From Planctomycetia bacterium (lineage in GTDB: Bacteria > Planctomycetota > Planctomycetia > Pirellulales > UBA1268): DNA of 64,000 bases. Location: the NCBI GenBank assembly GCA_026401075.1, contig JAPLNQ010000163.1:498-64497 (forward strand). Reading direction: 5' to 3'. Position numbers and translations under genes: made by a program. Under the pieces are notes generated by a model, which was given only the letters and a program-made list of their open reading frames with translations, was not told where the DNA came from and did no database searches. This document shows, piece by piece, positions 1-64,000 of the stretch (the first letter of the stretch is position 1; each line of letters opens with the position of its first letter).

Positions 1-292
1 GCAGGATCGCCAGGAGCACGCCCGGCACGCCGCCACCGGTGCCGACATCGAGCACGTGGGCGCCGGTCTCGAGATGAGGGGCGATCGCCACCGCATCGGC
101 CACATCACGGGAGACGAATTTCTCCACGTCGGTATGCCGGGTGAGGTTCAGCCGTTCATTCCAAGACCAGAGGCTCGCCGCATAGGCGGCGAGCCTCGGC
201 ACGGAGTCGGACGAAACAGATAGACCGAGCCGCTCGCATTCAGCGGCGACTGCGGCTGCAAGGTCTGCCGGGGACGGTTCCTGATGCGTCAC
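1..292 (-). CDS. rsmG: 16S rRNA (guanine527-N7)-methyltransferase RsmG, partial (C-terminus lies beyond the left edge)
   Basis: Hand translation of the minus strand gives ...[66 protein letters not shown], with the SAM-binding DVGTGGG motif and an RsmG-like N-terminal region. The likely GTG start at 292-290 overlaps the glnN stop (GTGA). Not in the ORF track because it is truncated. Confidence 0.75.
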
Positions 293-2460
293 TTGATGAA
301 CAGCATCTCGCGGTAGGTTGGCAGCGGCCAGAGATCGTCCGGCAGGATCGACTCCATCTGGTCCGCCGTCTCCCGCAGCGACACCATCGACGGGATCACG
401 TCGTCATGGAAGTGCGTGACCTCGGCGCGAAGATCATGGCCGCCGTGTGCCAGCGCGTTCTCCAAGGCCTCGATTCGTTGCTCAAAGGTCCCGACCAGTT
501 TCGTGAGCTTGTCGAGTGTGCCCATGTGCACCGTCTGGCCAAGACTCTTGAGCTTCGACGCCGTATCGACCAGTTCACCCTGATACCGATAGCCCGCCGG
601 CAGGATCATCGTCTTGGCGATCTGCACCGCCGAATTCGCCTCGGCATTGATGTCCTTGCAATAGCGTTCCAGGTAAATTTCGTAGCGGCTGCGCATCTCC
701 CGCTCCGAGAGCACGCCGTATTTCTCGAACAGGGCGATGTTCTTCGGCGTGACGAGCACATCGAGCGCCTCAGGCGTTGCCTTCAGATTCGGGAGCCCGC
801 GACGCTTTGCCTCCTCCTGCCACTCGGCTGAGTAGCCGTTGCCATTGAAGATCACCGCCTTGTGCTCGGAGATGATCTGCTGCAGCAGTTTCTCGATTGC
901 GCCGCTGAGTTTCGCGGCGTCGCCGCCCGTGGCCTTTTCCAGTTCGTTGGCGATGTAGTCGAGGCTCTCCGCCACGATCGTGTTGAGGGCCACGAGCGGC
1001 CCGGCGATCGACTGGCTGGAACCGACCGCGCGGAACTCGAACTTGTTGCCCGTGAAGGCAAACGGGCTGGTGCGATTGCGATCGCCGGCATGCTTCGGCA
1101 GCGGTGGCAGCGTATCGACACCCACGGTCAGGGTGCCGCTCGACTTGCTGCTGGTGGCCTTCCCCTTCTCGATCTCCTCGAAGACGTCGGAGCGCTGGTC
1201 GCCGAGGAAGATCGAGATTATCGCCGGCGGCGCCTCGTTGGCACCGAGACGGTGATCGTTACCGCTGGCGGCCACGACCGACCGCAGGAGGTCACCGTGC
1301 ATGTGAACGGCCCGGATCACCGCCGCGCAGAACACGAGGAACTGCATGTTGGCATGGGGCGTCTCGCCCGGCTCGAGCAGGTTGCCCAGCCTGCAGCCGA
1401 TCGACCAGTTGACGTGCTTGCCGGATCCATTGATGCCCGCGAAGGGCTTCTCGTGCAGCAGGCAGGCCATGCCGTACTTCTGCGCCACCCGCAGCAGCGT
1501 CTGCATGATCGTCTGCTGATGGTCGGTGGCGATGTTGGCGTTCTCGTAAAGCGGCGCGATCTCGTACTGCGAGGGTGCCACCTCGTTGTGCCGCGTCTTC
1601 ACCGGCACGCCGAGCTTGAAGAGCTCCCGCTCCCCTTCGAGCATGCAGGCGAGCACCCGCTCGGGGATCGCCCCGAAATACTGATCTTCGAACTCCTGTC
1701 CCTTCGGCGGCTTGGCGCCGAAGAGCGTCCGGCCGGTGACGACGAGGTCGGGACGGGCAAAGAAGAAATTCCTGTCGATGAGGAAGTATTCCTGCTCCGG
1801 TCCGGCCGACGCCGTTACCTGGCCGACGTCCTTGTGGCCAAGCACCGCGAGCACGCGGCGGGCCTGCTTGTCGACGGCCTGCATCGACCGCAAGAGCGGC
1901 GTCTTCTTGTCGAGCGCCTCGCCCGTCCACGAACAGAAAGCGGTCGGGATGCAGAGCGTGGTGCCGTTGGGATTGTCGAGGATGTAGGCCGGGCTGGTCG
2001 GATCCCAGGCGGTGTACCCGCGGGCTTCGAAGGTGGCCCGGAGGCCGCCGGACGGGAAGCTCGAAGCGTCGGGCTCGCCCTGACACAGTTCCTTGCCCGA
2101 AAACTCGGCCATCGCATGGCCGTCGCCCGTCGGCGTGAGAAAGGAGTCGTGCTTCTCGGCGGTGATGCCGGTGAGCGGGTAGAAGACGTGGGCGTAGTGG
2201 GTGGCGCCCTTCTCGATCGCCCAGTCCTTCATTGCCAAGGCCACCGCGTCGGCGATGCCCGGATCAAGCGGCTTGCCCTGCTTGATGGTGGCCTGCAGCG
2301 CCTTGTAGACACTCTTCGGCAGCCGGTCCTTCATCGCAGAGTCACCGAACACGTTGGCGCCGAAGATCTCGCTGGTGGGCGTCTCGCGGAAGTTCCACGC
2401 CTGCCCGTTGGACTTGTAACTGTTGATGGCGGAGATGGCACTGGCACGGGCACTGGTCAT
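289..2460 (-). CDS. glnN: Glutamine synthetase type III (GlnN)
   Basis: Track ORF 289..2559. The ~723-aa product from the ATG at 2460 (MTSARAS...) has GS-III length. Motifs: [17 protein letters not shown]-terminus, [25 protein letters not shown] purine-rich SD-like run (agaagaagga) precedes 2460. Confidence 0.9.
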
Positions 2461-2525
2461 GGCATGGTCCTTCTTCTTAAAAGACGGCGCGCCGGTCGCG
2501 CGCGGAAAGTTGGTGGGATGGTGGT

Positions 2526-2564
2526 TGAAAATCAAGCGGAAAACCGACCTGAAAATCAAGCGGA
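2526..2564. promoter_or_regulatory. Two perfect 15-bp direct repeats (tgaaaatcaagcgga) upstream of glnN
   Basis: Copies at 2526-2540 and 2550-2564, with a 24-bp period, lie 66-104 nt upstream of the glnN ATG. A candidate operator or enhancer; the binding protein is unknown. Confidence 0.4.
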
Positions 2565-2676
2565 CCGCCGCCAGAAGAAGAGACCCACGGCCCGCTGATT
2601 TCCGCGAAACCCTCGCAGACTAGCGGCGCGAGCGGGCCAGTTCAAGTAGCCGATCCCGACACGGGCGACGAGCCGT

Positions 2677-4365
2677 CTACCGGGCGACCGTGGTGCGGCT
2701 GACCGGCTTCGCCGCGGGGCGGGACGCCACCGATCGCCTGGCTACTTCGAGCGCCGCGTCGAGGAATGGGTCGCCCGCCTGCGCCACAAACACACCCGCG
2801 GCGGGCCGGGCCACCGACTGCACCTGCAGGTCGGGCTCGACCCCCACCCGGCTATACGGCAGGCCCTTCGGCGAGAAGAACTTCGCGGTCGTCAGCCGCA
2901 TGCCGACGCCACCCACTTCCAGAGGGAAGATGCCCTGGATGGAACCCTTCCCGTAGCTGCGGGTGCCGACGAGCGTGGCCCGGCCATGGTCACGCATGGC
3001 ACCGGCAAAAATCTCGCTCGAACTGGCCGACTCGCCGTCGATGACCACGACCAGCGGCATCCGCCACGTGCCAGGACGGCTGGCCGAGTAATTGAAATCC
3101 TCTTCGGGACTACGGCCGCGGGTGGCCACGACCAGCCCCCGCTCGAGGAACAGGTCGGACACGTCGACCGCCGACGACAACAGGCCCCCGGGGTTGCCCC
3201 GCAGATCGACAACCAGCGACCGCATGCCGGCGACATCGAGGCGACGCAGGGCGGCTTCGAGGTCGGCGGCCGTAGTCTTTTGGAACGAGGAAATCTTCAG
3301 ATAGCCGACGCCGGTCGACGGATCGAGCATCCGCACGTTCTCGATGCTCGGCACTTCGACATGCTCGCGACGCACCGTGACGGCCCGGGCCGGGGCGGGT
3401 GCCCGCAGCACGGCAAGCGTCACGACCGAACCCTCGGCGCCTTGGAGCAGCTGCGCCGCCTCATCGACATTCATGCCGCCGAGGGCGCGACCGCCCACGG
3501 CCACCAGATGATCACCGGCCCGAATCCCCGCCCGCTCGGCCGGGCTCGCGGGAATCACGTGCACCACCAGCAGCCCGTCGTCAGCGCTCTTCAGTTCCAC
3601 GCCGAGGCCCACGAAGTTGCCCTCGATCTGGGCGTAGAGATCGTCGAGCTGGCCGTTGGTGAGGAAGGCTGAATATTCGTCAAGTCCACCCACCGCGGCG
3701 GCGGTCATCTCCATCAGCGTCACGGCCGGAGGAATGCCGAGCGTCGCGTGCCCAGCCCGCGCTACCCAGGCGGCCAGCGTCTCTGCCTCGACCGGCGACG
3801 TGATCGTGCGGCCCGCGGTGATCCGTGCGACCTGATCGCGGTAGAGCACTCGCCGTTCTGGCGTGGCTTGCTGGGCATAGAGCGAGACAAACGTAGGGTC
3901 GTCGATTGCCACGTCCATCGTCAGACAGCCACGCGAGACGAGGCGGGCAAATTGCGGGGCCTCCACATGATGCGAGCCGATGCGTCCGAGCACCTCTGCG
4001 TAGAGCCGGCGGGCGTCGGTCTCCGCGAGCTTGCCCAACTGCTTGCGGAAGGCGTGTTCACAGTGCCGGCGGGACAGATCGCAATGAATCTTGGCCAGGT
4101 CATACCGCTGCTGCAGTTCGGGGGCGAGGGCCCCCTTGCGGGCCGCCGTCTCACAGAGCGACACCACATCGGCCCACCGCTGCTCGCGTTCGAGCATGGT
4201 GGAACGAGCCACGAGGTCGTCCTGCCCGCCGGCCAGTTCCGGGGCGCGAACCGCCTCGGGGGCCTTGCGGGCCTCAGACTCAGCCGCGAGGACGTCGCCG
4301 CCCGCAAACACCAGCCCGATCGCCATCAGAATGGGCGAGAAGGCGAAAAGCGGAACGCGTGCCAT
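2677..4365 (-). CDS. S41 family C-terminal processing (tail-specific) peptidase with PDZ domain
   Basis: Track ORF 2677..4512. Motifs: RGNPGGLLSSAVDVSDLFL and VVVIDGESASSSEIFAGAMRDHGRATLVGTRSYGKGSIQ. The start is set at ATG 4365 (MARVPLFAFSPILMAIGLVFAGG, signal or anchor). Confidence 0.85.
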   Translation of the reverse strand: MARVPLFAFSPILMAIGLVFAGGDVLAAESEARKAPEAVRAPELAGGQDDLVARSTMLEREQRWADVVSLCETAARKGALAPELQQRYDLAKIHCDLSRRHCEHAFRKQLGKLAETDARRLYAEVLGRIGSHHVEAPQFARLVSRGCLTMDVAIDDPTFVSLYAQQATPERRVLYRDQVARITAGRTITSPVEAETLAAWVARAGHATLGIPPAVTLMEMTAAAVGGLDEYSAFLTNGQLDDLYAQIEGNFVGLGVELKSADDGLLVVHVIPASPAERAGIRAGDHLVAVGGRALGGMNVDEAAQLLQGAEGSVVTLAVLRAPAPARAVTVRREHVEVPSIENVRMLDPSTGVGYLKISSFQKTTAADLEAALRRLDVAGMRSLVVDLRGNPGGLLSSAVDVSDLFLERGLVVATRGRSPEEDFNYSASRPGTWRMPLVVVIDGESASSSEIFAGAMRDHGRATLVGTRSYGKGSIQGIFPLEVGGVGMRLTTAKFFSPKGLPYSRVGVEPDLQVQSVARPAAGVFVAQAGDPFLDAALEVARRSVASRPAAKPVSRTTVAR

Positions 4366-4717
4366 GAGGCGGCCGATCAGTCGGGTGCAGGGAAGGTCCG
4401 GGCAAAGCCGGTTGTTATCCGGGCAAAGCCAGGCTTGGCCACACGTCGAGAGGGTGACGACGGTCACTGACGGCAATCCGTTCGCAAGGCCGCATTCCGG
4501 CGCGGCAGGCATGCGGTCTCTCCGTTGACCGCTCGCGATTATGGATCACGTTCAGACGGCGGTCAAAAAATCGCAGCCCTCCAACCGCAGATTTTTCCAG
4601 CCCACCGGAGCGGCCGCGGAAACCCGGCGGCAACCGTCATCCACGGTCTCCACGACACTCCCAGGCGACACCTTGGTACGATGGAGTCCTGCACGAGAGG
4701 CTTCAACGGCACCCCCA

Positions 4718-5488
4718 ATGGCCCGCACCAACCGCACGAACAGCCCGTCCGACACAAACAGCACAGTCGCAGGTCCCTCACCCGCGCAGGCGGCAGACTC
4801 CCCAGGCAGCCCGACCGCCCCCGCGAACGCGGCCATATCCGAGCCGCAGCCAACGCTTGTGCTGCTCGACCGCGTCCGCCAAGGAGACGGCAACGCGATC
4901 AACGGCCTGCTCGAACGCCATCGCGCGGCGATCCGCCGGATGATCGACCAGCGGATGGATCGCGTCGTGCAACGGCGGGTGGATGCCAGCGACATCGTGC
5001 AGGACGTGATGATCGAGGCCAACCGCCGGCTCGGCGACTATCTGGCCAACCCCACCATGCCGTTCCAGCTCTGGCTGCGGCACATGGCCCGGGATCGCCT
5101 CATCGACGCCCACCGCCGGCATCGCGTCGCCGCCACTCGCAGCCTCGACCGCGAGGTGTCGCTGACCGTGCCCGCGGGGCAGGATCATTCACAGGCCGAC
5201 CTGATCGGCCAGCTGGCCGACCGGGAACTCACTCCAGCTGCGGCCGCGACCTGGCACGAGCTGGAACGCCGGTTTGCCGCGGCAGTGGAACAGCTTGACG
5301 AGGACGATCGGAAGATCGTGCTGCTGCGGCACTTCGAGCACCTCTCCACGGCGGAAGCCGCCGACACGCTGGGGCTGACGAAGCCCGCCGCGGGAATGCG
5401 GTATCTGCGGGCGATGCGCCGGCTGCGGATCCTCCTTGACGGCGGCTTCGATTCGCTGGCCATCGAGCAGGCCAGGACGAAGCCCTGA
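4718..5488 (+). CDS. ECF-type sigma-70 family RNA polymerase sigma factor
   Basis: Track ORF 4541..5488. Region 2 (DIVQDVMIEANRRLGDY...LWLRHMARDRLIDAHR) and region 4 HTH (LSTAEAADTLGLTKPAAGMRYLRAMRRLR). The start is uncertain (ATG 4718 or 4541). A Ser/Thr kinase gene follows directly. Confidence 0.8.
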   Translation: MARTNRTNSPSDTNSTVAGPSPAQAADSPGSPTAPANAAISEPQPTLVLLDRVRQGDGNAINGLLERHRAAIRRMIDQRMDRVVQRRVDASDIVQDVMIEANRRLGDYLANPTMPFQLWLRHMARDRLIDAHRRHRVAATRSLDREVSLTVPAGQDHSQADLIGQLADRELTPAAAATWHELERRFAAAVEQLDEDDRKIVLLRHFEHLSTAEAADTLGLTKPAAGMRYLRAMRRLRILLDGGFDSLAIEQARTKP

Positions 5489-5524
5489 TCGGGTCCGTCG
5501 CAGACGGTCCCCCATCCAGACCTG

Positions 5525-6997
5525 ATGCCTATCATGACGACGAGGTATGGCATGACACCCACCACCGCATTCCGCACCCGTGCCGTGGACACTCCCCTCT
5601 CGGTAGACGACGAGGAGCTGCTGGCGACGTTGGTTGAGGAGCTTTCCGAACTCCGCGGGCCCGCGGCTCAGGCGACGCTCGAACACCTGGTAGCCGACCA
5701 CCCGCGGCTAGCCGGCCAGCTCCGTGAGCTGTTTGCGGCCATGCTGGTGACCGATGCGGTCGCCGAGCAGTCGACGGTCTTTGCCCGTGATGTCCATGCG
5801 GCTGACCGCGGGAGTGGCAGCGGGGCAACATCATCCGCGTCGTGGCCGACGGCGGGCACCGGCATGCTGCCCGGCGTTACACCGCTTCCGCTCACGTTCG
5901 GCGACTATGAACTGCTCGAGGAGATCGGCCGCGGCGGCATGGGTGTGGTCTATCGGGCGGTCCAAAAAAGCCTCGGCCGCACGGTGGCCATCAAAATGCT
6001 CTTGCGACGCGATCTGGCGTCGCCCGCTGATCTTTCGCGATTCCGCAGTGAGGCGGAGGCCGCCGCGCAACTCGACCATCCCGGCATCGTCTCGATCTTC
6101 GAGGTCGGCGAGTGCGACGGACACCCTTTTTACAGCATGCAGCTGGTGGAGGGGACGACGCTGGCCAAGCGGCTGCGGCAGGGCCCGCTGCCCGCCCGCG
6201 AGGCTGCGGCCCTTTTGGCGAAGGTGGCCGATGCCGTTCAGGTGGCCCATACGCGGGGCGTGCTCCATCGCGATTTGAAGCCCTCGAACATCCTCATCGA
6301 TGGCGGTGGCGAGCCGCATGTCTCCGACTTTGGACTCGCCAAGCGGCTGGAGGCGGAGGAGTCGGTCACCCATACCGGCGCCATCCTCGGCACACCCTGC
6401 TACATGTCGCCCGAGCAGGCGGCCGGGAGCCGCGGCGATGTCGGGCCGACGAGCGATGTCTGGAGCCTGGGCGCGATTCTCTACCAGATGCTTACCGACC
6501 GGCCACCGTTCCAGGCGTCGAGTCCGATGGACACACTTTTGGCGGTGCTCGAGTCGGATCCGCCCGTGCCCCGATCGATCGACCGGCAGGTGGACCGCGA
6601 CCTCGAGATGATCGCGCTGAAGTCGCTGCAGAAGCCGCAGGAACTCCGCTATGGCTCCGCGGCTGAACTGGCGGCGGATCTGCGCGCTTTTCTCGCCGGC
6701 GAACCCGTGGCAGCGCGGCACGGCGGGCTTGCCGACATCTTTGCCCGCCTGTTCCGCGAGACCCATCATGCCGTTGTCCTGGAAAACTGGGGGCTGCTCT
6801 GGATGTGGCACTCGGTCGTGATCCTCGCGCTCTGCGTGACGACCGACGTGCTGGCCTGGCAGGGCGTGACCACCCGTTGGCCCTATCTTGTGCTCTGGGC
6901 CGGCGGCCTGGCACTCTGGGCGCCGATCTTCTGGGCGCTGCGGCAACGGTCCGGCCCCGTGACCGCCGTCGAGAGGCAGATCGCGCACATCTCGTGA
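5525..6997 (+). CDS. Ser/Thr protein kinase with C-terminal transmembrane region
   Basis: Hanks kinase motifs: [41 protein letters not shown]. Hydrophobic segments after residue ~420. An alternative start at ATG 5552 has a GAGG 7 nt upstream. Confidence 0.9.
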
Positions 6998-7257
6998 TGC
7001 TCTTCTGGGTCGAGGCGTTGCTCGACCTGCCGGTGCTCACGCTCTCGCCTGTGCTTGCCCTGCTGGCCGGCCTCGTCTTCTTCGCCAAGGCAGGAATTCT
7101 CTCCGGTGCCTTCTACATTCAGGCCACCGTGCTCTTTGCCACGGCGCTGGTGATGTGCGTGGCGCGCGATGTGTCGCACGTCATCTTCGGCGTCGTGAGC
7201 GGCATCTGCTTCTTTGTACCGGGATTGAAATACTTCCGCCAACGCGGCAGGGGTTGA
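6997..7257 (+). CDS. Small hydrophobic membrane protein, possibly the detached C-terminal membrane segment of the kinase
   Basis: ATG 6997 overlaps the kinase TGA (gTGATG). The 86-aa product [56 protein letters not shown]... has 2-3 predicted TM helices. Third codon positions are strongly G/C in this frame. Confidence 0.55.
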   Translation: MLFWVEALLDLPVLTLSPVLALLAGLVFFAKAGILSGAFYIQATVLFATALVMCVARDVSHVIFGVVSGICFFVPGLKYFRQRGRG

Positions 7258-7398
7258 TGTCGCCGCGCGGTTCGGGGCTGCCCATGCCCCGTCGCCGGAC
7301 GTTCGCTACGGCCATGAAGCTTTCGCGCCGTCGCCACCGCCACGGGGGAACCGGTTGAGGCTGTCTCGGCATGGAGGACGAGACCGAAGGAGTTCGAC

Positions 7399-7470
7399 CC
7401 GTGGCCACAAGTTTTTAACTTGTGGAATCGATGCCAAGGACACGGACAAGTTAAAAACTTGCCGCCACGG
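7399..7470. repeat. Double-hairpin intergenic repeat, family 1, copy A
   Basis: ccgtggCCACAAGTTtttAACTTGTGGaatcgatgccaaggacacGGACAAGTTaaaAACTTGCCgccacgg. Two inverted ~27-bp hairpin units. Lies between convergent gene ends. Confidence 0.85.
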
Positions 7471-7540
7471 AGGAAAGAAAAACGGACGATTGAGAAACGT
7501 ACCGTCCCGGCGGTGCAGTGCCGATGCGGCAAAGCGTGCC

Positions 7541-9094
7541 CTACCCCACAAACCAAGTCGCCAGCCAGTAGAGGCCGCCCGAGAGGGTCATCGCCACCGG
7601 CAGTGTGAGGATCCAGGCCAGCGCGATCTCTTTCACCGTCTCCGCCTGGATGCCCGACTTGTTGGCCCACATCGTGCCGGCCACGCCGCTGGAGAGCACG
7701 TGCGTTGTGCTGACCGGCATGCCGAGATGGTCGGCCATCGCGATCGTCGTGGCGGCGACCAGTTCGGCCGCACCCCCTTGCGCGTAGGTGAGATGCGTCT
7801 TTCCGATCTTCTCGCCCACCGTCTTCACGATCCGCTCCCAGCCGAACATCGTGCCGATGCCCAGGCAGAGCGCCACGCCCATCACCACCCACTCCGGCAC
7901 GTATTCCACCGGCTTGGCGAGTTGGCCGGCCAGGCTCTTGAGCACCTTGCGGCGGTCCTCCGCCATCCGGTCGCCAAACTGCCGCAACAGCGTGCGGATG
8001 GAGGCACCCAGCTCGACCAGATTGGTCCGCAGTTGCCACCGCTCATCGGCCTGCAGATCCTCGAAACTTTTGTGACCCTCCAGGCTCGCCAAGACCCCCT
8101 GCACCAGCGGCAGCGGGTCGAGCGTGGCCAGCACGATGTCATTGGAAGGATAGGGATTGATGACGTCGTCCACCAGGCTTGCCTCGGTCACTTGGGCAGC
8201 CGACACGGTGTCACTCCGCGAGAGCCGCTCGACCTTTGATTCCGCCAGATGCCGATCCTTGAGAGCCGACATCAGGCCGGCTATTTCCGGATCAGCAAGC
8301 TCTTGTTCCAGCTTCTGGGCGGCCGCGACCGTGGCGGTGAGATCGGCCGTCGAGGAGTTCATGTTGAGGGCGAAGGCCGCCGGCACGATCCCGATCAGCA
8401 CGAGCATGATCAGGCCCATTCCCTTCTGGCCGTCGTTGGAGCCGTGCGCGAAGCTCACGCCGGTGCAGGTGCCGATCAAGAGCGCGCGAATCCACCACGG
8501 CGGCGGCTTGTCGCCGTGGGGCGGCTCATAGAGTTCCTTGGCCGGAATCAGCTTCTTGCTGATGAGCAGCAGCAATGCTGCCAGGCCGAAGCCGATCGCC
8601 GGCGAGAGGAGCAGGGCGATGCCCACCTCGGTGGCCTTGTGCCAGTTGATGCCGCGGGCCATCGAGCCATGCTCCATCAGAGCATTCATCATGCCGACAC
8701 CCATGATTGAGCCGATCAGCGAATGGGAGCTGGAGGCGGGCAGGCCCCGGTACCAGGTGGCGAAATTCCAGATGATGGCGGCGCCCAGCAGAGAGAGCAC
8801 CATCGCCAGGCCGCGGCCGGTCTTGATGTTCACCAGCAGATCGACCGGCAGCAGGTGCACGATACTGAAGGCGACGCCGATGCCGCCGGCATGCACGCCG
8901 ATGAAGTTCCAGAACCCCGACCAGATCACGGCGGGGGTCGGCTTCATCGACTTGGTATAGATCACCGTCGCCACGGCGTTGGCCGTGTCATGAAAGCCGT
9001 TGATGACCTCGAATCCAAACGCGATCACCAGCGCGATCAGCAGCAGGAAGAGTTGGCCGGTGCCAAGGGTGCTGAACACGTCCATGATTTCCAT
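7541..9094 (-). CDS. Inorganic phosphate transporter, PiT family
   Basis: 517 aa and polytopic. PiT signature GFHDTANAVAT near the N-terminus and GSNDGQKGMG internally, with the duplicated signature ...STTHVLSSGVAG near the C-terminus. Confidence 0.9.
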   Translation of the reverse strand: MEIMDVFSTLGTGQLFLLLIALVIAFGFEVINGFHDTANAVATVIYTKSMKPTPAVIWSGFWNFIGVHAGGIGVAFSIVHLLPVDLLVNIKTGRGLAMVLSLLGAAIIWNFATWYRGLPASSSHSLIGSIMGVGMMNALMEHGSMARGINWHKATEVGIALLLSPAIGFGLAALLLLISKKLIPAKELYEPPHGDKPPPWWIRALLIGTCTGVSFAHGSNDGQKGMGLIMLVLIGIVPAAFALNMNSSTADLTATVAAAQKLEQELADPEIAGLMSALKDRHLAESKVERLSRSDTVSAAQVTEASLVDDVINPYPSNDIVLATLDPLPLVQGVLASLEGHKSFEDLQADERWQLRTNLVELGASIRTLLRQFGDRMAEDRRKVLKSLAGQLAKPVEYVPEWVVMGVALCLGIGTMFGWERIVKTVGEKIGKTHLTYAQGGAAELVAATTIAMADHLGMPVSTTHVLSSGVAGTMWANKSGIQAETVKEIALAWILTLPVAMTLSGGLYWLATWFVG

Positions 9095-9310
9095 GGGAAA
9101 AACCGCTTTCTACGCTGAAGTCGGACGGTATCGGGACGAGACCGTGAGGCTACGAGTCCACCCCCACCGATACAAGTCGCCGCACAAAACGCATACAATC
9201 CTCATAATGTGAGTGGTCTGTCATTGTGTGTGTCATCGTGTGTGTCATCGGCACGGCGAACCCACGTCGATCCAGCCGCGTAGCAGCAGGAATAGGGAGA
9301 CCTTCGACAG

Positions 9311-10096
9311 ATGGCACGTGGCGATCGCCTGCGGGTGGAACGACGGCTGGCCGGTTCGACGGTGGTGTACATGCACCACGGCATCGACGTCGGCGACGGG
9401 ACGGTCGTGCATGCGCGGCCGGACGACTTCCGCAGCCCGCTGGCGGGCGGCCGTGTGGAACGCACGAGCCGGGCGGAATTCGCCGGCGGCGGCACGGTGC
9501 TCGTGACGACGGAACCGCCCGCGGACTATCCGCCGGACGAGATCGTCGCGCGAGCGCTCGACCATGTCGGCCGGGAGGGCTACTGCCTGGTGGTCGACAA
9601 CTGCGAACACTTCGCCACCTGGTGTGCGACCGGCAAACGGACGAGCCGGCAGGTCGACATCGTGCTGTCGAGGGTCAGCGGCGCGGCGGCGCGGATCGCG
9701 GCATTCGTGTCGGCCCGCAGGCTGCTGGCAAACGCAGCCGCCGGCGCCGCCGAACGAATCGCCGTTCAGACAGCCCTGGGCATTTCAGCGCGAACCACAG
9801 TACGGCTGGGCCTGCGGACGCTCGTGCCGGCGGCCATCGCCGGAGAGGCTGCGGCCCTGGCCGCTGAATGGACGGCCCATCATGCCGGCCGATCCGCCGC
9901 CGACAGCCGCCGGGCCGGCGAGGCCGCCGGACTCGCCACATCGGCGGCGGCATGCGCGCTGGCCGGTCTTCCGGCCGGGCCGGGCGGCGTGATCGCCGGG
10001 GCGGTCGCGGGGGCCGCGGTCTGGGCCAGTGGCGGGCTGGTCACGCAGGCGGCCACGGCTGCCGTCGGCGTCAGTCGCGGTCGTGGTAGTCGGTGA
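9311..10096 (+). CDS. LRAT/NlpC-P60 superfamily (NC-domain) protein with Ala/Gly-rich hydrophobic C-terminal half
   Basis: [16 protein letters not shown] (conserved His) and [15 protein letters not shown] (the NCEHF catalytic Cys motif of the LRAT/H-rev107 family). The C-terminal ~140 aa are Ala/Gly rich with hydrophobic stretches. Confidence 0.7.
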
Positions 10097-12044
10097 GCGG
10101 TCCGGGCGTCCATGAGACGCGCAGCGCGTTGAGCACCGCCACCACGTCGATCGCCTCCTGAAGGAGCGCGCCCATCGCGGGCGACAAAAACCCCGCGGCC
10201 GCGAAGCCCATGCCGATCACGCTTGCCGCCATGCCCCCCACGGCGCTTTGCAGCGCGATCGACCGCAGCCGGCGGCCGATGTGTAGCAGTTCGTCGATGC
10301 GTTCGAGTGCCGTGTCCATCACGACGGCGCCGGCCGCCTCGCTGGTCACGTCGCTGGCCGCGCCCATCGCGATGCCGACCGTCGCCGCCGCGAGCGCCGG
10401 CGCATCATTGATCCCATCTCCGACAAACAAGGTCGGCGCCTCGGCCGTCGCCTCCTCCACGATCTTCAGCTTGCCCTCGGGCTGGATGCCGGCATGCACC
10501 TCGGTGATGCCGACCAGATCGGCGAGCCACCGCACTTCGCTCTCGCGGTCTCCGGAGACGAGCATCACGCGGGAGAGGCCGTGGGCCGGTTTCAAATGGC
10601 TGACGAACGGCCGGCCATCGGCCCGCGGCGAGTCGCGGAAGCGGAGCAGGGCCTCGGTCTTGCCGTCCACCACGACCACGCATTCAAGACCGCCGGCCAC
10701 GGGCGGCAGTTTCGCGACTCCCGCGGCATCGACGTTGGGGAGTTTCTGGCGGCTGGTGATCGCCACCTCGTGCACCGTGCTGTCGCCGTTCAACTGCTTC
10801 ACCTGGCCGACGAGCCCCTGCCCGGGCTTCTCGGCCAAGGCCTCGACCTCGAGCACGCGGAGCGATTCCTTCGCGGCGGACTGCACGACGGCTGCGGAGA
10901 GCGGGTGCTTCGAGTAGGTTTCGAGACTGGCGGCCAGCGATAGCACGTCGGCCCGGGACAAGCCGCCGAGGAGCACGACGTCGGTGAGACTGGGCTCGCC
11001 GTAGGTGAGCGTGCCCGTCTTGTCGAAGATGGCGATGCGGCAGGTGTCGAGCCGTTCGAGGATGGCCGGGTCGCGGATCACGATGCCACGCTTGGCGGCC
11101 AGCGACACGGCGCCGATGATCGCCACCGGGATCGCGATCAGGAGCGGGCACGGGGTGGCGACGACGAGCACCGCGAGAAACCGCGTGGCGCTGCCGCTGA
11201 ACCACCATGCGGCGGCCGCGATCGCCACGGCCAGCGGCGTGTAAAAGGCGCCGAGCTTGTCGGCCATTCGCCGCAGTTGCGGCCGGTGCTCCTCACTCGA
11301 GCGGAGCACGTCCATGATCTTGGCGTAGCGGCTGTCGCCGGCCACGCGGTCGGTGCGAATCTCGAGGGCGGCCTGCCCGTTGATCGCACCGGAGAGCGCG
11401 GCCGATCCCGGAGCCTTCGCCATCCTGTAGGGCTCGCCAGTGAGATAACTCTCATCCATCGACCCGCGGCCCGACACCACCGTGCCGTCCACCGGACAGA
11501 TCTCGTGTGGCAGCACGACAACAAGATCGCCCACGGCAACCTCCGAGAGCATGATGTCGGCCAGGCCGGCAGCCGTCTTGCGATGGGCGAGCGTCGGCAT
11601 CCGCCGGGCCAGAGCGTTGAGCACATCGCCGGCCCGGCTGATGGCACGCGACTCGAGCGCCTCGCCCCCCGAAAGCATCAGCACGACGAGCACGCCGGCG
11701 AGGTATTCACCCAAGAGAATGCTCGTGATGATCGACAGGCCGGCCAGCAGATCAGAGCCAAACGTGCCCGCACAGAGCTTGCGCAGCAGATCCCAGACCA
11801 GCGGCACGCCCCCCGCGACGAGCATCACCACCAGCGGCAGATCGGCCAGCGTGAGGCCGCGTCCAGGAAACCAGCGGGCGGGATCGAGCGGCCCAAGCGC
11901 CACCGACTCTCCGCCCCGGCCCGACCAGGTGATCAGGGCCCAGGCGGCCAGGGCAAGCAATGCTCCGACTGCGATTAGCTCATTGATCGGCAGCGGGCGG
12001 ATGGCTGGCTGGCTGGGTGCGTGAGGGGCTGCGGGAGTGTTCAT
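10071..12044 (-). CDS. P1B-type heavy-metal translocating P-type ATPase (TPCP transmembrane motif, no N-terminal metal-binding domain)
   Basis: Track ORF 10071..12143. Motifs: [24 protein letters not shown], and [15 protein letters not shown] in the metal-binding TM helix. The start is set at ATG 12044 (MNTPAAP...) because the upstream part of the ORF overlaps repeat copy B. Confidence 0.85.
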
Positions 12045-12093
12045 TCGAAGCGGGCCTCTGGATGTCGTGGCGATGCAGCGTGGTGTTCTGGGA

Positions 12094-12165
12094 CGTGGCC
12101 GCGAGTTTGCAACTTGCGGAATCTGTACCGCAGCAACGGGCAAGTTGAAAACTTGCCACCACAGG
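12094..12165. repeat. Double-hairpin intergenic repeat, family 1, copy B
   Basis: cgtggCCGCGAGTTtgcAACTTGCGGaatctgtaccgcagcaacGGGCAAGTTgaaAACTTGCCaccacagg. Lies between the miaE stop and the ATPase start. Confidence 0.85.
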
Positions 12166-12216
12166 GGAGAGGTGCGTCACACGTCGAGCGTGCCTCAAGA
12201 ATGTCCCCCTTTCAGG

Positions 12217-12792
12217 TCAACTGTGCATGCGGGCGACCGGATCGCCCTGGGCAATGATCGCGGCTTCCTCGGCCGCGAGCCAATGAAGCCGTTCTCGGAC
12301 GGTTTCCTCCGGGGCCACGTCACAGGCGAGACGGACATACGTGGCGTGGTGCCGGGCCTCCGATTCGAACAGGCTGCCATAGAATTCCTGCAGCTCCGCG
12401 TCGTCCACATGGTCGCGCAGGACCGCAAACCGCTCACAGCTGCGGGCCTCGATGAGCCCGGCCACGAGGAGCCGGTCGACGGCCCTGGCCGGCTCCTCCT
12501 TGCGGACAATCGCGTGGAGTCGCTGGCCGTAGCTCGAGGGCGAAAGCTTCCGGAAGCGGATGCCCCGCCGCTCGAGCAGGTCGAGCACAAGGTGAAAATG
12601 CGCCAGTTCCTCAGTGACGATCTCGGTCATCGCGCGAGCCAGCGGCACATGATCAACATAGGAAAAGAGCAGGTTCATCGCCACACCCGCCGCCTTCTTC
12701 TCGCAGTGCGCGTGGTCGATCAGGATCTCGTCGAGGTGGGCGTCGACCTGGGCGAGCCAGCGGGCGTCGGAGGCGGATTGCAGGCTGAGCAT
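12217..12792 (-). CDS. miaE: tRNA-(ms2io6A)-hydroxylase MiaE-like di-iron protein
   Basis: 191 aa. DHAHCEKKAA...EELAHFHLVLDLL...EARSCERF...ESEARHH is the pattern of ferritin-like di-iron ligands typical of MiaE. Confidence 0.75.
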   Translation of the reverse strand: MLSLQSASDARWLAQVDAHLDEILIDHAHCEKKAAGVAMNLLFSYVDHVPLARAMTEIVTEELAHFHLVLDLLERRGIRFRKLSPSSYGQRLHAIVRKEEPARAVDRLLVAGLIEARSCERFAVLRDHVDDAELQEFYGSLFESEARHHATYVRLACDVAPEETVRERLHWLAAEEAAIIAQGDPVARMHS

Positions 12793-12885
12793 GGCACGGT
12801 GGATGGCGGGGCGGCGTGAAACCGGGCATCATACCGTCTGAGCCCCATCTCCCGACCCCTCGCCCAACACGCCGGAACCAGCCGC

Positions 12886-13296
12886 ATGATCGCCTTCGAC
12901 CGTCCTGCCGATGCCCACCCCGGCAAGAAACCCGACCGCAACGTGCTGGGGCTGCCGCTGGCACCCTGTTCCCGCGAGCCTCTCACGGGCTTCTTCCGTG
13001 ATGGCTGCTGCCGCACCGGGCCCGACGACGTCGGCGTGCACACGGTCTGTGCAGTGATGACGAAGGACTTCCTCAAGTTCACCGTCGCCGCCGGGAACGA
13101 CCTGGTGACACCGCGGCCGGAGTGGGGCTTCCCGGGGCTCGTCGAGGGGGATCGTTGGTGCCTCTGCGCCTCCCGCTGGCTGGAGGCGGCGCGGGAGGGT
13201 CGGGCGCCGCCGGTGGTGCTCGAGGCGACGCATGAAAAGTCGCTCGAGGTCGTACCCTTCGAACTGCTCAAGAAGCACGCCGTCACGTCCGCCTGA
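12886..13296 (+). CDS. DUF2237 family protein
   Basis: 136 aa. TGFFRDGCCRTGPDDVGVHTVCAVMT..FL and GDRWCLCASRW motifs are characteristic of the DUF2237 family (recalled). Confidence 0.7.
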   Translation: MIAFDRPADAHPGKKPDRNVLGLPLAPCSREPLTGFFRDGCCRTGPDDVGVHTVCAVMTKDFLKFTVAAGNDLVTPRPEWGFPGLVEGDRWCLCASRWLEAAREGRAPPVVLEATHEKSLEVVPFELLKKHAVTSA

Positions 13297-13320
13297 CCGG
13301 CGATACCGCCACGGGAGACG

Positions 13321-14046
13321 TCACGTCTTCGACGACGTGCCCGGTTCCTGCTTCGGTGCCGGCGGCGGTCGTCTCACCTTGAGAAGGAATGGTCCGGCCT
13401 CTGTGTCGACTTGCAGGGGCGTCGTCTTGAAGTCCGTGTACTCAGGCGGGACGACATCCTCGGGTAACGGACGCCGGTTGTCGCCGCTGATGAGAACCTT
13501 GTGTGACCCCTTGACGAGCCCATCGCCAGGCTTGTGGCTCGTCGTGGACTGAAAAGTGCCGGTCTTCGGATCGACGGAGGCGATGCCGGGACGTGGGTGC
13601 GTGCGAGGGCTGTGGGGTGGCGCCATCGAGATGAATGTCAACGTCAACGCCCCCGCAGGAATCACCCCACCATCCTCGTACAGAACGGTTCCCGAGACAC
13701 GTCGATACGAGAACGGATCGTCATCTCCACGGGAAAAAAGCCTGCTGACGAACGCCGCGCACACGACAACCCCCGCGATACCAAAAACCAGCATCGGCAG
13801 CGATAGGGAACGACGGGCGTCGGCGGACCGACTTGCACTCCTGGCGGTGGCGGCGAAGCCTTTGCTTACAATTTCAGGCACCTCGCCCACCGGCATCCAG
13901 TCCTCCATGCCATCCCGCCACACCAGTGACTCCACCGTCAACGCGCCGCCTTCGACCATGTTGCGCAGTCGTCCAGCGGACACGGGCCCCAACTTGGTGC
14001 CCCCAGCCTTGCAAAACCACCGATCCGACGCGTGTGTTGAAGTCAT
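13321..14046 (-). CDS. GYF_2 (DUF4339) domain membrane protein
   Basis: Track ORF 13321..14394. The start is set at ATG 14046 (MTSTHASDRWFCKAGGTKLGPVSAGRLRNMVEGGALTVESLVWRDGMEDWMPVGEVPE, a GYF_2-like domain). One TM helix follows (LPMLVFGIAGVVVCAAFV), then a short beta-rich C-terminal domain. Confidence 0.65.
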   Translation of the reverse strand: MTSTHASDRWFCKAGGTKLGPVSAGRLRNMVEGGALTVESLVWRDGMEDWMPVGEVPEIVSKGFAATARSASRSADARRSLSLPMLVFGIAGVVVCAAFVSRLFSRGDDDPFSYRRVSGTVLYEDGGVIPAGALTLTFISMAPPHSPRTHPRPGIASVDPKTGTFQSTTSHKPGDGLVKGSHKVLISGDNRRPLPEDVVPPEYTDFKTTPLQVDTEAGPFLLKVRRPPPAPKQEPGTSSKT

Positions 14047-14152
14047 GCAAGAGCCCCGTTTTGAGTTTGAATGGCGCTTGTTCGTCGATGCTGACAAACC
14101 ATCACACGGCCTGCTCGTGCGGCCCGCCGCGTGCAGACAGACTGTCCACGAG

Positions 14153-15244
14153 TCAGTAGGTCGATTCCGACACCGACTGGCCGTCATTCGAGACCATGAT
14201 TCGATCCCATACCGACAGGTTGCCGATCGAACTCGGCAGGATCTGAATGAAATCGGTAATCCATCGAACCGATCCATCCGCCATGGCCACAAACACGCCG
14301 CCGGCGTGCATGCTCCGAGCCGTCTGCTGCATGTTGACCCATGGCCCGTATGACACGGGCATGCCGGCGGCAACCAGGGCGTCTTGACCGCCAAAGGTGC
14401 CGATCAACTCTGGCGAAGTACAAATGTCGTCGGCTGCGAAATACCAGCAGTTCGGCCCGTAGTCATCGCCCATGACGCCGCCGTGCGCCCACAGGGATGA
14501 AGAGGACTTGCCCAGTGCCCACACGCCCCGCGGATCGGAATCGGCGACGCCGGCCCGAAGCTCCGCGATCAAGACCGTTTTGCTCGTGCCATCGAGCAGC
14601 TGCTGATGCTTGACGGCCGTGTTGCCACCCATGACCCCGGGCAGGCTTTTCCAATAGGCCTCTTCCGCGCCACCCGCCGAATCAGGCCAGCCATAGTTGG
14701 CGAAACCGAGAGACCCGTTCGCCCCGTAGGTACCTCTGGCCCAACCATCGCCCAGAGATACCGTGGATGGACTGCTCGTTCCCCGAAAGGGTTGATGGAT
14801 ATTCGTATCCGACGGGCACTGGATGAAAGCCAGCCGTGCCCCACGTGCCCCCTTATTGGAGTCGTCGGCCATTGGTTTACTCGTGTCGATGCTGTTCCGG
14901 ACGGCGATTTCCTCAGCAAAAGCCAGGATGTTGACGACCCAATTCGGGCCAAGATTGGCGAGTTCCTCCATCCGGTTCGGGTTACCGTTGCCCGACGTTG
15001 AATAGTCATTCACGTGCGTGTAGGCGGCGGGGAAACGCTTGTAGCTACCTTCATAATTGAGAACCGCCAGCCCCAGTTGCTTCAAATTATTCTGACACGA
15101 TGCACGTCGGGCCGCCTCCCGGGCCGATTGAACCGCCGGAAGCAGCAACCCCACCAGGGTGCCGATGATGGCAATCACCACCAGCAGTTCGACGAGCGTG
15201 AAGGCCCTCCTGCCGATGGTCGAGTGATGGCTTCTATCGAGCAT
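14153..15244 (-). CDS. DUF1559 domain protein with prepilin-type N-terminal cleavage/methylation segment
   Basis: [54 protein letters not shown] is the hallmark planctomycetal DUF1559 N-terminus. The start is set at ATG 15244 (alternative 15268). Confidence 0.9.
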
Positions 15245-15515
15245 GGCTGGCCACTCCTGTGTCTGCATGGCTGGCTGGGATAGGGCGTATGGGGGGGTCT
15301 CTTCCGCCGCACGCCATTGCATGCGGGGGGTAGCCACCCATATCAGCGAGAAATTGCTGTGCCGGGGGCCATCCAACCGCTTCTACGACGCCTCGCGGAG
15401 GCGAATCTGTGGCGGCCACGGGGAAATACCGGGCTCCTTTGGCCCCCCGCCGATCCCGTACACTTCCACTTTTTCGGTGGAGGACGGGATCACGCCCGCC
15501 TGAGCATACAGCCGC

Positions 15516-16277
15516 ATGCATGCGATCCTGCCAGTGGCGATCGGGCTCGTCGCCCTGCTCTATGCGTCCGTCGGCCATGCCGGGGCGACGGGCTACATCG
15601 CTGTGATGACGCTCCTGGGCATGCCATCCGCGGTGGTTCGGCCGACGGCGCTGTTGCTCAACGTGATCGTGGCGACGATCGCGAGCGTCCAATTCATCCG
15701 TGCCGGGCACTTTCGATCGCGGCTCTTCTGGCCGCTGGCCGTGGCGAGCGTGCCGTGCGCGTTCGTCGGCGGCACGCTCACCCTGCCCACGGCCGCATTC
15801 GAGGCGGTGCTCGGCGGCGTGCTGCTGGCGTCGGCGGCACGGATGCTGCTCGATGCCCGTAGGCCGATGTCCGCGGATTCCCCGACGGTCGAACCACTCG
15901 ACGCCAACCACCCGCCCATGGTGTGGGCGGCGATCGGCGGCATGATCGGTCTCTTGTCGGGTCTCACCGGAGTGGGCGGCGGCGTGTTTCTGACGCCGGC
16001 GCTGCTGGCACTTGGTGCTGCTCCACTCAAGACCATCGCCGCCGTGACGGCGCCCTTCATTCTCGTCAATTCGCTGGCGGGACTGGGTGGCGGCCTGCTC
16101 GCCGGTCGACCGTTTCCGGCCGCCGGCCTGCCGGTGATCGCAGCCGCGGTGCTCGGCGGCGTGATCGGCTCGCACGTCGGCGCGTTCCGCCTGCCGGCGC
16201 GCACCCTGCGACTGCTGATGGCAGCCGTGCTCGCATTTGCGAGCGTCAAGCTGCTCGGCCGGCCGCTGGGTCTGTGA
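15516..16277 (+). CDS. TauE/SafE (DUF81) family sulfite/anion exporter-like membrane protein
   Basis: 253 aa and polytopic. The G-rich internal repeats (GLTGVGGGVFLTPALL) are typical of the family. Confidence 0.75.
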   Translation: MHAILPVAIGLVALLYASVGHAGATGYIAVMTLLGMPSAVVRPTALLLNVIVATIASVQFIRAGHFRSRLFWPLAVASVPCAFVGGTLTLPTAAFEAVLGGVLLASAARMLLDARRPMSADSPTVEPLDANHPPMVWAAIGGMIGLLSGLTGVGGGVFLTPALLALGAAPLKTIAAVTAPFILVNSLAGLGGGLLAGRPFPAAGLPVIAAAVLGGVIGSHVGAFRLPARTLRLLMAAVLAFASVKLLGRPLGL

Positions 16278-16322
16278 ACGAAAGGTCAAGGATCGCAAGC
16301 ACGGCAGTTGTTGTGCTTTCAT

Positions 16323-16393
16323 CCGTGGCAACAAGATTGCATCTTGTTGGGCTCGGGGCCGCATTCGGCAAGTTGAAAACTTGCCGCCACGGG
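16323..16393. repeat. Double-hairpin intergenic repeat, family 1, copy C
   Basis: ccgtggCAACAAGATtgcATCTTGTTGggctcggggccgcattcGGCAAGTTgaaAACTTGCCgccacggg. The first hairpin keeps its pairing through compensatory changes relative to copy A. Confidence 0.8.
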
Positions 16394-16571
16394 CGGAAGG
16401 CAACAGCCACGCCGCACAGATCGTCAGGATACGAAAGCGAACGTCCGGCGACGGGGCATGGGCAGCCCCGGCCGCTTCGGAGTTTGGGCTCAGTGTCCGC
16501 CCGCCGAGCTGCGAAGAAAGCTCGTGCCGACCACTTCGGCCGCGATCACGATCATCAGGTACAACCACGAC

Positions 16572-17954
16572 ATGTCGTCAGGCTCCTCGACATCGATCCC
16601 GATCCAGCACACAAAGGCACTCACGATGATGCACGAGCACCACCGCACCACGCCCGACGGCCGCACGCTCGACGCCATCCTGGCCAACGCGAGCGCCGAG
16701 ACACGGGCAACGATCGGCGTGCTGGGAGAAATCCTGGGACAGCAGCCGGCGTCGGCCCTGTCGCCGACGGCGTTTGCCATTCTCCATCTGGGCGTCGATG
16801 CCACGCTTCTCGCGAGCACCAAGTATTCCGGTCCCAGTACATCGCTGGCGATCCTGGGCAACCTGCTGCGGATCGAAATGGAACGCCACTCGGGCGCCGT
16901 CATCATCGGCTCACCCGGCGACGGCCTGCCTCCCACCTGGTCGCAGCTCGACCTTGGGGCCGACGACAAGGTCTCGGTGCCGGGGCGTCTCATCGCCTTC
17001 TTTCCCAGAGGCACGCTCGACTCCGAGCCCCTCTGCGTGCTCATGGACGACCGGTATTGGAGCCGGGAATTCGCCATCCTCTCGAGTTCCGCTGGTAAGC
17101 CTGCCGCGGAACTGGTGCTCAAGCAGTTCTGCGATCGGCTCAAGACCGTGGAGAATCCGCTGCGGGGACGGGTGCTCGAGGCCACGGTCGTCGAAGGCTG
17201 CCTGAAGCTTGGCATCACGCCGGCGCTGGCCAACCCGCGTGACAGCCTGATCCTACCCGCGGATATCTGGGCGGAGGTGGACGTGTTTCTCGCCGCGGCC
17301 ACGAGCCGCCGGGAGATCATGCGCCGCCTGGGTCTGGGCACCAACCGCGGCATGCTCGTGGCCGGGCCGCCCGGCGTCGGCAAAACGCACCTCGTCCGCG
17401 TGATCGCCAGCGAACTGGGCGACCGCTACACGACGATCCTCGCCGACGCCAACGCCATGCGGCACATGATCGCCGAACTCTACGCGGCGTCGGAGACCTT
17501 CGGCCCCACGCTCGTCGTGCTCGACGACATCGATCTGGTCCTCGGCCACCGCGATTCCAATGGTGACAACGGGGCGCTCGCCGACTTCCTCGCCACGCTC
17601 GACGGCGTGCTCGAGCGAGAGGCTATTCTCACGATCGCCACCACGAACGACCCCAAGGCCCTCGACCCCGCCGCCCAGCGCTCATCGCGGTTCGACATGG
17701 TCGTCACGCTGCCGATGCCCGACGAGGCCTCGCGGACCCGCATCCTCGAGCGTCATCTCGCACCGCTGGGGCTGGCGATCGATTACGACGCGGTGGCAAA
17801 GTCGCTGGAAGGGGCGACCGGGGCGGACGTGAAGGAAGTGGTCCGCCGCGCGGTGCTCGAATACGGCGAACACTTCACCCAGGCCCAGATCCTCGACATC
17901 ACGAAGACCGGCCGCTGGCAGGCCACTGTCAACCGCCGGCGGTATCTGTCGTAA
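16572..17954 (+). CDS. AAA+ ATPase (classic AAA/CDC48-like module) with uncharacterised ~230-aa N-terminal domain
   Basis: Walker A GPPGVGKTH, Walker B LVVLDDIDL, second region of homology ATTNDPKALDPAAQRSSRFD. The start is uncertain (ATG 16458, 16572 or 16626). Confidence 0.8.
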   Translation: MSSGSSTSIPIQHTKALTMMHEHHRTTPDGRTLDAILANASAETRATIGVLGEILGQQPASALSPTAFAILHLGVDATLLASTKYSGPSTSLAILGNLLRIEMERHSGAVIIGSPGDGLPPTWSQLDLGADDKVSVPGRLIAFFPRGTLDSEPLCVLMDDRYWSREFAILSSSAGKPAAELVLKQFCDRLKTVENPLRGRVLEATVVEGCLKLGITPALANPRDSLILPADIWAEVDVFLAAATSRREIMRRLGLGTNRGMLVAGPPGVGKTHLVRVIASELGDRYTTILADANAMRHMIAELYAASETFGPTLVVLDDIDLVLGHRDSNGDNGALADFLATLDGVLEREAILTIATTNDPKALDPAAQRSSRFDMVVTLPMPDEASRTRILERHLAPLGLAIDYDAVAKSLEGATGADVKEVVRRAVLEYGEHFTQAQILDITKTGRWQATVNRRRYLS

Positions 17955-17966
17955 CACGACGCCCGG

Positions 17967-18099
17967 GAAAATGGGGACGGGCTGTGCAAGGCCACCGTGG
18001 CGGCAAGTTTTCAACTTGTCCGTGACCCCGGCATCGGTTCAAAAGTTAAAAACTTGTGGCCACGGGTAGCAGCGAAAAATCGCTCCCGTCCCCATTTTC
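17967..18099. repeat. Composite repeat: family-2 arms flanking a family-1 element
   Basis: gaaaatggggacggg (17967-17981) ... family-1 copy D (17995-18065) ... aaaaatcgctcccgtccccattttc (18075-18099). The outer arms match the 25-bp inverted repeat at 44390-44472. Fills the convergent AAA/yraN intergenic gap. Confidence 0.75.
17995..18065. repeat. Double-hairpin intergenic repeat, family 1, copy D (inverted orientation)
   Basis: ccgtggcGGCAAGTTttcAACTTGTCcgtgaccccggcatcggttcAAAAGTTaaaAACTTGTGGccacgg. Confidence 0.85.
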
Positions 18100-18102
18100 C
18101 AG

Positions 18103-18483
18103 TCAGAGTGGGCTGTCAAAAGCGTTTTGAAAATGCTCGACGACCGGCCGTGACCCCGCGGGCCCGAATGTCACGGTCACAACGTCGATCCGCACCTGGC
18201 AGTCCTCGAGCCGGTGCCGACGAATGTAGGCGGTGGCCAGTTCGGCGATCCGCCGCTGCTTCTGAAAGCCGACCGTTTCCGCCGGATGGCCGTGGGTGGT
18301 GTCGGTCCGCGACCGCACCTCGACAAACACCACCGTGCGGCCATCGAGGGCGACGAGATCGATGTCGCCGCGCAGCACCCGCTCCCGTCGGCCGACGATC
18401 CGGTAGCCGAGTCCTTTGAGGAACTGCTCCGCCTCGGCCTCGCCATGTTGCCCGAGCGCCTGCCGTGGATCACGCGATGTCAT
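18103..18483 (-). CDS. yraN: YraN family (UPF0102) putative endonuclease
   Basis: 126 aa. GE..AE.FL...GY.I..RR.R...G-DIDLVA......VFVEVRSR pattern, in the conserved position after rplS. Confidence 0.8.
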   Translation of the reverse strand: MTSRDPRQALGQHGEAEAEQFLKGLGYRIVGRRERVLRGDIDLVALDGRTVVFVEVRSRTDTTHGHPAETVGFQKQRRIAELATAYIRRHRLEDCQVRIDVVTVTFGPAGSRPVVEHFQNAFDSPL

Positions 18484-18518
18484 GGCTACCGCCGGGACAC
18501 GGAGAAGGGCGAAGCTCG

Positions 18519-18932
18519 TCAGGACTTGGCGGCGGCCTTCTTGTTGGCCGCCTTCTTCGCGATCGCCTCGGCGGCGGCCACGTCGTCGCGCTTCTCGCGG
18601 AGACGCACCGACTTGCCGACCCGGTCGCGGAGGTAATAGAGCTTGGCACGCCGCGCCACGCCCGACCGCTTCACCTCGACCTTGGCGATCTTTGGTGAGT
18701 GGATGGGAAACTTCCGCTCGACGCCCTCGCCCGACACGATCCGCCGGACGGTGAAGGTCTCCCGGCTCCCGGAGCCGCTCTTGGCGATGACCACGCCATT
18801 GAAAATCTGGACGCGTTCCTTCTCACCTTCGAGGATGCGGGTGTGCACGTCGACGGTATCGCCGATGGCGAACTGGGGCACCTCCGACTTGAGGCTGGAG
18901 GCTTCGACTTTGGCGAGGATTTGCTGGCTCAC
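18519..18932 (-). CDS. rplS: 50S ribosomal protein L19
   Basis: Track ORF 18519..19169. GTG start at 18932, preceded by AAGGAG. Product VSQQILAKVEASSLKSEVPQFAIGDTVDVHTRILEGEKERVQIFNGVVIAKSGSGSRETFTVRRI..GVERKFPIHSP. Confidence 0.9.
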   Translation of the reverse strand: MSQQILAKVEASSLKSEVPQFAIGDTVDVHTRILEGEKERVQIFNGVVIAKSGSGSRETFTVRRIVSGEGVERKFPIHSPKIAKVEVKRSGVARRAKLYYLRDRVGKSVRLREKRDDVAAAEAIAKKAANKKAAAKS

Positions 18933-18942
18933 GACGGCTCCT

Positions 18943-19662
18943 TTAGGAACGCTCTTGGGAAGGATTGGGGGAAGGATTACGGGAAAGATTGGCTGGGACA
19001 CGGCGACGGGTCGCATCGACGGCCTGTTCGTGCCGCCACGTTGCGATCCGGCCATGGTCGCCCGACAACAGCACGTCGGGCACGCGCAGGCCGCGAAACT
19101 CACGCGGCCGGGTGTATTGGGGGCCTTCCACCAGGCGGTTGGCGCCGGAGAAGGAATCCTGACGGGCACTCTCTTCGTCGCCCAGAACGCCAGGCAGCAG
19201 GCGGGCGACCGCGTCGACGATCACCATCGCCGCCACCTCGCCACCGGAGAGCACATAGTCGCCGATGGAGATCTCATCGGGCTTGAGTGTTTCGCGGACA
19301 CGGTCGTCGAAGCCCTCGTAGCGGCCGCACACAAGCACGATCCGCGGCTTGCAGGCAAGTTCCTCGACACCGGCCTGATCCAACCGCCGCCCACCGGGAG
19401 TCAGCATCACGAGATGGCCGGGGGCATCGGCCTGCTGCTGCACGGCCTCGACGCACGACACGACCGGCCCGGGCATGAGCAGCATGCCAGGACCACCGCC
19501 ATACGGCCTGTCGTCCACCTGCCGATGCACGCCCTCGGCGAAGTCGCGGATATTCGTCAGGCAGACGTCGATCAGCCGTGAACGACGTGCCTCACCCAGC
19601 AGGCTTCCTTCGAGGAAGCCCGTGAACATCTCGGGGAACAGGGTGAGGATGTCGATGCGCAT
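18943..19662 (-). CDS. trmD: tRNA (guanine37-N1)-methyltransferase TrmD
   Basis: [13 protein letters not shown]...[13 protein letters not shown]...[12 protein letters not shown]...[11 protein letters not shown]. The start is set at ATG 19662. Confidence 0.92.
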
Positions 19663-19725
19663 GGGAATGGCAGAGGCCACTGAAACGGCAGGAGAGCGAA
19701 CGGCAGATGGGGTGGGCAGGCTTGA

Positions 19726-20214
19726 TCAGGCTTGCTCTGGCTGCGATTCCCCACCGGCTTCGACCGCGGGGCTGGTGGCTTCGGCCACAGGAGCATCAGC
19801 CACCGATTCCGCGGCCGCTTCGACAGGTGCCGCAGCCTCTGCAACCGGAGCGGCCGCACCAGGCACCACCTTCGGCTCGGGCATGAACACAGGCTCGCCG
19901 GCTTCAGGCACAATCCTGGGCATGGAGAGCTTGGCGCGGGCCTGCTCCATTTCCTTCAGGTGAGTGCCGTTCTTGCCGTACTTCTTCACGAGCACACGCA
20001 CTGCATCGCTCGGCTGGGCGCCCACGCTCAGCCAGTAGGCCACGCGGTCGTTGTCGAGCAGGCACCGGGCATCGGTATCGGGAACGGACGTATCATAGGT
20101 GCCCAGCACCTCGATCACGCGGCCGTCGCGCGGGCTCCGTCGGTCGGTCGCACAGATTCTGTAGAAGGCGCGGTTCTTCCGGCCCATCCGCTTCATTCGA
20201 ATCGCCACAGCCAC
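19726..20214 (-). CDS. rpsP: 30S ribosomal protein S16 with Ala/Pro/Glu-rich C-terminal extension
   Basis: MAVAIRMKRMGRKNRAFYRICATDRRSPRDGRVIEVLGTYD... At 162 aa it is about twice the usual S16 length. Confidence 0.9.
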   Translation of the reverse strand: MAVAIRMKRMGRKNRAFYRICATDRRSPRDGRVIEVLGTYDTSVPDTDARCLLDNDRVAYWLSVGAQPSDAVRVLVKKYGKNGTHLKEMEQARAKLSMPRIVPEAGEPVFMPEPKVVPGAAAPVAEAAAPVEAAAESVADAPVAEATSPAVEAGGESQPEQA

Positions 20215-20487
20215 GGTCAGAGTCTCCTCGTAAATGATTGATCGAGCCCCTTAGCGTACCCGACCGGCGCCGGAACCCAAGCCCACCTTGCAGACCCCGG
20301 TTTTTCGGGTGTTTTTGCGGGAATCACCGCCGCCGCGAGCCGCTTCATGGTACGCACCGCCGGGACGGCAGAAGTCTCGTCGCGGTGGCTTTTTCGCCAT
20401 GAAACGCGTTGGTCGTGCTTTCCCGGGCAGGGCGAAAAATCCAAAAGCTCCTCGAGCTTCCGCCGATCCCGGCTGCCCGAATTGCCT

Positions 20488-20562
20488 TCGTGGCGGCGAG
20501 TTTTCGACTTGCTGAATGCGGCCCCGGCACCGATTGCGCAAGCTAAAAACTTGCGACCACGG
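20488..20562. repeat. Double-hairpin intergenic repeat, family 1, copy E (inverted orientation)
   Basis: tcgtggcGGCGAGTTttcGACTTGCTgaatgcggccccggcaccgattGCGCAAGCTaaaAACTTGCGaccacgg. Lies between the ffh stop and the rpsP start. Confidence 0.8.
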
Positions 20563-20622
20563 ATCCACTCCTCCGCCCTCGTCCAAGACTGCTTCGCACG
20601 AAGCGATGTTTTTTCGTGAACC

Positions 20623-22089
20623 CTACCCGCGATTCTTGCGGCGGACTTCCTTCTCGCGCTGCTTCTTCTGCTTGCGCCGCTCATCAGCGGTAAGCCGCTT
20701 GCCGGTGTCGCCCTTCGGCCTGCCGAGCCGCGCGGCGGGATTGCTCATCTGCGCCTGCAGCCGCTGCACCTCGCGGAGACGGTCCCGCATGCCCAGCCCC
20801 GCCATGCCCTTCAGCATCGCGCTCATGCCGTCGAACTGTTTGACCAGATCGCCCACCTCGTGCGGGTCGACGCCCGCCCCCACGGCGATGCGGCGGCGGC
20901 GCGACTGGTCGATCACCCGCGAGGGATTGCGCCGCTCCGACGGCGTCATCGCGTCGATGATGCCGAAGAGACGGTTGACGTCCTTGTCGAGGTCGGCGCC
21001 GGCCAGCATCTCCTGCATGCCGCCCATGCCCGGAATCATGCCCAGCACCTTGCCCAGCGGGCCGAGACGGCGGGTCTGCAGCAGCACCTTCTTGAAGTCG
21101 TCGAGCGTGAACTCGCCTGCGCGGAGCCGTTCCTCCTGCCGCTTCATCTCATCCTGATCGAACTTGCGCTGGGCCTCTTCGACGAGCGTGACGACGTCAC
21201 CCATGCCGAGGATGCGGCCCGCCATCCGCTCGGCATGGAAATCCTCGAGGGCATCGATCTGCTCGCCGGTGCCGACGAACTTGATCGGCACACCCGTCAC
21301 GCTCTTCACCGACAGGGCGGCACCGCCACGGGCGTCACCGTCGAGCTTCGTCATGATGACGCCGTCAAGTTCGAGCGCCTCGTTGAAGGCCTTGGCACTC
21401 CTCACCGCGTCCTGTCCGGTCATCGCGTCGACCACGAGATAGACCTGGTCGGGGCCCACGGTGCGATCGATCTTCGTGAGCTCCTGCATGAGCGCCTCGT
21501 CGATCGAGAGGCGGCCGGCCGTATCGAGGATGACGACGGAAATGCCCTCCTTCTGCGCGCGGGCCACGCCGGCGCGACAGACGGCTACTGGATCGGTGAC
21601 CCCGTCCGGCACGTGCACCGGCACGCCGATCTGCCCGCCGAGCACGACCAGCTGCTCGATGGCCGCCGGTCGCTGCAGGTCGGCAGCCACGAGCATCACG
21701 CCTCGTCCCTGCTCCTTGATCCGCTTCGCCAGCTTGCCGCAGGAGGTCGTCTTGCCCGAGCCCTGCAGGCCGCAAAGCATCAGGATGGTGGTCTTGCCCG
21801 GTTGCAGGTGGAGCGAGTGGTCCACCGGCCCCATGAGGTTGACCAGTTCCTGGTGCACGATGCCGACGAGCTGCTGGGCCGGATCGAGCGACTCGAGCAC
21901 CTTCGACCCCACCGCATTGTCGACCACCCGCGAGAGAAACGTCTCGACGACGTCATAGGCGACGTCCGCTTCCAGAAGCGCCGTGCGGACCCCCGAGAGC
22001 CCCTCGCGCATGTTCGCTTCGGTGAGCTTGCCGCGGCCCCGCAGGGTGTTGAGGGCGGACGTGAGCGAGGACGTGAGCGACTCAAACAT
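20623..22089 (-). CDS. ffh: Signal recognition particle protein Ffh
   Basis: Track ORF 20623..22392. The start is set at ATG 22089 ([24 protein letters not shown]). GTPase motifs [21 protein letters not shown]-domain and a basic C-terminal tail. Confidence 0.95.
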
Positions 22090-22203
22090 GACGGCTCCGT
22101 GATGGGGAGAACGGGAGCCGGAAGTATACCGGGGGCGGAAGCATTTTCTGCTTCTGCCTTTCGGGGGCAGGCGAGTCTTGAGAACCGAGCCGGAAGGGTA
22201 GCC

Positions 22204-22275
22204 TCGTGGCCGCGAGTTTTTAACTTGCGGAATCCGTGCCAGGGCAACGGACAAGTTAAAAACTTGCCGCCACGG
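22204..22275. repeat. Double-hairpin intergenic repeat, family 1, copy F
   Basis: tcgtggCCGCGAGTTtttAACTTGCGGaatccgtgccagggcaacGGACAAGTTaaaAACTTGCCgccacgg. Lies upstream of ffh. Confidence 0.85.
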
Positions 22276-22424
22276 GGGCCAACACCTGTGGTGCCGAGCC
22301 GTCCGCCCCGCCGGTGACGAGCCGCTCGAATCGGGAGCAGGCACACTGCGTGCTGCTTGCCCGACGCTTGGCCGGCAAGAGCGGCGCATCACCGGAGAGG
22401 CGGACGATCACCGCCGTTGGTCAG

Positions 22425-22688
22425 CTAAAGGTCCCGGGCTCGACCATGACCGGCGCCGAGGACTGCCGGCCCGCATGCCGGCTCCTGCATCGGAGCCCCA
22501 CAGGCGGGCTGACAAGGCTGGGGCTGGGGCTGCGGAGCCGCACAGGGCGCTGCACCTCCCCCACAAGGCGAACGAAACTCCATGAACGACGGACGGCGGC
22601 AGCTGTTCGCGCCGCCAAGACAACTGCTGCAACCCGGAGCGGCTGCGAGGCTACCGAGGACGATCACGAGACACAGGGTACGGCACAT
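22425..22688 (-). CDS. Small Cys/Pro-rich putative lipoprotein
   Basis: Track ORF 22425..22706. ATG 22688 has GGTGGAG 9 nt upstream. MCRTLCLVIVLGSLAAAPGC is a lipoprotein-type signal. The mature part is CSSCLGG..C..C..PCAAPQPQPQPCQPAC..ACGP. GC3 is lower than in neighbouring genes, so coding status is not certain. Confidence 0.45.
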   Translation of the reverse strand: MCRTLCLVIVLGSLAAAPGCSSCLGGANSCRRPSFMEFRSPCGGGAAPCAAPQPQPQPCQPACGAPMQEPACGPAVLGAGHGRARDL

Positions 22689-23020
22689 GATTGGCATCTC
22701 CACCACCGCCTGGCCTGGAACGACCCGCGGTCGGACACGATGCGTCGTCCGCGACGACGCCTACCAAAACTTAGCTCACGATCCGCAACACGGTCGGACG
22801 GGCGAAACGATTTCTCCAAAAAATTTCCCTACCGGTCGCCGCCCGCGACAACGACCTTGCCGACGGGGCATGACCGTAGCGATTGCGCCGGCTCTTCCTT
22901 TCGACCGGCCGTGCGGTCGCCATGATTCGCAGCCTAAAAACATGATTCGCCACCCGAAAACACGTGCTACTGTTGGGAACAGTCGATGAATAGCCGCGTC
23001 GCGGCACGGCTTGGTCTTCC

Positions 23021-24031
23021 ATGCGTTCGGTGTCTGTCTTGCATCTTTTCGCTGCACTCAAACCCTACTTGGTCCTGACGGTGATTGCGGTGGCGTGCTG
23101 CTGCGCTGCGGGGGTCGAGGCGTCGCCATCGGCTGACGCCCCTATCGCGACAGACAGGGCGTCGAACGGCGACGACGATGTCTGGGTCGTCAGCACGCGA
23201 CGCCTGCCCGACATCAGCCGCCTGCCAACGAACGTGAGGTTCGGCGTGGAGCGGCTGACTGCTGATGCGACGTGCAGCCGCTGGATTCAATCAGACCTAC
23301 CAAGCCTGCTGGACGATCCGCAGCGGCCGCTGATGATCTTCATCCATGGCAATCGCTACGATTCGGCCGACGCAAAGTCGCAGGGAGTGCTCCTGGCCCG
23401 CCGGCTGGCGGCCTGCCATCCCAAAGCTTCCAACGCCCGCACGGTGATCTTCTCGTGGCCGAGTTCCCGGGAGGGCCACTTGCTTCAGGACAGTCGTGCC
23501 AAATACGAGCGATCGATGACGGAAGGACACTACCTGGCGTGGCTGCTCGGTCAGGTGGAGCCCGATCGGCCCGTGGCGATCGTGGCCTACAGCTACGGTG
23601 GTCTGATCGCTCTGGAGGCTCTCGACCATCTTGTCGGTGCCGAACGGTCGGGACGCTCCAACCTGCAGCCGTGGCTCGACCGCCCTGCGAGACTGCACCT
23701 CGTGCTCGTGGCGTCGGCGGTGCAACAAGACGCTCTGGCTCCGTGCGGCGAATACCGGAAAGTGCTCCGCTGCGTCGACCGGCTGACGCTCTTGAATAAC
23801 ACGCGGGATCAGGCGCTGCGATTCTTCGAATTCGTCGATCCCGATCTGCGGACCGAGGCACTCGGGCGCGAGCATATGCCTGCCCGCTGGTTGCCGCCGG
23901 AGATCGAGTTCGTCCAGGTCGATGCCGCGCCTGTCGTCGGCAAGAGCCACCGCTTTCCGCCCTACATGGAGTCGCCGTCGCTCCGTCAGCGGCTGGCGAC
24001 CGGAGCCCTCGACGGTCTGACGGACGACTGA
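23021..24031 (+). CDS. Secreted alpha/beta-hydrolase fold protein (DUF900-like)
   Basis: N-terminal signal or anchor (LVLTVIAVACCCAAG). LMIFIHGNRY... and VAIVAYSYGGLIALEAL (nucleophile-elbow-like A-x-S-x-G) resemble the DUF900 hydrolase family. Confidence 0.55.
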   Translation: MRSVSVLHLFAALKPYLVLTVIAVACCCAAGVEASPSADAPIATDRASNGDDDVWVVSTRRLPDISRLPTNVRFGVERLTADATCSRWIQSDLPSLLDDPQRPLMIFIHGNRYDSADAKSQGVLLARRLAACHPKASNARTVIFSWPSSREGHLLQDSRAKYERSMTEGHYLAWLLGQVEPDRPVAIVAYSYGGLIALEALDHLVGAERSGRSNLQPWLDRPARLHLVLVASAVQQDALAPCGEYRKVLRCVDRLTLLNNTRDQALRFFEFVDPDLRTEALGREHMPARWLPPEIEFVQVDAAPVVGKSHRFPPYMESPSLRQRLATGALDGLTDD

Positions 24032-24070
24032 CCAACGACCGGCTGTCTGAGCGGCTCGCTTGCACGCCGA

Positions 24071-25045
24071 CTAGGCAGTCTGGGCTGCGAACCACTCCGC
24101 CGTCAGGGCCAGGCCCGCGTCGAGCGCGATCGTCGGCTTCCAGCCGAGCAGTTCACCGGCGCGGCGGGCGTCGACGAGGTTTGACCGCAGGTCACCCGGC
24201 CGGGCTGGCCCGTGCTCCGGCGGAGGCAGCGTCGCCCGCCGACCACGACGGGTGAGGGCGTCGCCGACAGCGGTGCGAATCATCGCCTCGAGTTCGTTGA
24301 CGTCGGCTCCGAGGCCGGTGCCGATATTCAGGCTCGTGAGCGTGCCCGGCGCCACTGCAGGCAGGTCGGCCGTCAGGGCGAGCACGTTGGCGCGGGCGAC
24401 GTCAGGGCCGAAGACATAGTCGCGGACGTAGCGACCGTCGCCATTGATGCGATCGGGTTCGCCCGCCAGCAGCTTCTTGCAGAAGATCGCCACCACGCCG
24501 GCCTCGCCGTGCGGGTTCTGCCGGGGACCGTAGACATTGGAATAGCGGAGGGCGACCGTCGCCATCTGGTGCTCCTCGGCAAAGAACTTCAGATACCGTT
24601 CCCCCACCCACTTGGTGATGCCGTAGGGGCTGACCGGATTGGCTGGCGTTGATTCGGGAGCCGGCGTCGTCACTTCCCCATAGAGCACGCCGCCGCTCGA
24701 CGCGAAGACAACGCGGCGGCAGCGGTGCCTGGCCGCAGCATCGAGCACGTTGATCAATCCAATGCAGTTGACCTGGGCATCGAAGAGGGGCTCGCGGACA
24801 GACCGGCTCACCGACATCTGCGCCGCCTGATGGCAGACTGCATCGGGCCGTGCCGCCTCGAACACGCGGGCGACCGCCTGCGGATCGACGATGTCGGCGA
24901 CATGCAGCGGCACACCAGTTGGCAGGTTTTCCCGCGAGCCGGTGGAAAGGTCATCGAGTACCTCGACGCGATGTCCGGCTGCCACGAGCCCATCGACGAT
25001 GTGGCTGCCAATGAATCCGGCACCGCCGGTGACGAGGACGTTCAT
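24071..25045 (-). CDS. NAD-dependent epimerase/dehydratase (GalE-like extended SDR)
   Basis: Track ORF 24071..25375. The start is set at ATG 25045 (MNVLVTGGAGFIGSHIV). Catalytic SPYGITK (YxxxK), and ...RYSNVYGPRQ. Confidence 0.85.
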   Translation of the reverse strand: MNVLVTGGAGFIGSHIVDGLVAAGHRVEVLDDLSTGSRENLPTGVPLHVADIVDPQAVARVFEAARPDAVCHQAAQMSVSRSVREPLFDAQVNCIGLINVLDAAARHRCRRVVFASSGGVLYGEVTTPAPESTPANPVSPYGITKWVGERYLKFFAEEHQMATVALRYSNVYGPRQNPHGEAGVVAIFCKKLLAGEPDRINGDGRYVRDYVFGPDVARANVLALTADLPAVAPGTLTSLNIGTGLGADVNELEAMIRTAVGDALTRRGRRATLPPPEHGPARPGDLRSNLVDARRAGELLGWKPTIALDAGLALTAEWFAAQTA

Positions 25046-25217
25046 GAATGTGTCCGTTCCAAGCTGGCCGGAAGCCGCCGGGCCACGGGAATCGCTGGAG
25101 GGGGAATCGCCACTGAAACTGCTGCAGATGCCCGCCCCCCATCCCGGTCCTTGAAACGTTTTCATGCCGTTTGATTCCATGCCGTTTACGGTTTTTCGAT
25201 CCATCATCGGTGCGTGC

Positions 25218-25961
25218 ATGTCCGCCGCAAAGCCGCCGCGTCGGCGGGCCGGCGTTGCGGGCCGGCGTAATCGCGAAGTGTCGACGGGCCTCGAGTCACT
25301 CGAGCAACGCATGGCGCTGACGGTGGCGGCGCCATTCATCCGGCTGGCTGCGGCGAGCGACACCGGCATCAGCAAAACCGATGGCTACACACGAGTCGCA
25401 AATCCGTTGTTTACTGGCGTGGCCCCTGCCCGGTCGACTGTGTCCATCTTTGTTGACGGACAACCGCTCCCTATCACCGCCAAGGCCTCAGTCAGTGGGG
25501 TATGGAGCGTGCGGCCACAGGCAGCGCTGCCAGAGGGCCCTCACACCATCACGGGCATAGCCGTGCTGGGAGTGAAGCCCCCGATCGCACTGCGTCCGCT
25601 TTCGATGGTCATCGATACGAAGCCGCCCACCACCACTAGCCTCACGTGGAACTCGGGCTATGGATCGCAACTGACTTTCTCAGAAACCGTTTTTGGGGTT
25701 CGGGCCGCAAACCTGCGGCTCACAGGGAAGACGCAGGTTGGCCCGTTAACCAACTTGCCCATTAACGACCCCAGGGCTAGAGAATTAGTTGGGCCGATCA
25801 CGGTGTCTCAGCTCGACAACAACACGAAGTTTATTTTTCAGGAGCAGCGGACCCTCGCTTTCTCTGGAACCTACACCCTTTCTTTCGTGAAGACAGGCGT
25901 CGTGGACCAGGCCGGCAACCCGCTGGCCGCCAATGCCTCGTTCAGCTTCACAATCGACTGA
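25218..25961 (+). CDS. Secreted bacterial Ig-like domain protein with N-terminal LExLExR motif
   Basis: Track ORF 25164..25961. MSAAKPPRRRAG..STGLESLEQRMALT, then SDTGISKTDGYTRVANPLFTG (a typical start of bacterial Ig-like adhesin domains) and two Ig-like segments. Confidence 0.65.
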   Translation: MSAAKPPRRRAGVAGRRNREVSTGLESLEQRMALTVAAPFIRLAAASDTGISKTDGYTRVANPLFTGVAPARSTVSIFVDGQPLPITAKASVSGVWSVRPQAALPEGPHTITGIAVLGVKPPIALRPLSMVIDTKPPTTTSLTWNSGYGSQLTFSETVFGVRAANLRLTGKTQVGPLTNLPINDPRARELVGPITVSQLDNNTKFIFQEQRTLAFSGTYTLSFVKTGVVDQAGNPLAANASFSFTID

Positions 25962-26182
25962 CCGAGGGCCCTCGCAAGAGCATCATCGCTATCCGTAAGT
26001 CTTTTGGATACAACATCTTACGAACGATTTACAGTGTCCGAGAGCTCGGTTCCAGCCAGACTGCCAAACGGCTAATCTCCCCCGCTCCGTCAAATAATCC
26101 GTCCCACAAATTTGACCCCCACAAACCCCGTCGTATTCTACGCATCTTACCAGGGGCGTCGTCTGCCCCGAGAAATGCAGCT

Positions 26183-27043
26183 ATGAAAACCATCTCCCCA
26201 CGCACCGCACCGCGCACTGCACAGCGTGGCTTTACGCTCATCGAACTGCTCGCGGTGCTCGCCATCATCGGGACGCTGCTCGGTCTGTTGCTGCCTGCGG
26301 TCCAGCGGTCCCGAGAGGCCGGCCGGAGGATGCAGTGCGCCAACAATCTCAAGCAGATGGGCGTGGCGCTCTCCAACTACGAACAGGCCAAGAAACGGTT
26401 CCCGCCTGGCAACGATCAGCTGGGCAACCGGCTGCATGCGTGGTCGTCGTTCATCCTGCCGTTCTTGGAACAGTCGGCGGTGTCGGATCGCATCGACTAC
26501 ACGAAGCCCTGGGACGATCCGGCCGGCAACCTGTCCAAGGTGGATATCACGATCCCGACGTATGTCTGCCCCAGCGGCGTGAAACAGTTCCCGGGCAAGC
26601 AGGATTACGGCGGCATTCTCGGTGCCTACATCAAGCCCGACGGTGAGGCCCTCAATCCACTCACCACCCGTGACGAACACGGCGGCATCCTCTATGCCAC
26701 CGACGCCGACTACAAGCTGTCGGCAACCGCGGCATCGGTCTCCGACGGCCTTTCGAAGACGCTGCTCGTCGCCGAAGCGGTCGATCGCGAGACGGCTGGC
26801 GCCCCAGACGATCACGCAACCGGCGATGCCTGCTGGGCCTGTGGCAACAACTGCTTCCCGCTGAACTCCCGCGTCATCAACGACCCCAGCGTCGATGCCT
26901 TTCGAAGCCACCACGTCGGCGGTCTCAACTGCGTCTATGGCGACGGCCACATTTCGTTCCTGAGCGACCGGCTCGATGTTCGCGTGCTGATTGCCATCTG
27001 CACCCGCATCGGCGGCGAGAAGGAGACCGAGGCATCCAACTAA
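26183..27043 (+). CDS. DUF1559 domain protein with prepilin-type N-terminal segment
   Basis: [54 protein letters not shown]. 286 aa. Confidence 0.9.
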   Translation: MKTISPRTAPRTAQRGFTLIELLAVLAIIGTLLGLLLPAVQRSREAGRRMQCANNLKQMGVALSNYEQAKKRFPPGNDQLGNRLHAWSSFILPFLEQSAVSDRIDYTKPWDDPAGNLSKVDITIPTYVCPSGVKQFPGKQDYGGILGAYIKPDGEALNPLTTRDEHGGILYATDADYKLSATAASVSDGLSKTLLVAEAVDRETAGAPDDHATGDACWACGNNCFPLNSRVINDPSVDAFRSHHVGGLNCVYGDGHISFLSDRLDVRVLIAICTRIGGEKETEASN

Positions 27044-27194
27044 GGGCAACGGAGGGCAACGAACAAGCCCTCCACACCAAATCAACCGGCCGGGGCAAAC
27101 CCGGCCCACCAACATTGCGGGGCAACCCGTAGTCGGTCGTGCTGACCTCAGCACGGTCGTGATCGAGTGAATGTTTCTTCGAAGAAAGGTTCCT

Positions 27195-27581
27195 ATGATT
27201 CGTAATGCTTTTTTCGCCTTGGCGGTCGTCGCCATGGTGGCTTCGGCCAACGCCGCGTTTGCGGGTGGCCGGAGCAGCGGTAGCTCGAAGTCGAACAACC
27301 AGTACGTTCGCATCAAGAACACCGGCACCGCGCCGGCGCTCGTGAATGCGAAGAATGGTGCGGCTACGACGGCAGCAGGCGGTAAGACGGTGTCTGGCAA
27401 CGGCGTGGCTCAGTTCACGATCAAGAAGGGGGCAGCCCAGGCCTACGTTCAGAACCAGGCTGGTGCTCAGCAGAAGACGCTGGACTTCACCTTCCCGAAG
27501 AGCCAGTACGTCTACCTGTTGGCTGCGGCCGACAACACGACGAGCACGCTGACCTTCTCCCCCCAGGGGAAGATTTTCTAG
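27195..27581 (+). CDS. Small secreted hypothetical protein
   Basis: Track ORF 27171..27581. ATG 27195 follows AAAGG. MIRNAFFALAVVAMVASANA is a signal peptide with an A-x-A site. A hairpin and T-run follow the gene. Confidence 0.6.
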   Translation: MIRNAFFALAVVAMVASANAAFAGGRSSGSSKSNNQYVRIKNTGTAPALVNAKNGAATTAAGGKTVSGNGVAQFTIKKGAAQAYVQNQAGAQQKTLDFTFPKSQYVYLLAAADNTTSTLTFSPQGKIF

Positions 27582-27632
27582 TCGTCGTCCGGATCTCCAT
27601 CCGAATGCTGGCCTGAAAACAGACGAGATCAC

Positions 27633-27693
27633 GAGCCGGACAGCACGTGCGTGGGCCTTGGCCCGCCAGTGCCGTCCGGCTTGCTCGTTTTTT
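27633..27693 (+). terminator. Putative intrinsic terminator
   Basis: Long imperfect hairpin (gagccggac...gggcc ttg ggccc...gtccggctt) followed by gctcgTTTTTT, 52 nt after the stop of the small secreted protein gene. Confidence 0.5.
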
Positions 27694-27784
27694 GTAGACC
27701 TGTTTGCACACCTGTTTGTGGCCCTGCCTGTCTTCCTGACGGCCCACGTTTGTGCAGGCTGCGGTTCGTGATTAGAACCGGTGT

Positions 27785-29377
27785 ATGAATGTTTTCGTGC
27801 GGCCACGATCAGGCAATGGGCGTTGGATAGATGCCCTAGGGGCGGTGGTGATCACGATGCTGATCGCGGCCCCGTGGCTCTGGCAGGACCTCGTGCCCTG
27901 CGAATGGCTGGGCGTGGCGGCCGCGCTTGTCTGCCTTCCGCACCTCCGCGGCTGGCGGGGCGAAACGCTCGTGCTGGCCGTGGCGGCGGCGAGCCTGGCC
28001 ACGGCATTTCACTGGTCACCCACCGTGCTCGCCGACGCGATCCAGTCGAGCTACGGGATCGGCCTGGCCTTCACCGTGCCGATCGTGCTCTGGGATGCCC
28101 TGCGGCTCTCGCTGCCCTTTTGGTTTGTCAGCCGCACGGTCGTCGACGCCCGCAACGCCTGGCTTCCAGCCGCACTGGTTGCCGTGGCGACCGAGGCCTT
28201 TGTCACGAGCGTCTTTCCCTGGAAACTCGGCTACAGCCAGCTCGCCTGGCCCGTGCTCATTCAATCGGTCGACCTGCTCGGCCCGGAGGCCGCCACCTTC
28301 GTCCTCTATGCCCACGCCGGCGTGATCGTGCTGGTGGTGGAGATGCTCCGCCGCCGCTGGAGCGGTGGGCACGAGGCCATCGGCCCGGCCTGGACAGCCG
28401 TCGGCGTGGCCGCGGTGGTGGTCTGCGCTGCCAACCTCGCCTACGGCGTGTGGGCGATGCGCTTCTGGTCAGCGGAGATGGCCGCAGCGCCAAAGATCAG
28501 CGTGGCGCTCGTGCAGGTCGACCCCAGCCGCGACGATTCGATCGACGCCCTCCAACGGCTCTCGCGGGAGGCGTGTGCCGGCCGCGACCGCCCCTTCGAC
28601 CTGATCTGCTGGCCCGAATGCAGCGGCGGCTCCTACTCGGAAAAACTTCCCGCCTTCAACGATCCCGAACGGATCTTCGCCGAGTCACGCGACCCGCAGC
28701 GGGGCCTGCGGCCGCTGGCCGATCCTGCCTGCCCGCTCTTGTTTGGTGGCAAGATCTACAGCGGCTATCCCGAACGGCCCAACGACATCTATCAGTCGGC
28801 GATCCTCGTGGACGATGCCGAGCGGATCATCGGCTGCTACCACAAGCGGCACCTGATGCCGTTTGGCGAATATGTTCCGGGCACGGCGTTCATGCCCGAG
28901 CTGCGGCATTATTTTCCGATGGACGACGACCTCGACGTCGGGCCGGAAGCGACCGTGCTGACGCTTGGCGACAAGGCGAAGCTCGGCGTGATGCTCTGCT
29001 ACGAAGACATGGTGCCAAGCGCCGCCGAATCGCTCGTCGACAATGGCGCCAACGTGCTGCTCTCGCTGATCAACGGCTCGTCGTTCAAGGCGACGCTCAC
29101 GCTCCTGCAGCACCGGCTGCTCGCGCAGATGCGGGCCGTGGAAAACCGCCGCTGCCTCTTGCGATGCGCGGCGACGGGCGAGACATGCCTGATCTCTCCG
29201 CTGGGCACAATTCCATCGCGACTGCCACTCAACGTGGAGGACGTGCTCGTCGCCGAGGTGCCATTGATCAACGCCCGCACGCTGGCGAGCCGGATCGGCC
29301 AGGCGTTTCCACTTCTTTGCGGCGGGCTGGCGATCGCCATCGCCCTCGACAGCGGGCGGCGAAGGCGGACGGCCTGA
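27785..29377 (+). CDS. lnt: Apolipoprotein N-acyltransferase
   Basis: 530 aa. Polytopic N-terminal half, then a CN-hydrolase domain with DLICWPE (Glu), KRHLMPFGEYVP (Lys) and VMLCYED (Cys). Confidence 0.9.
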   Translation: MNVFVRPRSGNGRWIDALGAVVITMLIAAPWLWQDLVPCEWLGVAAALVCLPHLRGWRGETLVLAVAAASLATAFHWSPTVLADAIQSSYGIGLAFTVPIVLWDALRLSLPFWFVSRTVVDARNAWLPAALVAVATEAFVTSVFPWKLGYSQLAWPVLIQSVDLLGPEAATFVLYAHAGVIVLVVEMLRRRWSGGHEAIGPAWTAVGVAAVVVCAANLAYGVWAMRFWSAEMAAAPKISVALVQVDPSRDDSIDALQRLSREACAGRDRPFDLICWPECSGGSYSEKLPAFNDPERIFAESRDPQRGLRPLADPACPLLFGGKIYSGYPERPNDIYQSAILVDDAERIIGCYHKRHLMPFGEYVPGTAFMPELRHYFPMDDDLDVGPEATVLTLGDKAKLGVMLCYEDMVPSAAESLVDNGANVLLSLINGSSFKATLTLLQHRLLAQMRAVENRRCLLRCAATGETCLISPLGTIPSRLPLNVEDVLVAEVPLINARTLASRIGQAFPLLCGGLAIAIALDSGRRRRTA

Positions 29378-29403
29378 CGCTAGTCCGTGACTTTCCCCAG
29401 TGG

Positions 29404-29424
29404 GGGCAAGTTTTTAACTTGCCC
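29404..29424. repeat. Solo half-unit of the family-1 repeat (single hairpin), possible bidirectional terminator
   Basis: GGGCAAGTTtttAACTTGCCC, a 9-bp perfect stem, between the convergent lnt and gmd-like ends. Confidence 0.7.
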
Positions 29425-29446
29425 TGAAGAGCCGATCGGTGTCGCG

Positions 29447-30478
29447 CTAGGCCGCGCGGCGAATCGCCGGGGCCTGCGGGGCAAGCCGCGCCTCCACCAT
29501 CATCCGCGCGACGTCCTTCATGAGGGAACGTGCAGTCCAGCCGAGACGCGCCGTGGCCTGCGATGTGTCGGCCTGGCCCGAGAGGATCTCGCTGGGCCTG
29601 GTGAGTGCCGGGTCGCGAACGACGTGCTTTCGCCAGTCGAGGCCGAGACTGGCGAACACCTCTCGGACAAAGTCCTCGAGACTCGTCGTCTGGCCGGTGG
29701 CGATCACGAAGTCCTCGAGCGTGTCGAGTTGCAGCATGCGGTGCATGGCCACGACATACTCTGGCGCCCAGCCCCAGTCGCGGCGGACGGAGAGGTCGCC
29801 GAGGCTGAGCACGTCCTGTTCGCCTGCGGCCACGCGGCAGGCGCCCGCCACGATCTTCTGCGTCACGAACCGCTCGGGCCGCAGCGGGCTTTCGTGGTTG
29901 AAGAGGATGCCGGTGCAGGCTTCTATTTTGTAGGCCTGTCGATACTGCGCGATCTGCCAGAACGACGTCGCCTTGGCGATGCCGTAGGGGCTGCAGGGCC
30001 GCAGCACGGTCGTCTCGCCGGCCGGCTGGTCGCCGGTGTTGCCAAACATCTCGGAGCTGCCGGCGTTGTAGAGCCGGATCGGCCGGCCGAGCATGCGGAT
30101 CGCCTCGAGCAGGTTCACCGTGCCGATGACGATGCTCTCAAAGGTTTCTACCGGCTGGTTGAACGAGAGCCCCACGGAGGTCTGGCCGGCGAGGTTGTAG
30201 ACCTCATCCGGCTGCGTGCGGGAGAGCACCTGCATCGTGGAACGAAAGTCGACGAGTGACATCGATTCCACCGTGACGCGGTCGCGGATGCCCAGTCGGG
30301 CGAGCCCGTCGAAGCGGCTGGCTTGGGCGTCGCGGCTGGTGCCGACGACCGTGTAGCCTTGGTCGAGCAGATGTGCCGCCAGGTAACTTCCGTCCTGACC
30401 GCTCATCCCACAGATGAGGGCCTTTCGTGCGGACGCATGCTTCTGAATCGTCAGGGGGGCCATAGTGCTGTGGGTCAT
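29447..30478 (-). CDS. GDP-mannose 4,6-dehydratase family protein (divergent paralogue)
   Basis: 343 aa. [42 protein letters not shown] (the GMD hallmark). By eye roughly 40% identical to the second copy at 39733-40764. Confidence 0.8.
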   Translation of the reverse strand: MTHSTMAPLTIQKHASARKALICGMSGQDGSYLAAHLLDQGYTVVGTSRDAQASRFDGLARLGIRDRVTVESMSLVDFRSTMQVLSRTQPDEVYNLAGQTSVGLSFNQPVETFESIVIGTVNLLEAIRMLGRPIRLYNAGSSEMFGNTGDQPAGETTVLRPCSPYGIAKATSFWQIAQYRQAYKIEACTGILFNHESPLRPERFVTQKIVAGACRVAAGEQDVLSLGDLSVRRDWGWAPEYVVAMHRMLQLDTLEDFVIATGQTTSLEDFVREVFASLGLDWRKHVVRDPALTRPSEILSGQADTSQATARLGWTARSLMKDVARMMVEARLAPQAPAIRRAA

Positions 30479-30543
30479 AGCAACTCCCAGGGGGGTGTCG
30501 GAAGAGCAGCTTGGACGTGAACTTGGCCAGAAAACGGTGCCGT

Positions 30544-31713
30544 TCAGGCCGCGCCCGGATCAAGGATCGAGCGGTAGACCCGCAGATAGCCGCGGGCGGC
30601 GTTTTCCCAGGAAAATTCGGCGGCCCGGGCCCGGGCCGCGGCGGCGAAGGTCGGCATGGCCGCTACGGCTGCCATTCCTGCGTGGAAGACGGTAGCCATG
30701 TGCTCGGCTCCGAAGGAATCCCAGTAGAAGCCGAGCGACCCACCGAGTTCCGGCAGGCTCGTGCGACGGGACATGAACACCGGCTTGCCACACTGCATCG
30801 CCTCGAGCACCGGGAAGCCAAAGCCTTCGGTGAGCGAGGGGAATGCAAACGCCTCGCACTGCTCGTAGAGCCACTGCCGGTCGCCGTCCGACACCTGCCC
30901 GGCGAGCGTCACCCGGCTCCCGAGATTCCGGGCGGCGACTTCACGGACCAGCTGCTCGCCGTAGGGCGTCTCCCGCTTACCGGCGATCACGAGCGCAAAC
31001 TCGGGCAGCCGCTCGATCAAGTCAAAGAGGGCATGAAAATTCTTGTGCGGCAGGCAGTTGCCGATCGACAGGATGAACTTCCCGCGAGGTGCCCATGCCG
31101 GGGCCATGGGAGACGCGACTGGAGGAGCGGAGAGACCCGGCGACACGACATGCACCGGCTTGCCGCCGAGCCGCAGATGCGCCGCGACATCGTCGGCCAC
31201 ATAGCGGGAATCGGTGACGATCGCCGTCGCCCGGTCCACTTTCCGCTGCACGTCGGCCAGTTTGCGGACCACGGCCGCGGGCCGGTCCTTGTGCCGATCG
31301 TCGTGGAGGAAATTCAGATCGTGGATCGTGAGCACGACGGGCACGGTGGGATCGAGTGGCAAATACTTGCTTGTTTGGTTCGTGACGTGCCAGAGGTCAT
31401 AGCGGTGCCGCCGCTGGAAGGGCGCGAGGAACGGCCGGTAGAGGCTGGCGAATGTCTCCTTCCGCCACGGGCTGACCTCGATCTGCTCGACACCCTCGGC
31501 GCGGAAGTGCCGGACCGTCTCTTGGGGCAACGACTGCGGCAGGAAAAAGACGGGATCAAAGGACTGCTCGCCGAGTGCCAGGATGCCATCAGCCAAGTGC
31601 CGGCAGAACCGGCCGAGCCCACAGTTGGCGTGGCGAAGCTTTTCGAGGTCGAGCACGACACGGGGCCGGTCGGGCCGAGCCTGCCGCTGTGCGAGCGTGC
31701 GAGTGGGGAACAT
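30544..31713 (-). CDS. Glycosyltransferase family 4 (GT-B, WbpY/WbdB-like)
   Basis: Track ORF 30544..31749. C-terminal EGFGFPVLEAMQCGKPVFMSRRTSLPE (E-x7-E type). Paralogue of 40912-42033. Confidence 0.85.
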   Translation of the reverse strand: MFPTRTLAQRQARPDRPRVVLDLEKLRHANCGLGRFCRHLADGILALGEQSFDPVFFLPQSLPQETVRHFRAEGVEQIEVSPWRKETFASLYRPFLAPFQRRHRYDLWHVTNQTSKYLPLDPTVPVVLTIHDLNFLHDDRHKDRPAAVVRKLADVQRKVDRATAIVTDSRYVADDVAAHLRLGGKPVHVVSPGLSAPPVASPMAPAWAPRGKFILSIGNCLPHKNFHALFDLIERLPEFALVIAGKRETPYGEQLVREVAARNLGSRVTLAGQVSDGDRQWLYEQCEAFAFPSLTEGFGFPVLEAMQCGKPVFMSRRTSLPELGGSLGFYWDSFGAEHMATVFHAGMAAVAAMPTFAAAARARAAEFSWENAARGYLRVYRSILDPGAA

Positions 31714-31910
31714 GGTGGGACTGCCACGAGGCCAGGAAGGACCCAACACCCTTCCGTGAGGGATTGGCTCCGGGTTGCCATGGCTCTATCGGTCTCCGGA
31801 GGCAGCAAACTGAACGCGGGCCGCAGGGTCGCAAGGCCGACCACGAAGCTGGGAAAGCTGCGCAGTTTCAGAAGGAAGCGGAGGCCGTCTGGAGATTGCC
31901 CGTCCTATCG

Positions 31911-31972
31911 ATCATGCAGACTGGAACGATTATTCAAGTCAATCATGCAAACTGGAACGATTATTCAAGTTC
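31911..31972. repeat. 31-bp tandem direct repeat (2 units) in AT-richer divergent promoter region
   Basis: atcatgcagactggaacgattattcaagtca / atcatgcaaactggaacgattattcaagttc, 29/31 identical, between the GT4 (minus) and sulfotransferase (plus) genes. Confidence 0.85.
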
Positions 31973-32095
31973 TGCGTGGGAACCTGTCGTTTCCTATAGA
32001 CATCGTCGCTACAAGATGTGGGCGACACAGCAACACGCAGCACCCTCTCCAGAGCGGGTTCTGTGGCTGTCGATACGCACTCGCGGAGTCAGGCC

Positions 32096-32812
32096 ATGCT
32101 CGTCAGCAGAAATCACCGCATCGCCTTCGCGCACTATCCCAAGACCGCGGGTACGTCGTTGCAGCGGTGGTTCATCGATACGTGTCCTGACGCCAAGTTG
32201 CTGGTTCCGGAAAACCCGCACCTCCAGGTGAAACCCAGTCTGAAAATGCTTCGTCCGCACTCCCTCAATCGGGAACTGGGGCGGCTCACCCACCAGTCGC
32301 TCAAACTGTGGTCGCCAACGCTGGCCGATCGCTACAGCCCCCTGCATACGTCCCTGCGGATCGTCGGCGTGATCCGGGATCCGTTCGAGATGCTTGTATC
32401 GCTGTTTGAGTTCTGGAAACGGGAGCCGGCAGTCGCGGATTCGACCGACCCCTTCATCGGCTGTACGCAGCACCATACGTTCCGCGACTTTCTCGCCGCC
32501 GCGGTCATCGGTGGCCGCCTCCCCAACTACCAGCAGTTTTTCGATGTGGGTGGGCCGCTCTGGCACAACACGACATTGCTCGACTTCGAGTCGCTCCGAC
32601 CGGCACTCCAAGCTTTCTGCGACGACAATGGGCTTGGCCACGCCCGACCGCTCCCGACGCTGAACCGCTCGACGGGAAGCCGCGACATCGAGCGCTATGT
32701 GGACGAGGCTGGGCCGCTGATGGCCGATGTCCGTCGCTACTTCCGCTGGTATTATGAGGAGGGTATCCACCTCATGATCCGCGGCAGACAGCCACTTCGG
32801 GCAGCGGCCTGA
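32096..32812 (+). CDS. Sulfotransferase family protein (putative)
   Basis: Track ORF 32018..32812. The start is set at ATG 32096. RIAFAHYPKTAGTSLQRWF resembles the 5'-PAPS-binding loop (H-x-PK-T/G-GGTS) of bacterial family-2 sulfotransferases. Confidence 0.55.
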   Translation: MLVSRNHRIAFAHYPKTAGTSLQRWFIDTCPDAKLLVPENPHLQVKPSLKMLRPHSLNRELGRLTHQSLKLWSPTLADRYSPLHTSLRIVGVIRDPFEMLVSLFEFWKREPAVADSTDPFIGCTQHHTFRDFLAAAVIGGRLPNYQQFFDVGGPLWHNTTLLDFESLRPALQAFCDDNGLGHARPLPTLNRSTGSRDIERYVDEAGPLMADVRRYFRWYYEEGIHLMIRGRQPLRAAA

Positions 32813-32955
32813 CGAACGTCGGGCAAGCTCACGGGCTCAGGCTGCGTGAACACGCGACGATGCGAGAGAAAACGCCAAGCGTTTTCACCGGCATGACGCA
32901 TTGGTGCCAGCGATGCGTGCCTCGATCCTCGGGCCACTCGCGTGTGACGACGGCC

Positions 32956-34905
32956 TCAGGCCACCCGGCGGGTGGACCTGCCCAGCAGCCGCTTCCGGTA
33001 TGAGCGGCGGAGTTTCAAAACTTGCCGGTGCAACCAGCCGTTCTGCCGCGGCGTCGCGGACGCAGCCGCTGTCTGGGTACGGGAAATCCAGCCGCTGGAG
33101 AGCGATCGCTCCCGCACGTTCCGGCTGATCGCCGGCAGCACGATCGATCGGTCCTCCGGCGCGAAGCTCGCCACGATCAGGCCGTCGCCGCTAAAGGATT
33201 CGAAGACATCATGATCGACGAGCACCGTCGCGCCGAGCGACCGAAGCGATCTCCCGCACTCTTCGTGTGTGGTGGCTGAGCCGCTCACCGATTTTTGGTA
33301 CTTCGAGAACACCGCTTCATGGTGGGTGGATACGACGATGAACCGCACCTTACGCTCCGCGACCGCCCGCCGCATCGACTCGATGAATGGCAGTTCTGCC
33401 CCCTGCACGTCCATATGGAGCACCTCGATCGGCCGACCGTCCACTCGGGCGAGTACGGCATCCATATCGAGACACTCAAGGCGGCCGACTCGCGACCGTT
33501 CCGAGCAGCTGCCAACGAAGGCTTGGACGAACGTGGCGCTGCGACCATTGAGTGCCAGATTTCGACGTCCAACATCCAGACAGGCGGATTCGGGCTCGAC
33601 GCAGAGGGCCGTCGCGCCCGGTACGGCGCCAAGATACCAGTTCGTGTAATAGGCCCAATACGCGCCAAGTTCAACAAATTGCGATCCCGGCCGCACGTGC
33701 GCGAGCAGGTGGTGGAAGAGCAGTTCCTCCTGAGGCTCGTGATGCCCGTGAAGGCCGCGGATCACATCGGTCATCCAGTCGCCATAGTAGCCGTCTGCGA
33801 TTACCCGCGTGCCCTCGTGCATGATCTGCACCCGCTCTCCATCCTGCTCAATCACCTCGCCCGCATCCGCCACCTTCGGAATGGGATCGGTGTCGCGGCA
33901 CTGCATGGTCATCCGCACGCGACGGCTTTGAGCCGCGGAGAGATGCCCATACATGTCGGCTTGCGTGCTCTTTCGAATGATGAGACCGACCGATGTCGAC
34001 GCATAGCCCCAGAGGTCGAGCCGCAGATGCCTGTCTTGGCTGTAGGGCGCGGCGTCGACATAGCGATCGAGTTCCCGCTTCCCTGTGGAGAGATCGAGCG
34101 GTTCGACGTCGTGGCCGGCGTCACGGAGTGCCGCGATGACCCACTCGATATCCTTGAGCCGGAAGATCACGCAGCCACCGTCCATCACCGTGGCGTCGTT
34201 CGAGGAGAGATTGAACTCCGTGGTGTGCACGGCGATGCCGCCGGGCGCGAGACACCGCATCTGCTCCTCGAGAAACCGCAATCCCAGCTCGATGCTGCCG
34301 CAGTGCTCGAAGGAGCAGGTCGACCAGTTGAAGTCGTAGCCGGTCAGATCGGCCGGGATCTCATTCATGTCGACCGGACGATAGCTGACGTTATCGCGGA
34401 AGTCCTGCTCGGAGCAGATCTCGGGGTGACTCAGCGACGCGAGGTTGCCGACCCATTGCCCGGTCTGAGCCCACTGGCGATTCCGCTCGTCATCCGACGG
34501 CAGGTCGGTCGCCGTGATCGTGCAGCCGCGGGCAGCGAATAGCGCAGGCAGTTTCTCTGCTCCCACTGCGAAGCCGAGGCCACGGCGGCCAGGCTGCAAC
34601 ATGCCCCGTTCGTCGAGCGTCTCGCAGATGTAGGCCAGCTCCCAGAGCTTGCGATGGGCCCGCCACGGCTCCTGGATCGCTGCAGCCCAGTGGCGAAACC
34701 GCGGGCTGTCGAGCTGATCGAACGTGCAGAGCGACGAGGTGGTGCGGTCCGTTCGCGGGCCGCCCACGTAGATCGACGGATCGGTTTTGACGAATCGATT
34801 GACGTCGATCCGGGCTGTCGAGGGGCTGCCGGGTCGCTTCCTGCGAGCCGCATGACCATTCCCCCATGCCGTGATCGATCCCAGCAATTCATCCATCCGC
34901 GCCAT
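32956..34905 (-). CDS. Fusion of two methyltransferase domains: class I SAM-MT (N-terminal) plus FkbM-family MT (C-terminal)
   Basis: Track ORF 32956..34974. ATG 34905 has an upstream GAGG (alternative 34974). The N-terminal half is highly similar to the 321-aa ORF at 38730-39695. The C-terminal half (FVELGAYWAYYT...IEVLHMDVQGAELPF) is FkbM-like. Confidence 0.75.
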   Translation of the reverse strand: MARMDELLGSITAWGNGHAARRKRPGSPSTARIDVNRFVKTDPSIYVGGPRTDRTTSSLCTFDQLDSPRFRHWAAAIQEPWRAHRKLWELAYICETLDERGMLQPGRRGLGFAVGAEKLPALFAARGCTITATDLPSDDERNRQWAQTGQWVGNLASLSHPEICSEQDFRDNVSYRPVDMNEIPADLTGYDFNWSTCSFEHCGSIELGLRFLEEQMRCLAPGGIAVHTTEFNLSSNDATVMDGGCVIFRLKDIEWVIAALRDAGHDVEPLDLSTGKRELDRYVDAAPYSQDRHLRLDLWGYASTSVGLIIRKSTQADMYGHLSAAQSRRVRMTMQCRDTDPIPKVADAGEVIEQDGERVQIMHEGTRVIADGYYGDWMTDVIRGLHGHHEPQEELLFHHLLAHVRPGSQFVELGAYWAYYTNWYLGAVPGATALCVEPESACLDVGRRNLALNGRSATFVQAFVGSCSERSRVGRLECLDMDAVLARVDGRPIEVLHMDVQGAELPFIESMRRAVAERKVRFIVVSTHHEAVFSKYQKSVSGSATTHEECGRSLRSLGATVLVDHDVFESFSGDGLIVASFAPEDRSIVLPAISRNVRERSLSSGWISRTQTAAASATPRQNGWLHRQVLKLRRSYRKRLLGRSTRRVA

Positions 34906-34976
34906 GGCTTTGCCTCGTTGAGTCTTATTCCCGATGGCGATGGCACCGCAGCCGCAGCCAGAGTCGCCGACCATGC

Positions 34977-36329
34977 TTAAGCCGCCGCCCGCTCCCCGTT
35001 CCGGGCATCGGCGGATGTCCCGGAAAAAATAATCTGCATCAGCTGTTCGGTCGCCTGCTGCCAGGTCGGAGATGCAAAGGATCCCGTCGGTTGTTCTGCC
35101 GGAAAGACACCGTCCCGTTCCCAGCGGACGATGTGTTCGCTCAGTCCGGCCACGTCACCGGGTGCGAAATAGACGCACCACGGCCCGCCCACCTCACGAT
35201 GGGCCGGAATGTCGGAGGCGAACACCCGCATGCCGTGCGACAGGCTCTCCACGATCGGTAGCCCATAGCCTTCTGCCCGTGACGGAAAGATCAACGCCCG
35301 CGCATGGCCGTAGGCGTGGAGCAGTTCTGTATCGGTCAGGTCGCCGAAGTGCATCAGGTGCGTGCCATAGCGGGGGTGGCTTTGCAGTCGGCGAATGAGC
35401 TCATGTCCCTTCCAGCCCACGAAGCCTGCAACAAGCAACCGCGCATCGGGAACCTGTTTCCACACCTCTTCGAAGACGGCCGGCAGGATCGTCTGATTCT
35501 TGCGGGGCTCGATCGTGCCGACGGTGAGATAGGGCTGGACAGACGACGCTGCGAGATAATCTCGTAATTCGCGACGCACTTCTCCCGCCTTCGCCGACGG
35601 CTTCACATCGGCGCCGAGCCGAAACGAGTGCACGAGCGGCGCCGCCCGGTCGGGGTCACGGCCCATTCGCTGCAGTTCATTTCGGGCTTCGTCTGCGACT
35701 GCCTCGGAGATGGCAGCCACAAAATCGGCGCGCGTGAGCGTGTTTTTCATCCATCCGCGGTACGTCGCGGCCAACCGCTCCGTCACGAATTCAGGATGGG
35801 TGTGTGGAATAAAATCGTACTGCACAACACCGACCCGCGTGCCGGCCTTCCGAGCCCGGTCAACGACATGCCAATACCGCGTCGCCCACGACGAGTCGGC
35901 CAGCAGGAGCGTGTCGTTCGGCCGAAACTCGATCGGCACTCCGGGTAGCGGTCGTCGTACGATCCGGCGCCACTGAGTGCGGATCGTCTGGACAATGGTT
36001 CGTGGTACCAGCAGCTTATGAAGCCGGCGCAGGACGGGATGGGTGTTGCGCACTGGAGGACGATCGACGACGTCCACGATGTCGCCAGCCGACGAGAGGC
36101 TGAGGGCCAGGAAGTGATCGTCTTCGAACCGCACTGGCACGATCGTCGCCCCATACCGTGCCGAGGCCGCGACGCCGTAGCGGGCGATATTCCGCACCAC
36201 CCGCGGGATGCCGGCATGCCGGATCGTGGCGAGTGTCTGCGTGCAGTCGATCAATACTCGCGGCGCGTCACCTTGCGGTTCAGCGGCCCGGGCGTCGACA
36301 ACAGACTCCACTGCGTGGCGTGCGCTCAT
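34977..36329 (-). CDS. Glycosyltransferase family 4
   Basis: 450 aa. RALIFPSRAEGYGLPIVESLSHGMRVFASDIPAHREV. The start overlaps the upstream stop (ATGA). Confidence 0.85.
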   Translation of the reverse strand: MSARHAVESVVDARAAEPQGDAPRVLIDCTQTLATIRHAGIPRVVRNIARYGVAASARYGATIVPVRFEDDHFLALSLSSAGDIVDVVDRPPVRNTHPVLRRLHKLLVPRTIVQTIRTQWRRIVRRPLPGVPIEFRPNDTLLLADSSWATRYWHVVDRARKAGTRVGVVQYDFIPHTHPEFVTERLAATYRGWMKNTLTRADFVAAISEAVADEARNELQRMGRDPDRAAPLVHSFRLGADVKPSAKAGEVRRELRDYLAASSVQPYLTVGTIEPRKNQTILPAVFEEVWKQVPDARLLVAGFVGWKGHELIRRLQSHPRYGTHLMHFGDLTDTELLHAYGHARALIFPSRAEGYGLPIVESLSHGMRVFASDIPAHREVGGPWCVYFAPGDVAGLSEHIVRWERDGVFPAEQPTGSFASPTWQQATEQLMQIIFSGTSADARNGERAAA

Positions 36330-37876
36330 GCTGTCTTCAACGTCCTACCACGGGGAAAAACAGCCGACTCCGACGCCTCGTTCCCCTGAGTCAGACACGG
36401 CCACGCGGACCGACGGCTCTGCTCGGCCGGGCCATCGATGGCGGCAAGCACCTGCGCCGCCGTCTCAAGCCAGCTGGTTGGCTGGAAGGTCTCGCGGATA
36501 GTCTCCTCACGGTCGCGGACCCAATCTGGGTCATCCAGTACCCGTTCCACGAGGGTAACGAGACCGTGCACGTCGAAAGGATCAAAAAATTCAGGCAGGT
36601 CGCTACTGATCTCCGGAATGCTCGTGGCGTTCGATGCCAAACACATCCGCCCGTGCCCGAGGCTCTCCGCCACGGGCAGCCCCCAGCCCTCATACTTGGA
36701 AGGATAGATCGTGGCCTGGCAGTTTTTGTAGTACCAGTCGAGTTCGCTATCCTCGATGCCGTGCAGCACGTGGATGTGCCGGTTGACGGTGCGGTCGTGG
36801 CGAATCTCGCGAAGCAGGTCGGCGACGTAGAGATGAGGCGTGCCGATACAGACGAGATCGGGGCACACATCACCCCGCCTGGTGGCAAGTTGCGTCCAGG
36901 CGTCATAGAGCAGCCGGTGATTCTTGCGAACATCGAGCGTGGCAACGCAGACGAAAAATGGCCGCGTGGGTGCAAATCTCGGCAGCGGCGCAGGCGTTGG
37001 ATCTCCCGAGGAATCACCCATCACGTCACCCAGTCGCACGACCGTAATGAGGGGCACGTCGAAGTGACACTCCGCGCAGTAGCGTTCGATCTCCTGCCGC
37101 GAGAACTCGGAAATCGTCAGCACACAGTCAGACTCACGCAGCACACTGCGGACCCACGCTGTGATGGCCTTCGTGTGTACCGGTTCGAGCCATTGGGGCT
37201 TGATGGTCGGGATCATGTCATAGATCATCCGCACCACCATCACGCCGCGACTGCGGACGACGGCAACCGCCTGGGCGTGTCTGGGAGAGACCCACGTCGC
37301 TCCTACCGACACGAGCGCGTCACCTGGGGCGATGAACGCTGCAGGATCTCGGTCCGCTGGGACCGCAGCCACGGTCACGGGCATGCCGCGCATGTTCGAA
37401 GGCGGAGCTAAACGACCGCCGCCGCCACGGCCCACCCTGCGCAGTCGCCTGCCAGCCCAGTGCGAGATGCTCTTGCGCAGTTGCCGTGCGGCCGTCTTGA
37501 GCTGCCGAAGCGCGTCTCGCATTTCCTCAGTTTCGCCTGGGTTGCCGAAGAAAAAGCCTTTCTTGAACAGCTTCAGCTTGCGCCGGGCCGGCTTAGCCAC
37601 GGTCTTCGCAGGCAGCGGCGCTGCAGCGGCGGCCGCCTCGACTGCAGACGCAACGGTTTCGGCGGCGAATCCATGGAGATGGCACCGTACGGTCGCCGGC
37701 AGTTCGGACTCGCTCATGGTGCAAAAACGGTCCGACTTCTCGTCGTACCGCAAAAGCCCCACGGGGCTGCCGTGCTCGACCAGTCCGTTGAGGATTCCCA
37801 CGCTCGTGCGCTGGATCCCTGTCAGGTGAGGCAGATTCCACCCCACGAGGTCAGAGACGTCGTACCAGATCTTCAC
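36326..37876 (-). CDS. Glycosyltransferase family 4 with extended N-terminal region
   Basis: Track ORF 36326..38206. GTG start at 37876 (VKIWYDVSDLVGW), preceded by AAAGGGA and downstream of the previous gene's stop. ATIYPSKYEGWGLPVAESLGHGRMCLASNATSIPE. Confidence 0.8.
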   Translation of the reverse strand: MKIWYDVSDLVGWNLPHLTGIQRTSVGILNGLVEHGSPVGLLRYDEKSDRFCTMSESELPATVRCHLHGFAAETVASAVEAAAAAAPLPAKTVAKPARRKLKLFKKGFFFGNPGETEEMRDALRQLKTAARQLRKSISHWAGRRLRRVGRGGGGRLAPPSNMRGMPVTVAAVPADRDPAAFIAPGDALVSVGATWVSPRHAQAVAVVRSRGVMVVRMIYDMIPTIKPQWLEPVHTKAITAWVRSVLRESDCVLTISEFSRQEIERYCAECHFDVPLITVVRLGDVMGDSSGDPTPAPLPRFAPTRPFFVCVATLDVRKNHRLLYDAWTQLATRRGDVCPDLVCIGTPHLYVADLLREIRHDRTVNRHIHVLHGIEDSELDWYYKNCQATIYPSKYEGWGLPVAESLGHGRMCLASNATSIPEISSDLPEFFDPFDVHGLVTLVERVLDDPDWVRDREETIRETFQPTSWLETAAQVLAAIDGPAEQSRRSAWPCLTQGNEASESAVFPRGRTLKTA

Positions 37877-37932
37877 GGTGATCCCTTTCTGAGTCGAAAT
37901 ACGGAACGTGTCGCCCCACAGGCAGCGGCTGC

Positions 37933-38664
37933 TTAGGCCGCCGCAGGGGTCGCCAGGTAGTGCCCCTTCACGAGCTTGAAACCGTCGGTGATGTTCGCCG
38001 GATACGACAGTGGAGCGCGCAGCGAGGGCTCCTCCCGGCGGTAGTAGTAGCGGTTCAGGCCGTCGAAGAGACCGAATTCGTAGCCATGCTCGAAGAGCAG
38101 CCCCTCCCAATCGAACCAGGTCGGTTCGTAGGAGTAGACATCGCAGCCGGGCAATTTCGCCTTGATCGCCTCTAGCAGGATCACCCGCGGCCGGAATGCC
38201 CGCCACTCGCCACCGAGCAGTACGTCCCGCTCAGCGCCCTCGACGTCGATTTTCAGAAACTGCACGTCCTGGCCGTCGAGCTGGCTGGTGACGTCGGCGA
38301 GGGTGATCATGCGGACGGAATACGTCTTCTTCGCAAGGCCAAAGCCCGCCAAACTCTTGGCATCCATCGTGTCGCGATACGTCGACAGGCCCGAGTCGCC
38401 CCATTCGCTGAACTCGACCGACCCACGCTCCGTTCCGAGCACGACGTTCAGATTCCAGTCGCGGGGCCGTTGTTCCTCGAACTTCTGGTGAAATCGTACG
38501 ACGGGCTCCACATTCACGCCCGACCAGCCCTTGTCATAGAAGTGCTTGGTCACCGAGTCCACGACGGGATCGAAGCCACCGACATCGATGTAACGGCCCA
38601 CCGGCACGTTGTGGAACACGCGATTGAGGACGACATCCTCAAAATTCTGGGCGTACGAGATCAT
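37933..38664 (-). CDS. FkbM family methyltransferase
   Basis: Track ORF 37933..38829. ATG 38664 is preceded by GGAGAAG. MISYAQNFEDVVL..GRYIDVGGFDPV...VQFLKIDVEGAE. Confidence 0.8.
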   Translation of the reverse strand: MISYAQNFEDVVLNRVFHNVPVGRYIDVGGFDPVVDSVTKHFYDKGWSGVNVEPVVRFHQKFEEQRPRDWNLNVVLGTERGSVEFSEWGDSGLSTYRDTMDAKSLAGFGLAKKTYSVRMITLADVTSQLDGQDVQFLKIDVEGAERDVLLGGEWRAFRPRVILLEAIKAKLPGCDVYSYEPTWFDWEGLLFEHGYEFGLFDGLNRYYYRREEPSLRAPLSYPANITDGFKLVKGHYLATPAAA

Positions 38665-38729
38665 CGCGATGGCTTCTCCAGGGACTTTTGTTGAGGGACG
38701 CGTGTTCGAGCGGATTCCTTGAGGCGACT

Positions 38730-39695
38730 CTAGGCCGCCTTTTGAACGATGAGGGCGATAGAAGTCGATGCGTAGCCCGCAAGATTGAGCCGCAGGTGCT
38801 TGATCCGTGCGGGCGGGTCGGTGGCCCACTGGCAGTAGGGTGGCACATCGATCACGCGATCAAGCGGATCGCTGCCGGGATCGAGGTCGATCGGCTCGAC
38901 ACGGTGGCCCTTGGCAACCAGCCGCTGACAGACCGACTCGATATCCTTCAGTCGGTAGATCACACACGGCCCATCGGCGAGCGTGGCATCGTTGCTCGAG
39001 AGATTGAATTCGGTCGTGTGGACGGCAATGCCCCCAGGCTTGAGGCAGTCCATCTGCCGCTCCAGGAACCGCAGGCCGAGGTCGAGATTGCCACAGTGCT
39101 CAAAGGAGCATGTCGACCAGGTGAAGTCATACCCACCGAGGTCGTCGGGGATGTGGTTCATGTCGACCGGCCGATAGGCGACGTTGTCGCGAAACGCGGT
39201 CTTCGGACAGAGCCCCGATTCGTTGAGCGCATCGAGATTACCAACCCACTGGCCCGACGCCGCCCACGGCCGGTTTCGCTCGTCGTCGCTGGGCAGGTCG
39301 GTCGCGGTGATCCGGCAGCCGCGCGACGCGAAGAAGGACGGTAGCTTTTCAGCGCCCACAGCAAACCCAAGGCCCGTGCGACCCGGCTGCAGCATCCCGC
39401 GCTCCTCGAGGGCCTGGCAGATAAACGCCAGCTCCCAGAGCTTGCGGTGCGCCCGCCATGGCTCCCGGAGCTGATCGGCCCAGTTGCGAAAGGCGGCCGA
39501 GTCAAGTGTGGCATGCCGGCACAGTTGCGACACGAGCCCGGTTCCCTCGGTCGACGAGGACCTCCTTACGCCATGCAGTTGCGACTGCGTGCGGGCGAAC
39601 GACTGCGGCCGGATCACCGGCAGCTCGACGGGCTGGGCGGCCTGGGGCCGCTTGGGCCGCCACGCGTTGCGAATTTTCCTGAGGAGTGATGCCAT
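38730..39695 (-). CDS. Class I SAM-dependent methyltransferase (paralogue of the N-terminal half of 32956-34905)
   Basis: 321 aa. REPWRAHRKLWELAFICQALEERGML..GLGFAVGAEKLPSFFASRGCRITATDL...PGGIAVHTTEFNLSSND. Confidence 0.75.
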   Translation of the reverse strand: MASLLRKIRNAWRPKRPQAAQPVELPVIRPQSFARTQSQLHGVRRSSSTEGTGLVSQLCRHATLDSAAFRNWADQLREPWRAHRKLWELAFICQALEERGMLQPGRTGLGFAVGAEKLPSFFASRGCRITATDLPSDDERNRPWAASGQWVGNLDALNESGLCPKTAFRDNVAYRPVDMNHIPDDLGGYDFTWSTCSFEHCGNLDLGLRFLERQMDCLKPGGIAVHTTEFNLSSNDATLADGPCVIYRLKDIESVCQRLVAKGHRVEPIDLDPGSDPLDRVIDVPPYCQWATDPPARIKHLRLNLAGYASTSIALIVQKAA

Positions 39696-39732
39696 TGGGT
39701 TGGTTCCGATTCCTTCTTTCGAAAACCCCGTG

Positions 39733-40764
39733 TCACGCCGCCCGCCGCACGCGGGTCTCCCGCTCGGCGAGCGCCTTTTCCTGCGACGCCAGTTCCATGT
39801 CGCACTCGACCATCATGTCCACGAGTTGCTCGAAGGTGGTCTGCGGATTCCAGCCCAGCTTGGTGCGGGCCTTCGTGCTGTCGCCCAGGAGCAGATCGAC
39901 CTCGGCGGGCCGGTAGTACCGCGAATCGATCTCCACGAAATCCTGGTAATCGAGCCCCAGCCGCGAGAAGGTCTTCTCGCAGAATTCGCGGACGGAATAG
40001 AGCTCGTTCATGGCCAAGACGTAGTCATCGGGCTTGTCCTGCTGCAGCATCCGCCACATCCCCTCGACATAGTCGCCGGCGAAGCCCCAGTCCCGCTGGG
40101 CGTCGAGGTTGCCGAGGTAGAGCTTCTCCTGCAGGCCGAGCTTGATCCGCGTGGCCGCGCGGGTGATCTTCCGCGTCACGAAGGTCTCGCCGCGGCGGGG
40201 ACTCTCGTGGTTGAAGAGGATGCCGCAGGAGGCGTGGAGGCCGTAGCTCTCGCGGTAGTTGACGGTGATCCAGTGGCCGTAGAGCTTGGCCACGCCGTAG
40301 GGGCTCCGCGGATAGAACGGTGTCGTTTCCTTCTGCGGCGTCTCCACAACCTTGCCGTACATCTCGGAGCTGGATGCCTGGTAGAAGCGGATCTGCTCGC
40401 CCGTGTCGTCCTGCACGTCGCGAATCGCCTCGAGCAGGCGGAGCGTGCCGACGGCGGTGACGTCGGCGGTGTAGGCCGGCTGGTCGAAGCTCACACGCAC
40501 ATGGCTCTGGGCGGCGAGGTTGTAAACCTCTTGCGGGCGGATCTCGCGGATCAGCCGGACCAGTCCGTTGCCGTCCGACAGGTCGCCGTAATGCAGGTGC
40601 AGTTGGGGCTTGTCGCCAAAGATCAGGTGCTCGATCCGCTGGGTGCCGAAGGTACTGGAGCGACGCCGCAGGCCGTGCACCTCGTAGCCCTTCGAGAGCA
40701 GCAGCTCCGCAAGGTAGGAACCATCCTGACCCGTGACACCCGTGACCAAGGCACGCCGCTGCAT
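39733..40764 (-). CDS. gmd: GDP-mannose 4,6-dehydratase
   Basis: Track ORF 39733..40800. ATG 40764 ([32 protein letters not shown]). [28 protein letters not shown]. Confidence 0.92.
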
Positions 40765-40911
40765 CGATGACTCTCCCGTATAGTGTGGGCCGCGTGGCAC
40801 GGCGCCCGCGCCAACGCGGCAACCGGACCAGCCGTTCCATTCCTGCGGGGGGGACGTTAGCAGGACGATCCGGCCGACGAAACGGCAGTTTTTGAGCCGC
40901 TCTTTGCGCAG

Positions 40912-42033
40912 CTACTTGCCCAGAATCCCGGCATACACCTCGGCATACCCCCGGGCCGTGGCCGCCCAGGAGAAGCCGGCGGCATGGTCCTTCAGCCGTG
41001 TCGCGAAGGCCGGATCGGCCTGATAGCGGGCCAGGCCGTCTCGATAGACCGCGGCCAGTTCCGCCGGCTCATAGCCGTCGAAATAGAAGCCCATGTCGCC
41101 GGCGATCTCCGGCAGGCTCGTCCGCCGCGACAGAAACACCGGCCTGCCGCACTGCATCGCCTCGAGCACCGGAAACCCAAAGCCCTCGGTGAGCGACGGA
41201 AAGAGGAACGCCTCGCAGTGCTCGTAGAGCCACTGCCGATCGCCGTCCGACACCTCGCCCGGCAGGATCACCCGCCCAGCGAGACCGCGCTTGGCAACCT
41301 CGCGCTCCAGAAACTCGCCGTAGGGCGTCGTCTTCTTACCGGCGATCACGAGCCGCATTTCAGGCAACTGGTCGACCAGGCCGAACAAGGCATGAAAATT
41401 CTTATGTGGCAGGCAGTTGCCGATCGTGAGCACGAATGGACCCGCCGGCACGAAGGCGGGCCATGTGGCCGAGGCCACGGGCGGAATCGACACAGCCAAG
41501 GGCACGACGTGCACGGGACGGCCACCCAGATCGACGTGCCGGGCCACATCGTCGGCCACATAGGCCGAATCGACCACGATGGCGGCCGCGCGGTTCACCT
41601 TCCGCTGGATGTCGGCAAGCTTGCGGCCGATCTCGTCGGTGCGAGCATCGGCCGGAGACTCGTGCAGGAAGTTCAGGTCGTGGATCGTGAGCACGACCGG
41701 CACCCGGTCGTCGAGCGGCAGATACTTCGACATCTGACTGGTGACATGCCAGAGGGCCATCCGCGGGTCGGGTAGCAGCGATGTCAGCAGCGGCCGGACG
41801 AACGGCCGGTAGAGCTGGCGAATCGCCTCCTTGTTCCAGGGCGACACGGCAATCGTCTCGAAGCCGCCGTCAGGGAAATACCGCTCGGCTCCGCTCGGCA
41901 GCAGAAACACCGGCTGAAACCGGCCCGCGGCGACGGCAAGGATTTCCTGGCCCAGGTGCAGAGAATACCGACCCAGTCCACAGTTGATGTGGCGGAGCTT
42001 TTCGAGGTCGATGACGACTTGGGGCAGGCTCAT
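40912..42033 (-). CDS. Glycosyltransferase family 4 (paralogue of 30544-31713)
   Basis: Track ORF 40912..42063. ATG 42033 (MSLPQVVIDLEKLRHINCGLGRY). EGFGFPVLEAMQCGRPVFLSRRTSLPE. Confidence 0.85.
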   Translation of the reverse strand: MSLPQVVIDLEKLRHINCGLGRYSLHLGQEILAVAAGRFQPVFLLPSGAERYFPDGGFETIAVSPWNKEAIRQLYRPFVRPLLTSLLPDPRMALWHVTSQMSKYLPLDDRVPVVLTIHDLNFLHESPADARTDEIGRKLADIQRKVNRAAAIVVDSAYVADDVARHVDLGGRPVHVVPLAVSIPPVASATWPAFVPAGPFVLTIGNCLPHKNFHALFGLVDQLPEMRLVIAGKKTTPYGEFLEREVAKRGLAGRVILPGEVSDGDRQWLYEHCEAFLFPSLTEGFGFPVLEAMQCGRPVFLSRRTSLPEIAGDMGFYFDGYEPAELAAVYRDGLARYQADPAFATRLKDHAAGFSWAATARGYAEVYAGILGK

Positions 42034-42270
42034 GGGACAAAGAATACCCGGACATAGAGGCACAACACCTCCATCTTCCCGACTCTGCGCGCTGCTGCCC
42101 AGCCCAGCCCCGGCCCACCCGACAGCATTCCCATCGCGGGCCGGTCATAGCTGGCGGCTTGGAAGCGGGGAAGGTTCCTGCCATAGTGATGGCCCCGGCA
42201 CGGCGGCCGGGCTGGCCCGCTCCAGTGGCAGGTTTCGCATCATCCTCGGTCCTTCCAGACACAACACACC

Positions 42271-43458
42271 ATGAAAATCCACGAATATCAGGCCAAGGAT
42301 CTGCTGCGAGCGGCCGGAGTGCCGGTGCTGGCCGGCCGTGTCGCCCGCACGCCCGAAGAGGCCGCCGCCGCGTTCACCGCGCTCGGCACTCCGGTGTGTG
42401 CCGTGAAGGCCCAGATCCACGCTGGCGGCCGTGGCAAGGGACAAGTCATTGGTTCCACCCAGCGCGGTGTAGAATTGGCCAAGAGCGCCGATGACGCGGC
42501 GCGGATCGCCAAGGGGCTGCTCGGCAACACGCTTGTCACGATCCAGACCGGGCCCGAGGGGCAGGTCGTGCGGCAGGTGTTTGTGGAGAGCGGCTGCGCG
42601 ATCGACCGCGAGCTCTACTGTGCGGTGCTCGTCGACCGCCGCGTCGGCTCGCCGGTGCTCATTGCCAGCACCGCCGGCGGCATGGATATCGAGGAGGTCG
42701 CGCACAACACGCCGGAGCTGATCCTCAGCGAGCCCTTCGACCCCGATCGCGGCCTCGCGAGCTACCAGGCCCGGCTGTTGGCCGCGAAGCTCGGTCTGCC
42801 GACGGCCAGCTGGCGGCACGCCGAGGCCTTTTTTCGCAAGCTCTGCGCGGCGTTCGTGTCGCTCGACGCGTCGCTGCTCGAGATCAATCCGCTGGTGCTC
42901 ACGAAAGACGGCACGCTCGTCGCCCTCGATGCCAAGATGACGTTCGACGACAACGCGCTGTTTCGCCACAAAGATCTGACCGCGCTTCGCGACGAGGCGG
43001 AGGAAGAGCCGGCCGAGACGCGGGCCGCCGCCGCCGGCCTCTCCTATGTGAAGCTCAACGGCACGATCGGCTGCCTGGTCAACGGGGCCGGCCTCGCCAT
43101 GAGCACGATGGATCTCGTGAAGTACCATGGTGGCCAGCCGGCCAACTTCCTCGACGTGGGCGGCGGCGCTGACGTCAATCAGGTGACCGAGGCGTTCCGG
43201 ATCATCCTCTCCGATCCCCACGTGAAGGCCATCCTCGTCAACATCTTTGGTGGCATCATGCGATGCACGACGATCGCCAACGCCGTCGTCGAGGCCTCGA
43301 AAACCGTCGGCTTCACCGTGCCTCTGGTCGTACGGCTCGAGGGCACCGAGGTGGAGGAGGGGAAGAAGATCCTGGCCAACAGTGGCACCGCGATCATCAC
43401 CGCCGACGGCCTGACCGACGCCGCCAAGAAGGTGGTCGCCGCAGCCAACGCCGCCTAA
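42271..43458 (+). CDS. sucC: Succinate--CoA ligase (ADP-forming) subunit beta
   Basis: [19 protein letters not shown]..., the ATP-grasp and CoA-ligase regions, GGIMRC. Confidence 0.95.
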
Positions 43459-43514
43459 GGCGAACCCACCACTGCTTTTCCACACGTTCCCTGTTCCGCT
43501 TTCGAAAGTCTCCA

Positions 43515-44389
<875 letters not shown>

Positions 44390-44390
<1 letters not shown>

Positions 44391-44472
44391 AAAATGGGGA
44401 CGGGAGCGATTTTTCGCTACCGATGATTCGCTCCAAGGTTGCTCCACAAAAATCGCTCCCGTCCCCATTTTC
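44390..44472. repeat. Family-2 inverted repeat: perfect 25-bp arms with a 33-bp spacer
   Basis: gaaaatggggacgggagcgattttt (44390-44414) and aaaaatcgctcccgtccccattttc (44448-44472). Occupies the whole sucD-lutA gap, from the last base of the sucD TAG to the base before the lutA ATG. Confidence 0.9.
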
Positions 44473-45201
44473 ATGAACGTCAACCTTTTCATCCCTTGCT
44501 TCGTCGATCAAATGACCCCGCAAGTGGGGCTTGCAGTGGCCCGCGTGCTCGAAAAACTTGGCCACTCGGTCGAGTTTCGCTCGGCCCAGACCTGCTGCGG
44601 CCAGCCGAGCTTCAACTCGGGCTACTGGGACGAGGCCCGCGCCGTCGCCATCCATGCACTGGAAGTCTTCGCCGGGGCCGATGCCGTGGTCGGCCCGAGC
44701 GGCTCCTGCGTGGCGATGATGCGGGTCTTCTATCCGGAGCTGCTCGAGGGCACGCCCCACGAGACCGCCGCCCTCGATCTGGCATCGCGAACCTTCGAAT
44801 TCGGCGAGTTCCTCGTCAAGAAGCTGGGCGTGACCGATGTCGGGGCACGGTTCCCTCATCGTGTCACCTACCATGACGGCTGCCACGGCCTCCGCGAACT
44901 GCGGGTCAAGGACGAGCCCCGGCAACTCTTGCGGGCCGTCCGCGACCTGGAGCTCGTCGAGTGCGACGAGCCAGAGAGCTGCTGCGGCTTCGGTGGGCTC
45001 TTCAGCGTGAAGTTTCCCATGATCTCCACGGCGATGGCGGAGGTGAAGGGCGGATCGCTGGCCCGCACCGACTGCGACTACATCGTATCGAGCGATCCGA
45101 GCTGCCAGCTGCAGCTCGACGGCTGGCTGGCCCGCAACGGTCGAAAGGCACGCACCGTCCATCTCGCCGAGGTCCTGGCCGGCACGGTCGAGGAACGGTA
45201 G
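44473..45201 (+). CDS. lutA: Lactate utilisation protein A (Fe-S/CCG-domain oxidoreductase)
   Basis: Track ORF 44188..45201. ATG 44473 ([13 protein letters not shown]). Two CCG motifs ([15 protein letters not shown]). Confidence 0.85.
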
Positions 45202-45220
45202 CTGGACCAAAGAGCCCGGC

Positions 45221-46252
45221 TTATTTCGCCGGCTGGCTGGCACCTGCCGCCGGCGCACTCTCGGTCGCTGGCGTCCCTGCCGCCGCTTGCACGGCCGTCA
45301 ACTCGTCGAGGGCGACGACCGAGATCACGTGCCGGCCCCAGGCATGCAGCCGGTAGCGCTCGAGCAGGCCTATATCCCGCTTACCGTTGGCGTTGGGGTC
45401 GTTGACCACCAGGCTGGCAGTGAAGGCCTTGTCGCGATCAGTATCGAGGTAGGGCTCGCCGTCATCGTGCTGCTTGTTACCGTTCAGATCGGCGAAGGGC
45501 TCGCTCCAGCGAGGCGGAGGCGGAGGCGGAGCGGGGGGTGTGGGCGGGGGATTCTCGGGCTTAGCTTTCTTGCCTTTCTTGTCCTGCTTGTCCTGCTTGT
45601 CATTGTCGAGTGGCTTGTCGCGATTCACCTGCTCCTGCTGGGCGACAGCATTGCCCTTGGTGTCTGCGGCATCGAGCACAGCCGGGGCCACGTCAGGCGA
45701 CGGCTCTGGAACACTTCCGGGCTCGCCGTCGAGCAGGACCGCGCGTTTTGCGTCGTCCGGCTCGACGCAGCGGGCGAAGGTCCGCAGCATTCGCGTGCCC
45801 ATGTCGTAGCCCAGCGTGGAACCATCGAGCCGGAACGCCTCGGGTACCGGCGCGATCGAGCAGGCGATCAGGAGCGTTCCGGCGAGGATGATGCCCGCCA
45901 CGGCCCCCACCAGCGCGCCGCCGAGTTTGTCGATGATCGGCGCAAACCGCACCACCTCGGCAGGAACGTATCCGCCCATCGCCAGCCGGGTTGCAACGGC
46001 CGTACCGACCAAGAGCAGGCCAAAGGCCGCTGGAAACGCATACACGATTGGCAGTTCAAAGGTCGTGAGCAACGCCGCCAGCGGATCGGCGAAGGCCAGC
46101 GCGAACACAAGCGCCAGAAGCGCCTGCATGCCAGTCAGCACCGCCAGAAACAGTCCGTTCTGCACGCCAAAGGCCACGAGCGCCAGCACGACGCCACCCA
46201 CGATGAGGTCGCCAAACCGCTGCAGGATGGACACCGCCAGCAGCATCAGCAT
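45221..46252 (-). CDS. CvpA-like integral membrane protein with Pro-rich linker and Asp-rich (Ca-binding-like) C-terminal region
   Basis: The N-terminal ~170 aa have 4 hydrophobic helices resembling the CvpA family. Then KDKKGKKAKPENPPPTPPAPPPPPP, and DLNGNKQHDDGEPYLDTDRD / NDPNANGKRD. Confidence 0.5.
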   Translation of the reverse strand: MLMLLAVSILQRFGDLIVGGVVLALVAFGVQNGLFLAVLTGMQALLALVFALAFADPLAALLTTFELPIVYAFPAAFGLLLVGTAVATRLAMGGYVPAEVVRFAPIIDKLGGALVGAVAGIILAGTLLIACSIAPVPEAFRLDGSTLGYDMGTRMLRTFARCVEPDDAKRAVLLDGEPGSVPEPSPDVAPAVLDAADTKGNAVAQQEQVNRDKPLDNDKQDKQDKKGKKAKPENPPPTPPAPPPPPPRWSEPFADLNGNKQHDDGEPYLDTDRDKAFTASLVVNDPNANGKRDIGLLERYRLHAWGRHVISVVALDELTAVQAAAGTPATESAPAAGASQPAK

Positions 46253-46292
46253 GAGTGCCTCGCCTGCGACGACGGTGGATACACAATGCTGC

Positions 46293-47999
46293 TCACTTGG
46301 TCACCCGCACGATCTCGTTGATGCTCGTGATGCCAGCCAACACCTTGGCGATGCCCGATTCCTGCAGGGTCCGCGTGCCCGCCTTGCGGGACGCTGCGCG
46401 GATGGCCTGGATCGACGGGTGCTCCACGAGCAGCTCGCGAATGGCATTGTCGAACACGAGCAATTCATGCACACCCGTGCGGCCCTTGTAGCCGGTGCCG
46501 TGGCAGGCCGGGCAGCCCTTTTCCTTGTAGATCGTCACTTCCTTGTCAGCGGGCACGCCCAGCTTCTGCCGGAATTCAGCCGGCGCCGGATAGGGCTCCT
46601 TGCACTTGGGACAGAGCACGCGGACGAGACGCTGGGCGAGCACCGCAGTGATCGCCGACTGGATGAGCGAGGTGTCGATGCCGATGTCGAGCAGCCGCGT
46701 GATGGTCGTCGCCGTGTCGTTGGCGTGCAAGGTCGTGAAGACGAAATGGCCCGTCATCGCCGCCTGCATCGCGATCTCGGCCGTCTCCTTGTCGCGAATC
46801 TCTCCCACAAGGATCACGTCCGGATCCTGCCGCAGCACCGATCGTAGAATCTTCGCGAACGTCAGGTCGGCAGCCGTGTTGACGGCCGTCTGCGAGATAT
46901 TTTCGAGCTGGTATTCGATCGGGTCTTCGATGGTGACGATGTTGCGGGAGAGGACGTCGATCTCGCTCAAGGCGACGTAGAGGGTCGTCGTCTTGCCCGA
47001 GCCGGTGGGGCCACAGACGATCAGCATGCCGTGGGGTTGCTGGACGATCGCCTGAAGCGTTTTGAGCATCGAGTCCCGCATGCCCAGCGAGGTGAGCCCC
47101 CCCTTGATGACGGTACTGTCGGCATCGAGCAGCCGTAATGCCATCTTCTCGCCGAAGTTGGTGGGCCCGGAGGCCGCACGGACGTCGAACTTGTGGCCGC
47201 CCTTCAGCACGGCAAACGTGCCGTCCTGCGGCCGCCGCCGTTCCGCGATGTCCATGTTGGCACAGACCTTGATGGCCGACACGACGGCCTTGGCAGCCGA
47301 TCCCTTGAGCGTCGACACGTTCTGCATGATGCCGTCAATACGGCAGCGGACGGTCAATTCCTCGGCGGCCTTGGGTTCGAGGTGGATGTCGGTGGACCGC
47401 ATCCCGATCGCCTTCTCAAAGATCTGCTGCACGGTCTTGATCGCCCGCGAGGCCTCGCGATCCAGGCCGTCGCTGCCCTGCCCGTCGACGGGGGTGCCGT
47501 CTTTCTTCAGGATCACGACCGAGATGTCGGCTTCGCGGCTAGCGATGTGGCCGACCGGAAACCACTTTTCGAACGATTTTTGCATGCCCGTTTTCGTGGC
47601 GACCAGGAACATCATCTTCCGGGCGAACCGCTGGGTGAACATCTTGCGGGTCGAGGGCGCCTTGGTGTCGCGATAGGCGACATACCCCACGAAACTGGCG
47701 GGCAAGGCCACGAGAAACAACGGCAGCATGCCCAGGCCGTACTGGTAGGTGATAAAGAAGAAGACCGCACCAGCGGCCACGAAGGGCAACGACCAGGGGA
47801 AGTCATCGCCCAGGATCTCCTGGTAATCGGTGTCCACCCATATGCAGAACGCCGCCCAGGCGGTGGCCAGAATGACCCAAGCCACGCCCAGCCATACCAA
47901 GCGGTCGATCGCGGCCGCCGAGAGCATTCCTGTCACCTTTTCCAAGGACTGTGCCAACGTCGGAGCGCCCGTCGCGCCGATCGACGACAGTACCCTCAC
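46293..47999 (-). CDS. GspE/PilB-family secretion ATPase with N-terminal transmembrane anchor
   Basis: Walker A GPTGSGKTTT, GEIRDKETA, Asp/His boxes, and a tetracysteine CPKC...CPAC. The first ~95 aa contain three hydrophobic helices in place of the usual soluble N-domain. Alternative start at ATG 47924. Confidence 0.85.
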   Translation of the reverse strand: MRVLSSIGATGAPTLAQSLEKVTGMLSAAAIDRLVWLGVAWVILATAWAAFCIWVDTDYQEILGDDFPWSLPFVAAGAVFFFITYQYGLGMLPLFLVALPASFVGYVAYRDTKAPSTRKMFTQRFARKMMFLVATKTGMQKSFEKWFPVGHIASREADISVVILKKDGTPVDGQGSDGLDREASRAIKTVQQIFEKAIGMRSTDIHLEPKAAEELTVRCRIDGIMQNVSTLKGSAAKAVVSAIKVCANMDIAERRRPQDGTFAVLKGGHKFDVRAASGPTNFGEKMALRLLDADSTVIKGGLTSLGMRDSMLKTLQAIVQQPHGMLIVCGPTGSGKTTTLYVALSEIDVLSRNIVTIEDPIEYQLENISQTAVNTAADLTFAKILRSVLRQDPDVILVGEIRDKETAEIAMQAAMTGHFVFTTLHANDTATTITRLLDIGIDTSLIQSAITAVLAQRLVRVLCPKCKEPYPAPAEFRQKLGVPADKEVTIYKEKGCPACHGTGYKGRTGVHELLVFDNAIRELLVEHPSIQAIRAASRKAGTRTLQESGIAKVLAGITSINEIVRVTK

Positions 48000-48110
48000 A
48001 ACCTCTTTCCCTTAGTATTCCACAATTTCTACCCTGCTGCGCCAAAGAAATCCACGGAATCAGTCCCTCGCGGCCGCAGGCCGGCCCCGACGAGCGGCTA
48101 TGATGGAGGC

Positions 48111-49562
48111 ATGATCGTCAACCACTCTCCCGCCCCGGCCGCAGCGGATTCGCAACCCCCGCGGCTGGCGAAAAAGCGGTTTCTGCACGACGCGGCGGAG
48201 TATGTCCGCGACACGGGCCACCGCGCCTTTGTCCGCAAGGCGCTCAACGGCTACTACGCCAGCCGCGACCTCCAAAAAGCCCGCTTTCGAAACTGGGAGC
48301 ATGCCCGAGACGCGGCCAGCCTGGCGAAATGGTCGGCTGTGAACCGGCTCGACGAACTCCTGCCCCGATTCGTCGCCGCCTTCGAGGCCAATGGCGGGCA
48401 GGTGCACTGGGCGCGGGATGCCGAAGAGGCGCGAAAGATCGTACTGGAATTGGTGCGGGCCGCCCGTGCCAAGGCGATCATCAAGAGCAAGTGCATGACC
48501 AGCGAGGAGATCCACTTAAACGCGGCGCTCGAGGCCGATGGCTACGGCGTGGTGGAGAGCGACCTGGGCGAGTTCATCCAGCAGCTCCGCGGAGAACCGC
48601 CGTATCACTTCGTCTTCCCCTGCATGCATGTCCGTCGGGATGAGATCAGCGACCTGTTCGGCAAGCATCTCGGCACGGCACCGACCGACAGCCCCGAGGA
48701 ACTCACGATGATCGCCCGACGGCACATGCGCCGGCTCTACATCGATGCCGACGTGGGGATCACGGGGGCGAACTTTCTCGTTGCCGAGACCGGCCAGATC
48801 TCGATCACGGAAAACGAGGGCAATGCCCGGCTCACGGCGGCGCTGCCGCGGGTCCACATCGCCATCTCTGGCATCGAAAAGGTGGTGGAGCACCTCGACG
48901 ACCTCGCAGTGCTCCTGCCGATGCTGGCCACGGCCGGGACGGGCCAGCCCATGACCTGCTACAACACGCTTTATGCAGGGCCACGTCGCGCCGGCGAGGC
49001 CGACGGCCCCGAGGAGATGCATTTGGTCCTCCTCGACAACTCGCGGACGGCGATCCTCGCCGACCCCGAGCAGCGGGACAGCCTCCACTGCATTCGTTGC
49101 GGCGCCTGCCTGAATGTCTGCCCGATCTTCAAGAATGTCGGCGGCTTCACCTACGGCACCACCTACCAGGGCCCGATCGGATCGGTGATCACGCCGCACC
49201 TCCGTGGTCTCGCCGACTGGAACCACCTCTCGGCAGCCAGTTCGCTCTGCGGAGCCTGCACCGATGCCTGTCCGGTGCGAATCGACATTGCCCATCACCT
49301 GCTCCACAACCGCCGCAACGCCGCCCGCACCGCCCCCAACGCCTGGGAACGCCTGGGACACAGGCTGTTTGTGATGGTGGCCCGCCGCCCTTGGCTCTTC
49401 GGCCTGGGCGGGGCGGTCTTTCGCCACACGCTGCCTCTGCTGAAGGCTCTCCGGCCGCCGCTGTTGCGGGACTGGCTCGCCTCGCGCGACCTGCCGGCGG
49501 CCCCGCGGCAGAGTTTCCGCCGACAGTGGGAGCGCCGGCAGCCGCGGGAGGGCAGGGCATGA
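48111..49562 (+). CDS. lutB: Lactate utilisation protein B (4Fe-4S ferredoxin-type, LUD domain)
   Basis: Track ORF 47193..49562. ATG 48111 follows GATGGAGG. CIRCGACLNVCP and CGACTDACP clusters. Confidence 0.88.
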   Translation: MIVNHSPAPAAADSQPPRLAKKRFLHDAAEYVRDTGHRAFVRKALNGYYASRDLQKARFRNWEHARDAASLAKWSAVNRLDELLPRFVAAFEANGGQVHWARDAEEARKIVLELVRAARAKAIIKSKCMTSEEIHLNAALEADGYGVVESDLGEFIQQLRGEPPYHFVFPCMHVRRDEISDLFGKHLGTAPTDSPEELTMIARRHMRRLYIDADVGITGANFLVAETGQISITENEGNARLTAALPRVHIAISGIEKVVEHLDDLAVLLPMLATAGTGQPMTCYNTLYAGPRRAGEADGPEEMHLVLLDNSRTAILADPEQRDSLHCIRCGACLNVCPIFKNVGGFTYGTTYQGPIGSVITPHLRGLADWNHLSAASSLCGACTDACPVRIDIAHHLLHNRRNAARTAPNAWERLGHRLFVMVARRPWLFGLGGAVFRHTLPLLKALRPPLLRDWLASRDLPAAPRQSFRRQWERRQPREGRA

Positions 49563-50362
49563 GCGGCGAGACGGGGATGTCGGCCCGCGAGGTGATCTTG
49601 GCGCGGATCACCGAGGCACTGCGCGTGCCGGCACCGCTCCCGCACGGCCTTACAGCGGAAAGCCAGTCACAGGTACGCCAGCCACAGCCGCGAGCAGCGG
49701 TGACGACCAGCGGCGCGTCCACGGCGGGCATCACGGTTACGCACGCCGCCGCGGGACTCCCCACCCTCACCGTGCTGCCCGAGGAGGTGGCCCGGCCATG
49801 GCTGCCCGATGGCGGTGAGACGCAGGCCGAACGGTTGCAGCTTCTGATCGAGAATCTCGTCAAACTCCGCGCCATCGTGCAGCAGGTGCCCGATCTCACC
49901 GCCGCCAGCGACTACCTCTTCACGATCGCGCGGGAACGGGACTGGCAGCGAGTCGCCTGGCATCCCCATCCGCTGGTGGAACCGCTTCTGGGTGGCGTGC
50001 CATGCGCGACCTACCGCGTCGACGCCGCGGATTTTGAGAAAAACTCGCTTGAATCCTGCGATGCCGGCATCACGTCGTGCGAGGCGCTGGTCGCCCAGAC
50101 CGGTTCGATTCTCGTCTCCAGCGCCACCTCGGGCGGACGGGCGCTCTCGATCCTGCCGCACGTGCACATCGTCGTGGCCACGTGCGACCAGATCGTGGCC
50201 ACGCTCGCCGATGCCCTCCATGCCGCGAAGGAAAGGCATGAGGGCCACATGCCGAGCATGCTCTCCTTCATCACCGGCCCCAGCCGCACCGGCGACATCG
50301 AGCGGATCCTCGTACTGGGGGCCCACGGGCCGAAGGAATTGATCCTCATCCTGGTCGGCTGA
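49559..50362 (+). CDS. lutC: Lactate utilisation protein C (LUD domain)
   Basis: Track ORF 49097..50362. ATG 49559 overlaps the lutB TGA (ATGA). ITSCEALVAQTGSILVSS...ILPHVHIVV... Confidence 0.8.
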   Translation: MSGETGMSAREVILARITEALRVPAPLPHGLTAESQSQVRQPQPRAAVTTSGASTAGITVTHAAAGLPTLTVLPEEVARPWLPDGGETQAERLQLLIENLVKLRAIVQQVPDLTAASDYLFTIARERDWQRVAWHPHPLVEPLLGGVPCATYRVDAADFEKNSLESCDAGITSCEALVAQTGSILVSSATSGGRALSILPHVHIVVATCDQIVATLADALHAAKERHEGHMPSMLSFITGPSRTGDIERILVLGAHGPKELILILVG

Positions 50363-50463
50363 TCCTGGTCGTGTGGCCGACGATTTGCCTTTTGTCTTGG
50401 ACACGCCTACCGTTTATTGGACGAAGCGGTTGAGGTTGTGGCGAAAAGGAAAATGAGGATCGC

Positions 50464-51039
50464 ATGTCTGCGAGAGTGGCACGCACGGCTTCGATCGGCC
50501 GATTTTCCTGCCGGATGCCGGCGATCGGTCGCCGGGCAGCGCGCGTGACCTACGCAGTCCTGGTCCTCGCCGCCCAGATTGCCTTGCTGTCGCCGGGCGT
50601 CTGCGACGCCTGCGTGAAGGGCTGCTGCGAGAGCGGCACACCCCGGATCGTAGACGTCGCCTCTCCCATTCTGGGATCGAATCTGCCGTCATCCACTGGC
50701 ATCAGTGGCTGCGGGTCGGACCGTTGCTGCTGCCTTCCCGTCGCAGACCGCGACGCCGAAAGGCGGGCGGATCGTGGTGCCGCTGGCGTCACCGCGGCCT
50801 GCCGCTGCCAGCTTGAGCCGCGGCAGATCCCGCCGGCCGACCTCCAGTCTGGGGGATTCTCCGGCCGGCGCGAGATCGTCCGATCGTGGACAAACGTGGA
50901 TGCGGATGTGCCCGTGGCCTGGCTGCCGCCGCTCACCGGGCGGCACGATGGCCTGCAGTCGCTCGCCTTCGCCCAGGCATCGGCAGCCGCGATTCCATCC
51001 CGCCCGGTCCGGGTGCTCTATGGGGTCTGGCGGAATTGA
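50464..51039 (+). CDS. Hypothetical membrane-anchored/exported Cys-motif protein (GVCDACVKGCCESG)
   Basis: GAGGA lies 6 nt upstream of the ATG. Strong G/C third-position bias in this frame. Hydrophobic segment VTYAVLVLAAQIALL, followed by Cys blocks (11 Cys in total). Confidence 0.6.
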   Translation: MSARVARTASIGRFSCRMPAIGRRAARVTYAVLVLAAQIALLSPGVCDACVKGCCESGTPRIVDVASPILGSNLPSSTGISGCGSDRCCCLPVADRDAERRADRGAAGVTAACRCQLEPRQIPPADLQSGGFSGRREIVRSWTNVDADVPVAWLPPLTGRHDGLQSLAFAQASAAAIPSRPVRVLYGVWRN

Positions 51040-51127
51040 ATCGCTCGACGTCTCTCGTCGAGCCCTTGCCGGCACACGTCGTGGCGGCACTGATTCACTT
51101 TCCTGTCTGATTTCAAGGAGCTTTTCC

Positions 51128-51313
51128 ATGTTTCCATTGTTGCTTTGGACTGCGTTCTTTCTGGCCCCGATGAGCACTGCCACGGCCCAGGCTGGCTGTG
51201 GGGTGTGCGACTGCTGCGGCTGCTGCGAAAGCGGCGTGTGTGCCTGCAAGGTCTGCGCGTGCTGCTGCTGTCAGACCGACTGCTGTGACGGAGGCGGGTG
51301 CTGCAGCCGCTAA
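51128..51313 (+). CDS. 61-aa exported peptide with 17 cysteines (metallothionein-like density)
   Basis: AAGGAG lies 8 nt upstream of the ATG. MFPLLLWTAFFLAPMSTATAQA signal (AQA site), then GCGVCDCCGCCESGVCACKVCACCCCQTDCCDGGGCCSR. An intrinsic terminator lies 38 nt downstream. Confidence 0.65.
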   Translation: MFPLLLWTAFFLAPMSTATAQAGCGVCDCCGCCESGVCACKVCACCCCQTDCCDGGGCCSR

Positions 51314-51351
51314 CCGTCTGACCAGCCGGCTTCGAGCCAGTCGTTGTTTCG

Positions 51352-51388
51352 CCGGCCGGGCGGCCTCTGCCGCCCGGCCGGTCTTTTT
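51352..51388 (+). terminator. Intrinsic terminator
   Basis: Perfect 12-bp GC stem (ccggccgggcgg / ccgcccggccgg), 6-nt loop, then tcttttt. Confidence 0.75.
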
Positions 51389-51420
51389 GGCGCATCGTCT
51401 GGCCTGCTACCATCCGAACC

Positions 51421-51612
51421 ATGACGTCACCCCGCTGCCCTGTCTGTCAGGGCCAAACCCTTGAGATTCGCGCCAAACTGATCTGCCGGGAATGCGGCAT
51501 GATCCTCGAAACCTGCTGCGAGGGCGGGCCCATGGGGCAGGGCATTTCCTGCCCGCAGCCGCCTGCATCACCGGCACCATCGGCGCCACCTGACGAATCT
51601 CAGCGCGGCTGA
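51421..51612 (+). CDS. Small zinc-ribbon protein (hypothetical)
   Basis: 63 aa. CPVCQG-x14-CRECG, then ETCCEGG and a Pro-rich tail. G/C third-position bias. No obvious SD, so moderate confidence only. Confidence 0.4.
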   Translation: MTSPRCPVCQGQTLEIRAKLICRECGMILETCCEGGPMGQGISCPQPPASPAPSAPPDESQRG

Positions 51613-51841
51613 GTTTTTCGACCAGGAAAGATCGATCTTCTGGTGTGAGTTTGCCTGTCGCGCAAACCCTGGCGATCGCGGTGAGATGCCACGTACGGCT
51701 CTGCGATCTGCTTCGGGAGTGCGGCTGTCGACTCGGCCGGGACGATTGCGGCGGAAGTTCACCGACTGGGGGTGGCCTCCACGCGAAGCCTGGAAACGTG
51801 GTTGCAAAACGTTTTGCCTGTTTTTTCCTCTGGAGGTTCCT

Positions 51842-53359
51842 GTGAAGAAGCGTTTGACTTTCGGCTTCCTGCCCTGGATAGCCGCCGCCGGCGTGTGTGT
51901 CGTTGGTGGTTTTGTTCGTGGTGAAGATGCCGCGACGAGTGTTGCGGCTGACGGTTCCGTCCTGGTAGGCGGTGCCGATGCCGCTGCGGCCGCTCCGGCC
52001 GAAGCTGCCGTTGCGGGCGACGCCTGCATGAAGACGGTGAAGGTATGGAAGATGGTCCCGGAGATCCGGGAAGTGGAGAGCACGGAGTGGGCGACCGAGG
52101 TCCGTGAGCGTTCGTTCACGGTTACCAAGAAGGTCCCGCGGATCGAAGAGCGGACACGGAACTACACGGTGATGGTGCCGGAGCAGCGCACGAAGTCGGT
52201 GGACTACACCGTCAACGTGAACGTTCCGGAGACGCGGACGGCGACCTACAACGTGTCCGTGCCCTACACCGAGCAGCGTGAAGATTCCTACAAGGTGATG
52301 GTGCCGGTCAAGGAAGAGCGGACCCGGTCGTGGAAGGTGAACGTGCCCTACACCGAGCAGGTCGAGCAGACCTACACGGTGATGGTGCCGGTCAAGGAAG
52401 AGCGGACGGCCACCTACAAGGTGAACGTGCCCTACACCGAGCAGCGGACGGCCACCTACAAGGTGAACGTGCCCTACACCGAGCAGCTCGAGCAGGCTTA
52501 CTCGGTGATGGTGCCCTACACCGAGCAGCTGACCGGCTATCGCACGGTGTCGAAGCGCGTGCCCACCAAGAGCACGAAGACCGTGACCTGCCGTGGTGGC
52601 AGCTGGGTGACCGAGGCCAAGGAGATTTCCGCCAACGGCAAGTATGACGCCGCCGGCAATCCCTGCTGCCCGAAGGTCGTCTGCTGCCGTCGCTGGGTCC
52701 CCACCTGCGAGACCAAGGAGATCGAGGTCACGCTGTGGAAGGTCGAGTGCGAGCAGGTTGCCTACACCTACTGCGTGAAGAAGAGCCGCTGCGAGCAGCG
52801 GACGCGGACGGTGTGCGTGCAGAAGAGCCGTTGCGAAGAGCGGACCCGTAACTACTGCGTGAAGCTGTCACGCTGCGAGGAGCGGACCCGCAACTACTGT
52901 GTCACGAAGATGGTTCCGGAGAACCGCACCCGGATGATCTGCGTGAAGAAGTCGCGTTGCGAGGATCGGTCGGCCACCTACTGCGTCACCAAGATGGTTC
53001 CGGAGTGCCGGACCCGTACGGTGTGCGTGAAGAAGTGCCGCACCGAGACCCGCACCCGCGAGTACACGGTGAACAAGTGCGTGCCTGAGACGCGGACCAA
53101 GGAAGTTTCCTACACGGTGATGGTGCCGGTCCAGAAGACCGCCAACTACACGGTGTGCGTCAGCGACAACGTGTCGGAGACGAAGACCGAGTCGTACGTC
53201 GTCCGCGTGCCCAAGAAGGTCACGAAGTCGGTGTGCACGCAGGTCCGCAAGTGCGTCGAAGAGCAGGTCCCGGCCGACAACGGCTGTGGCGGCTCGGGCA
53301 GCAATGGCGGCAACGGTGCCGGCAAGCGTGGCCTCCTCGGCTGCAAGAAGGGCTGCTAA
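51842..53359 (+). CDS. YTV-repeat, Cys-rich secreted envelope protein
   Basis: Track ORF 51686..53359. The GTG at 51842 has GGAGG 5 nt upstream. Signal VKKRLTFGFLPWIAAAGVCVVGG. Many Y-T-V/Y-K-V-containing repeats (NYTVMVPEQRT, TYKVNVPYTEQ) in the first half and CVKKSRCEERTRNY-type repeats in the second. About 29 Cys. Confidence 0.85.
   Translation: MKKRLTFGFLPWIAAAGVCVVGGFVRGEDAATSVAADGSVLVGGADAAAAAPAEAAVAGDACMKTVKVWKMVPEIREVESTEWATEVRERSFTVTKKVPRIEERTRNYTVMVPEQRTKSVDYTVNVNVPETRTATYNVSVPYTEQREDSYKVMVPVKEERTRSWKVNVPYTEQVEQTYTVMVPVKEERTATYKVNVPYTEQRTATYKVNVPYTEQLEQAYSVMVPYTEQLTGYRTVSKRVPTKSTKTVTCRGGSWVTEAKEISANGKYDAAGNPCCPKVVCCRRWVPTCETKEIEVTLWKVECEQVAYTYCVKKSRCEQRTRTVCVQKSRCEERTRNYCVKLSRCEERTRNYCVTKMVPENRTRMICVKKSRCEDRSATYCVTKMVPECRTRTVCVKKCRTETRTREYTVNKCVPETRTKEVSYTVMVPVQKTANYTVCVSDNVSETKTESYVVRVPKKVTKSVCTQVRKCVEEQVPADNGCGGSGSNGGNGAGKRGLLGCKKGC
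52403..52486 (+). repeat. Perfect 42-bp tandem duplication inside the YTV gene
   Basis: cggacggccacctacaaggtgaacgtgccctacaccgagcag x2 (RTATYKVNVPYTEQ x2), embedded in an ~81-bp higher-order repeat starting near 52296. Confidence 0.9.
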
Positions 53360-53408
53360 TTGAGCCCCACCCTGAGCTGTTGGCCTGGGTGAAGCATGAG
53401 AAAGCAAA

Positions 53409-53438
53409 GCGGGCCGGGCGTGAAAACGCCCGGCCCGC
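53409..53438 (+). terminator. Putative terminator hairpin after the YTV gene
   Basis: Perfect 13-bp stem gcgggccgggcgt / acgcccggcccgc with a GAAA loop. Only a weak T tract follows (ccgcttt). Confidence 0.5.
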
Positions 53439-53513
53439 CCGCTTTGAGCCCGCGGCCTTTTTCTCTGTCTTTTGGCCTTGTCCGCCCCCGTCCTCGCTGC
53501 GACGCTCCGCCGC

Positions 53514-54746
53514 ATGAGCAGGATCACGGGTGTCTGGAAACGCAGGCTGCGGCCTCTCCTGCTGACGGCCGTCCGCCGGCGGTTCGGCTTCGGCGTGCCC
53601 ACGCCCCGTGCCGCCACCACCATGGCCGCACTGGCCACCGCCGGCCGGTGCGAATCGGTTCGCCTCGACGATCTCCCACGGCAGCTGCTCCCGGCACACG
53701 ATGTCACAGGCGACCTCCTCGCCGTGGCGCAGGTTCGGGCACAGATCGACAATCCGGTGACGCGGGCACAGTATGACCGGCTGCTGCGAGGCACCGTCAT
53801 CCAGCCGGCAGTGCAGTCGTTCGTGGCAGCGCTGACGGACGGCCGCGTGACCCACGATGCCGGCGTCGTGATGGCCGGCGGCGATGCCGTGCTCGAGGAG
53901 GTCTCGGGCCTCGGGTTTGCCAGCGACAACCCCACCAACCCGCTGCACATGTCGCATCTGCCGCGACCCCGACAGACACCGCACACGGTGGCAGTGCTCA
54001 CCACCGGGTCGAACCACAACTACTACCACTGGCTCCTGGAGGCGGTTCCCAGGCTCGATCTCTACGCGCGGTCGGGGCTGCCCATCGACCGCTTCTATGC
54101 CCCAATCAACTCAAGATTCCAGCGGGAGACCCTCGCGCTTCTGGGCATCCCACGGGAGCAGATCGTGCCGGCAACCCGCCACACCCACCTGGCTCCGGCT
54201 CGACTGGTGGTCTCCTCATTCCACGGCAGCCTCTCCCGCGTGAAGACTGATTTTCTCTTCCGCAGGCTCACCGCGCATGTGGGCCTCTGGGCCGGCCCGC
54301 CCCAGAGGATCTTCGTCTCGCGCGGAAGCCGCGGCGTGCGGTCGATCGTGAACGAGCGCGAGGTGCTGAGGGTGCTGCGCCCGCTGGGCTTCGAACGGCT
54401 CCGGCTGGAGGGCATGCCGCTGGCCAAACAGATCGCGGTCTTTTCCAGGGCCGAGTGCGTGGTTGGCCCGCACGGCGCGGGGCTGACCAACCTCACGTTC
54501 TGCCGTCCCGGCACGAAGGTCGTCGAGATCGGCACGCCCTACCGCCCCTGGACCTGCTTCTATGAGATCGCGCATCACCGCGGGCTCGACTACCACCTGC
54601 ACATGGCCAGCCCGACGCGTGTCAGGCACTTCAATCCGCAGACGGCCGTGGGGGATTCCGACCTACGGGTCGATCCTGCAGGGCTGCGGGACGTGGTCGA
54701 GTCGCTGCTCTCGGGTCGATCCCGCCTTCCTGAACGGGTGGCCTGA
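53514..54746 (+). CDS. Glycosyltransferase family 61 (DUF563) protein
   Basis: Track ORF 53472..54746. NYYHWLLEAVPRL and VVGPHGAGLTNLTFCRPGTKVVEI, characteristic of GT61/DUF563. Confidence 0.75.
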   Translation: MSRITGVWKRRLRPLLLTAVRRRFGFGVPTPRAATTMAALATAGRCESVRLDDLPRQLLPAHDVTGDLLAVAQVRAQIDNPVTRAQYDRLLRGTVIQPAVQSFVAALTDGRVTHDAGVVMAGGDAVLEEVSGLGFASDNPTNPLHMSHLPRPRQTPHTVAVLTTGSNHNYYHWLLEAVPRLDLYARSGLPIDRFYAPINSRFQRETLALLGIPREQIVPATRHTHLAPARLVVSSFHGSLSRVKTDFLFRRLTAHVGLWAGPPQRIFVSRGSRGVRSIVNEREVLRVLRPLGFERLRLEGMPLAKQIAVFSRAECVVGPHGAGLTNLTFCRPGTKVVEIGTPYRPWTCFYEIAHHRGLDYHLHMASPTRVRHFNPQTAVGDSDLRVDPAGLRDVVESLLSGRSRLPERVA

Positions 54747-54846
54747 ACGTCACCTGCCGCAGACGCCAGCGGTGGCGTATCATCACGCAACCCTCCAGGA
54801 TGCAGGTGCACCATCCCCAAGGAAACCGACCGTGCAACCGCTCTCC

Positions 54847-56298
54847 ATGTCCGGCCCGATGCAGGCAGTCGATCCGACGGCCCAGCGGGCCGTCGCCATC
54901 AATCTCGACGACTCCATCTATGGCAACTTTGCCGAGATCGGTGCCGGCCAGGAGGTGGCCCGCTGGTTCTTCGCCGTGGGCGGCGCGGCAGGCACGGTGG
55001 CGAAGTCGATCTCCGCCTACGACATGACCGTCAGCGATGCCATCTATGGCAAGACGCAGCGATATGTCTCACGGGAGCGGATCGAGCAGATGCTCGACCA
55101 TGAATATGACCTCCTGCGCGAGCGTCTCGACAGCGTGCGGGGCGACCGGACGCGGTTCTTCGTCTTTGCCGACACCGCAGCGGCCCGCTCCTTCAAAGGT
55201 GGCAACGAATGCCACGCCTGGATGGGCTTGCGGTTCCAGCATGCCGTGCGATCACCGACCAGCGACATTCTTCTCCATGTGCGCATGCTCGACGCCACCA
55301 ACGCCCTGCAGCAGGAAGCGGTGGGCCGGCTGGGTGTGAACCTGACCTATGCAGCCTTCCACCACTGGCAGGATCCGCGGGCGTTGATTGAAAGTCTGCT
55401 CGATGCCATCGGCCGCGAGCGGCTGGAGATCGACTGGATCGACATGCGCGGGCCGGCCTTCGGCGGCATCGACAACCGGCTGCTGAGCCTCCATCTGGTG
55501 CGGATTGGCTTCACGCCGGCGCTCCTCTTCGACGTGGACGGCACGCCGCTGTTGGCCTCGGAGTCGATCCGGAAAACCCGAGTGCTGATCGAACGCGGAC
55601 GGTTCGCACCGGTGACCAAACTGAATCTCGAGATGATGGACCGCGCCCGCGTGATCTTTGAGGCCGACACGGCACAGCCCGCCAGCCGCCAGCCCGCCGG
55701 CGCTTCGCCCAGCCAGCCGGGCGAGATCCACGAGATCATGGAGATCACCATGAACAACCTGCGGGATCGTGGCACCGCAGAAGATGCCGATTTCCTGGCC
55801 CGTGTCGACCTGCTCTCCGCCGTCGGCAAGATGGTGCTCGTCACCGACATCGGCGCGTTCCACTCGCTCGGGAAATACCTCGCCGATCGGCATGTCGAAC
55901 GGACCGGTCTCGTGCTCGGTGTGCCGCTGCTGCGGGAACTCTTCAACGAGAGCCACTACCAGCATCTCGACGGCGGCATTCTCGAAGCTTTCGGCAGGCT
56001 GTTCACGCACCGTGTCCGGCTCTACGTGCATCCGACACGGGACATGCTCGACGGGCGGGTGATCACCGCCGACACCGTCACGGTGGCCCCGCATCTCACG
56101 CACCTGCTCGAACATCTCCGCGTCAACGGCCTGATCCGCGGCCTGCCGTGCGACGAGTCGGCGCTTCGCACCTATTCCAGCGAGGAGGTACGGTCGCGGA
56201 TCTGCTCCGGCGATCCATCGTGGAAGGAGCTCGTGGCTCCTGAAGTCGCCGCCCACATTGAGCAGAACGGCTATTTCGGGGCCCGCTGCCCCACGTAG
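54847..56298 (+). CDS. Conserved hypothetical protein (function unknown)
   Basis: Track ORF 54562..56298. The start is set at ATG 54847, after the GT61 stop. The N-terminal block IYGNFAEIGAGQEVARWFFAVGGAAGTVAKSISAYDMTVSDAIYG looks like a conserved family signature that I cannot name. Confidence 0.6.
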   Translation: MSGPMQAVDPTAQRAVAINLDDSIYGNFAEIGAGQEVARWFFAVGGAAGTVAKSISAYDMTVSDAIYGKTQRYVSRERIEQMLDHEYDLLRERLDSVRGDRTRFFVFADTAAARSFKGGNECHAWMGLRFQHAVRSPTSDILLHVRMLDATNALQQEAVGRLGVNLTYAAFHHWQDPRALIESLLDAIGRERLEIDWIDMRGPAFGGIDNRLLSLHLVRIGFTPALLFDVDGTPLLASESIRKTRVLIERGRFAPVTKLNLEMMDRARVIFEADTAQPASRQPAGASPSQPGEIHEIMEITMNNLRDRGTAEDADFLARVDLLSAVGKMVLVTDIGAFHSLGKYLADRHVERTGLVLGVPLLRELFNESHYQHLDGGILEAFGRLFTHRVRLYVHPTRDMLDGRVITADTVTVAPHLTHLLEHLRVNGLIRGLPCDESALRTYSSEEVRSRICSGDPSWKELVAPEVAAHIEQNGYFGARCPT

Positions 56299-56331
56299 TC
56301 CGCACCCGCCAAAACGCCATCCATCCGCACC

Positions 56332-56802
56332 ATGAACCACTGGCTGATCAAGAGCGAGCCCGACGTCTTTTCGATCCGGGACCTCGCCAAGGCGAAGCGG
56401 CAGACGACCCACTGGGAAGGCGTCCGCAACTACCAGGCCAGGAACTTCCTGCGGGCAATGCAGGTGGGCGACCGGGCGCTTTACTACCATTCCAACGCCA
56501 CGCCCTCGGCCGTGGCCGGCGTCGTCGAGATCGTCCGCACGGCCTATCCCGATCCGACGGCCTGGGACCTGAAAAGCGACTACCACGACCCCAAGGCGTC
56601 GCCCGAGAATCCGGTCTGGTCGATGGTCGACGTCAAGCTTGTGGAGATTTTTCCAAGGGAAATCCCACTGGATGAACTCCGCACAGCAAAAGCCCTGGAA
56701 GGGATGGAGCTTTTGCGCCGCGGCAGCCGGCTCTCCGTGCAGCCTGTGACAGCCGCCCAGTTTCGGGCCATCGAAAAACTGGGAAAAAAAGAAACTAGGT
56801 AA
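56332..56802 (+). CDS. EVE (PUA-like) domain protein
   Basis: MNHWLIKSEPDVFSI.DL......WEGVRNYQARNFLR.M.VGD..LYYHSN is the canonical EVE domain pattern. Confidence 0.85.
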   Translation: MNHWLIKSEPDVFSIRDLAKAKRQTTHWEGVRNYQARNFLRAMQVGDRALYYHSNATPSAVAGVVEIVRTAYPDPTAWDLKSDYHDPKASPENPVWSMVDVKLVEIFPREIPLDELRTAKALEGMELLRRGSRLSVQPVTAAQFRAIEKLGKKETR

Positions 56803-56847
56803 AAAAGCGGCCACCGGCCGGCCTGAGCTTTCGTCTACTATTTCTGC

Positions 56848-58086
56848 ATGACGTGCCGCCTCGATGCCGCCGCGCTTCCACCCCAGCCACCTCGCGCTGC
56901 TGCGCCACTGCCGGCGGCACTCGACTGGATCGCCGACGACCTCGCGGCCCTCCGCGCGGAGGGCCTGGAACGTCCCCACCGCGTGCGGTCTGGCCGGCAA
57001 GGCAGGGAGGTCGATCTCGACGGGCAGACGCTCCTCAACTTCGGGTCGAATGACTATCTCGGGCTTGCCGGCGATGTGCGGCTCACAAAGGCGGCGTCGA
57101 GGGCCGCCTGCGCCGAGGGGTTTGGTGCAGGCGCGAGCCCCCTGGTGAGCGGCCACTCGCAGGCCCATGAGCTCTTGGAACGGGCACTGGCGAACCTGCT
57201 CGCGGTCGATGGGGCTCTCACCTTTCCCAGCGGCTTCGCCGCCAACACCGCCACGATCGCGGCGCTGGCTGGGCCCGATGATGTAATCGCCAGCGACGCT
57301 CGCAACCACGCGAGCATCATCGACGGCTGCCGGCTCTCCCGTGCACGCATCGGCATCTATCCGCACCGCGACATGGCCGCACTCGATGCACTCCTCGCGC
57401 AGTCCGGTTCCGTCCGCCGTCGTTTGATCGTCACCGACACGGTCTTCTCGATGGACGGCACGGTCGCGCCGCTGGCCGACCTCTGCGAGCTGGCACGAAA
57501 GCACCGGGCGATCCTGATGGTGGACGAGGCGCATGCCACGGGGGTGTTTGGCGTGCGCGGCAGCGGCCTGGTCGAGGAGACAGGCTGTGCCGACGGCGTG
57601 CATGTCCGGGTCGGCACGCTCTCGAAGGCCCTGGCGGCCGCGGGAGGTTTTGTGGCCGGCCATGCCGACATGATCCACTGGCTCAGGCATAAGGCCCGGG
57701 CCTGGATCTTTTCCACGGCCCATCCGCCGGCCGTGGCCGCCGCGGCCACTCTCGCCATCGGCCTCCTGGCCGAGGGGCCGCACCGCCGCCGCGAGCTTTT
57801 GGAGCGGGCGGCCGGATTTCATGAACGCCTCTCGCGAAGTGGCCTCGACGTCGCCGGCGCCACGACCCAGATCGTGCCGATCATTGTCGGCTCAGCAGGA
57901 GGTGCCGTGGCGGTGTCCACGCGGCTGGCCGAGGCCGGCTTGTTCGTGCCTGCGATCCGGCCGCCCAGCGTGCCTGAAGGAAAAAGCCTCGTGCGGGTCA
58001 GCCTTTCCTGGCACCATACGGCCGACGACGTCGGCCGGCTCGTCAGCACCATCACCTCCATTCTCAGCGACCGCGCCGATTCCTGA
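56848..58086 (+). CDS. bioF: 8-amino-7-oxononanoate synthase (or closely related alpha-oxoamine synthase)
   Basis: SNDYLGL, DEAHATGVFG, TLSKALAAAGG (PLP lysine). 412 aa. Confidence 0.8.
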   Translation: MTCRLDAAALPPQPPRAAAPLPAALDWIADDLAALRAEGLERPHRVRSGRQGREVDLDGQTLLNFGSNDYLGLAGDVRLTKAASRAACAEGFGAGASPLVSGHSQAHELLERALANLLAVDGALTFPSGFAANTATIAALAGPDDVIASDARNHASIIDGCRLSRARIGIYPHRDMAALDALLAQSGSVRRRLIVTDTVFSMDGTVAPLADLCELARKHRAILMVDEAHATGVFGVRGSGLVEETGCADGVHVRVGTLSKALAAAGGFVAGHADMIHWLRHKARAWIFSTAHPPAVAAAATLAIGLLAEGPHRRRELLERAAGFHERLSRSGLDVAGATTQIVPIIVGSAGGAVAVSTRLAEAGLFVPAIRPPSVPEGKSLVRVSLSWHHTADDVGRLVSTITSILSDRADS

Positions 58087-58094
58087 AGCCGCCT

Positions 58095-59423
58095 ATGCGC
58101 TCGCAACAAGACACGTGGTGCGTCATCGGCGCCGGGCCCTCGGGCCTCACGACACTCAAAAACCTGCTGGCTGCCGGCATCCCCGCCGAGTGCCTCGAAC
58201 GCGAGGACGATGTCGGCGGCAACTGGTATTTCGGCTCGGCCGCATCGAGCGTCTTTGCGTCGACCCGGCTGATCAGCTCGAAGTCGCTCACCGCCTACAC
58301 CGACTTTCCGATGCCGCGGGAGTGGCCGGCCTATCCCGACCACGCGCATTGCCTCGATTATCTGCGTGGCTATGCGAGGCACTTCGGTCTCGTGCCACAC
58401 ATCCGCACGCACTCGGCCGTCGAGCGGGTGGAGCCGGCCCCGGTCGGCGGCTGGACGGTGCACACGGCAGGCGGTGAAGCCAGGCATTACGCCGGGGTCG
58501 TCATCGCCACCGGCCACAACCGTGAGCCGCGGTGGCCAGAAATCCCCGGCACGTTCACCGGCGCGGTGGTGCATTCCTGCCACTACAAATCGCCCACGCA
58601 GCCTGTGGAGATCGCGGGCAAGCGGGTGCTTGTGATCGGCGGCGGCAACTCGGCCTGTGACATCGCGGTGGACTGCGCACCGCATGCGGCCGCCACGGTG
58701 CTCTCCCTCCGCCGCGGCTATTACCTGGTGCCGCGGTTCATCATGGGCCGGCCGGCCGACCTGCGCGGCGAACGCCTCTTGAAACTGCGGCTGCCCTTGT
58801 GGCTCCGCAGGCTGGTGAGCCTGCGGGCGATCGACCGTGAGATCGGCCTGCCCTGGAGGCATGGCCTGCCACGGCCCGACCACCGCCTGTGGGAGACGCA
58901 TCCGGTCATCAACGGCGAACTCTGCCGGCAGATCGACTCGAGGCTCGTCCGACCGACGGCCGACGTGGTCCGCTTTGACGGCAATGCGGTCTTGTTCGCC
59001 GACGGCAGCCACGCGGAGTTCGACATCGTCATCTGCGCGACGGGCTACCGCGTGTCGCTGCCATTCATCGATCCGGAGCATCTTTGCGCCGACGCCGAGG
59101 GGGTGCCGCGGCTGTTCATGAACCTCTTGCATCCCACCCGCGACGACGTCGCCGTCGTGGGGCTCATCCAGCCCGACAGCGGCCAGTGGGGGCTGACCGA
59201 TCTGCAGGCCAAACTCGTGGCGCGGATGGCCGTGGCCGCGCGGCGTTCGCCGCGGGCGGCGGCCTGGCTCTACCGGACGCGATGCCGGCCATCTCAATCC
59301 CGTTCGGTCCGCTACGTCGATTCGCCCCGCCACCGCCTCGAGGTCGAGCACTTTTCCTATCGACGGGCGCTTGAGCGACTCATCACGGCGATCGATCGAC
59401 GGCTCCGCGTGGAGGTGAGCTGA
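58095..59423 (+). CDS. Flavin-containing monooxygenase (class B FMO-like)
   Basis: IGAGPSGL (FAD) ... DDVGGNW ... VIGGGNSACD (NADPH). 442 aa. Confidence 0.8.
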   Translation: MRSQQDTWCVIGAGPSGLTTLKNLLAAGIPAECLEREDDVGGNWYFGSAASSVFASTRLISSKSLTAYTDFPMPREWPAYPDHAHCLDYLRGYARHFGLVPHIRTHSAVERVEPAPVGGWTVHTAGGEARHYAGVVIATGHNREPRWPEIPGTFTGAVVHSCHYKSPTQPVEIAGKRVLVIGGGNSACDIAVDCAPHAAATVLSLRRGYYLVPRFIMGRPADLRGERLLKLRLPLWLRRLVSLRAIDREIGLPWRHGLPRPDHRLWETHPVINGELCRQIDSRLVRPTADVVRFDGNAVLFADGSHAEFDIVICATGYRVSLPFIDPEHLCADAEGVPRLFMNLLHPTRDDVAVVGLIQPDSGQWGLTDLQAKLVARMAVAARRSPRAAAWLYRTRCRPSQSRSVRYVDSPRHRLEVEHFSYRRALERLITAIDRRLRVEVS

Positions 59424-59429
59424 CGCGTA

Positions 59430-59768
59430 TCAGCCGTCGGCACCAAAGCGGCGCACCCCAGCGGCAAAGTCCGCCGGCTGCGGCCGGGCGCGGGCCGAGA
59501 GAAACGCCACGAGCGGCCGGGTCGCTTCTGGCACGGAATGGTCGTCGCAGACGATCCGCCGCACCGTCGCATCCCGCTCGATCACGATCTCGTACTGCCG
59601 CAGGTCGCGGCCGGTTTCAGAGAACCGGTCGAACGATTCCGTGAGTCCGCTCGCGGCAATGAGCGTCTCGAGTTCCTGCCGCTCGTCAGGAGCAAGATCG
59701 TTGTCGTTGATCGTGCAGCCCTTGAGCATGCCAGCGAACCCTCCAGACTGGACGAACGTGATTTTCAT
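59430..59768 (-). CDS. Emfourin-like small protein (putative M4 metalloprotease inhibitor family)
   Basis: 112 aa. MKITFVQSGGFAGMLKGCTINDNDLAPDERQELETLI matches my recollection of the emfourin family pattern (R/QSGGFAG...L...E...L). No M4 protease gene is in the window. Confidence 0.5.
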   Translation of the reverse strand: MKITFVQSGGFAGMLKGCTINDNDLAPDERQELETLIAASGLTESFDRFSETGRDLRQYEIVIERDATVRRIVCDDHSVPEATRPLVAFLSARARPQPADFAAGVRRFGADG

Positions 59769-59779
59769 AGGGGTGGCCG

Positions 59780-62700
59780 CTATCGCGTTGCTGGCTGCGG
59801 AAACTCAAGCCCCGAGCCTGATGACATCTGCCCTGGCACCTGGCCTGAAGGTGACGCGGTCTCCGGCGGCGGCGGATTGCCGAAGAGCGTCTCCAATCCC
59901 CGGCTCAGCTGCGGCCCGATCACTGCCTCGGTGGTGTTTTCCACGATCCTTCCAATGATCAGGTCCATCGACCGCGCATCGAACTGCGGCCGATTGACGG
60001 TGCCCTTGAGTGGAATGACCAGCGGCGTCCGCAGCAGCTTTCCCACCACCGGTGTGGCCCCCATAATGTCGCCGCGAAACGCCACCTCGACCATCATCGC
60101 GAGCGTGCCGTCGGCGCCCACACTGCCGGCGGAGCGGATCACGAGCTGGCCCGCGTCCATCACGAGGCCCTCGTGCCAGAGACGGCGATCGGCCAGCCGC
60201 ACGCTGACCGGCTCCGACCGCACCCGCAGGAGCACCGCCTTGTCGCCAAACGCAAACCGCGGATCGATCGCCGACTGCAGCTTCACGATCAGGTTCACCA
60301 GCGGCTGCACCCGCTCGCCCGGCCTCGATTCGAGGTTCTCAAAAATCACCTGTCCAGACGCCTCACCGCCGAAGGGATCTCCCAGCGGTAGCCGCGCACC
60401 CGACAGATCGACGCTCATCAATCCTTGCGTTTGCGTCGACTGGCCGATCAGCGGCACGAGCCAGTTGATCCAGCGATCGCACATCTGCTGTGTGAGGACC
60501 ACACGGTCGAGGCAGCGGCCGGGCGGCACGATCAGCTCGCCCGGCGCCGGCAGGAGCCGCAGCCACGGCGCCCCGCGGAGACGGCCGCCGGAGGCGGCCA
60601 GGTCAAACGGCCCAAGCGCCAGTTGGCCCTCGAAAAACCGTACCGGCATATCACCGGGCGCGAACTGGAAGCCGGCGACCTCCGCCGCGGTCCACGCCGC
60701 CGAGGTATCGATCGAGAACGCCCGCAATCGGTCGGAGAGATCCGGGGCGGAACGGGCCGCCGTGGGCCTCGGCAGCGGCAGCGCGACACGGGCCAGTTTC
60801 TCAGCCTGGGTACCTCGAGCCGACGACAACCAGTCCTCCGGAAGCAGCAGCGACTGTTCGGCATTCTCCGCCGCCGCCGTGGCACCGACGACCAGCTGCC
60901 CGTGCGGCCCACGCAGCGAAAATGGTCTGGCGCCGGCGCCGGCGAGCCTGAGCCTGCCGCCGGTCCAGGGCGTCAGCAGCCGCGACACCTGCTCCCAGTC
61001 GTAGGCGACGTTGCCCCCCAGTTCGACCGTCTGCCGTGACGAGAGCTCGCCAATGCTGCCCGCGGCCGCGACGGCCGTCACTTCCAGCACGAGCGTGGCC
61101 CGAGGCTCGCTCCAGAGCGGAATCGCCACGCCGGCCGCGCGGCCCTTCGCCACCGCCGCGCCGTCGGCCAGTTGCGTATCCAACTGCGCATCCAACTGCG
61201 TGCTGGAGAGAGCGAGCTCACTGCCCGTCGCCTCCACCAGCACGTTCATGCCGATCGGGGTGTCGAGAATTTCGGCGGTACCCCAGGCCCTGCCGGCCGC
61301 AGGCCAGCGGCTGGCAGTAGCCGGCGGCAGGAGCCAGCGTTCCAACCGCGCCACGTCGGCCTGCCACTGCAATTTACCGCGGAGCCTGTCGACGATGCTG
61401 TCCGTGCCAAGGCCCGCTGCCAGCGGAGCGTTTCCCCGTGCCGGCAGCACGGTGAGCCCGCCGGTCCGCAGCGAGAGGGTCGGTGTGAGGAGTTCGGCCG
61501 ACGAGATTTCGACCTGCCCGGTGGCGGGATTCCACCGGCCCGCGGCGCTGGCCACGGCCCGCGGCTCACTGATCCGCCGGCCGTTGCACTTCACCGTCAG
61601 CCTTTCGACCTCGCCGCCGGCTCGCGTGATCTGCCAGCTGCCGCCCTGCGCAGCGAGCGCCGCCGAGGCCTTCGCGAAGCCTCCCAGTTCCACGCCCTCG
61701 AGAACCGTCAATGGCAGCAGACCTTCCCAGCGTGGCTGCCAGCGGGCGAGGTCGCCCGTCAGGGAGCAGTCCGCCGCGATCGCCTGCGACCCCGGCGCCG
61801 CCCGCAGCCACGGTCCGTGCCGCCGCGCGTCAGCGGAGAGGACCGATCCGACATTCACCAAGGCGCCGCCAGTGAGCGTGACCTCGAGCGTGTCGTCGGC
61901 TGCGCTGACGATTCCATGGCCCTGATCGACGAGCAGCGTGGCCCCGGCCATGCCGCCAGTCCCCTCGGCCTCGATCGTGAGTTCCGCATCCCGCCAGGGT
62001 GGTCTACCGGGTCGCGCCAGTTCAAAATTCGACAGGCTGGCCGAGACCTTGGCGTGGGATGCGGTGGTGGCCGGGACCCGCACCAGATCGATCCGCCCAT
62101 GGGACGATCCGGCGAGCTTCACGCCCTCGAGCTCGAGCACTTCACCTGCCTCGGCCACAAGCTTGTCGAAGTCGAGCGTCCACTGCACGGTCGACGACTC
62201 TGCGGTGCCGAAGGCAGACACCTCAACGGCGGGAGAGGCGATCCGCGCCTCCTCGATCCGTAGCCGGTCACCACGGGTCGTTCCTCGTCGGCCCCGCAGC
62301 CAGGCGGTGAAGGGCTCGTTCCACCGCAGCATGCGCTCCTGGCGCCTGGCACCGTCGCGTGGCCCGCCGCCGGCTTGTGGTTGATCCTGCGCCGTCGCGA
62401 CGACGCTCTGCACCGCAGCGAGATCCCTTGAACTGGCACGAACCTCCAGCACGCGTTCGTTGCCATCGGCCCGCGCGACGGCGGAGAGCTGCAACTGCCC
62501 ACCGGTGACCCGCACATCAGGCCGCACGGTGAGGCCGCCGGGCATGGCCCGCGCAGCTGCGGCAAGATCGATATCCGCGGCGACCGCGAAATTCTCCCCC
62601 ACGAGCGCTTCGGCCCAGTCCCATGTGCCCCCCGCCGGCAGGCGGATCCGGCCCGAGGCCTCGGCCTTGAACAGCTGCGAGTCCACCTTCAGCGATCGCA

Positions 62701-63823
62701 CCGTGATCCGGTCGCCATCGACCGACAGATCGATCGGCATCTCGCCGCGGTCAAGCGTGATCAGTTCCGCCAGCGTGTCGGCCTGACAGATCGCCAGCTG
62801 CGATCCTGACACCACACCAGCCACCCGCACCGTTTCCGATACGGACCGCGCGGGCGGCTTCCGTGGCAGACCGCTGTCGTCGCCGGCGGTTCCAACCGGG
62901 GGTGACGGCAACGTGATGTCGAGCCGCACGTCGGCCAATCCATCGAGCACATGCGCCGCGTCGAACCGCGTGGCCAGCACACTCGAGAGTCCCAATGGCA
63001 GGCGGGTGGCGGCCACGGCGAGCGTCCGCGGCTTGTCGGAGGACTGGTTGTCGGGCGACGACACCGACCAGCCACCGTCCCGCGCGAGGATGGCGGTGGC
63101 ACCGGCCGCGACGGTCGTGCGATCGAGTCTGCCGGAGGGCCCGGCGGAATCCTGCACCCGGTCCGAGGCAACGCGGTTGGCCGCGGCATCGATATCCCGC
63201 AGAGGCGCACCGGTATGCCGCGTGCGACCTGAAATCGTCCAGCCAGCGAGGGTCGCATCGGGCCGCACGGTGCCTGCCGCCAGAAGATCGGTGATCCGCC
63301 AGGCATCATGATGTTCCAGATCGACCAGTTCGATGGCGGCATCGACAACCTCGAGTTCGAACGACACCGGCACTGCCGTGGCCTGCACGACTGCTGCCAG
63401 CCAAGGGGCGAGCACGTCCTCGATCGTGCTGCCGCCGCGGCGGACCTCCACGAGCGCCTCGCCGCCGATCAGCCGCACCGCGCCCAGATCGCCCGGATGG
63501 ACAAGCAGGCTCGCCAGGCCGCGATCGATCACCACGCGGGGCACGGCCACCAGCGGCCGCCCTGTCGGATCGCGGAGCACGACATCGCGGTATTCAATGG
63601 TGCCCCACCACTGCCATTGTGCGGCGCGGCTGGTCACACGGCCGTCAATGCCGGCGAAGATCGCCTCGAGCGGCCGGTCGCGGAGATCGGTGAGCACGAT
63701 CAGTGCCGGCGCGAACCAAACGGCCGCCCCGAGCAGGGCGAGGGCCGCCAGCGAGAAGACACGGCGACGGCGCCGCGGCCGCGGCTGCCACTCATCGTCG
63801 GATCGTGAACGTCGCGTCGCCAT
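59780..63823 (-). CDS. Giant membrane-anchored envelope protein, AsmA/TamB-like (tentative)
   Basis: Track ORF 59780..63940. ATG 63823 (MATRRSRSDDEW..RRRRRVFSLAALALLGAAVWFAPALIV anchor), then ~1300 aa of Ala/Gly/Leu/Val-rich, repeat-poor sequence. The CDS is secure; the family assignment is weak. Confidence 0.6.
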   Translation of the reverse strand: MATRRSRSDDEWQPRPRRRRRVFSLAALALLGAAVWFAPALIVLTDLRDRPLEAIFAGIDGRVTSRAAQWQWWGTIEYRDVVLRDPTGRPLVAVPRVVIDRGLASLLVHPGDLGAVRLIGGEALVEVRRGGSTIEDVLAPWLAAVVQATAVPVSFELEVVDAAIELVDLEHHDAWRITDLLAAGTVRPDATLAGWTISGRTRHTGAPLRDIDAAANRVASDRVQDSAGPSGRLDRTTVAAGATAILARDGGWSVSSPDNQSSDKPRTLAVAATRLPLGLSSVLATRFDAAHVLDGLADVRLDITLPSPPVGTAGDDSGLPRKPPARSVSETVRVAGVVSGSQLAICQADTLAELITLDRGEMPIDLSVDGDRITVRSLKVDSQLFKAEASGRIRLPAGGTWDWAEALVGENFAVAADIDLAAAARAMPGGLTVRPDVRVTGGQLQLSAVARADGNERVLEVRASSRDLAAVQSVVATAQDQPQAGGGPRDGARRQERMLRWNEPFTAWLRGRRGTTRGDRLRIEEARIASPAVEVSAFGTAESSTVQWTLDFDKLVAEAGEVLELEGVKLAGSSHGRIDLVRVPATTASHAKVSASLSNFELARPGRPPWRDAELTIEAEGTGGMAGATLLVDQGHGIVSAADDTLEVTLTGGALVNVGSVLSADARRHGPWLRAAPGSQAIAADCSLTGDLARWQPRWEGLLPLTVLEGVELGGFAKASAALAAQGGSWQITRAGGEVERLTVKCNGRRISEPRAVASAAGRWNPATGQVEISSAELLTPTLSLRTGGLTVLPARGNAPLAAGLGTDSIVDRLRGKLQWQADVARLERWLLPPATASRWPAAGRAWGTAEILDTPIGMNVLVEATGSELALSSTQLDAQLDTQLADGAAVAKGRAAGVAIPLWSEPRATLVLEVTAVAAAGSIGELSSRQTVELGGNVAYDWEQVSRLLTPWTGGRLRLAGAGARPFSLRGPHGQLVVGATAAAENAEQSLLLPEDWLSSARGTQAEKLARVALPLPRPTAARSAPDLSDRLRAFSIDTSAAWTAAEVAGFQFAPGDMPVRFFEGQLALGPFDLAASGGRLRGAPWLRLLPAPGELIVPPGRCLDRVVLTQQMCDRWINWLVPLIGQSTQTQGLMSVDLSGARLPLGDPFGGEASGQVIFENLESRPGERVQPLVNLIVKLQSAIDPRFAFGDKAVLLRVRSEPVSVRLADRRLWHEGLVMDAGQLVIRSAGSVGADGTLAMMVEVAFRGDIMGATPVVGKLLRTPLVIPLKGTVNRPQFDARSMDLIIGRIVENTTEAVIGPQLSRGLETLFGNPPPPETASPSGQVPGQMSSGSGLEFPQPATR

Positions 63824-63869
63824 AGACAGCGGAGTATAGAAGTCTCGCCCCCTCCCGCGAAGGCGAATA

Positions 63870-64000
63870 TCACCGCGATTGCAACCGCTCGAGGTCGTCG
63901 GGTGTGTCGATATCGACAAATGACTCGAGCGTCGGATCAACGGCCTTGCATGCTTCCTCAGTCACCTCGCCAACGCTCTGTGGATCAGTCTGGACCATCT
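63870..64000 (-). CDS. Partial CDS (C-terminal end only), possibly a MobA-like NTP-transferase
   Basis: Hand translation of the minus strand gives ...VGEVTEEACKAVDPTLESFVDIDTPDDLERLQSR*, with the stop at 63872-63870. (D/N)I(D/N)TPEDL endings are typical of MobA-like nucleotidyltransferases. Only ~43 codons are visible. Confidence 0.3.
   Translation of the reverse strand, partial: MVQTDPQSVGEVTEEACKAVDPTLESFVDIDTPDDLERLQSR

What the first reader, a model, noticed from the sequence alone, without database searches (positions are those of the whole stretch)
51128..51313. 61-aa secreted peptide with 17 Cys in a 39-residue mature region
Seen: ATG 51128 is preceded by AAGGAG at 8-nt spacing. The leader MFPLLLWTAFFLAPMSTATAQA is hydrophobic with an A-x-A cleavage site and, unusually, has no basic residue. 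The mature sequence GCGVCDCCGCCESGVCACKVCACCCCQTDCCDGGGCCSR is 44% Cys (17/39), including a CCCC run and five CC pairs. A perfect 12-bp stem terminator with a T-run starts 38 nt after the stop, which argues for a discrete, expressed small gene. Inference: Cys density at this level is otherwise typical of metallothioneins, which are cytoplasmic. An exported version would be unusual. It could act as a periplasmic or extracellular metal (Cu/Zn/Cd) sponge or as a poly-disulfide cross-linker.
Basis: partly seen in the sequence, partly recalled or inferred. Interest (0 to 1): 0.75.

Follow-up and report, generated by a model that had tools for sequence, protein, structure and literature searches.

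The report
Exported metallothionein-like peptide, two-gene cassette
This is a real, conserved small gene from an undescribed family in Planctomycetia that encodes a leader-bearing peptide one-third to nearly one-half cysteine; it always follows a membrane-anchored cysteine-motif partner gene and in one sub-clade sits next to a copper-exporting pump, so it is most likely an envelope metal (probably copper) binder.

Summary
ORF 51128..51313 (+) encodes 61 aa with 17 Cys in the last 39 residues. It has an AAGGAG Shine-Dalgarno site and a 14-bp GC-rich terminator.

The gene is real. More than 100 homologue clusters exist, all unannotated and from Planctomycetia metagenomes or MAGs. The frame is intact in close relatives, dN/dS is 0.16-0.6, and invariant Cys columns use both TGC and TGT.

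No member of the family matches Pfam, NCBIfam or PDB. The mature part has metallothionein composition: 33.5% Cys, 13% Gly, almost no aromatic residues or His, and CxC/CC/CxxC spacing.

- The gene is the second half of a conserved two-gene cassette. The upstream partner (50464..51039) has a basic signal/anchor helix, Cys motifs, a disordered body and an invariant C-terminal GVWRN.
- In three different flanking contexts, from one sub-clade, a Cu(I)-type P1B ATPase (CPC, YN and MxxSS motifs) lies directly downstream.

Best reading (about 0.45): an exported metallothionein-like Cu(I)/soft-metal buffer that works with its partner. Export, metal binding and expression were not tested. A disulfide cross-linker role, next to a YTV envelope protein in this lineage only, remains a rival.

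The parts
50464..51039 (+). Partner gene (191 aa). It has a basic N-terminus, one TM/signal-anchor helix (residues 22-42), the Cys motifs C-x2-C-x3-CC and C-x-C-Q-L, a disordered body, and the invariant C-terminus ...RP-x-R-(I/V)-L-x-GVWRN.
   Evidence: A homologue lies immediately upstream of the peptide gene, on the same strand, in every locus examined. The family has 179 clusters, all unannotated. No Pfam, NCBIfam or PDB match. AF2 predicts a confident helix at 22-42 and pLDDT below 50 for the rest. An in-frame 3-nt indel relative to L001 supports coding.
51044..51062 (+). Perfect 7-bp hairpin (CTCGACG-TCTCT-CGTCGAG) just after the partner's stop codon.
   Evidence: Read from the sequence. 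Hairpins of different sequence occupy the same position in L006, L012, L016 and L018. Function unknown.
51073..51099 (+). Conserved intergenic motif, CACACGTCGTG...GATTCA(C)T. It is probably a promoter or operator for the peptide gene.
   Evidence: This stretch is almost identical between the window and L001 although coding DNA is only about 90% identical. CACACGTCGTGACGTGG...GATCGATTCA is conserved in loci whose peptides are only about 45% identical, and it occurs once per locus about 30 nt upstream of the ATG. RNAalifold gives no structural support. There is no sigma-70 match.
51115..51120 (+). Shine-Dalgarno site AAGGAG, 7 nt before the ATG.
   Evidence: Read from the sequence. An A/G-rich equivalent (AAAGGA, AGAGGG, TAGGAG) sits at the same distance in the homologous loci.
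51128..51193 (+). Leader (22 aa), MFPLLLWTAFFLAPMSTATAQA. It is signal-peptide-like, with a hydrophobic core and an A-x-A site but no basic residue.
   Evidence: The leader is conserved across the family with consensus MNSLILWAALALVPFVPA.
51194..51313 (+). Cys-rich mature region (39 aa, 17 Cys) plus the stop codon. Family core: GC-x2-C-D-CC-G-CC-E-(S/T)-G-x-C-x-C-x2-C-x-C-x-CC.
51351..51388 (+). Intrinsic terminator: 14-bp stem (13 G-C), CTCT loop, T-run.
   Evidence: It is identical in L001. Equivalent 13-bp terminators follow the peptide gene in L006 and L016.

Best explanation
The ORF encodes a member of an undescribed, Planctomycetia-restricted family of small metallothionein-like peptides carrying an N-terminal export leader. 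It is made from its own strongly terminated transcription unit, directly downstream of a partner gene. The partner is a membrane-anchored, largely disordered protein with conserved Cys motifs facing the same side of the membrane.

Most likely mechanism (inferred):
- The leader takes the Cys-rich domain across the cytoplasmic membrane.
- There its 13-19 thiolates bind soft metal ions, most plausibly Cu(I) delivered to the periplasm by a CopA-type P1B-1 ATPase. This buffers or sequesters the metal.
- The partner acts as a membrane-tethered co-binder, docking site or metal-transfer partner.

What is shown and what is inferred:
- Shown: the gene is real and under purifying selection, the family exists, its composition and motifs, the conserved pairing, and the recurrent adjacency to a Cu(I)-type ATPase.
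- Inferred: export, cleavage, metal binding, the identity of the metal, and any interaction with the partner.
For: - Real gene.
- Family: 11 representatives in an exhaustive HMMER scan of 1.84 billion proteins and 107 clusters with a profile. The few source names that identify an organism say Planctomycetia or Pirellulaceae.
- Metallothionein composition of the mature part across 107 members: 33.5% Cys, 12.9% Gly, and F, Y, W and H each at or below 0.3%, with CxC/CC/CxxC spacing.
- AF2 predicts no stable fold (pLDDT 53). Metallothioneins are described as folding only on metal binding (PMC7558416).
- Outward topology. The N-flank carries no charge and the C-flank averages -1.5. 92 of 107 members have a -3/-1 small-residue site. 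One homologue carries a C-terminal dockerin (PF00404). The partner has a basic n-region and a confident TM helix.
- Conserved cassette in all 10 distinct genomic contexts examined.
- Copper link. In L006/L007, L016 and L018/L019, which have three different sets of flanking genes, the next gene on the same strand is a P-type ATPase with YHS and HMBD N-terminal domains. It carries CPCALGLATP...YN... and MSLSS. From my own knowledge of Arguello's P1B classification, not checked in a paper here, these motifs mark Cu(I)/Ag(I) P1B-1 pumps.
- Precedent for exported Cys-based copper binders: Csp1 and the bufferins (PMC7558416, PMC11626156).
Against: - No experiment or expression data of any kind.
- The ATPase adjacency occurs in one sub-clade only (3 of 10 contexts). 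It is absent from this window, and a strong terminator separates the two genes.
- The conserved upstream motif is not found in front of the ATPase.
- 91 of 107 leaders lack any basic residue, which is atypical for Sec signal peptides. No trained signal-peptide predictor was available.
- Many free thiols outside the cytoplasm would be expected to oxidise. Known exported Cys-based copper binders avoid this by folding before Tat export (Csp1) or by converting Cys to thiooxazoles (bufferins).
- In this window's lineage the neighbour is a YTV envelope-type protein, which fits a structural role equally well.
Confidence: 0.45

Rival explanations
1. Structural disulfide cross-linker of the planctomycetal proteinaceous envelope. 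The exported peptide, and perhaps its partner, forms intermolecular disulfides with Cys-rich envelope proteins such as YTV-domain proteins and so tunes wall rigidity.
For: - The next large gene in this window (51686..53359) is a YTV-domain protein with Cys-rich C-terminal repeats. The same arrangement occurs in L017.
- Cys-rich YTV proteins are found in planctomycete cell-wall preparations and are restricted to Planctomycetia (PMC8567305, PMC10632474). The few organism names given for this family say the same group.
- The leader and the dockerin fusion point outward.
Against: - The YTV adjacency is confined to one lineage: window/L003, L017 and probably the P0097 contig, whose 530-aa neighbour has no Pfam record. 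The other nine contexts have unrelated neighbours.
- The composition (no aromatic or hydrophobic residues, acidic, with CC and CxC runs) is that of a metal-thiolate binder rather than a folded disulfide scaffold.
- Adjacent CC pairs are poor disulfide formers.
Confidence: 0.15
2. Membrane-anchored rather than released. The leader is an uncleaved TM anchor. The Cys-rich domain sits at the membrane surface, possibly the cytoplasmic face, as a tethered Cu(I) chaperone feeding the ATPase, in the manner of Streptococcus CupA next to copA.
For: - There is no basic n-region in 91 of 107 members.
- The uncharged stretch has a median length of 18 residues, long enough to span a membrane.
- The gene lies immediately upstream of a CopA-type pump in three contexts.
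- CupA is a membrane-anchored Cu chaperone (PMC7558416).
- Free thiols are stable in the cytoplasm.
Against: - The flank after the helix is net negative (mean -1.5). Only 63 of 107 members have any K or R there, so the charge difference favours N-in/C-out.
- Prolines and a polar c-region with small -3/-1 residues look like a cleavable signal.
- The dockerin fusion argues for an outside location.
- The partner clearly faces outward.
Confidence: 0.12
3. Precursor of a post-translationally modified peptide (RiPP-type metallophore or other thiol-modified product). The leader serves as a recognition or export sequence, and modifying enzymes are encoded elsewhere.
For: - It has a conserved leader plus a Cys-rich core.
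- Bufferins set a precedent for Sec-exported, Cys-derived copper-binding RiPPs (PMC11626156).
Against: - No MNIO/DUF692, DUF2063, radical-SAM, YcaO or lanthipeptide-type gene is conserved near the cassette in 10 contexts. The only radical-SAM gene, in L016, is 6.5 kb away and not conserved.
- The only conserved neighbour is a small disordered protein, not an enzyme.
- No DUF2282 match.
Confidence: 0.1
4. Secreted toxin or bacteriocin-like peptide with an immunity or partner protein, or a sacrificial thiol/redox buffer. The two-gene cassette moves between genomic contexts.
For: - It is a compact two-gene cassette in varied neighbourhoods with its own promoter-like motif and terminator.
Against: - The mature peptides are acidic (median net charge -3) and lack hydrophobic or aromatic residues, unlike the antimicrobial peptides I know of (own knowledge).
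- Selection is purifying rather than diversifying.
- No mobility genes lie nearby, and there are no plasmid hits.
Confidence: 0.06
5. Not a gene: a chance ORF in a TGC-rich, high-GC stretch.
For: - High-GC DNA yields many spurious ORFs, and several overlap this region on both strands.
Against: - Over 100 homologue clusters keep the leader and the Cys pattern.
- dN/dS is below 1 in all pairs.
- Invariant Cys columns show synonymous TGC/TGT variation.
- The Shine-Dalgarno site and terminator are conserved.
Confidence: 0.02

Closest known systems
Metallothioneins (e.g. mycobacterial MymT, cyanobacterial SmtA/BmtA, eukaryotic MT1/2, fungal Cu-thioneins)
   Same: Small size, 33-44% Cys, CxC/CC/CxxC spacing, virtual absence of aromatic residues and His, and no predicted stable apo-fold.
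   Different: No sequence relationship to any Pfam metallothionein family. It carries a conserved N-terminal export-type leader, whereas the metallothioneins I know lack one and are cytoplasmic (own knowledge). It is always paired with a membrane-anchored partner gene. Metal binding is untested.
Bufferins (BufA; DUF2282 and BUF_6/12Cys RiPP metallophores, PMC11626156)
   Same: Small proteins with a signal-peptide-type leader and conserved Cys, linked to copper handling.
   Different: Bufferins need an adjacent MNIO enzyme (DUF692) and a DUF2063 partner that convert Cys to thiooxazoles. Neither is present in any of the 10 contexts. Bufferins have 4-12 Cys in 60-70 residues and a predicted fold. 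This family has 13-19 Cys in 35-55 residues and no predicted fold.
Csp1 copper storage proteins (Tat-exported four-helix bundles, PMC7558416)
   Same: Exported, Cys-thiolate-based, high-capacity Cu(I) binders.
   Different: Csp1 is a four-helix bundle that forms homotetramers, folds as the apo-protein and has a Tat signal sequence. This peptide is 39 aa, has no twin-arginine and has no predicted fold.
CupA of Streptococcus (membrane-anchored Cu chaperone encoded next to copA)
   Same: An N-terminal hydrophobic segment. In one sub-clade the gene lies immediately upstream of a CopA-type ATPase.
   Different: From my own knowledge, CupA is a folded cupredoxin-like domain with two defined Cu sites facing the cytoplasm. 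Here the domain is a Cys-rich, disordered peptide, and charge distribution favours an outward orientation.
YTV-domain Cys-rich envelope proteins of Planctomycetia
   Same: Cys-rich, likely extracytoplasmic, with the same taxonomic range as far as named, and a neighbouring gene in this window.
   Different: There is no YTV domain in the peptide. YTV proteins here are several hundred residues long with repeat structure. The adjacency is lineage-specific.

Membership tests
Metallothionein (operational definition) | Low molecular weight (below 10 kDa) | tested here: met
   61-aa precursor and 39-aa mature part. Family members are 46-110 aa.
Metallothionein (operational definition) | High Cys content (about 30%) arranged as CxC, CC and CxxC | tested here: met
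   17 of 39 residues (44%) in the window. The family mean is 33.5%, with core C-x2-C-x-CC-x-CC-x4-C-x-C-x2-C-x-C-x-CC.
Metallothionein (operational definition) | Few or no aromatic residues or His | tested here: met
   F 0.3%, Y 0.2%, W 0.1% and H 0.2% of mature residues across 107 members.
Metallothionein (operational definition) | Metal-thiolate clusters and high metal content | not testable with these tools
   Needs ICP-MS, ESI-MS or spectroscopy on expressed peptide.
Described metallothionein sequence families (Pfam Metallothio*, SmtA-type) | Significant match to a family profile | tested here: not met
   No Pfam or NCBIfam metallothionein hit for the window peptide or any of 94 homologues, even at E up to 10. 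No PDB sequence match.
Bufferins (MNIO-dependent RiPP metallophores) | Adjacent MNIO (DUF692) and DUF2063 genes | tested here: not met
   Neither family appears in the precomputed Pfam annotation of neighbours in 10 distinct contexts or in the L005 ORFs.
Bufferins (MNIO-dependent RiPP metallophores) | Precursor with a DUF2282 or BUF_6/12Cys signature | tested here: not met
   No DUF2282 hit. BUF_6/12Cys has no public profile, so that half could not be tested.
Sec-type cleavable signal peptide | Positively charged n-region | tested here: not met
   The window leader has no K or R. Only 16 of 107 homologues have one in the first 5 residues. A sub-clade has an optional in-frame upstream ATG that would add MQRIFP.
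Sec-type cleavable signal peptide | Hydrophobic h-region followed by a c-region with small residues at -3 and -1 | tested here: met
   LLLWTAFFLAP followed by ...A-Q-A|G. The best 10-residue Kyte-Doolittle window has a median of 2.46. 92 of 107 members have a -3/-1 site before the Cys core. This is a heuristic, not a trained predictor.
Sec-type cleavable signal peptide | Demonstrated export and cleavage | not testable with these tools
   Needs reporter fusions or N-terminal mass spectrometry.
Bacterial lipoprotein | Lipobox [LVI][ASTVI][GAS]C at the end of the h-region | tested here: not met
   The first Cys is preceded by (Q/N)-A-G. It is separated from the hydrophobic core by 5-8 polar residues.
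Csp1 copper storage protein | Tat (twin-arginine) signal and four-helix bundle | tested here: not met
   No RR in the leader. AF2 shows only a 7-residue helix at pLDDT 53.
Cu(I)-type P1B-1 ATPase (applies to the neighbouring gene in L006, L016 and L018, not to the peptide) | TM motifs CPC, YN and MxxSS, plus DKTGT | tested here: met
   CPCALGLATP, FALIYNALGVP, MSLSS and DKTGT are present in all three. The N-terminal domains are YHS and HMBD. That these motifs mark Cu(I)/Ag(I) pumps rests on my own knowledge of Arguello's P1B classification.

The most novel reading that the evidence does not exclude
Planctomycetia possess a previously unrecognised envelope metal-buffering system. It consists of an unmodified, leader-exported metallothionein with 13-19 thiolates in about 40-55 residues and a membrane-tethered, disordered Cys-motif partner. 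Together they receive Cu(I) from a CopA-type pump and hold it in the enlarged planctomycetal periplasm. This would be the first natural exported metallothionein in bacteria, and it uses a leader that conspicuously lacks the usual basic n-region.
Probability: 0.3. Interest if true: 0.8.

Novelty: new variant of a known kind. Interest (0 to 1): 0.66.

Why it matters
From my own knowledge, the characterised bacterial metallothioneins are few and lack export signals. The two exported Cys-based copper binders I found described avoid thiol oxidation by special means. Csp1 is a stable apo-folded four-helix bundle carrying a Tat signal (PMC7558416). Bufferins have their Cys chemically converted (PMC11626156).

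A plain, leader-exported peptide that is one-third to nearly one-half cysteine would therefore be a third solution. It raises a direct question: how are thiols kept functional in the planctomycetal periplasm?

The family and its obligate partner are both absent from Pfam and NCBIfam. Together they form a compact, well-delimited cassette with a leader, a Shine-Dalgarno site, a terminator and a conserved upstream motif, so it is easy to clone and test. The cassette may also shed light on copper handling, or on disulfide-based envelope chemistry, in a phylum whose envelope biology is still debated.

If it proves instead to be a structural cross-linker, it would be a new component of the Cys-rich protein wall.

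Tried and rejected
- **Rfam.** A scan of 50300-51800 at E up to 10 gave only sub-threshold chance hits.
- **RNAalifold.** The intergenic region of 10 loci gave -5.85 kcal/mol with little covariation, so it is not a structured RNA.
- **Sigma-70 promoter scan.** No sites in the window, L006 or L016. Hand comparison with sigma-54 and ECF consensus sequences was inconsistent between lineages. The window lineage has a 5-nt shorter spacing. I make no promoter call.
- **Motif search in the window.** A search for further copies of the intergenic motif gave chance-level matches only. In related loci the motif occurs once per locus and not upstream of the ATPase.
- **PDB sequence searches.** Profiles of the peptide and the partner found nothing.
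- **AlphaFold2.** Both proteins came out at low confidence (pLDDT 53 and 50). I therefore did not run fold searches, since they would be meaningless.
- **Pattern scans of collections.** A systematic neighbourhood survey was therefore not possible. Context evidence rests on 10 distinct loci.
- **Plasmid collection.** tblastn with the partner and a family-like peptide gave no match.
- **The 63-aa downstream Zn-ribbon ORF.** I tested it as a possible detached CopA metal-binding domain. There is no similarity.
- **Partner-peptide homology.** hhalign gave a probability of only 41% over the leader plus the first Cys motif. This is suggestive, not established.
- **Lipoprotein reading.** Rejected, because there is no lipobox.
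- **Literature.** Searches for exported or periplasmic bacterial metallothioneins and for metallothioneins in Planctomycetes found nothing describing this family.
Full report
**1. The observation**

The sequence is as described. AAGGAG lies at 51115-51120, the ATG at 51128 and the TAA at 51311-51313. The product is the 61-aa peptide MFPLLLWTAFFLAPMSTATAQAGCGVCDCCGCCESGVCACKVCACCCCQTDCCDGGGCCSR. The leader has no basic residue and ends in A-Q-A.

The last 39 residues hold 17 Cys. The terminator is a 14-bp stem (13 G-C) at 51351-51382, followed by a T-run.

This is the only stretch in all six frames of the window with at least 9 Cys in 40 residues. GC3 is 0.77, in line with neighbouring genes.

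**2. Is it a gene?**

Yes. The evidence is comparative:
- An 85%-identical peptide sits in a syntenic JGI contig, L001. Two more close relatives, L015 and L017, keep the frame.
- dN/dS is 0.16-0.61 in 12 pairwise comparisons within two clades.
- Across nine loci whose peptides are down to about 45% identical, the invariant Cys columns use both TGC and TGT. Third codon positions vary most: 57 of 62 columns, against 40 and 41 for positions 1 and 2.
- An exhaustive HMMER scan of 1.84 billion representative proteins found 11 relatives. A profile search found 107 clusters at 90% identity.
- Where a source gives a name it is 'hypothetical protein'. The few names that identify an organism say Planctomycetia or Pirellulaceae.
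- The window itself is planctomycetal, since its neighbour gene carries the YTV domain.

**3. What the family looks like**

The consensus is MNSLILWAALALVPFVPA(x5-8)AGCPxCDCCGCCETGxCxCxxCTCxCCVDEC. It is often extended by PTAGxKAEREGCCGSGCCSK. The window's lineage lacks the extension and has the densest Cys content.

The mature parts of 107 members have this composition:

| Property | Value |
|---|---|
| Cys | 33.5% |
| Gly | 12.9% |
| F, Y, W, H | each 0.3% or less |
| Median net charge | -3 |
| Median Cys count | 16 |

That meets the operational definition of a metallothionein. However, no member matches any Pfam or NCBIfam model at E up to 10, or any PDB sequence. AlphaFold2 with a 94-sequence alignment gives pLDDT 53 and no fold. 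This is compatible with a peptide that folds only around metal ions, but it is not evidence for that.

**4. The leader**

It looks like a signal peptide:
- It has a hydrophobic core (median Kyte-Doolittle score 2.46 over 10 residues).
- Prolines and a polar stretch follow the core.
- A small -3/-1 site is present in 92 of 107 members.

The lack of a basic n-region is family-wide: 91 of 107 members have none. The 15 residues after the hydrophobic segment average a net charge of -1.5. The charge difference therefore still favours N-in/C-out, that is, export of the Cys domain.

Other points bearing on topology:
- One homologue (P0031) carries a C-terminal dockerin, a domain I know from extracytoplasmic proteins.
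- In one sub-clade an in-frame ATG six codons upstream would add MQRIFP. That stretch is the SD-like AAAGGA region, and it is out of frame or lacks an ATG in other lineages. The shorter start is therefore the conserved one.
- A lipobox is absent.
- No trained signal-peptide predictor was available, so export remains an inference.

**5. A partner gene**

Every locus I could read has a gene of 120-195 aa immediately upstream on the same strand. In the window it is at 50464..51039. These loci are the window, L001, L005, L006, L008, L010, L012, L013, L014, L016, L017 and L018.

The partner has these features:
- a basic N-terminus and one hydrophobic helix;
- the motif C-x2-C-x3-CC, and often C-P-x-C;
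- the motif C-x-C-Q-L-(D/E)-A-R-Q-x-Q-P;
- a nearly invariant C-terminus, P-I-R-P-x-R-I-L-x-G-V-W-R-N.

The partner family has at least 179 clusters, none annotated. None matches Pfam, NCBIfam or PDB. AlphaFold2 gives a confident helix at residues 22-42 and disorder elsewhere, so it is not an enzyme-like fold.

Its leader plus first Cys motif resembles the start of the peptide. In the window, GCCESG occurs in both. A profile-profile comparison gives only 41% probability.

**6. Regulatory anatomy**

- The 88-nt spacer is almost identical between the window and L001, although coding DNA is about 90% identical.
- A hairpin follows the partner's stop codon (51044-51062).
- A motif, CACACGTCGTG...GATTCA (51073-51099), is conserved as CACACGTCGTGACGTGG-N-GATCGATTCA in distant loci. 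It occurs once per locus, about 30 nt before the ATG.
- RNAalifold gives no structural support. No Rfam family matches. There is no sigma-70 consensus.

I take the motif to be a promoter or operator of unknown type. A strong terminator follows the peptide gene in the window, L006 and L016. The peptide gene is thus a short unit with its own ribosome-binding site and terminator, which hints at, but does not show, strong expression.

**7. Genomic context**

Beyond the pair, neighbours vary across 10 distinct contexts.

| Context | Neighbours |
|---|---|
| Window, L003, L017, probably the P0097 contig | lutABC upstream; downstream a 63-aa Zn-ribbon ORF and then a YTV protein (window, L017). On the P0097 contig the 530-aa neighbour has no Pfam record |
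| L008 | ParAB upstream, a giant protein downstream |
| L010 | unrelated genes |
| L012 | Hcp genes upstream, ABC transporter downstream |
| L013 | unrelated genes |
| L014 | chemotaxis genes |
| L005 | glycosyltransferase upstream, oligopeptide ABC transporter downstream |
| L006/L007, L016, L018/L019 | P-type ATPase directly downstream (see below) |

In L006/L007, L016 and L018/L019 the outer flanks all differ. Yet the next gene on the same strand is a 770-aa P-type ATPase with YHS and HMBD N-terminal domains. It carries the TM motifs CPCALGLATP, YN and MSLSS.

From my own knowledge of the P1B classification, these motifs are diagnostic of Cu(I)/Ag(I) exporters. A genome probably holds only a handful of such pumps among several thousand genes (my estimate). 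Retention of this adjacency through rearrangement of everything around it therefore argues for a functional link.

The caveats are real. It is one sub-clade, the genes are separated by a terminator, and the upstream motif is not repeated before the pump.

**8. Mechanism**

Putting this together, the best-supported model has three steps:
- The peptide is exported.
- Outside the cytoplasm, its thiolates bind soft metal, most plausibly Cu(I) expelled by CopA.
- The membrane-anchored, Cys-bearing partner acts as a co-binder, dock or transfer partner.

Precedents exist for Cys-based copper buffering outside the cytoplasm. They are Csp1 (PMC7558416) and the Sec-exported bufferins (PMC11626156).

This family fails the defining tests for both. 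It has no Tat motif or helix bundle. It has no MNIO/DUF2063 genes in any context and no DUF2282 signature. It therefore works like those systems at most; it is not a member of either.

The main difficulty for the model is chemical: how would 13-19 thiols avoid oxidation outside the cytoplasm?

**9. Rivals**

- **(a) A disulfide cross-linker of the Cys-rich protein envelope.** It is favoured by the YTV neighbour here and by the shared taxonomic range (PMC8567305, PMC10632474). It is weakened because the adjacency is lineage-specific and the composition is that of a metal binder.
- **(b) An uncleaved anchor holding a cytoplasm-facing chaperone, like CupA.** It is favoured by the missing basic n-region and the position upstream of copA. 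Flank charges, the dockerin fusion and the outward-facing partner count against it.
- **(c) A RiPP precursor.** No conserved enzyme lies nearby.
- **(d) A toxin/immunity pair or a redox buffer.** The acidic composition and purifying selection argue against a toxin.
- **(e) Not a gene.** This is excluded.

**10. Verdict**

The finding is a new, sizeable, lineage-restricted family. It is best described as a new variant of a known kind: a metallothionein-like peptide with an export leader and an obligate partner. Function is inferred, not shown, and confidence in the exported metal-buffer model is about 0.45.

It deserves follow-up because the cassette is compact, the tests are simple (reporter fusions, ICP-MS, native mass spectrometry, metatranscriptome mapping), and either outcome would be new for planctomycete envelope biology.

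Noticed in passing
window 51421-51612 (+): A 63-aa ORF with a CxxC...CxxC...CC pattern (MTSPRCPVCQGQ...CRECGMILETCCEGG). It has weak Pfam hits to Zn_Ribbon_TF (E = 0.002) and HMBD (E = 0.059) and its own small terminator at 51599-51613. It is conserved just downstream of the cassette in L001 and L017. It has no leader and no similarity to the CopA N-terminus.
   Followed up: partly
window 51686-53359 (+): A YTV-domain protein (Pfam PF07639, E = 4.5e-25). It has many V-P-x-x-R-T-type repeats and a Cys-rich C-terminal repeat region. This is the class reported from planctomycete cell-wall preparations. A GT61 glycosyltransferase gene follows. The gene caller on L003 starts it later, giving 505 aa.
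   Followed up: partly
window 51073-51099 and the equivalent positions in L006, L008, L010, L012, L013, L016 and L018: A conserved intergenic DNA motif, CACACGTCGTG(ACGTG)G...GATCGATTCA, about 30 nt upstream of the peptide ATG. It contains a 6-2-6 dyad (CACGTC GT GACGTG) in most lineages but not in the window's, which is 5 nt shorter. It occurs once per locus. There is no RNA-structure support and no match to sigma-70.
   Followed up: partly
window 51044-51062: A perfect 7-bp hairpin immediately after the partner gene's stop codon. Longer hairpins of unrelated sequence sit at the same place in L006, L012, L016 and L018. They might be a partial terminator or an RNA processing or stability element between the two genes.
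   Followed up: no
window 10071-12143 (-): A P-type ATPase with DKTGT and GDGINDAP, but with a T-P-C-P membrane motif instead of CPC. It is a different P1B-like subtype from the CopA-type pumps that neighbour the cassette elsewhere. It lies 39 kb away from the cassette.
   Followed up: no
window 45221-50362: The lactate-utilisation-type genes (lutA/CCG, lutB, lutC) are interrupted by a divergently oriented CvpA-like gene (45221-46252, -) and a T2SSE/PilB-type ATPase gene (46293-47999, -). The same arrangement occurs in L017, so it is conserved in this lineage.
   Followed up: no
L006, L008, L012, L013, L016 and L018, 18 nt upstream of the called peptide start: In one sub-clade an in-frame ATG six codons upstream would give MQRIFPMNS... 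and hence a basic n-region. It overlaps the SD-like AAAGGA and is absent or out of frame in other lineages. Which start is used there is open.
   Followed up: partly
protein P0031 (homologue, JGI contig of 1015 nt): One family member has its C-terminal CCGSGCC tail replaced by a dockerin-type repeat domain (PF00404). This is a natural fusion that hints at an extracytoplasmic location.
   Followed up: no
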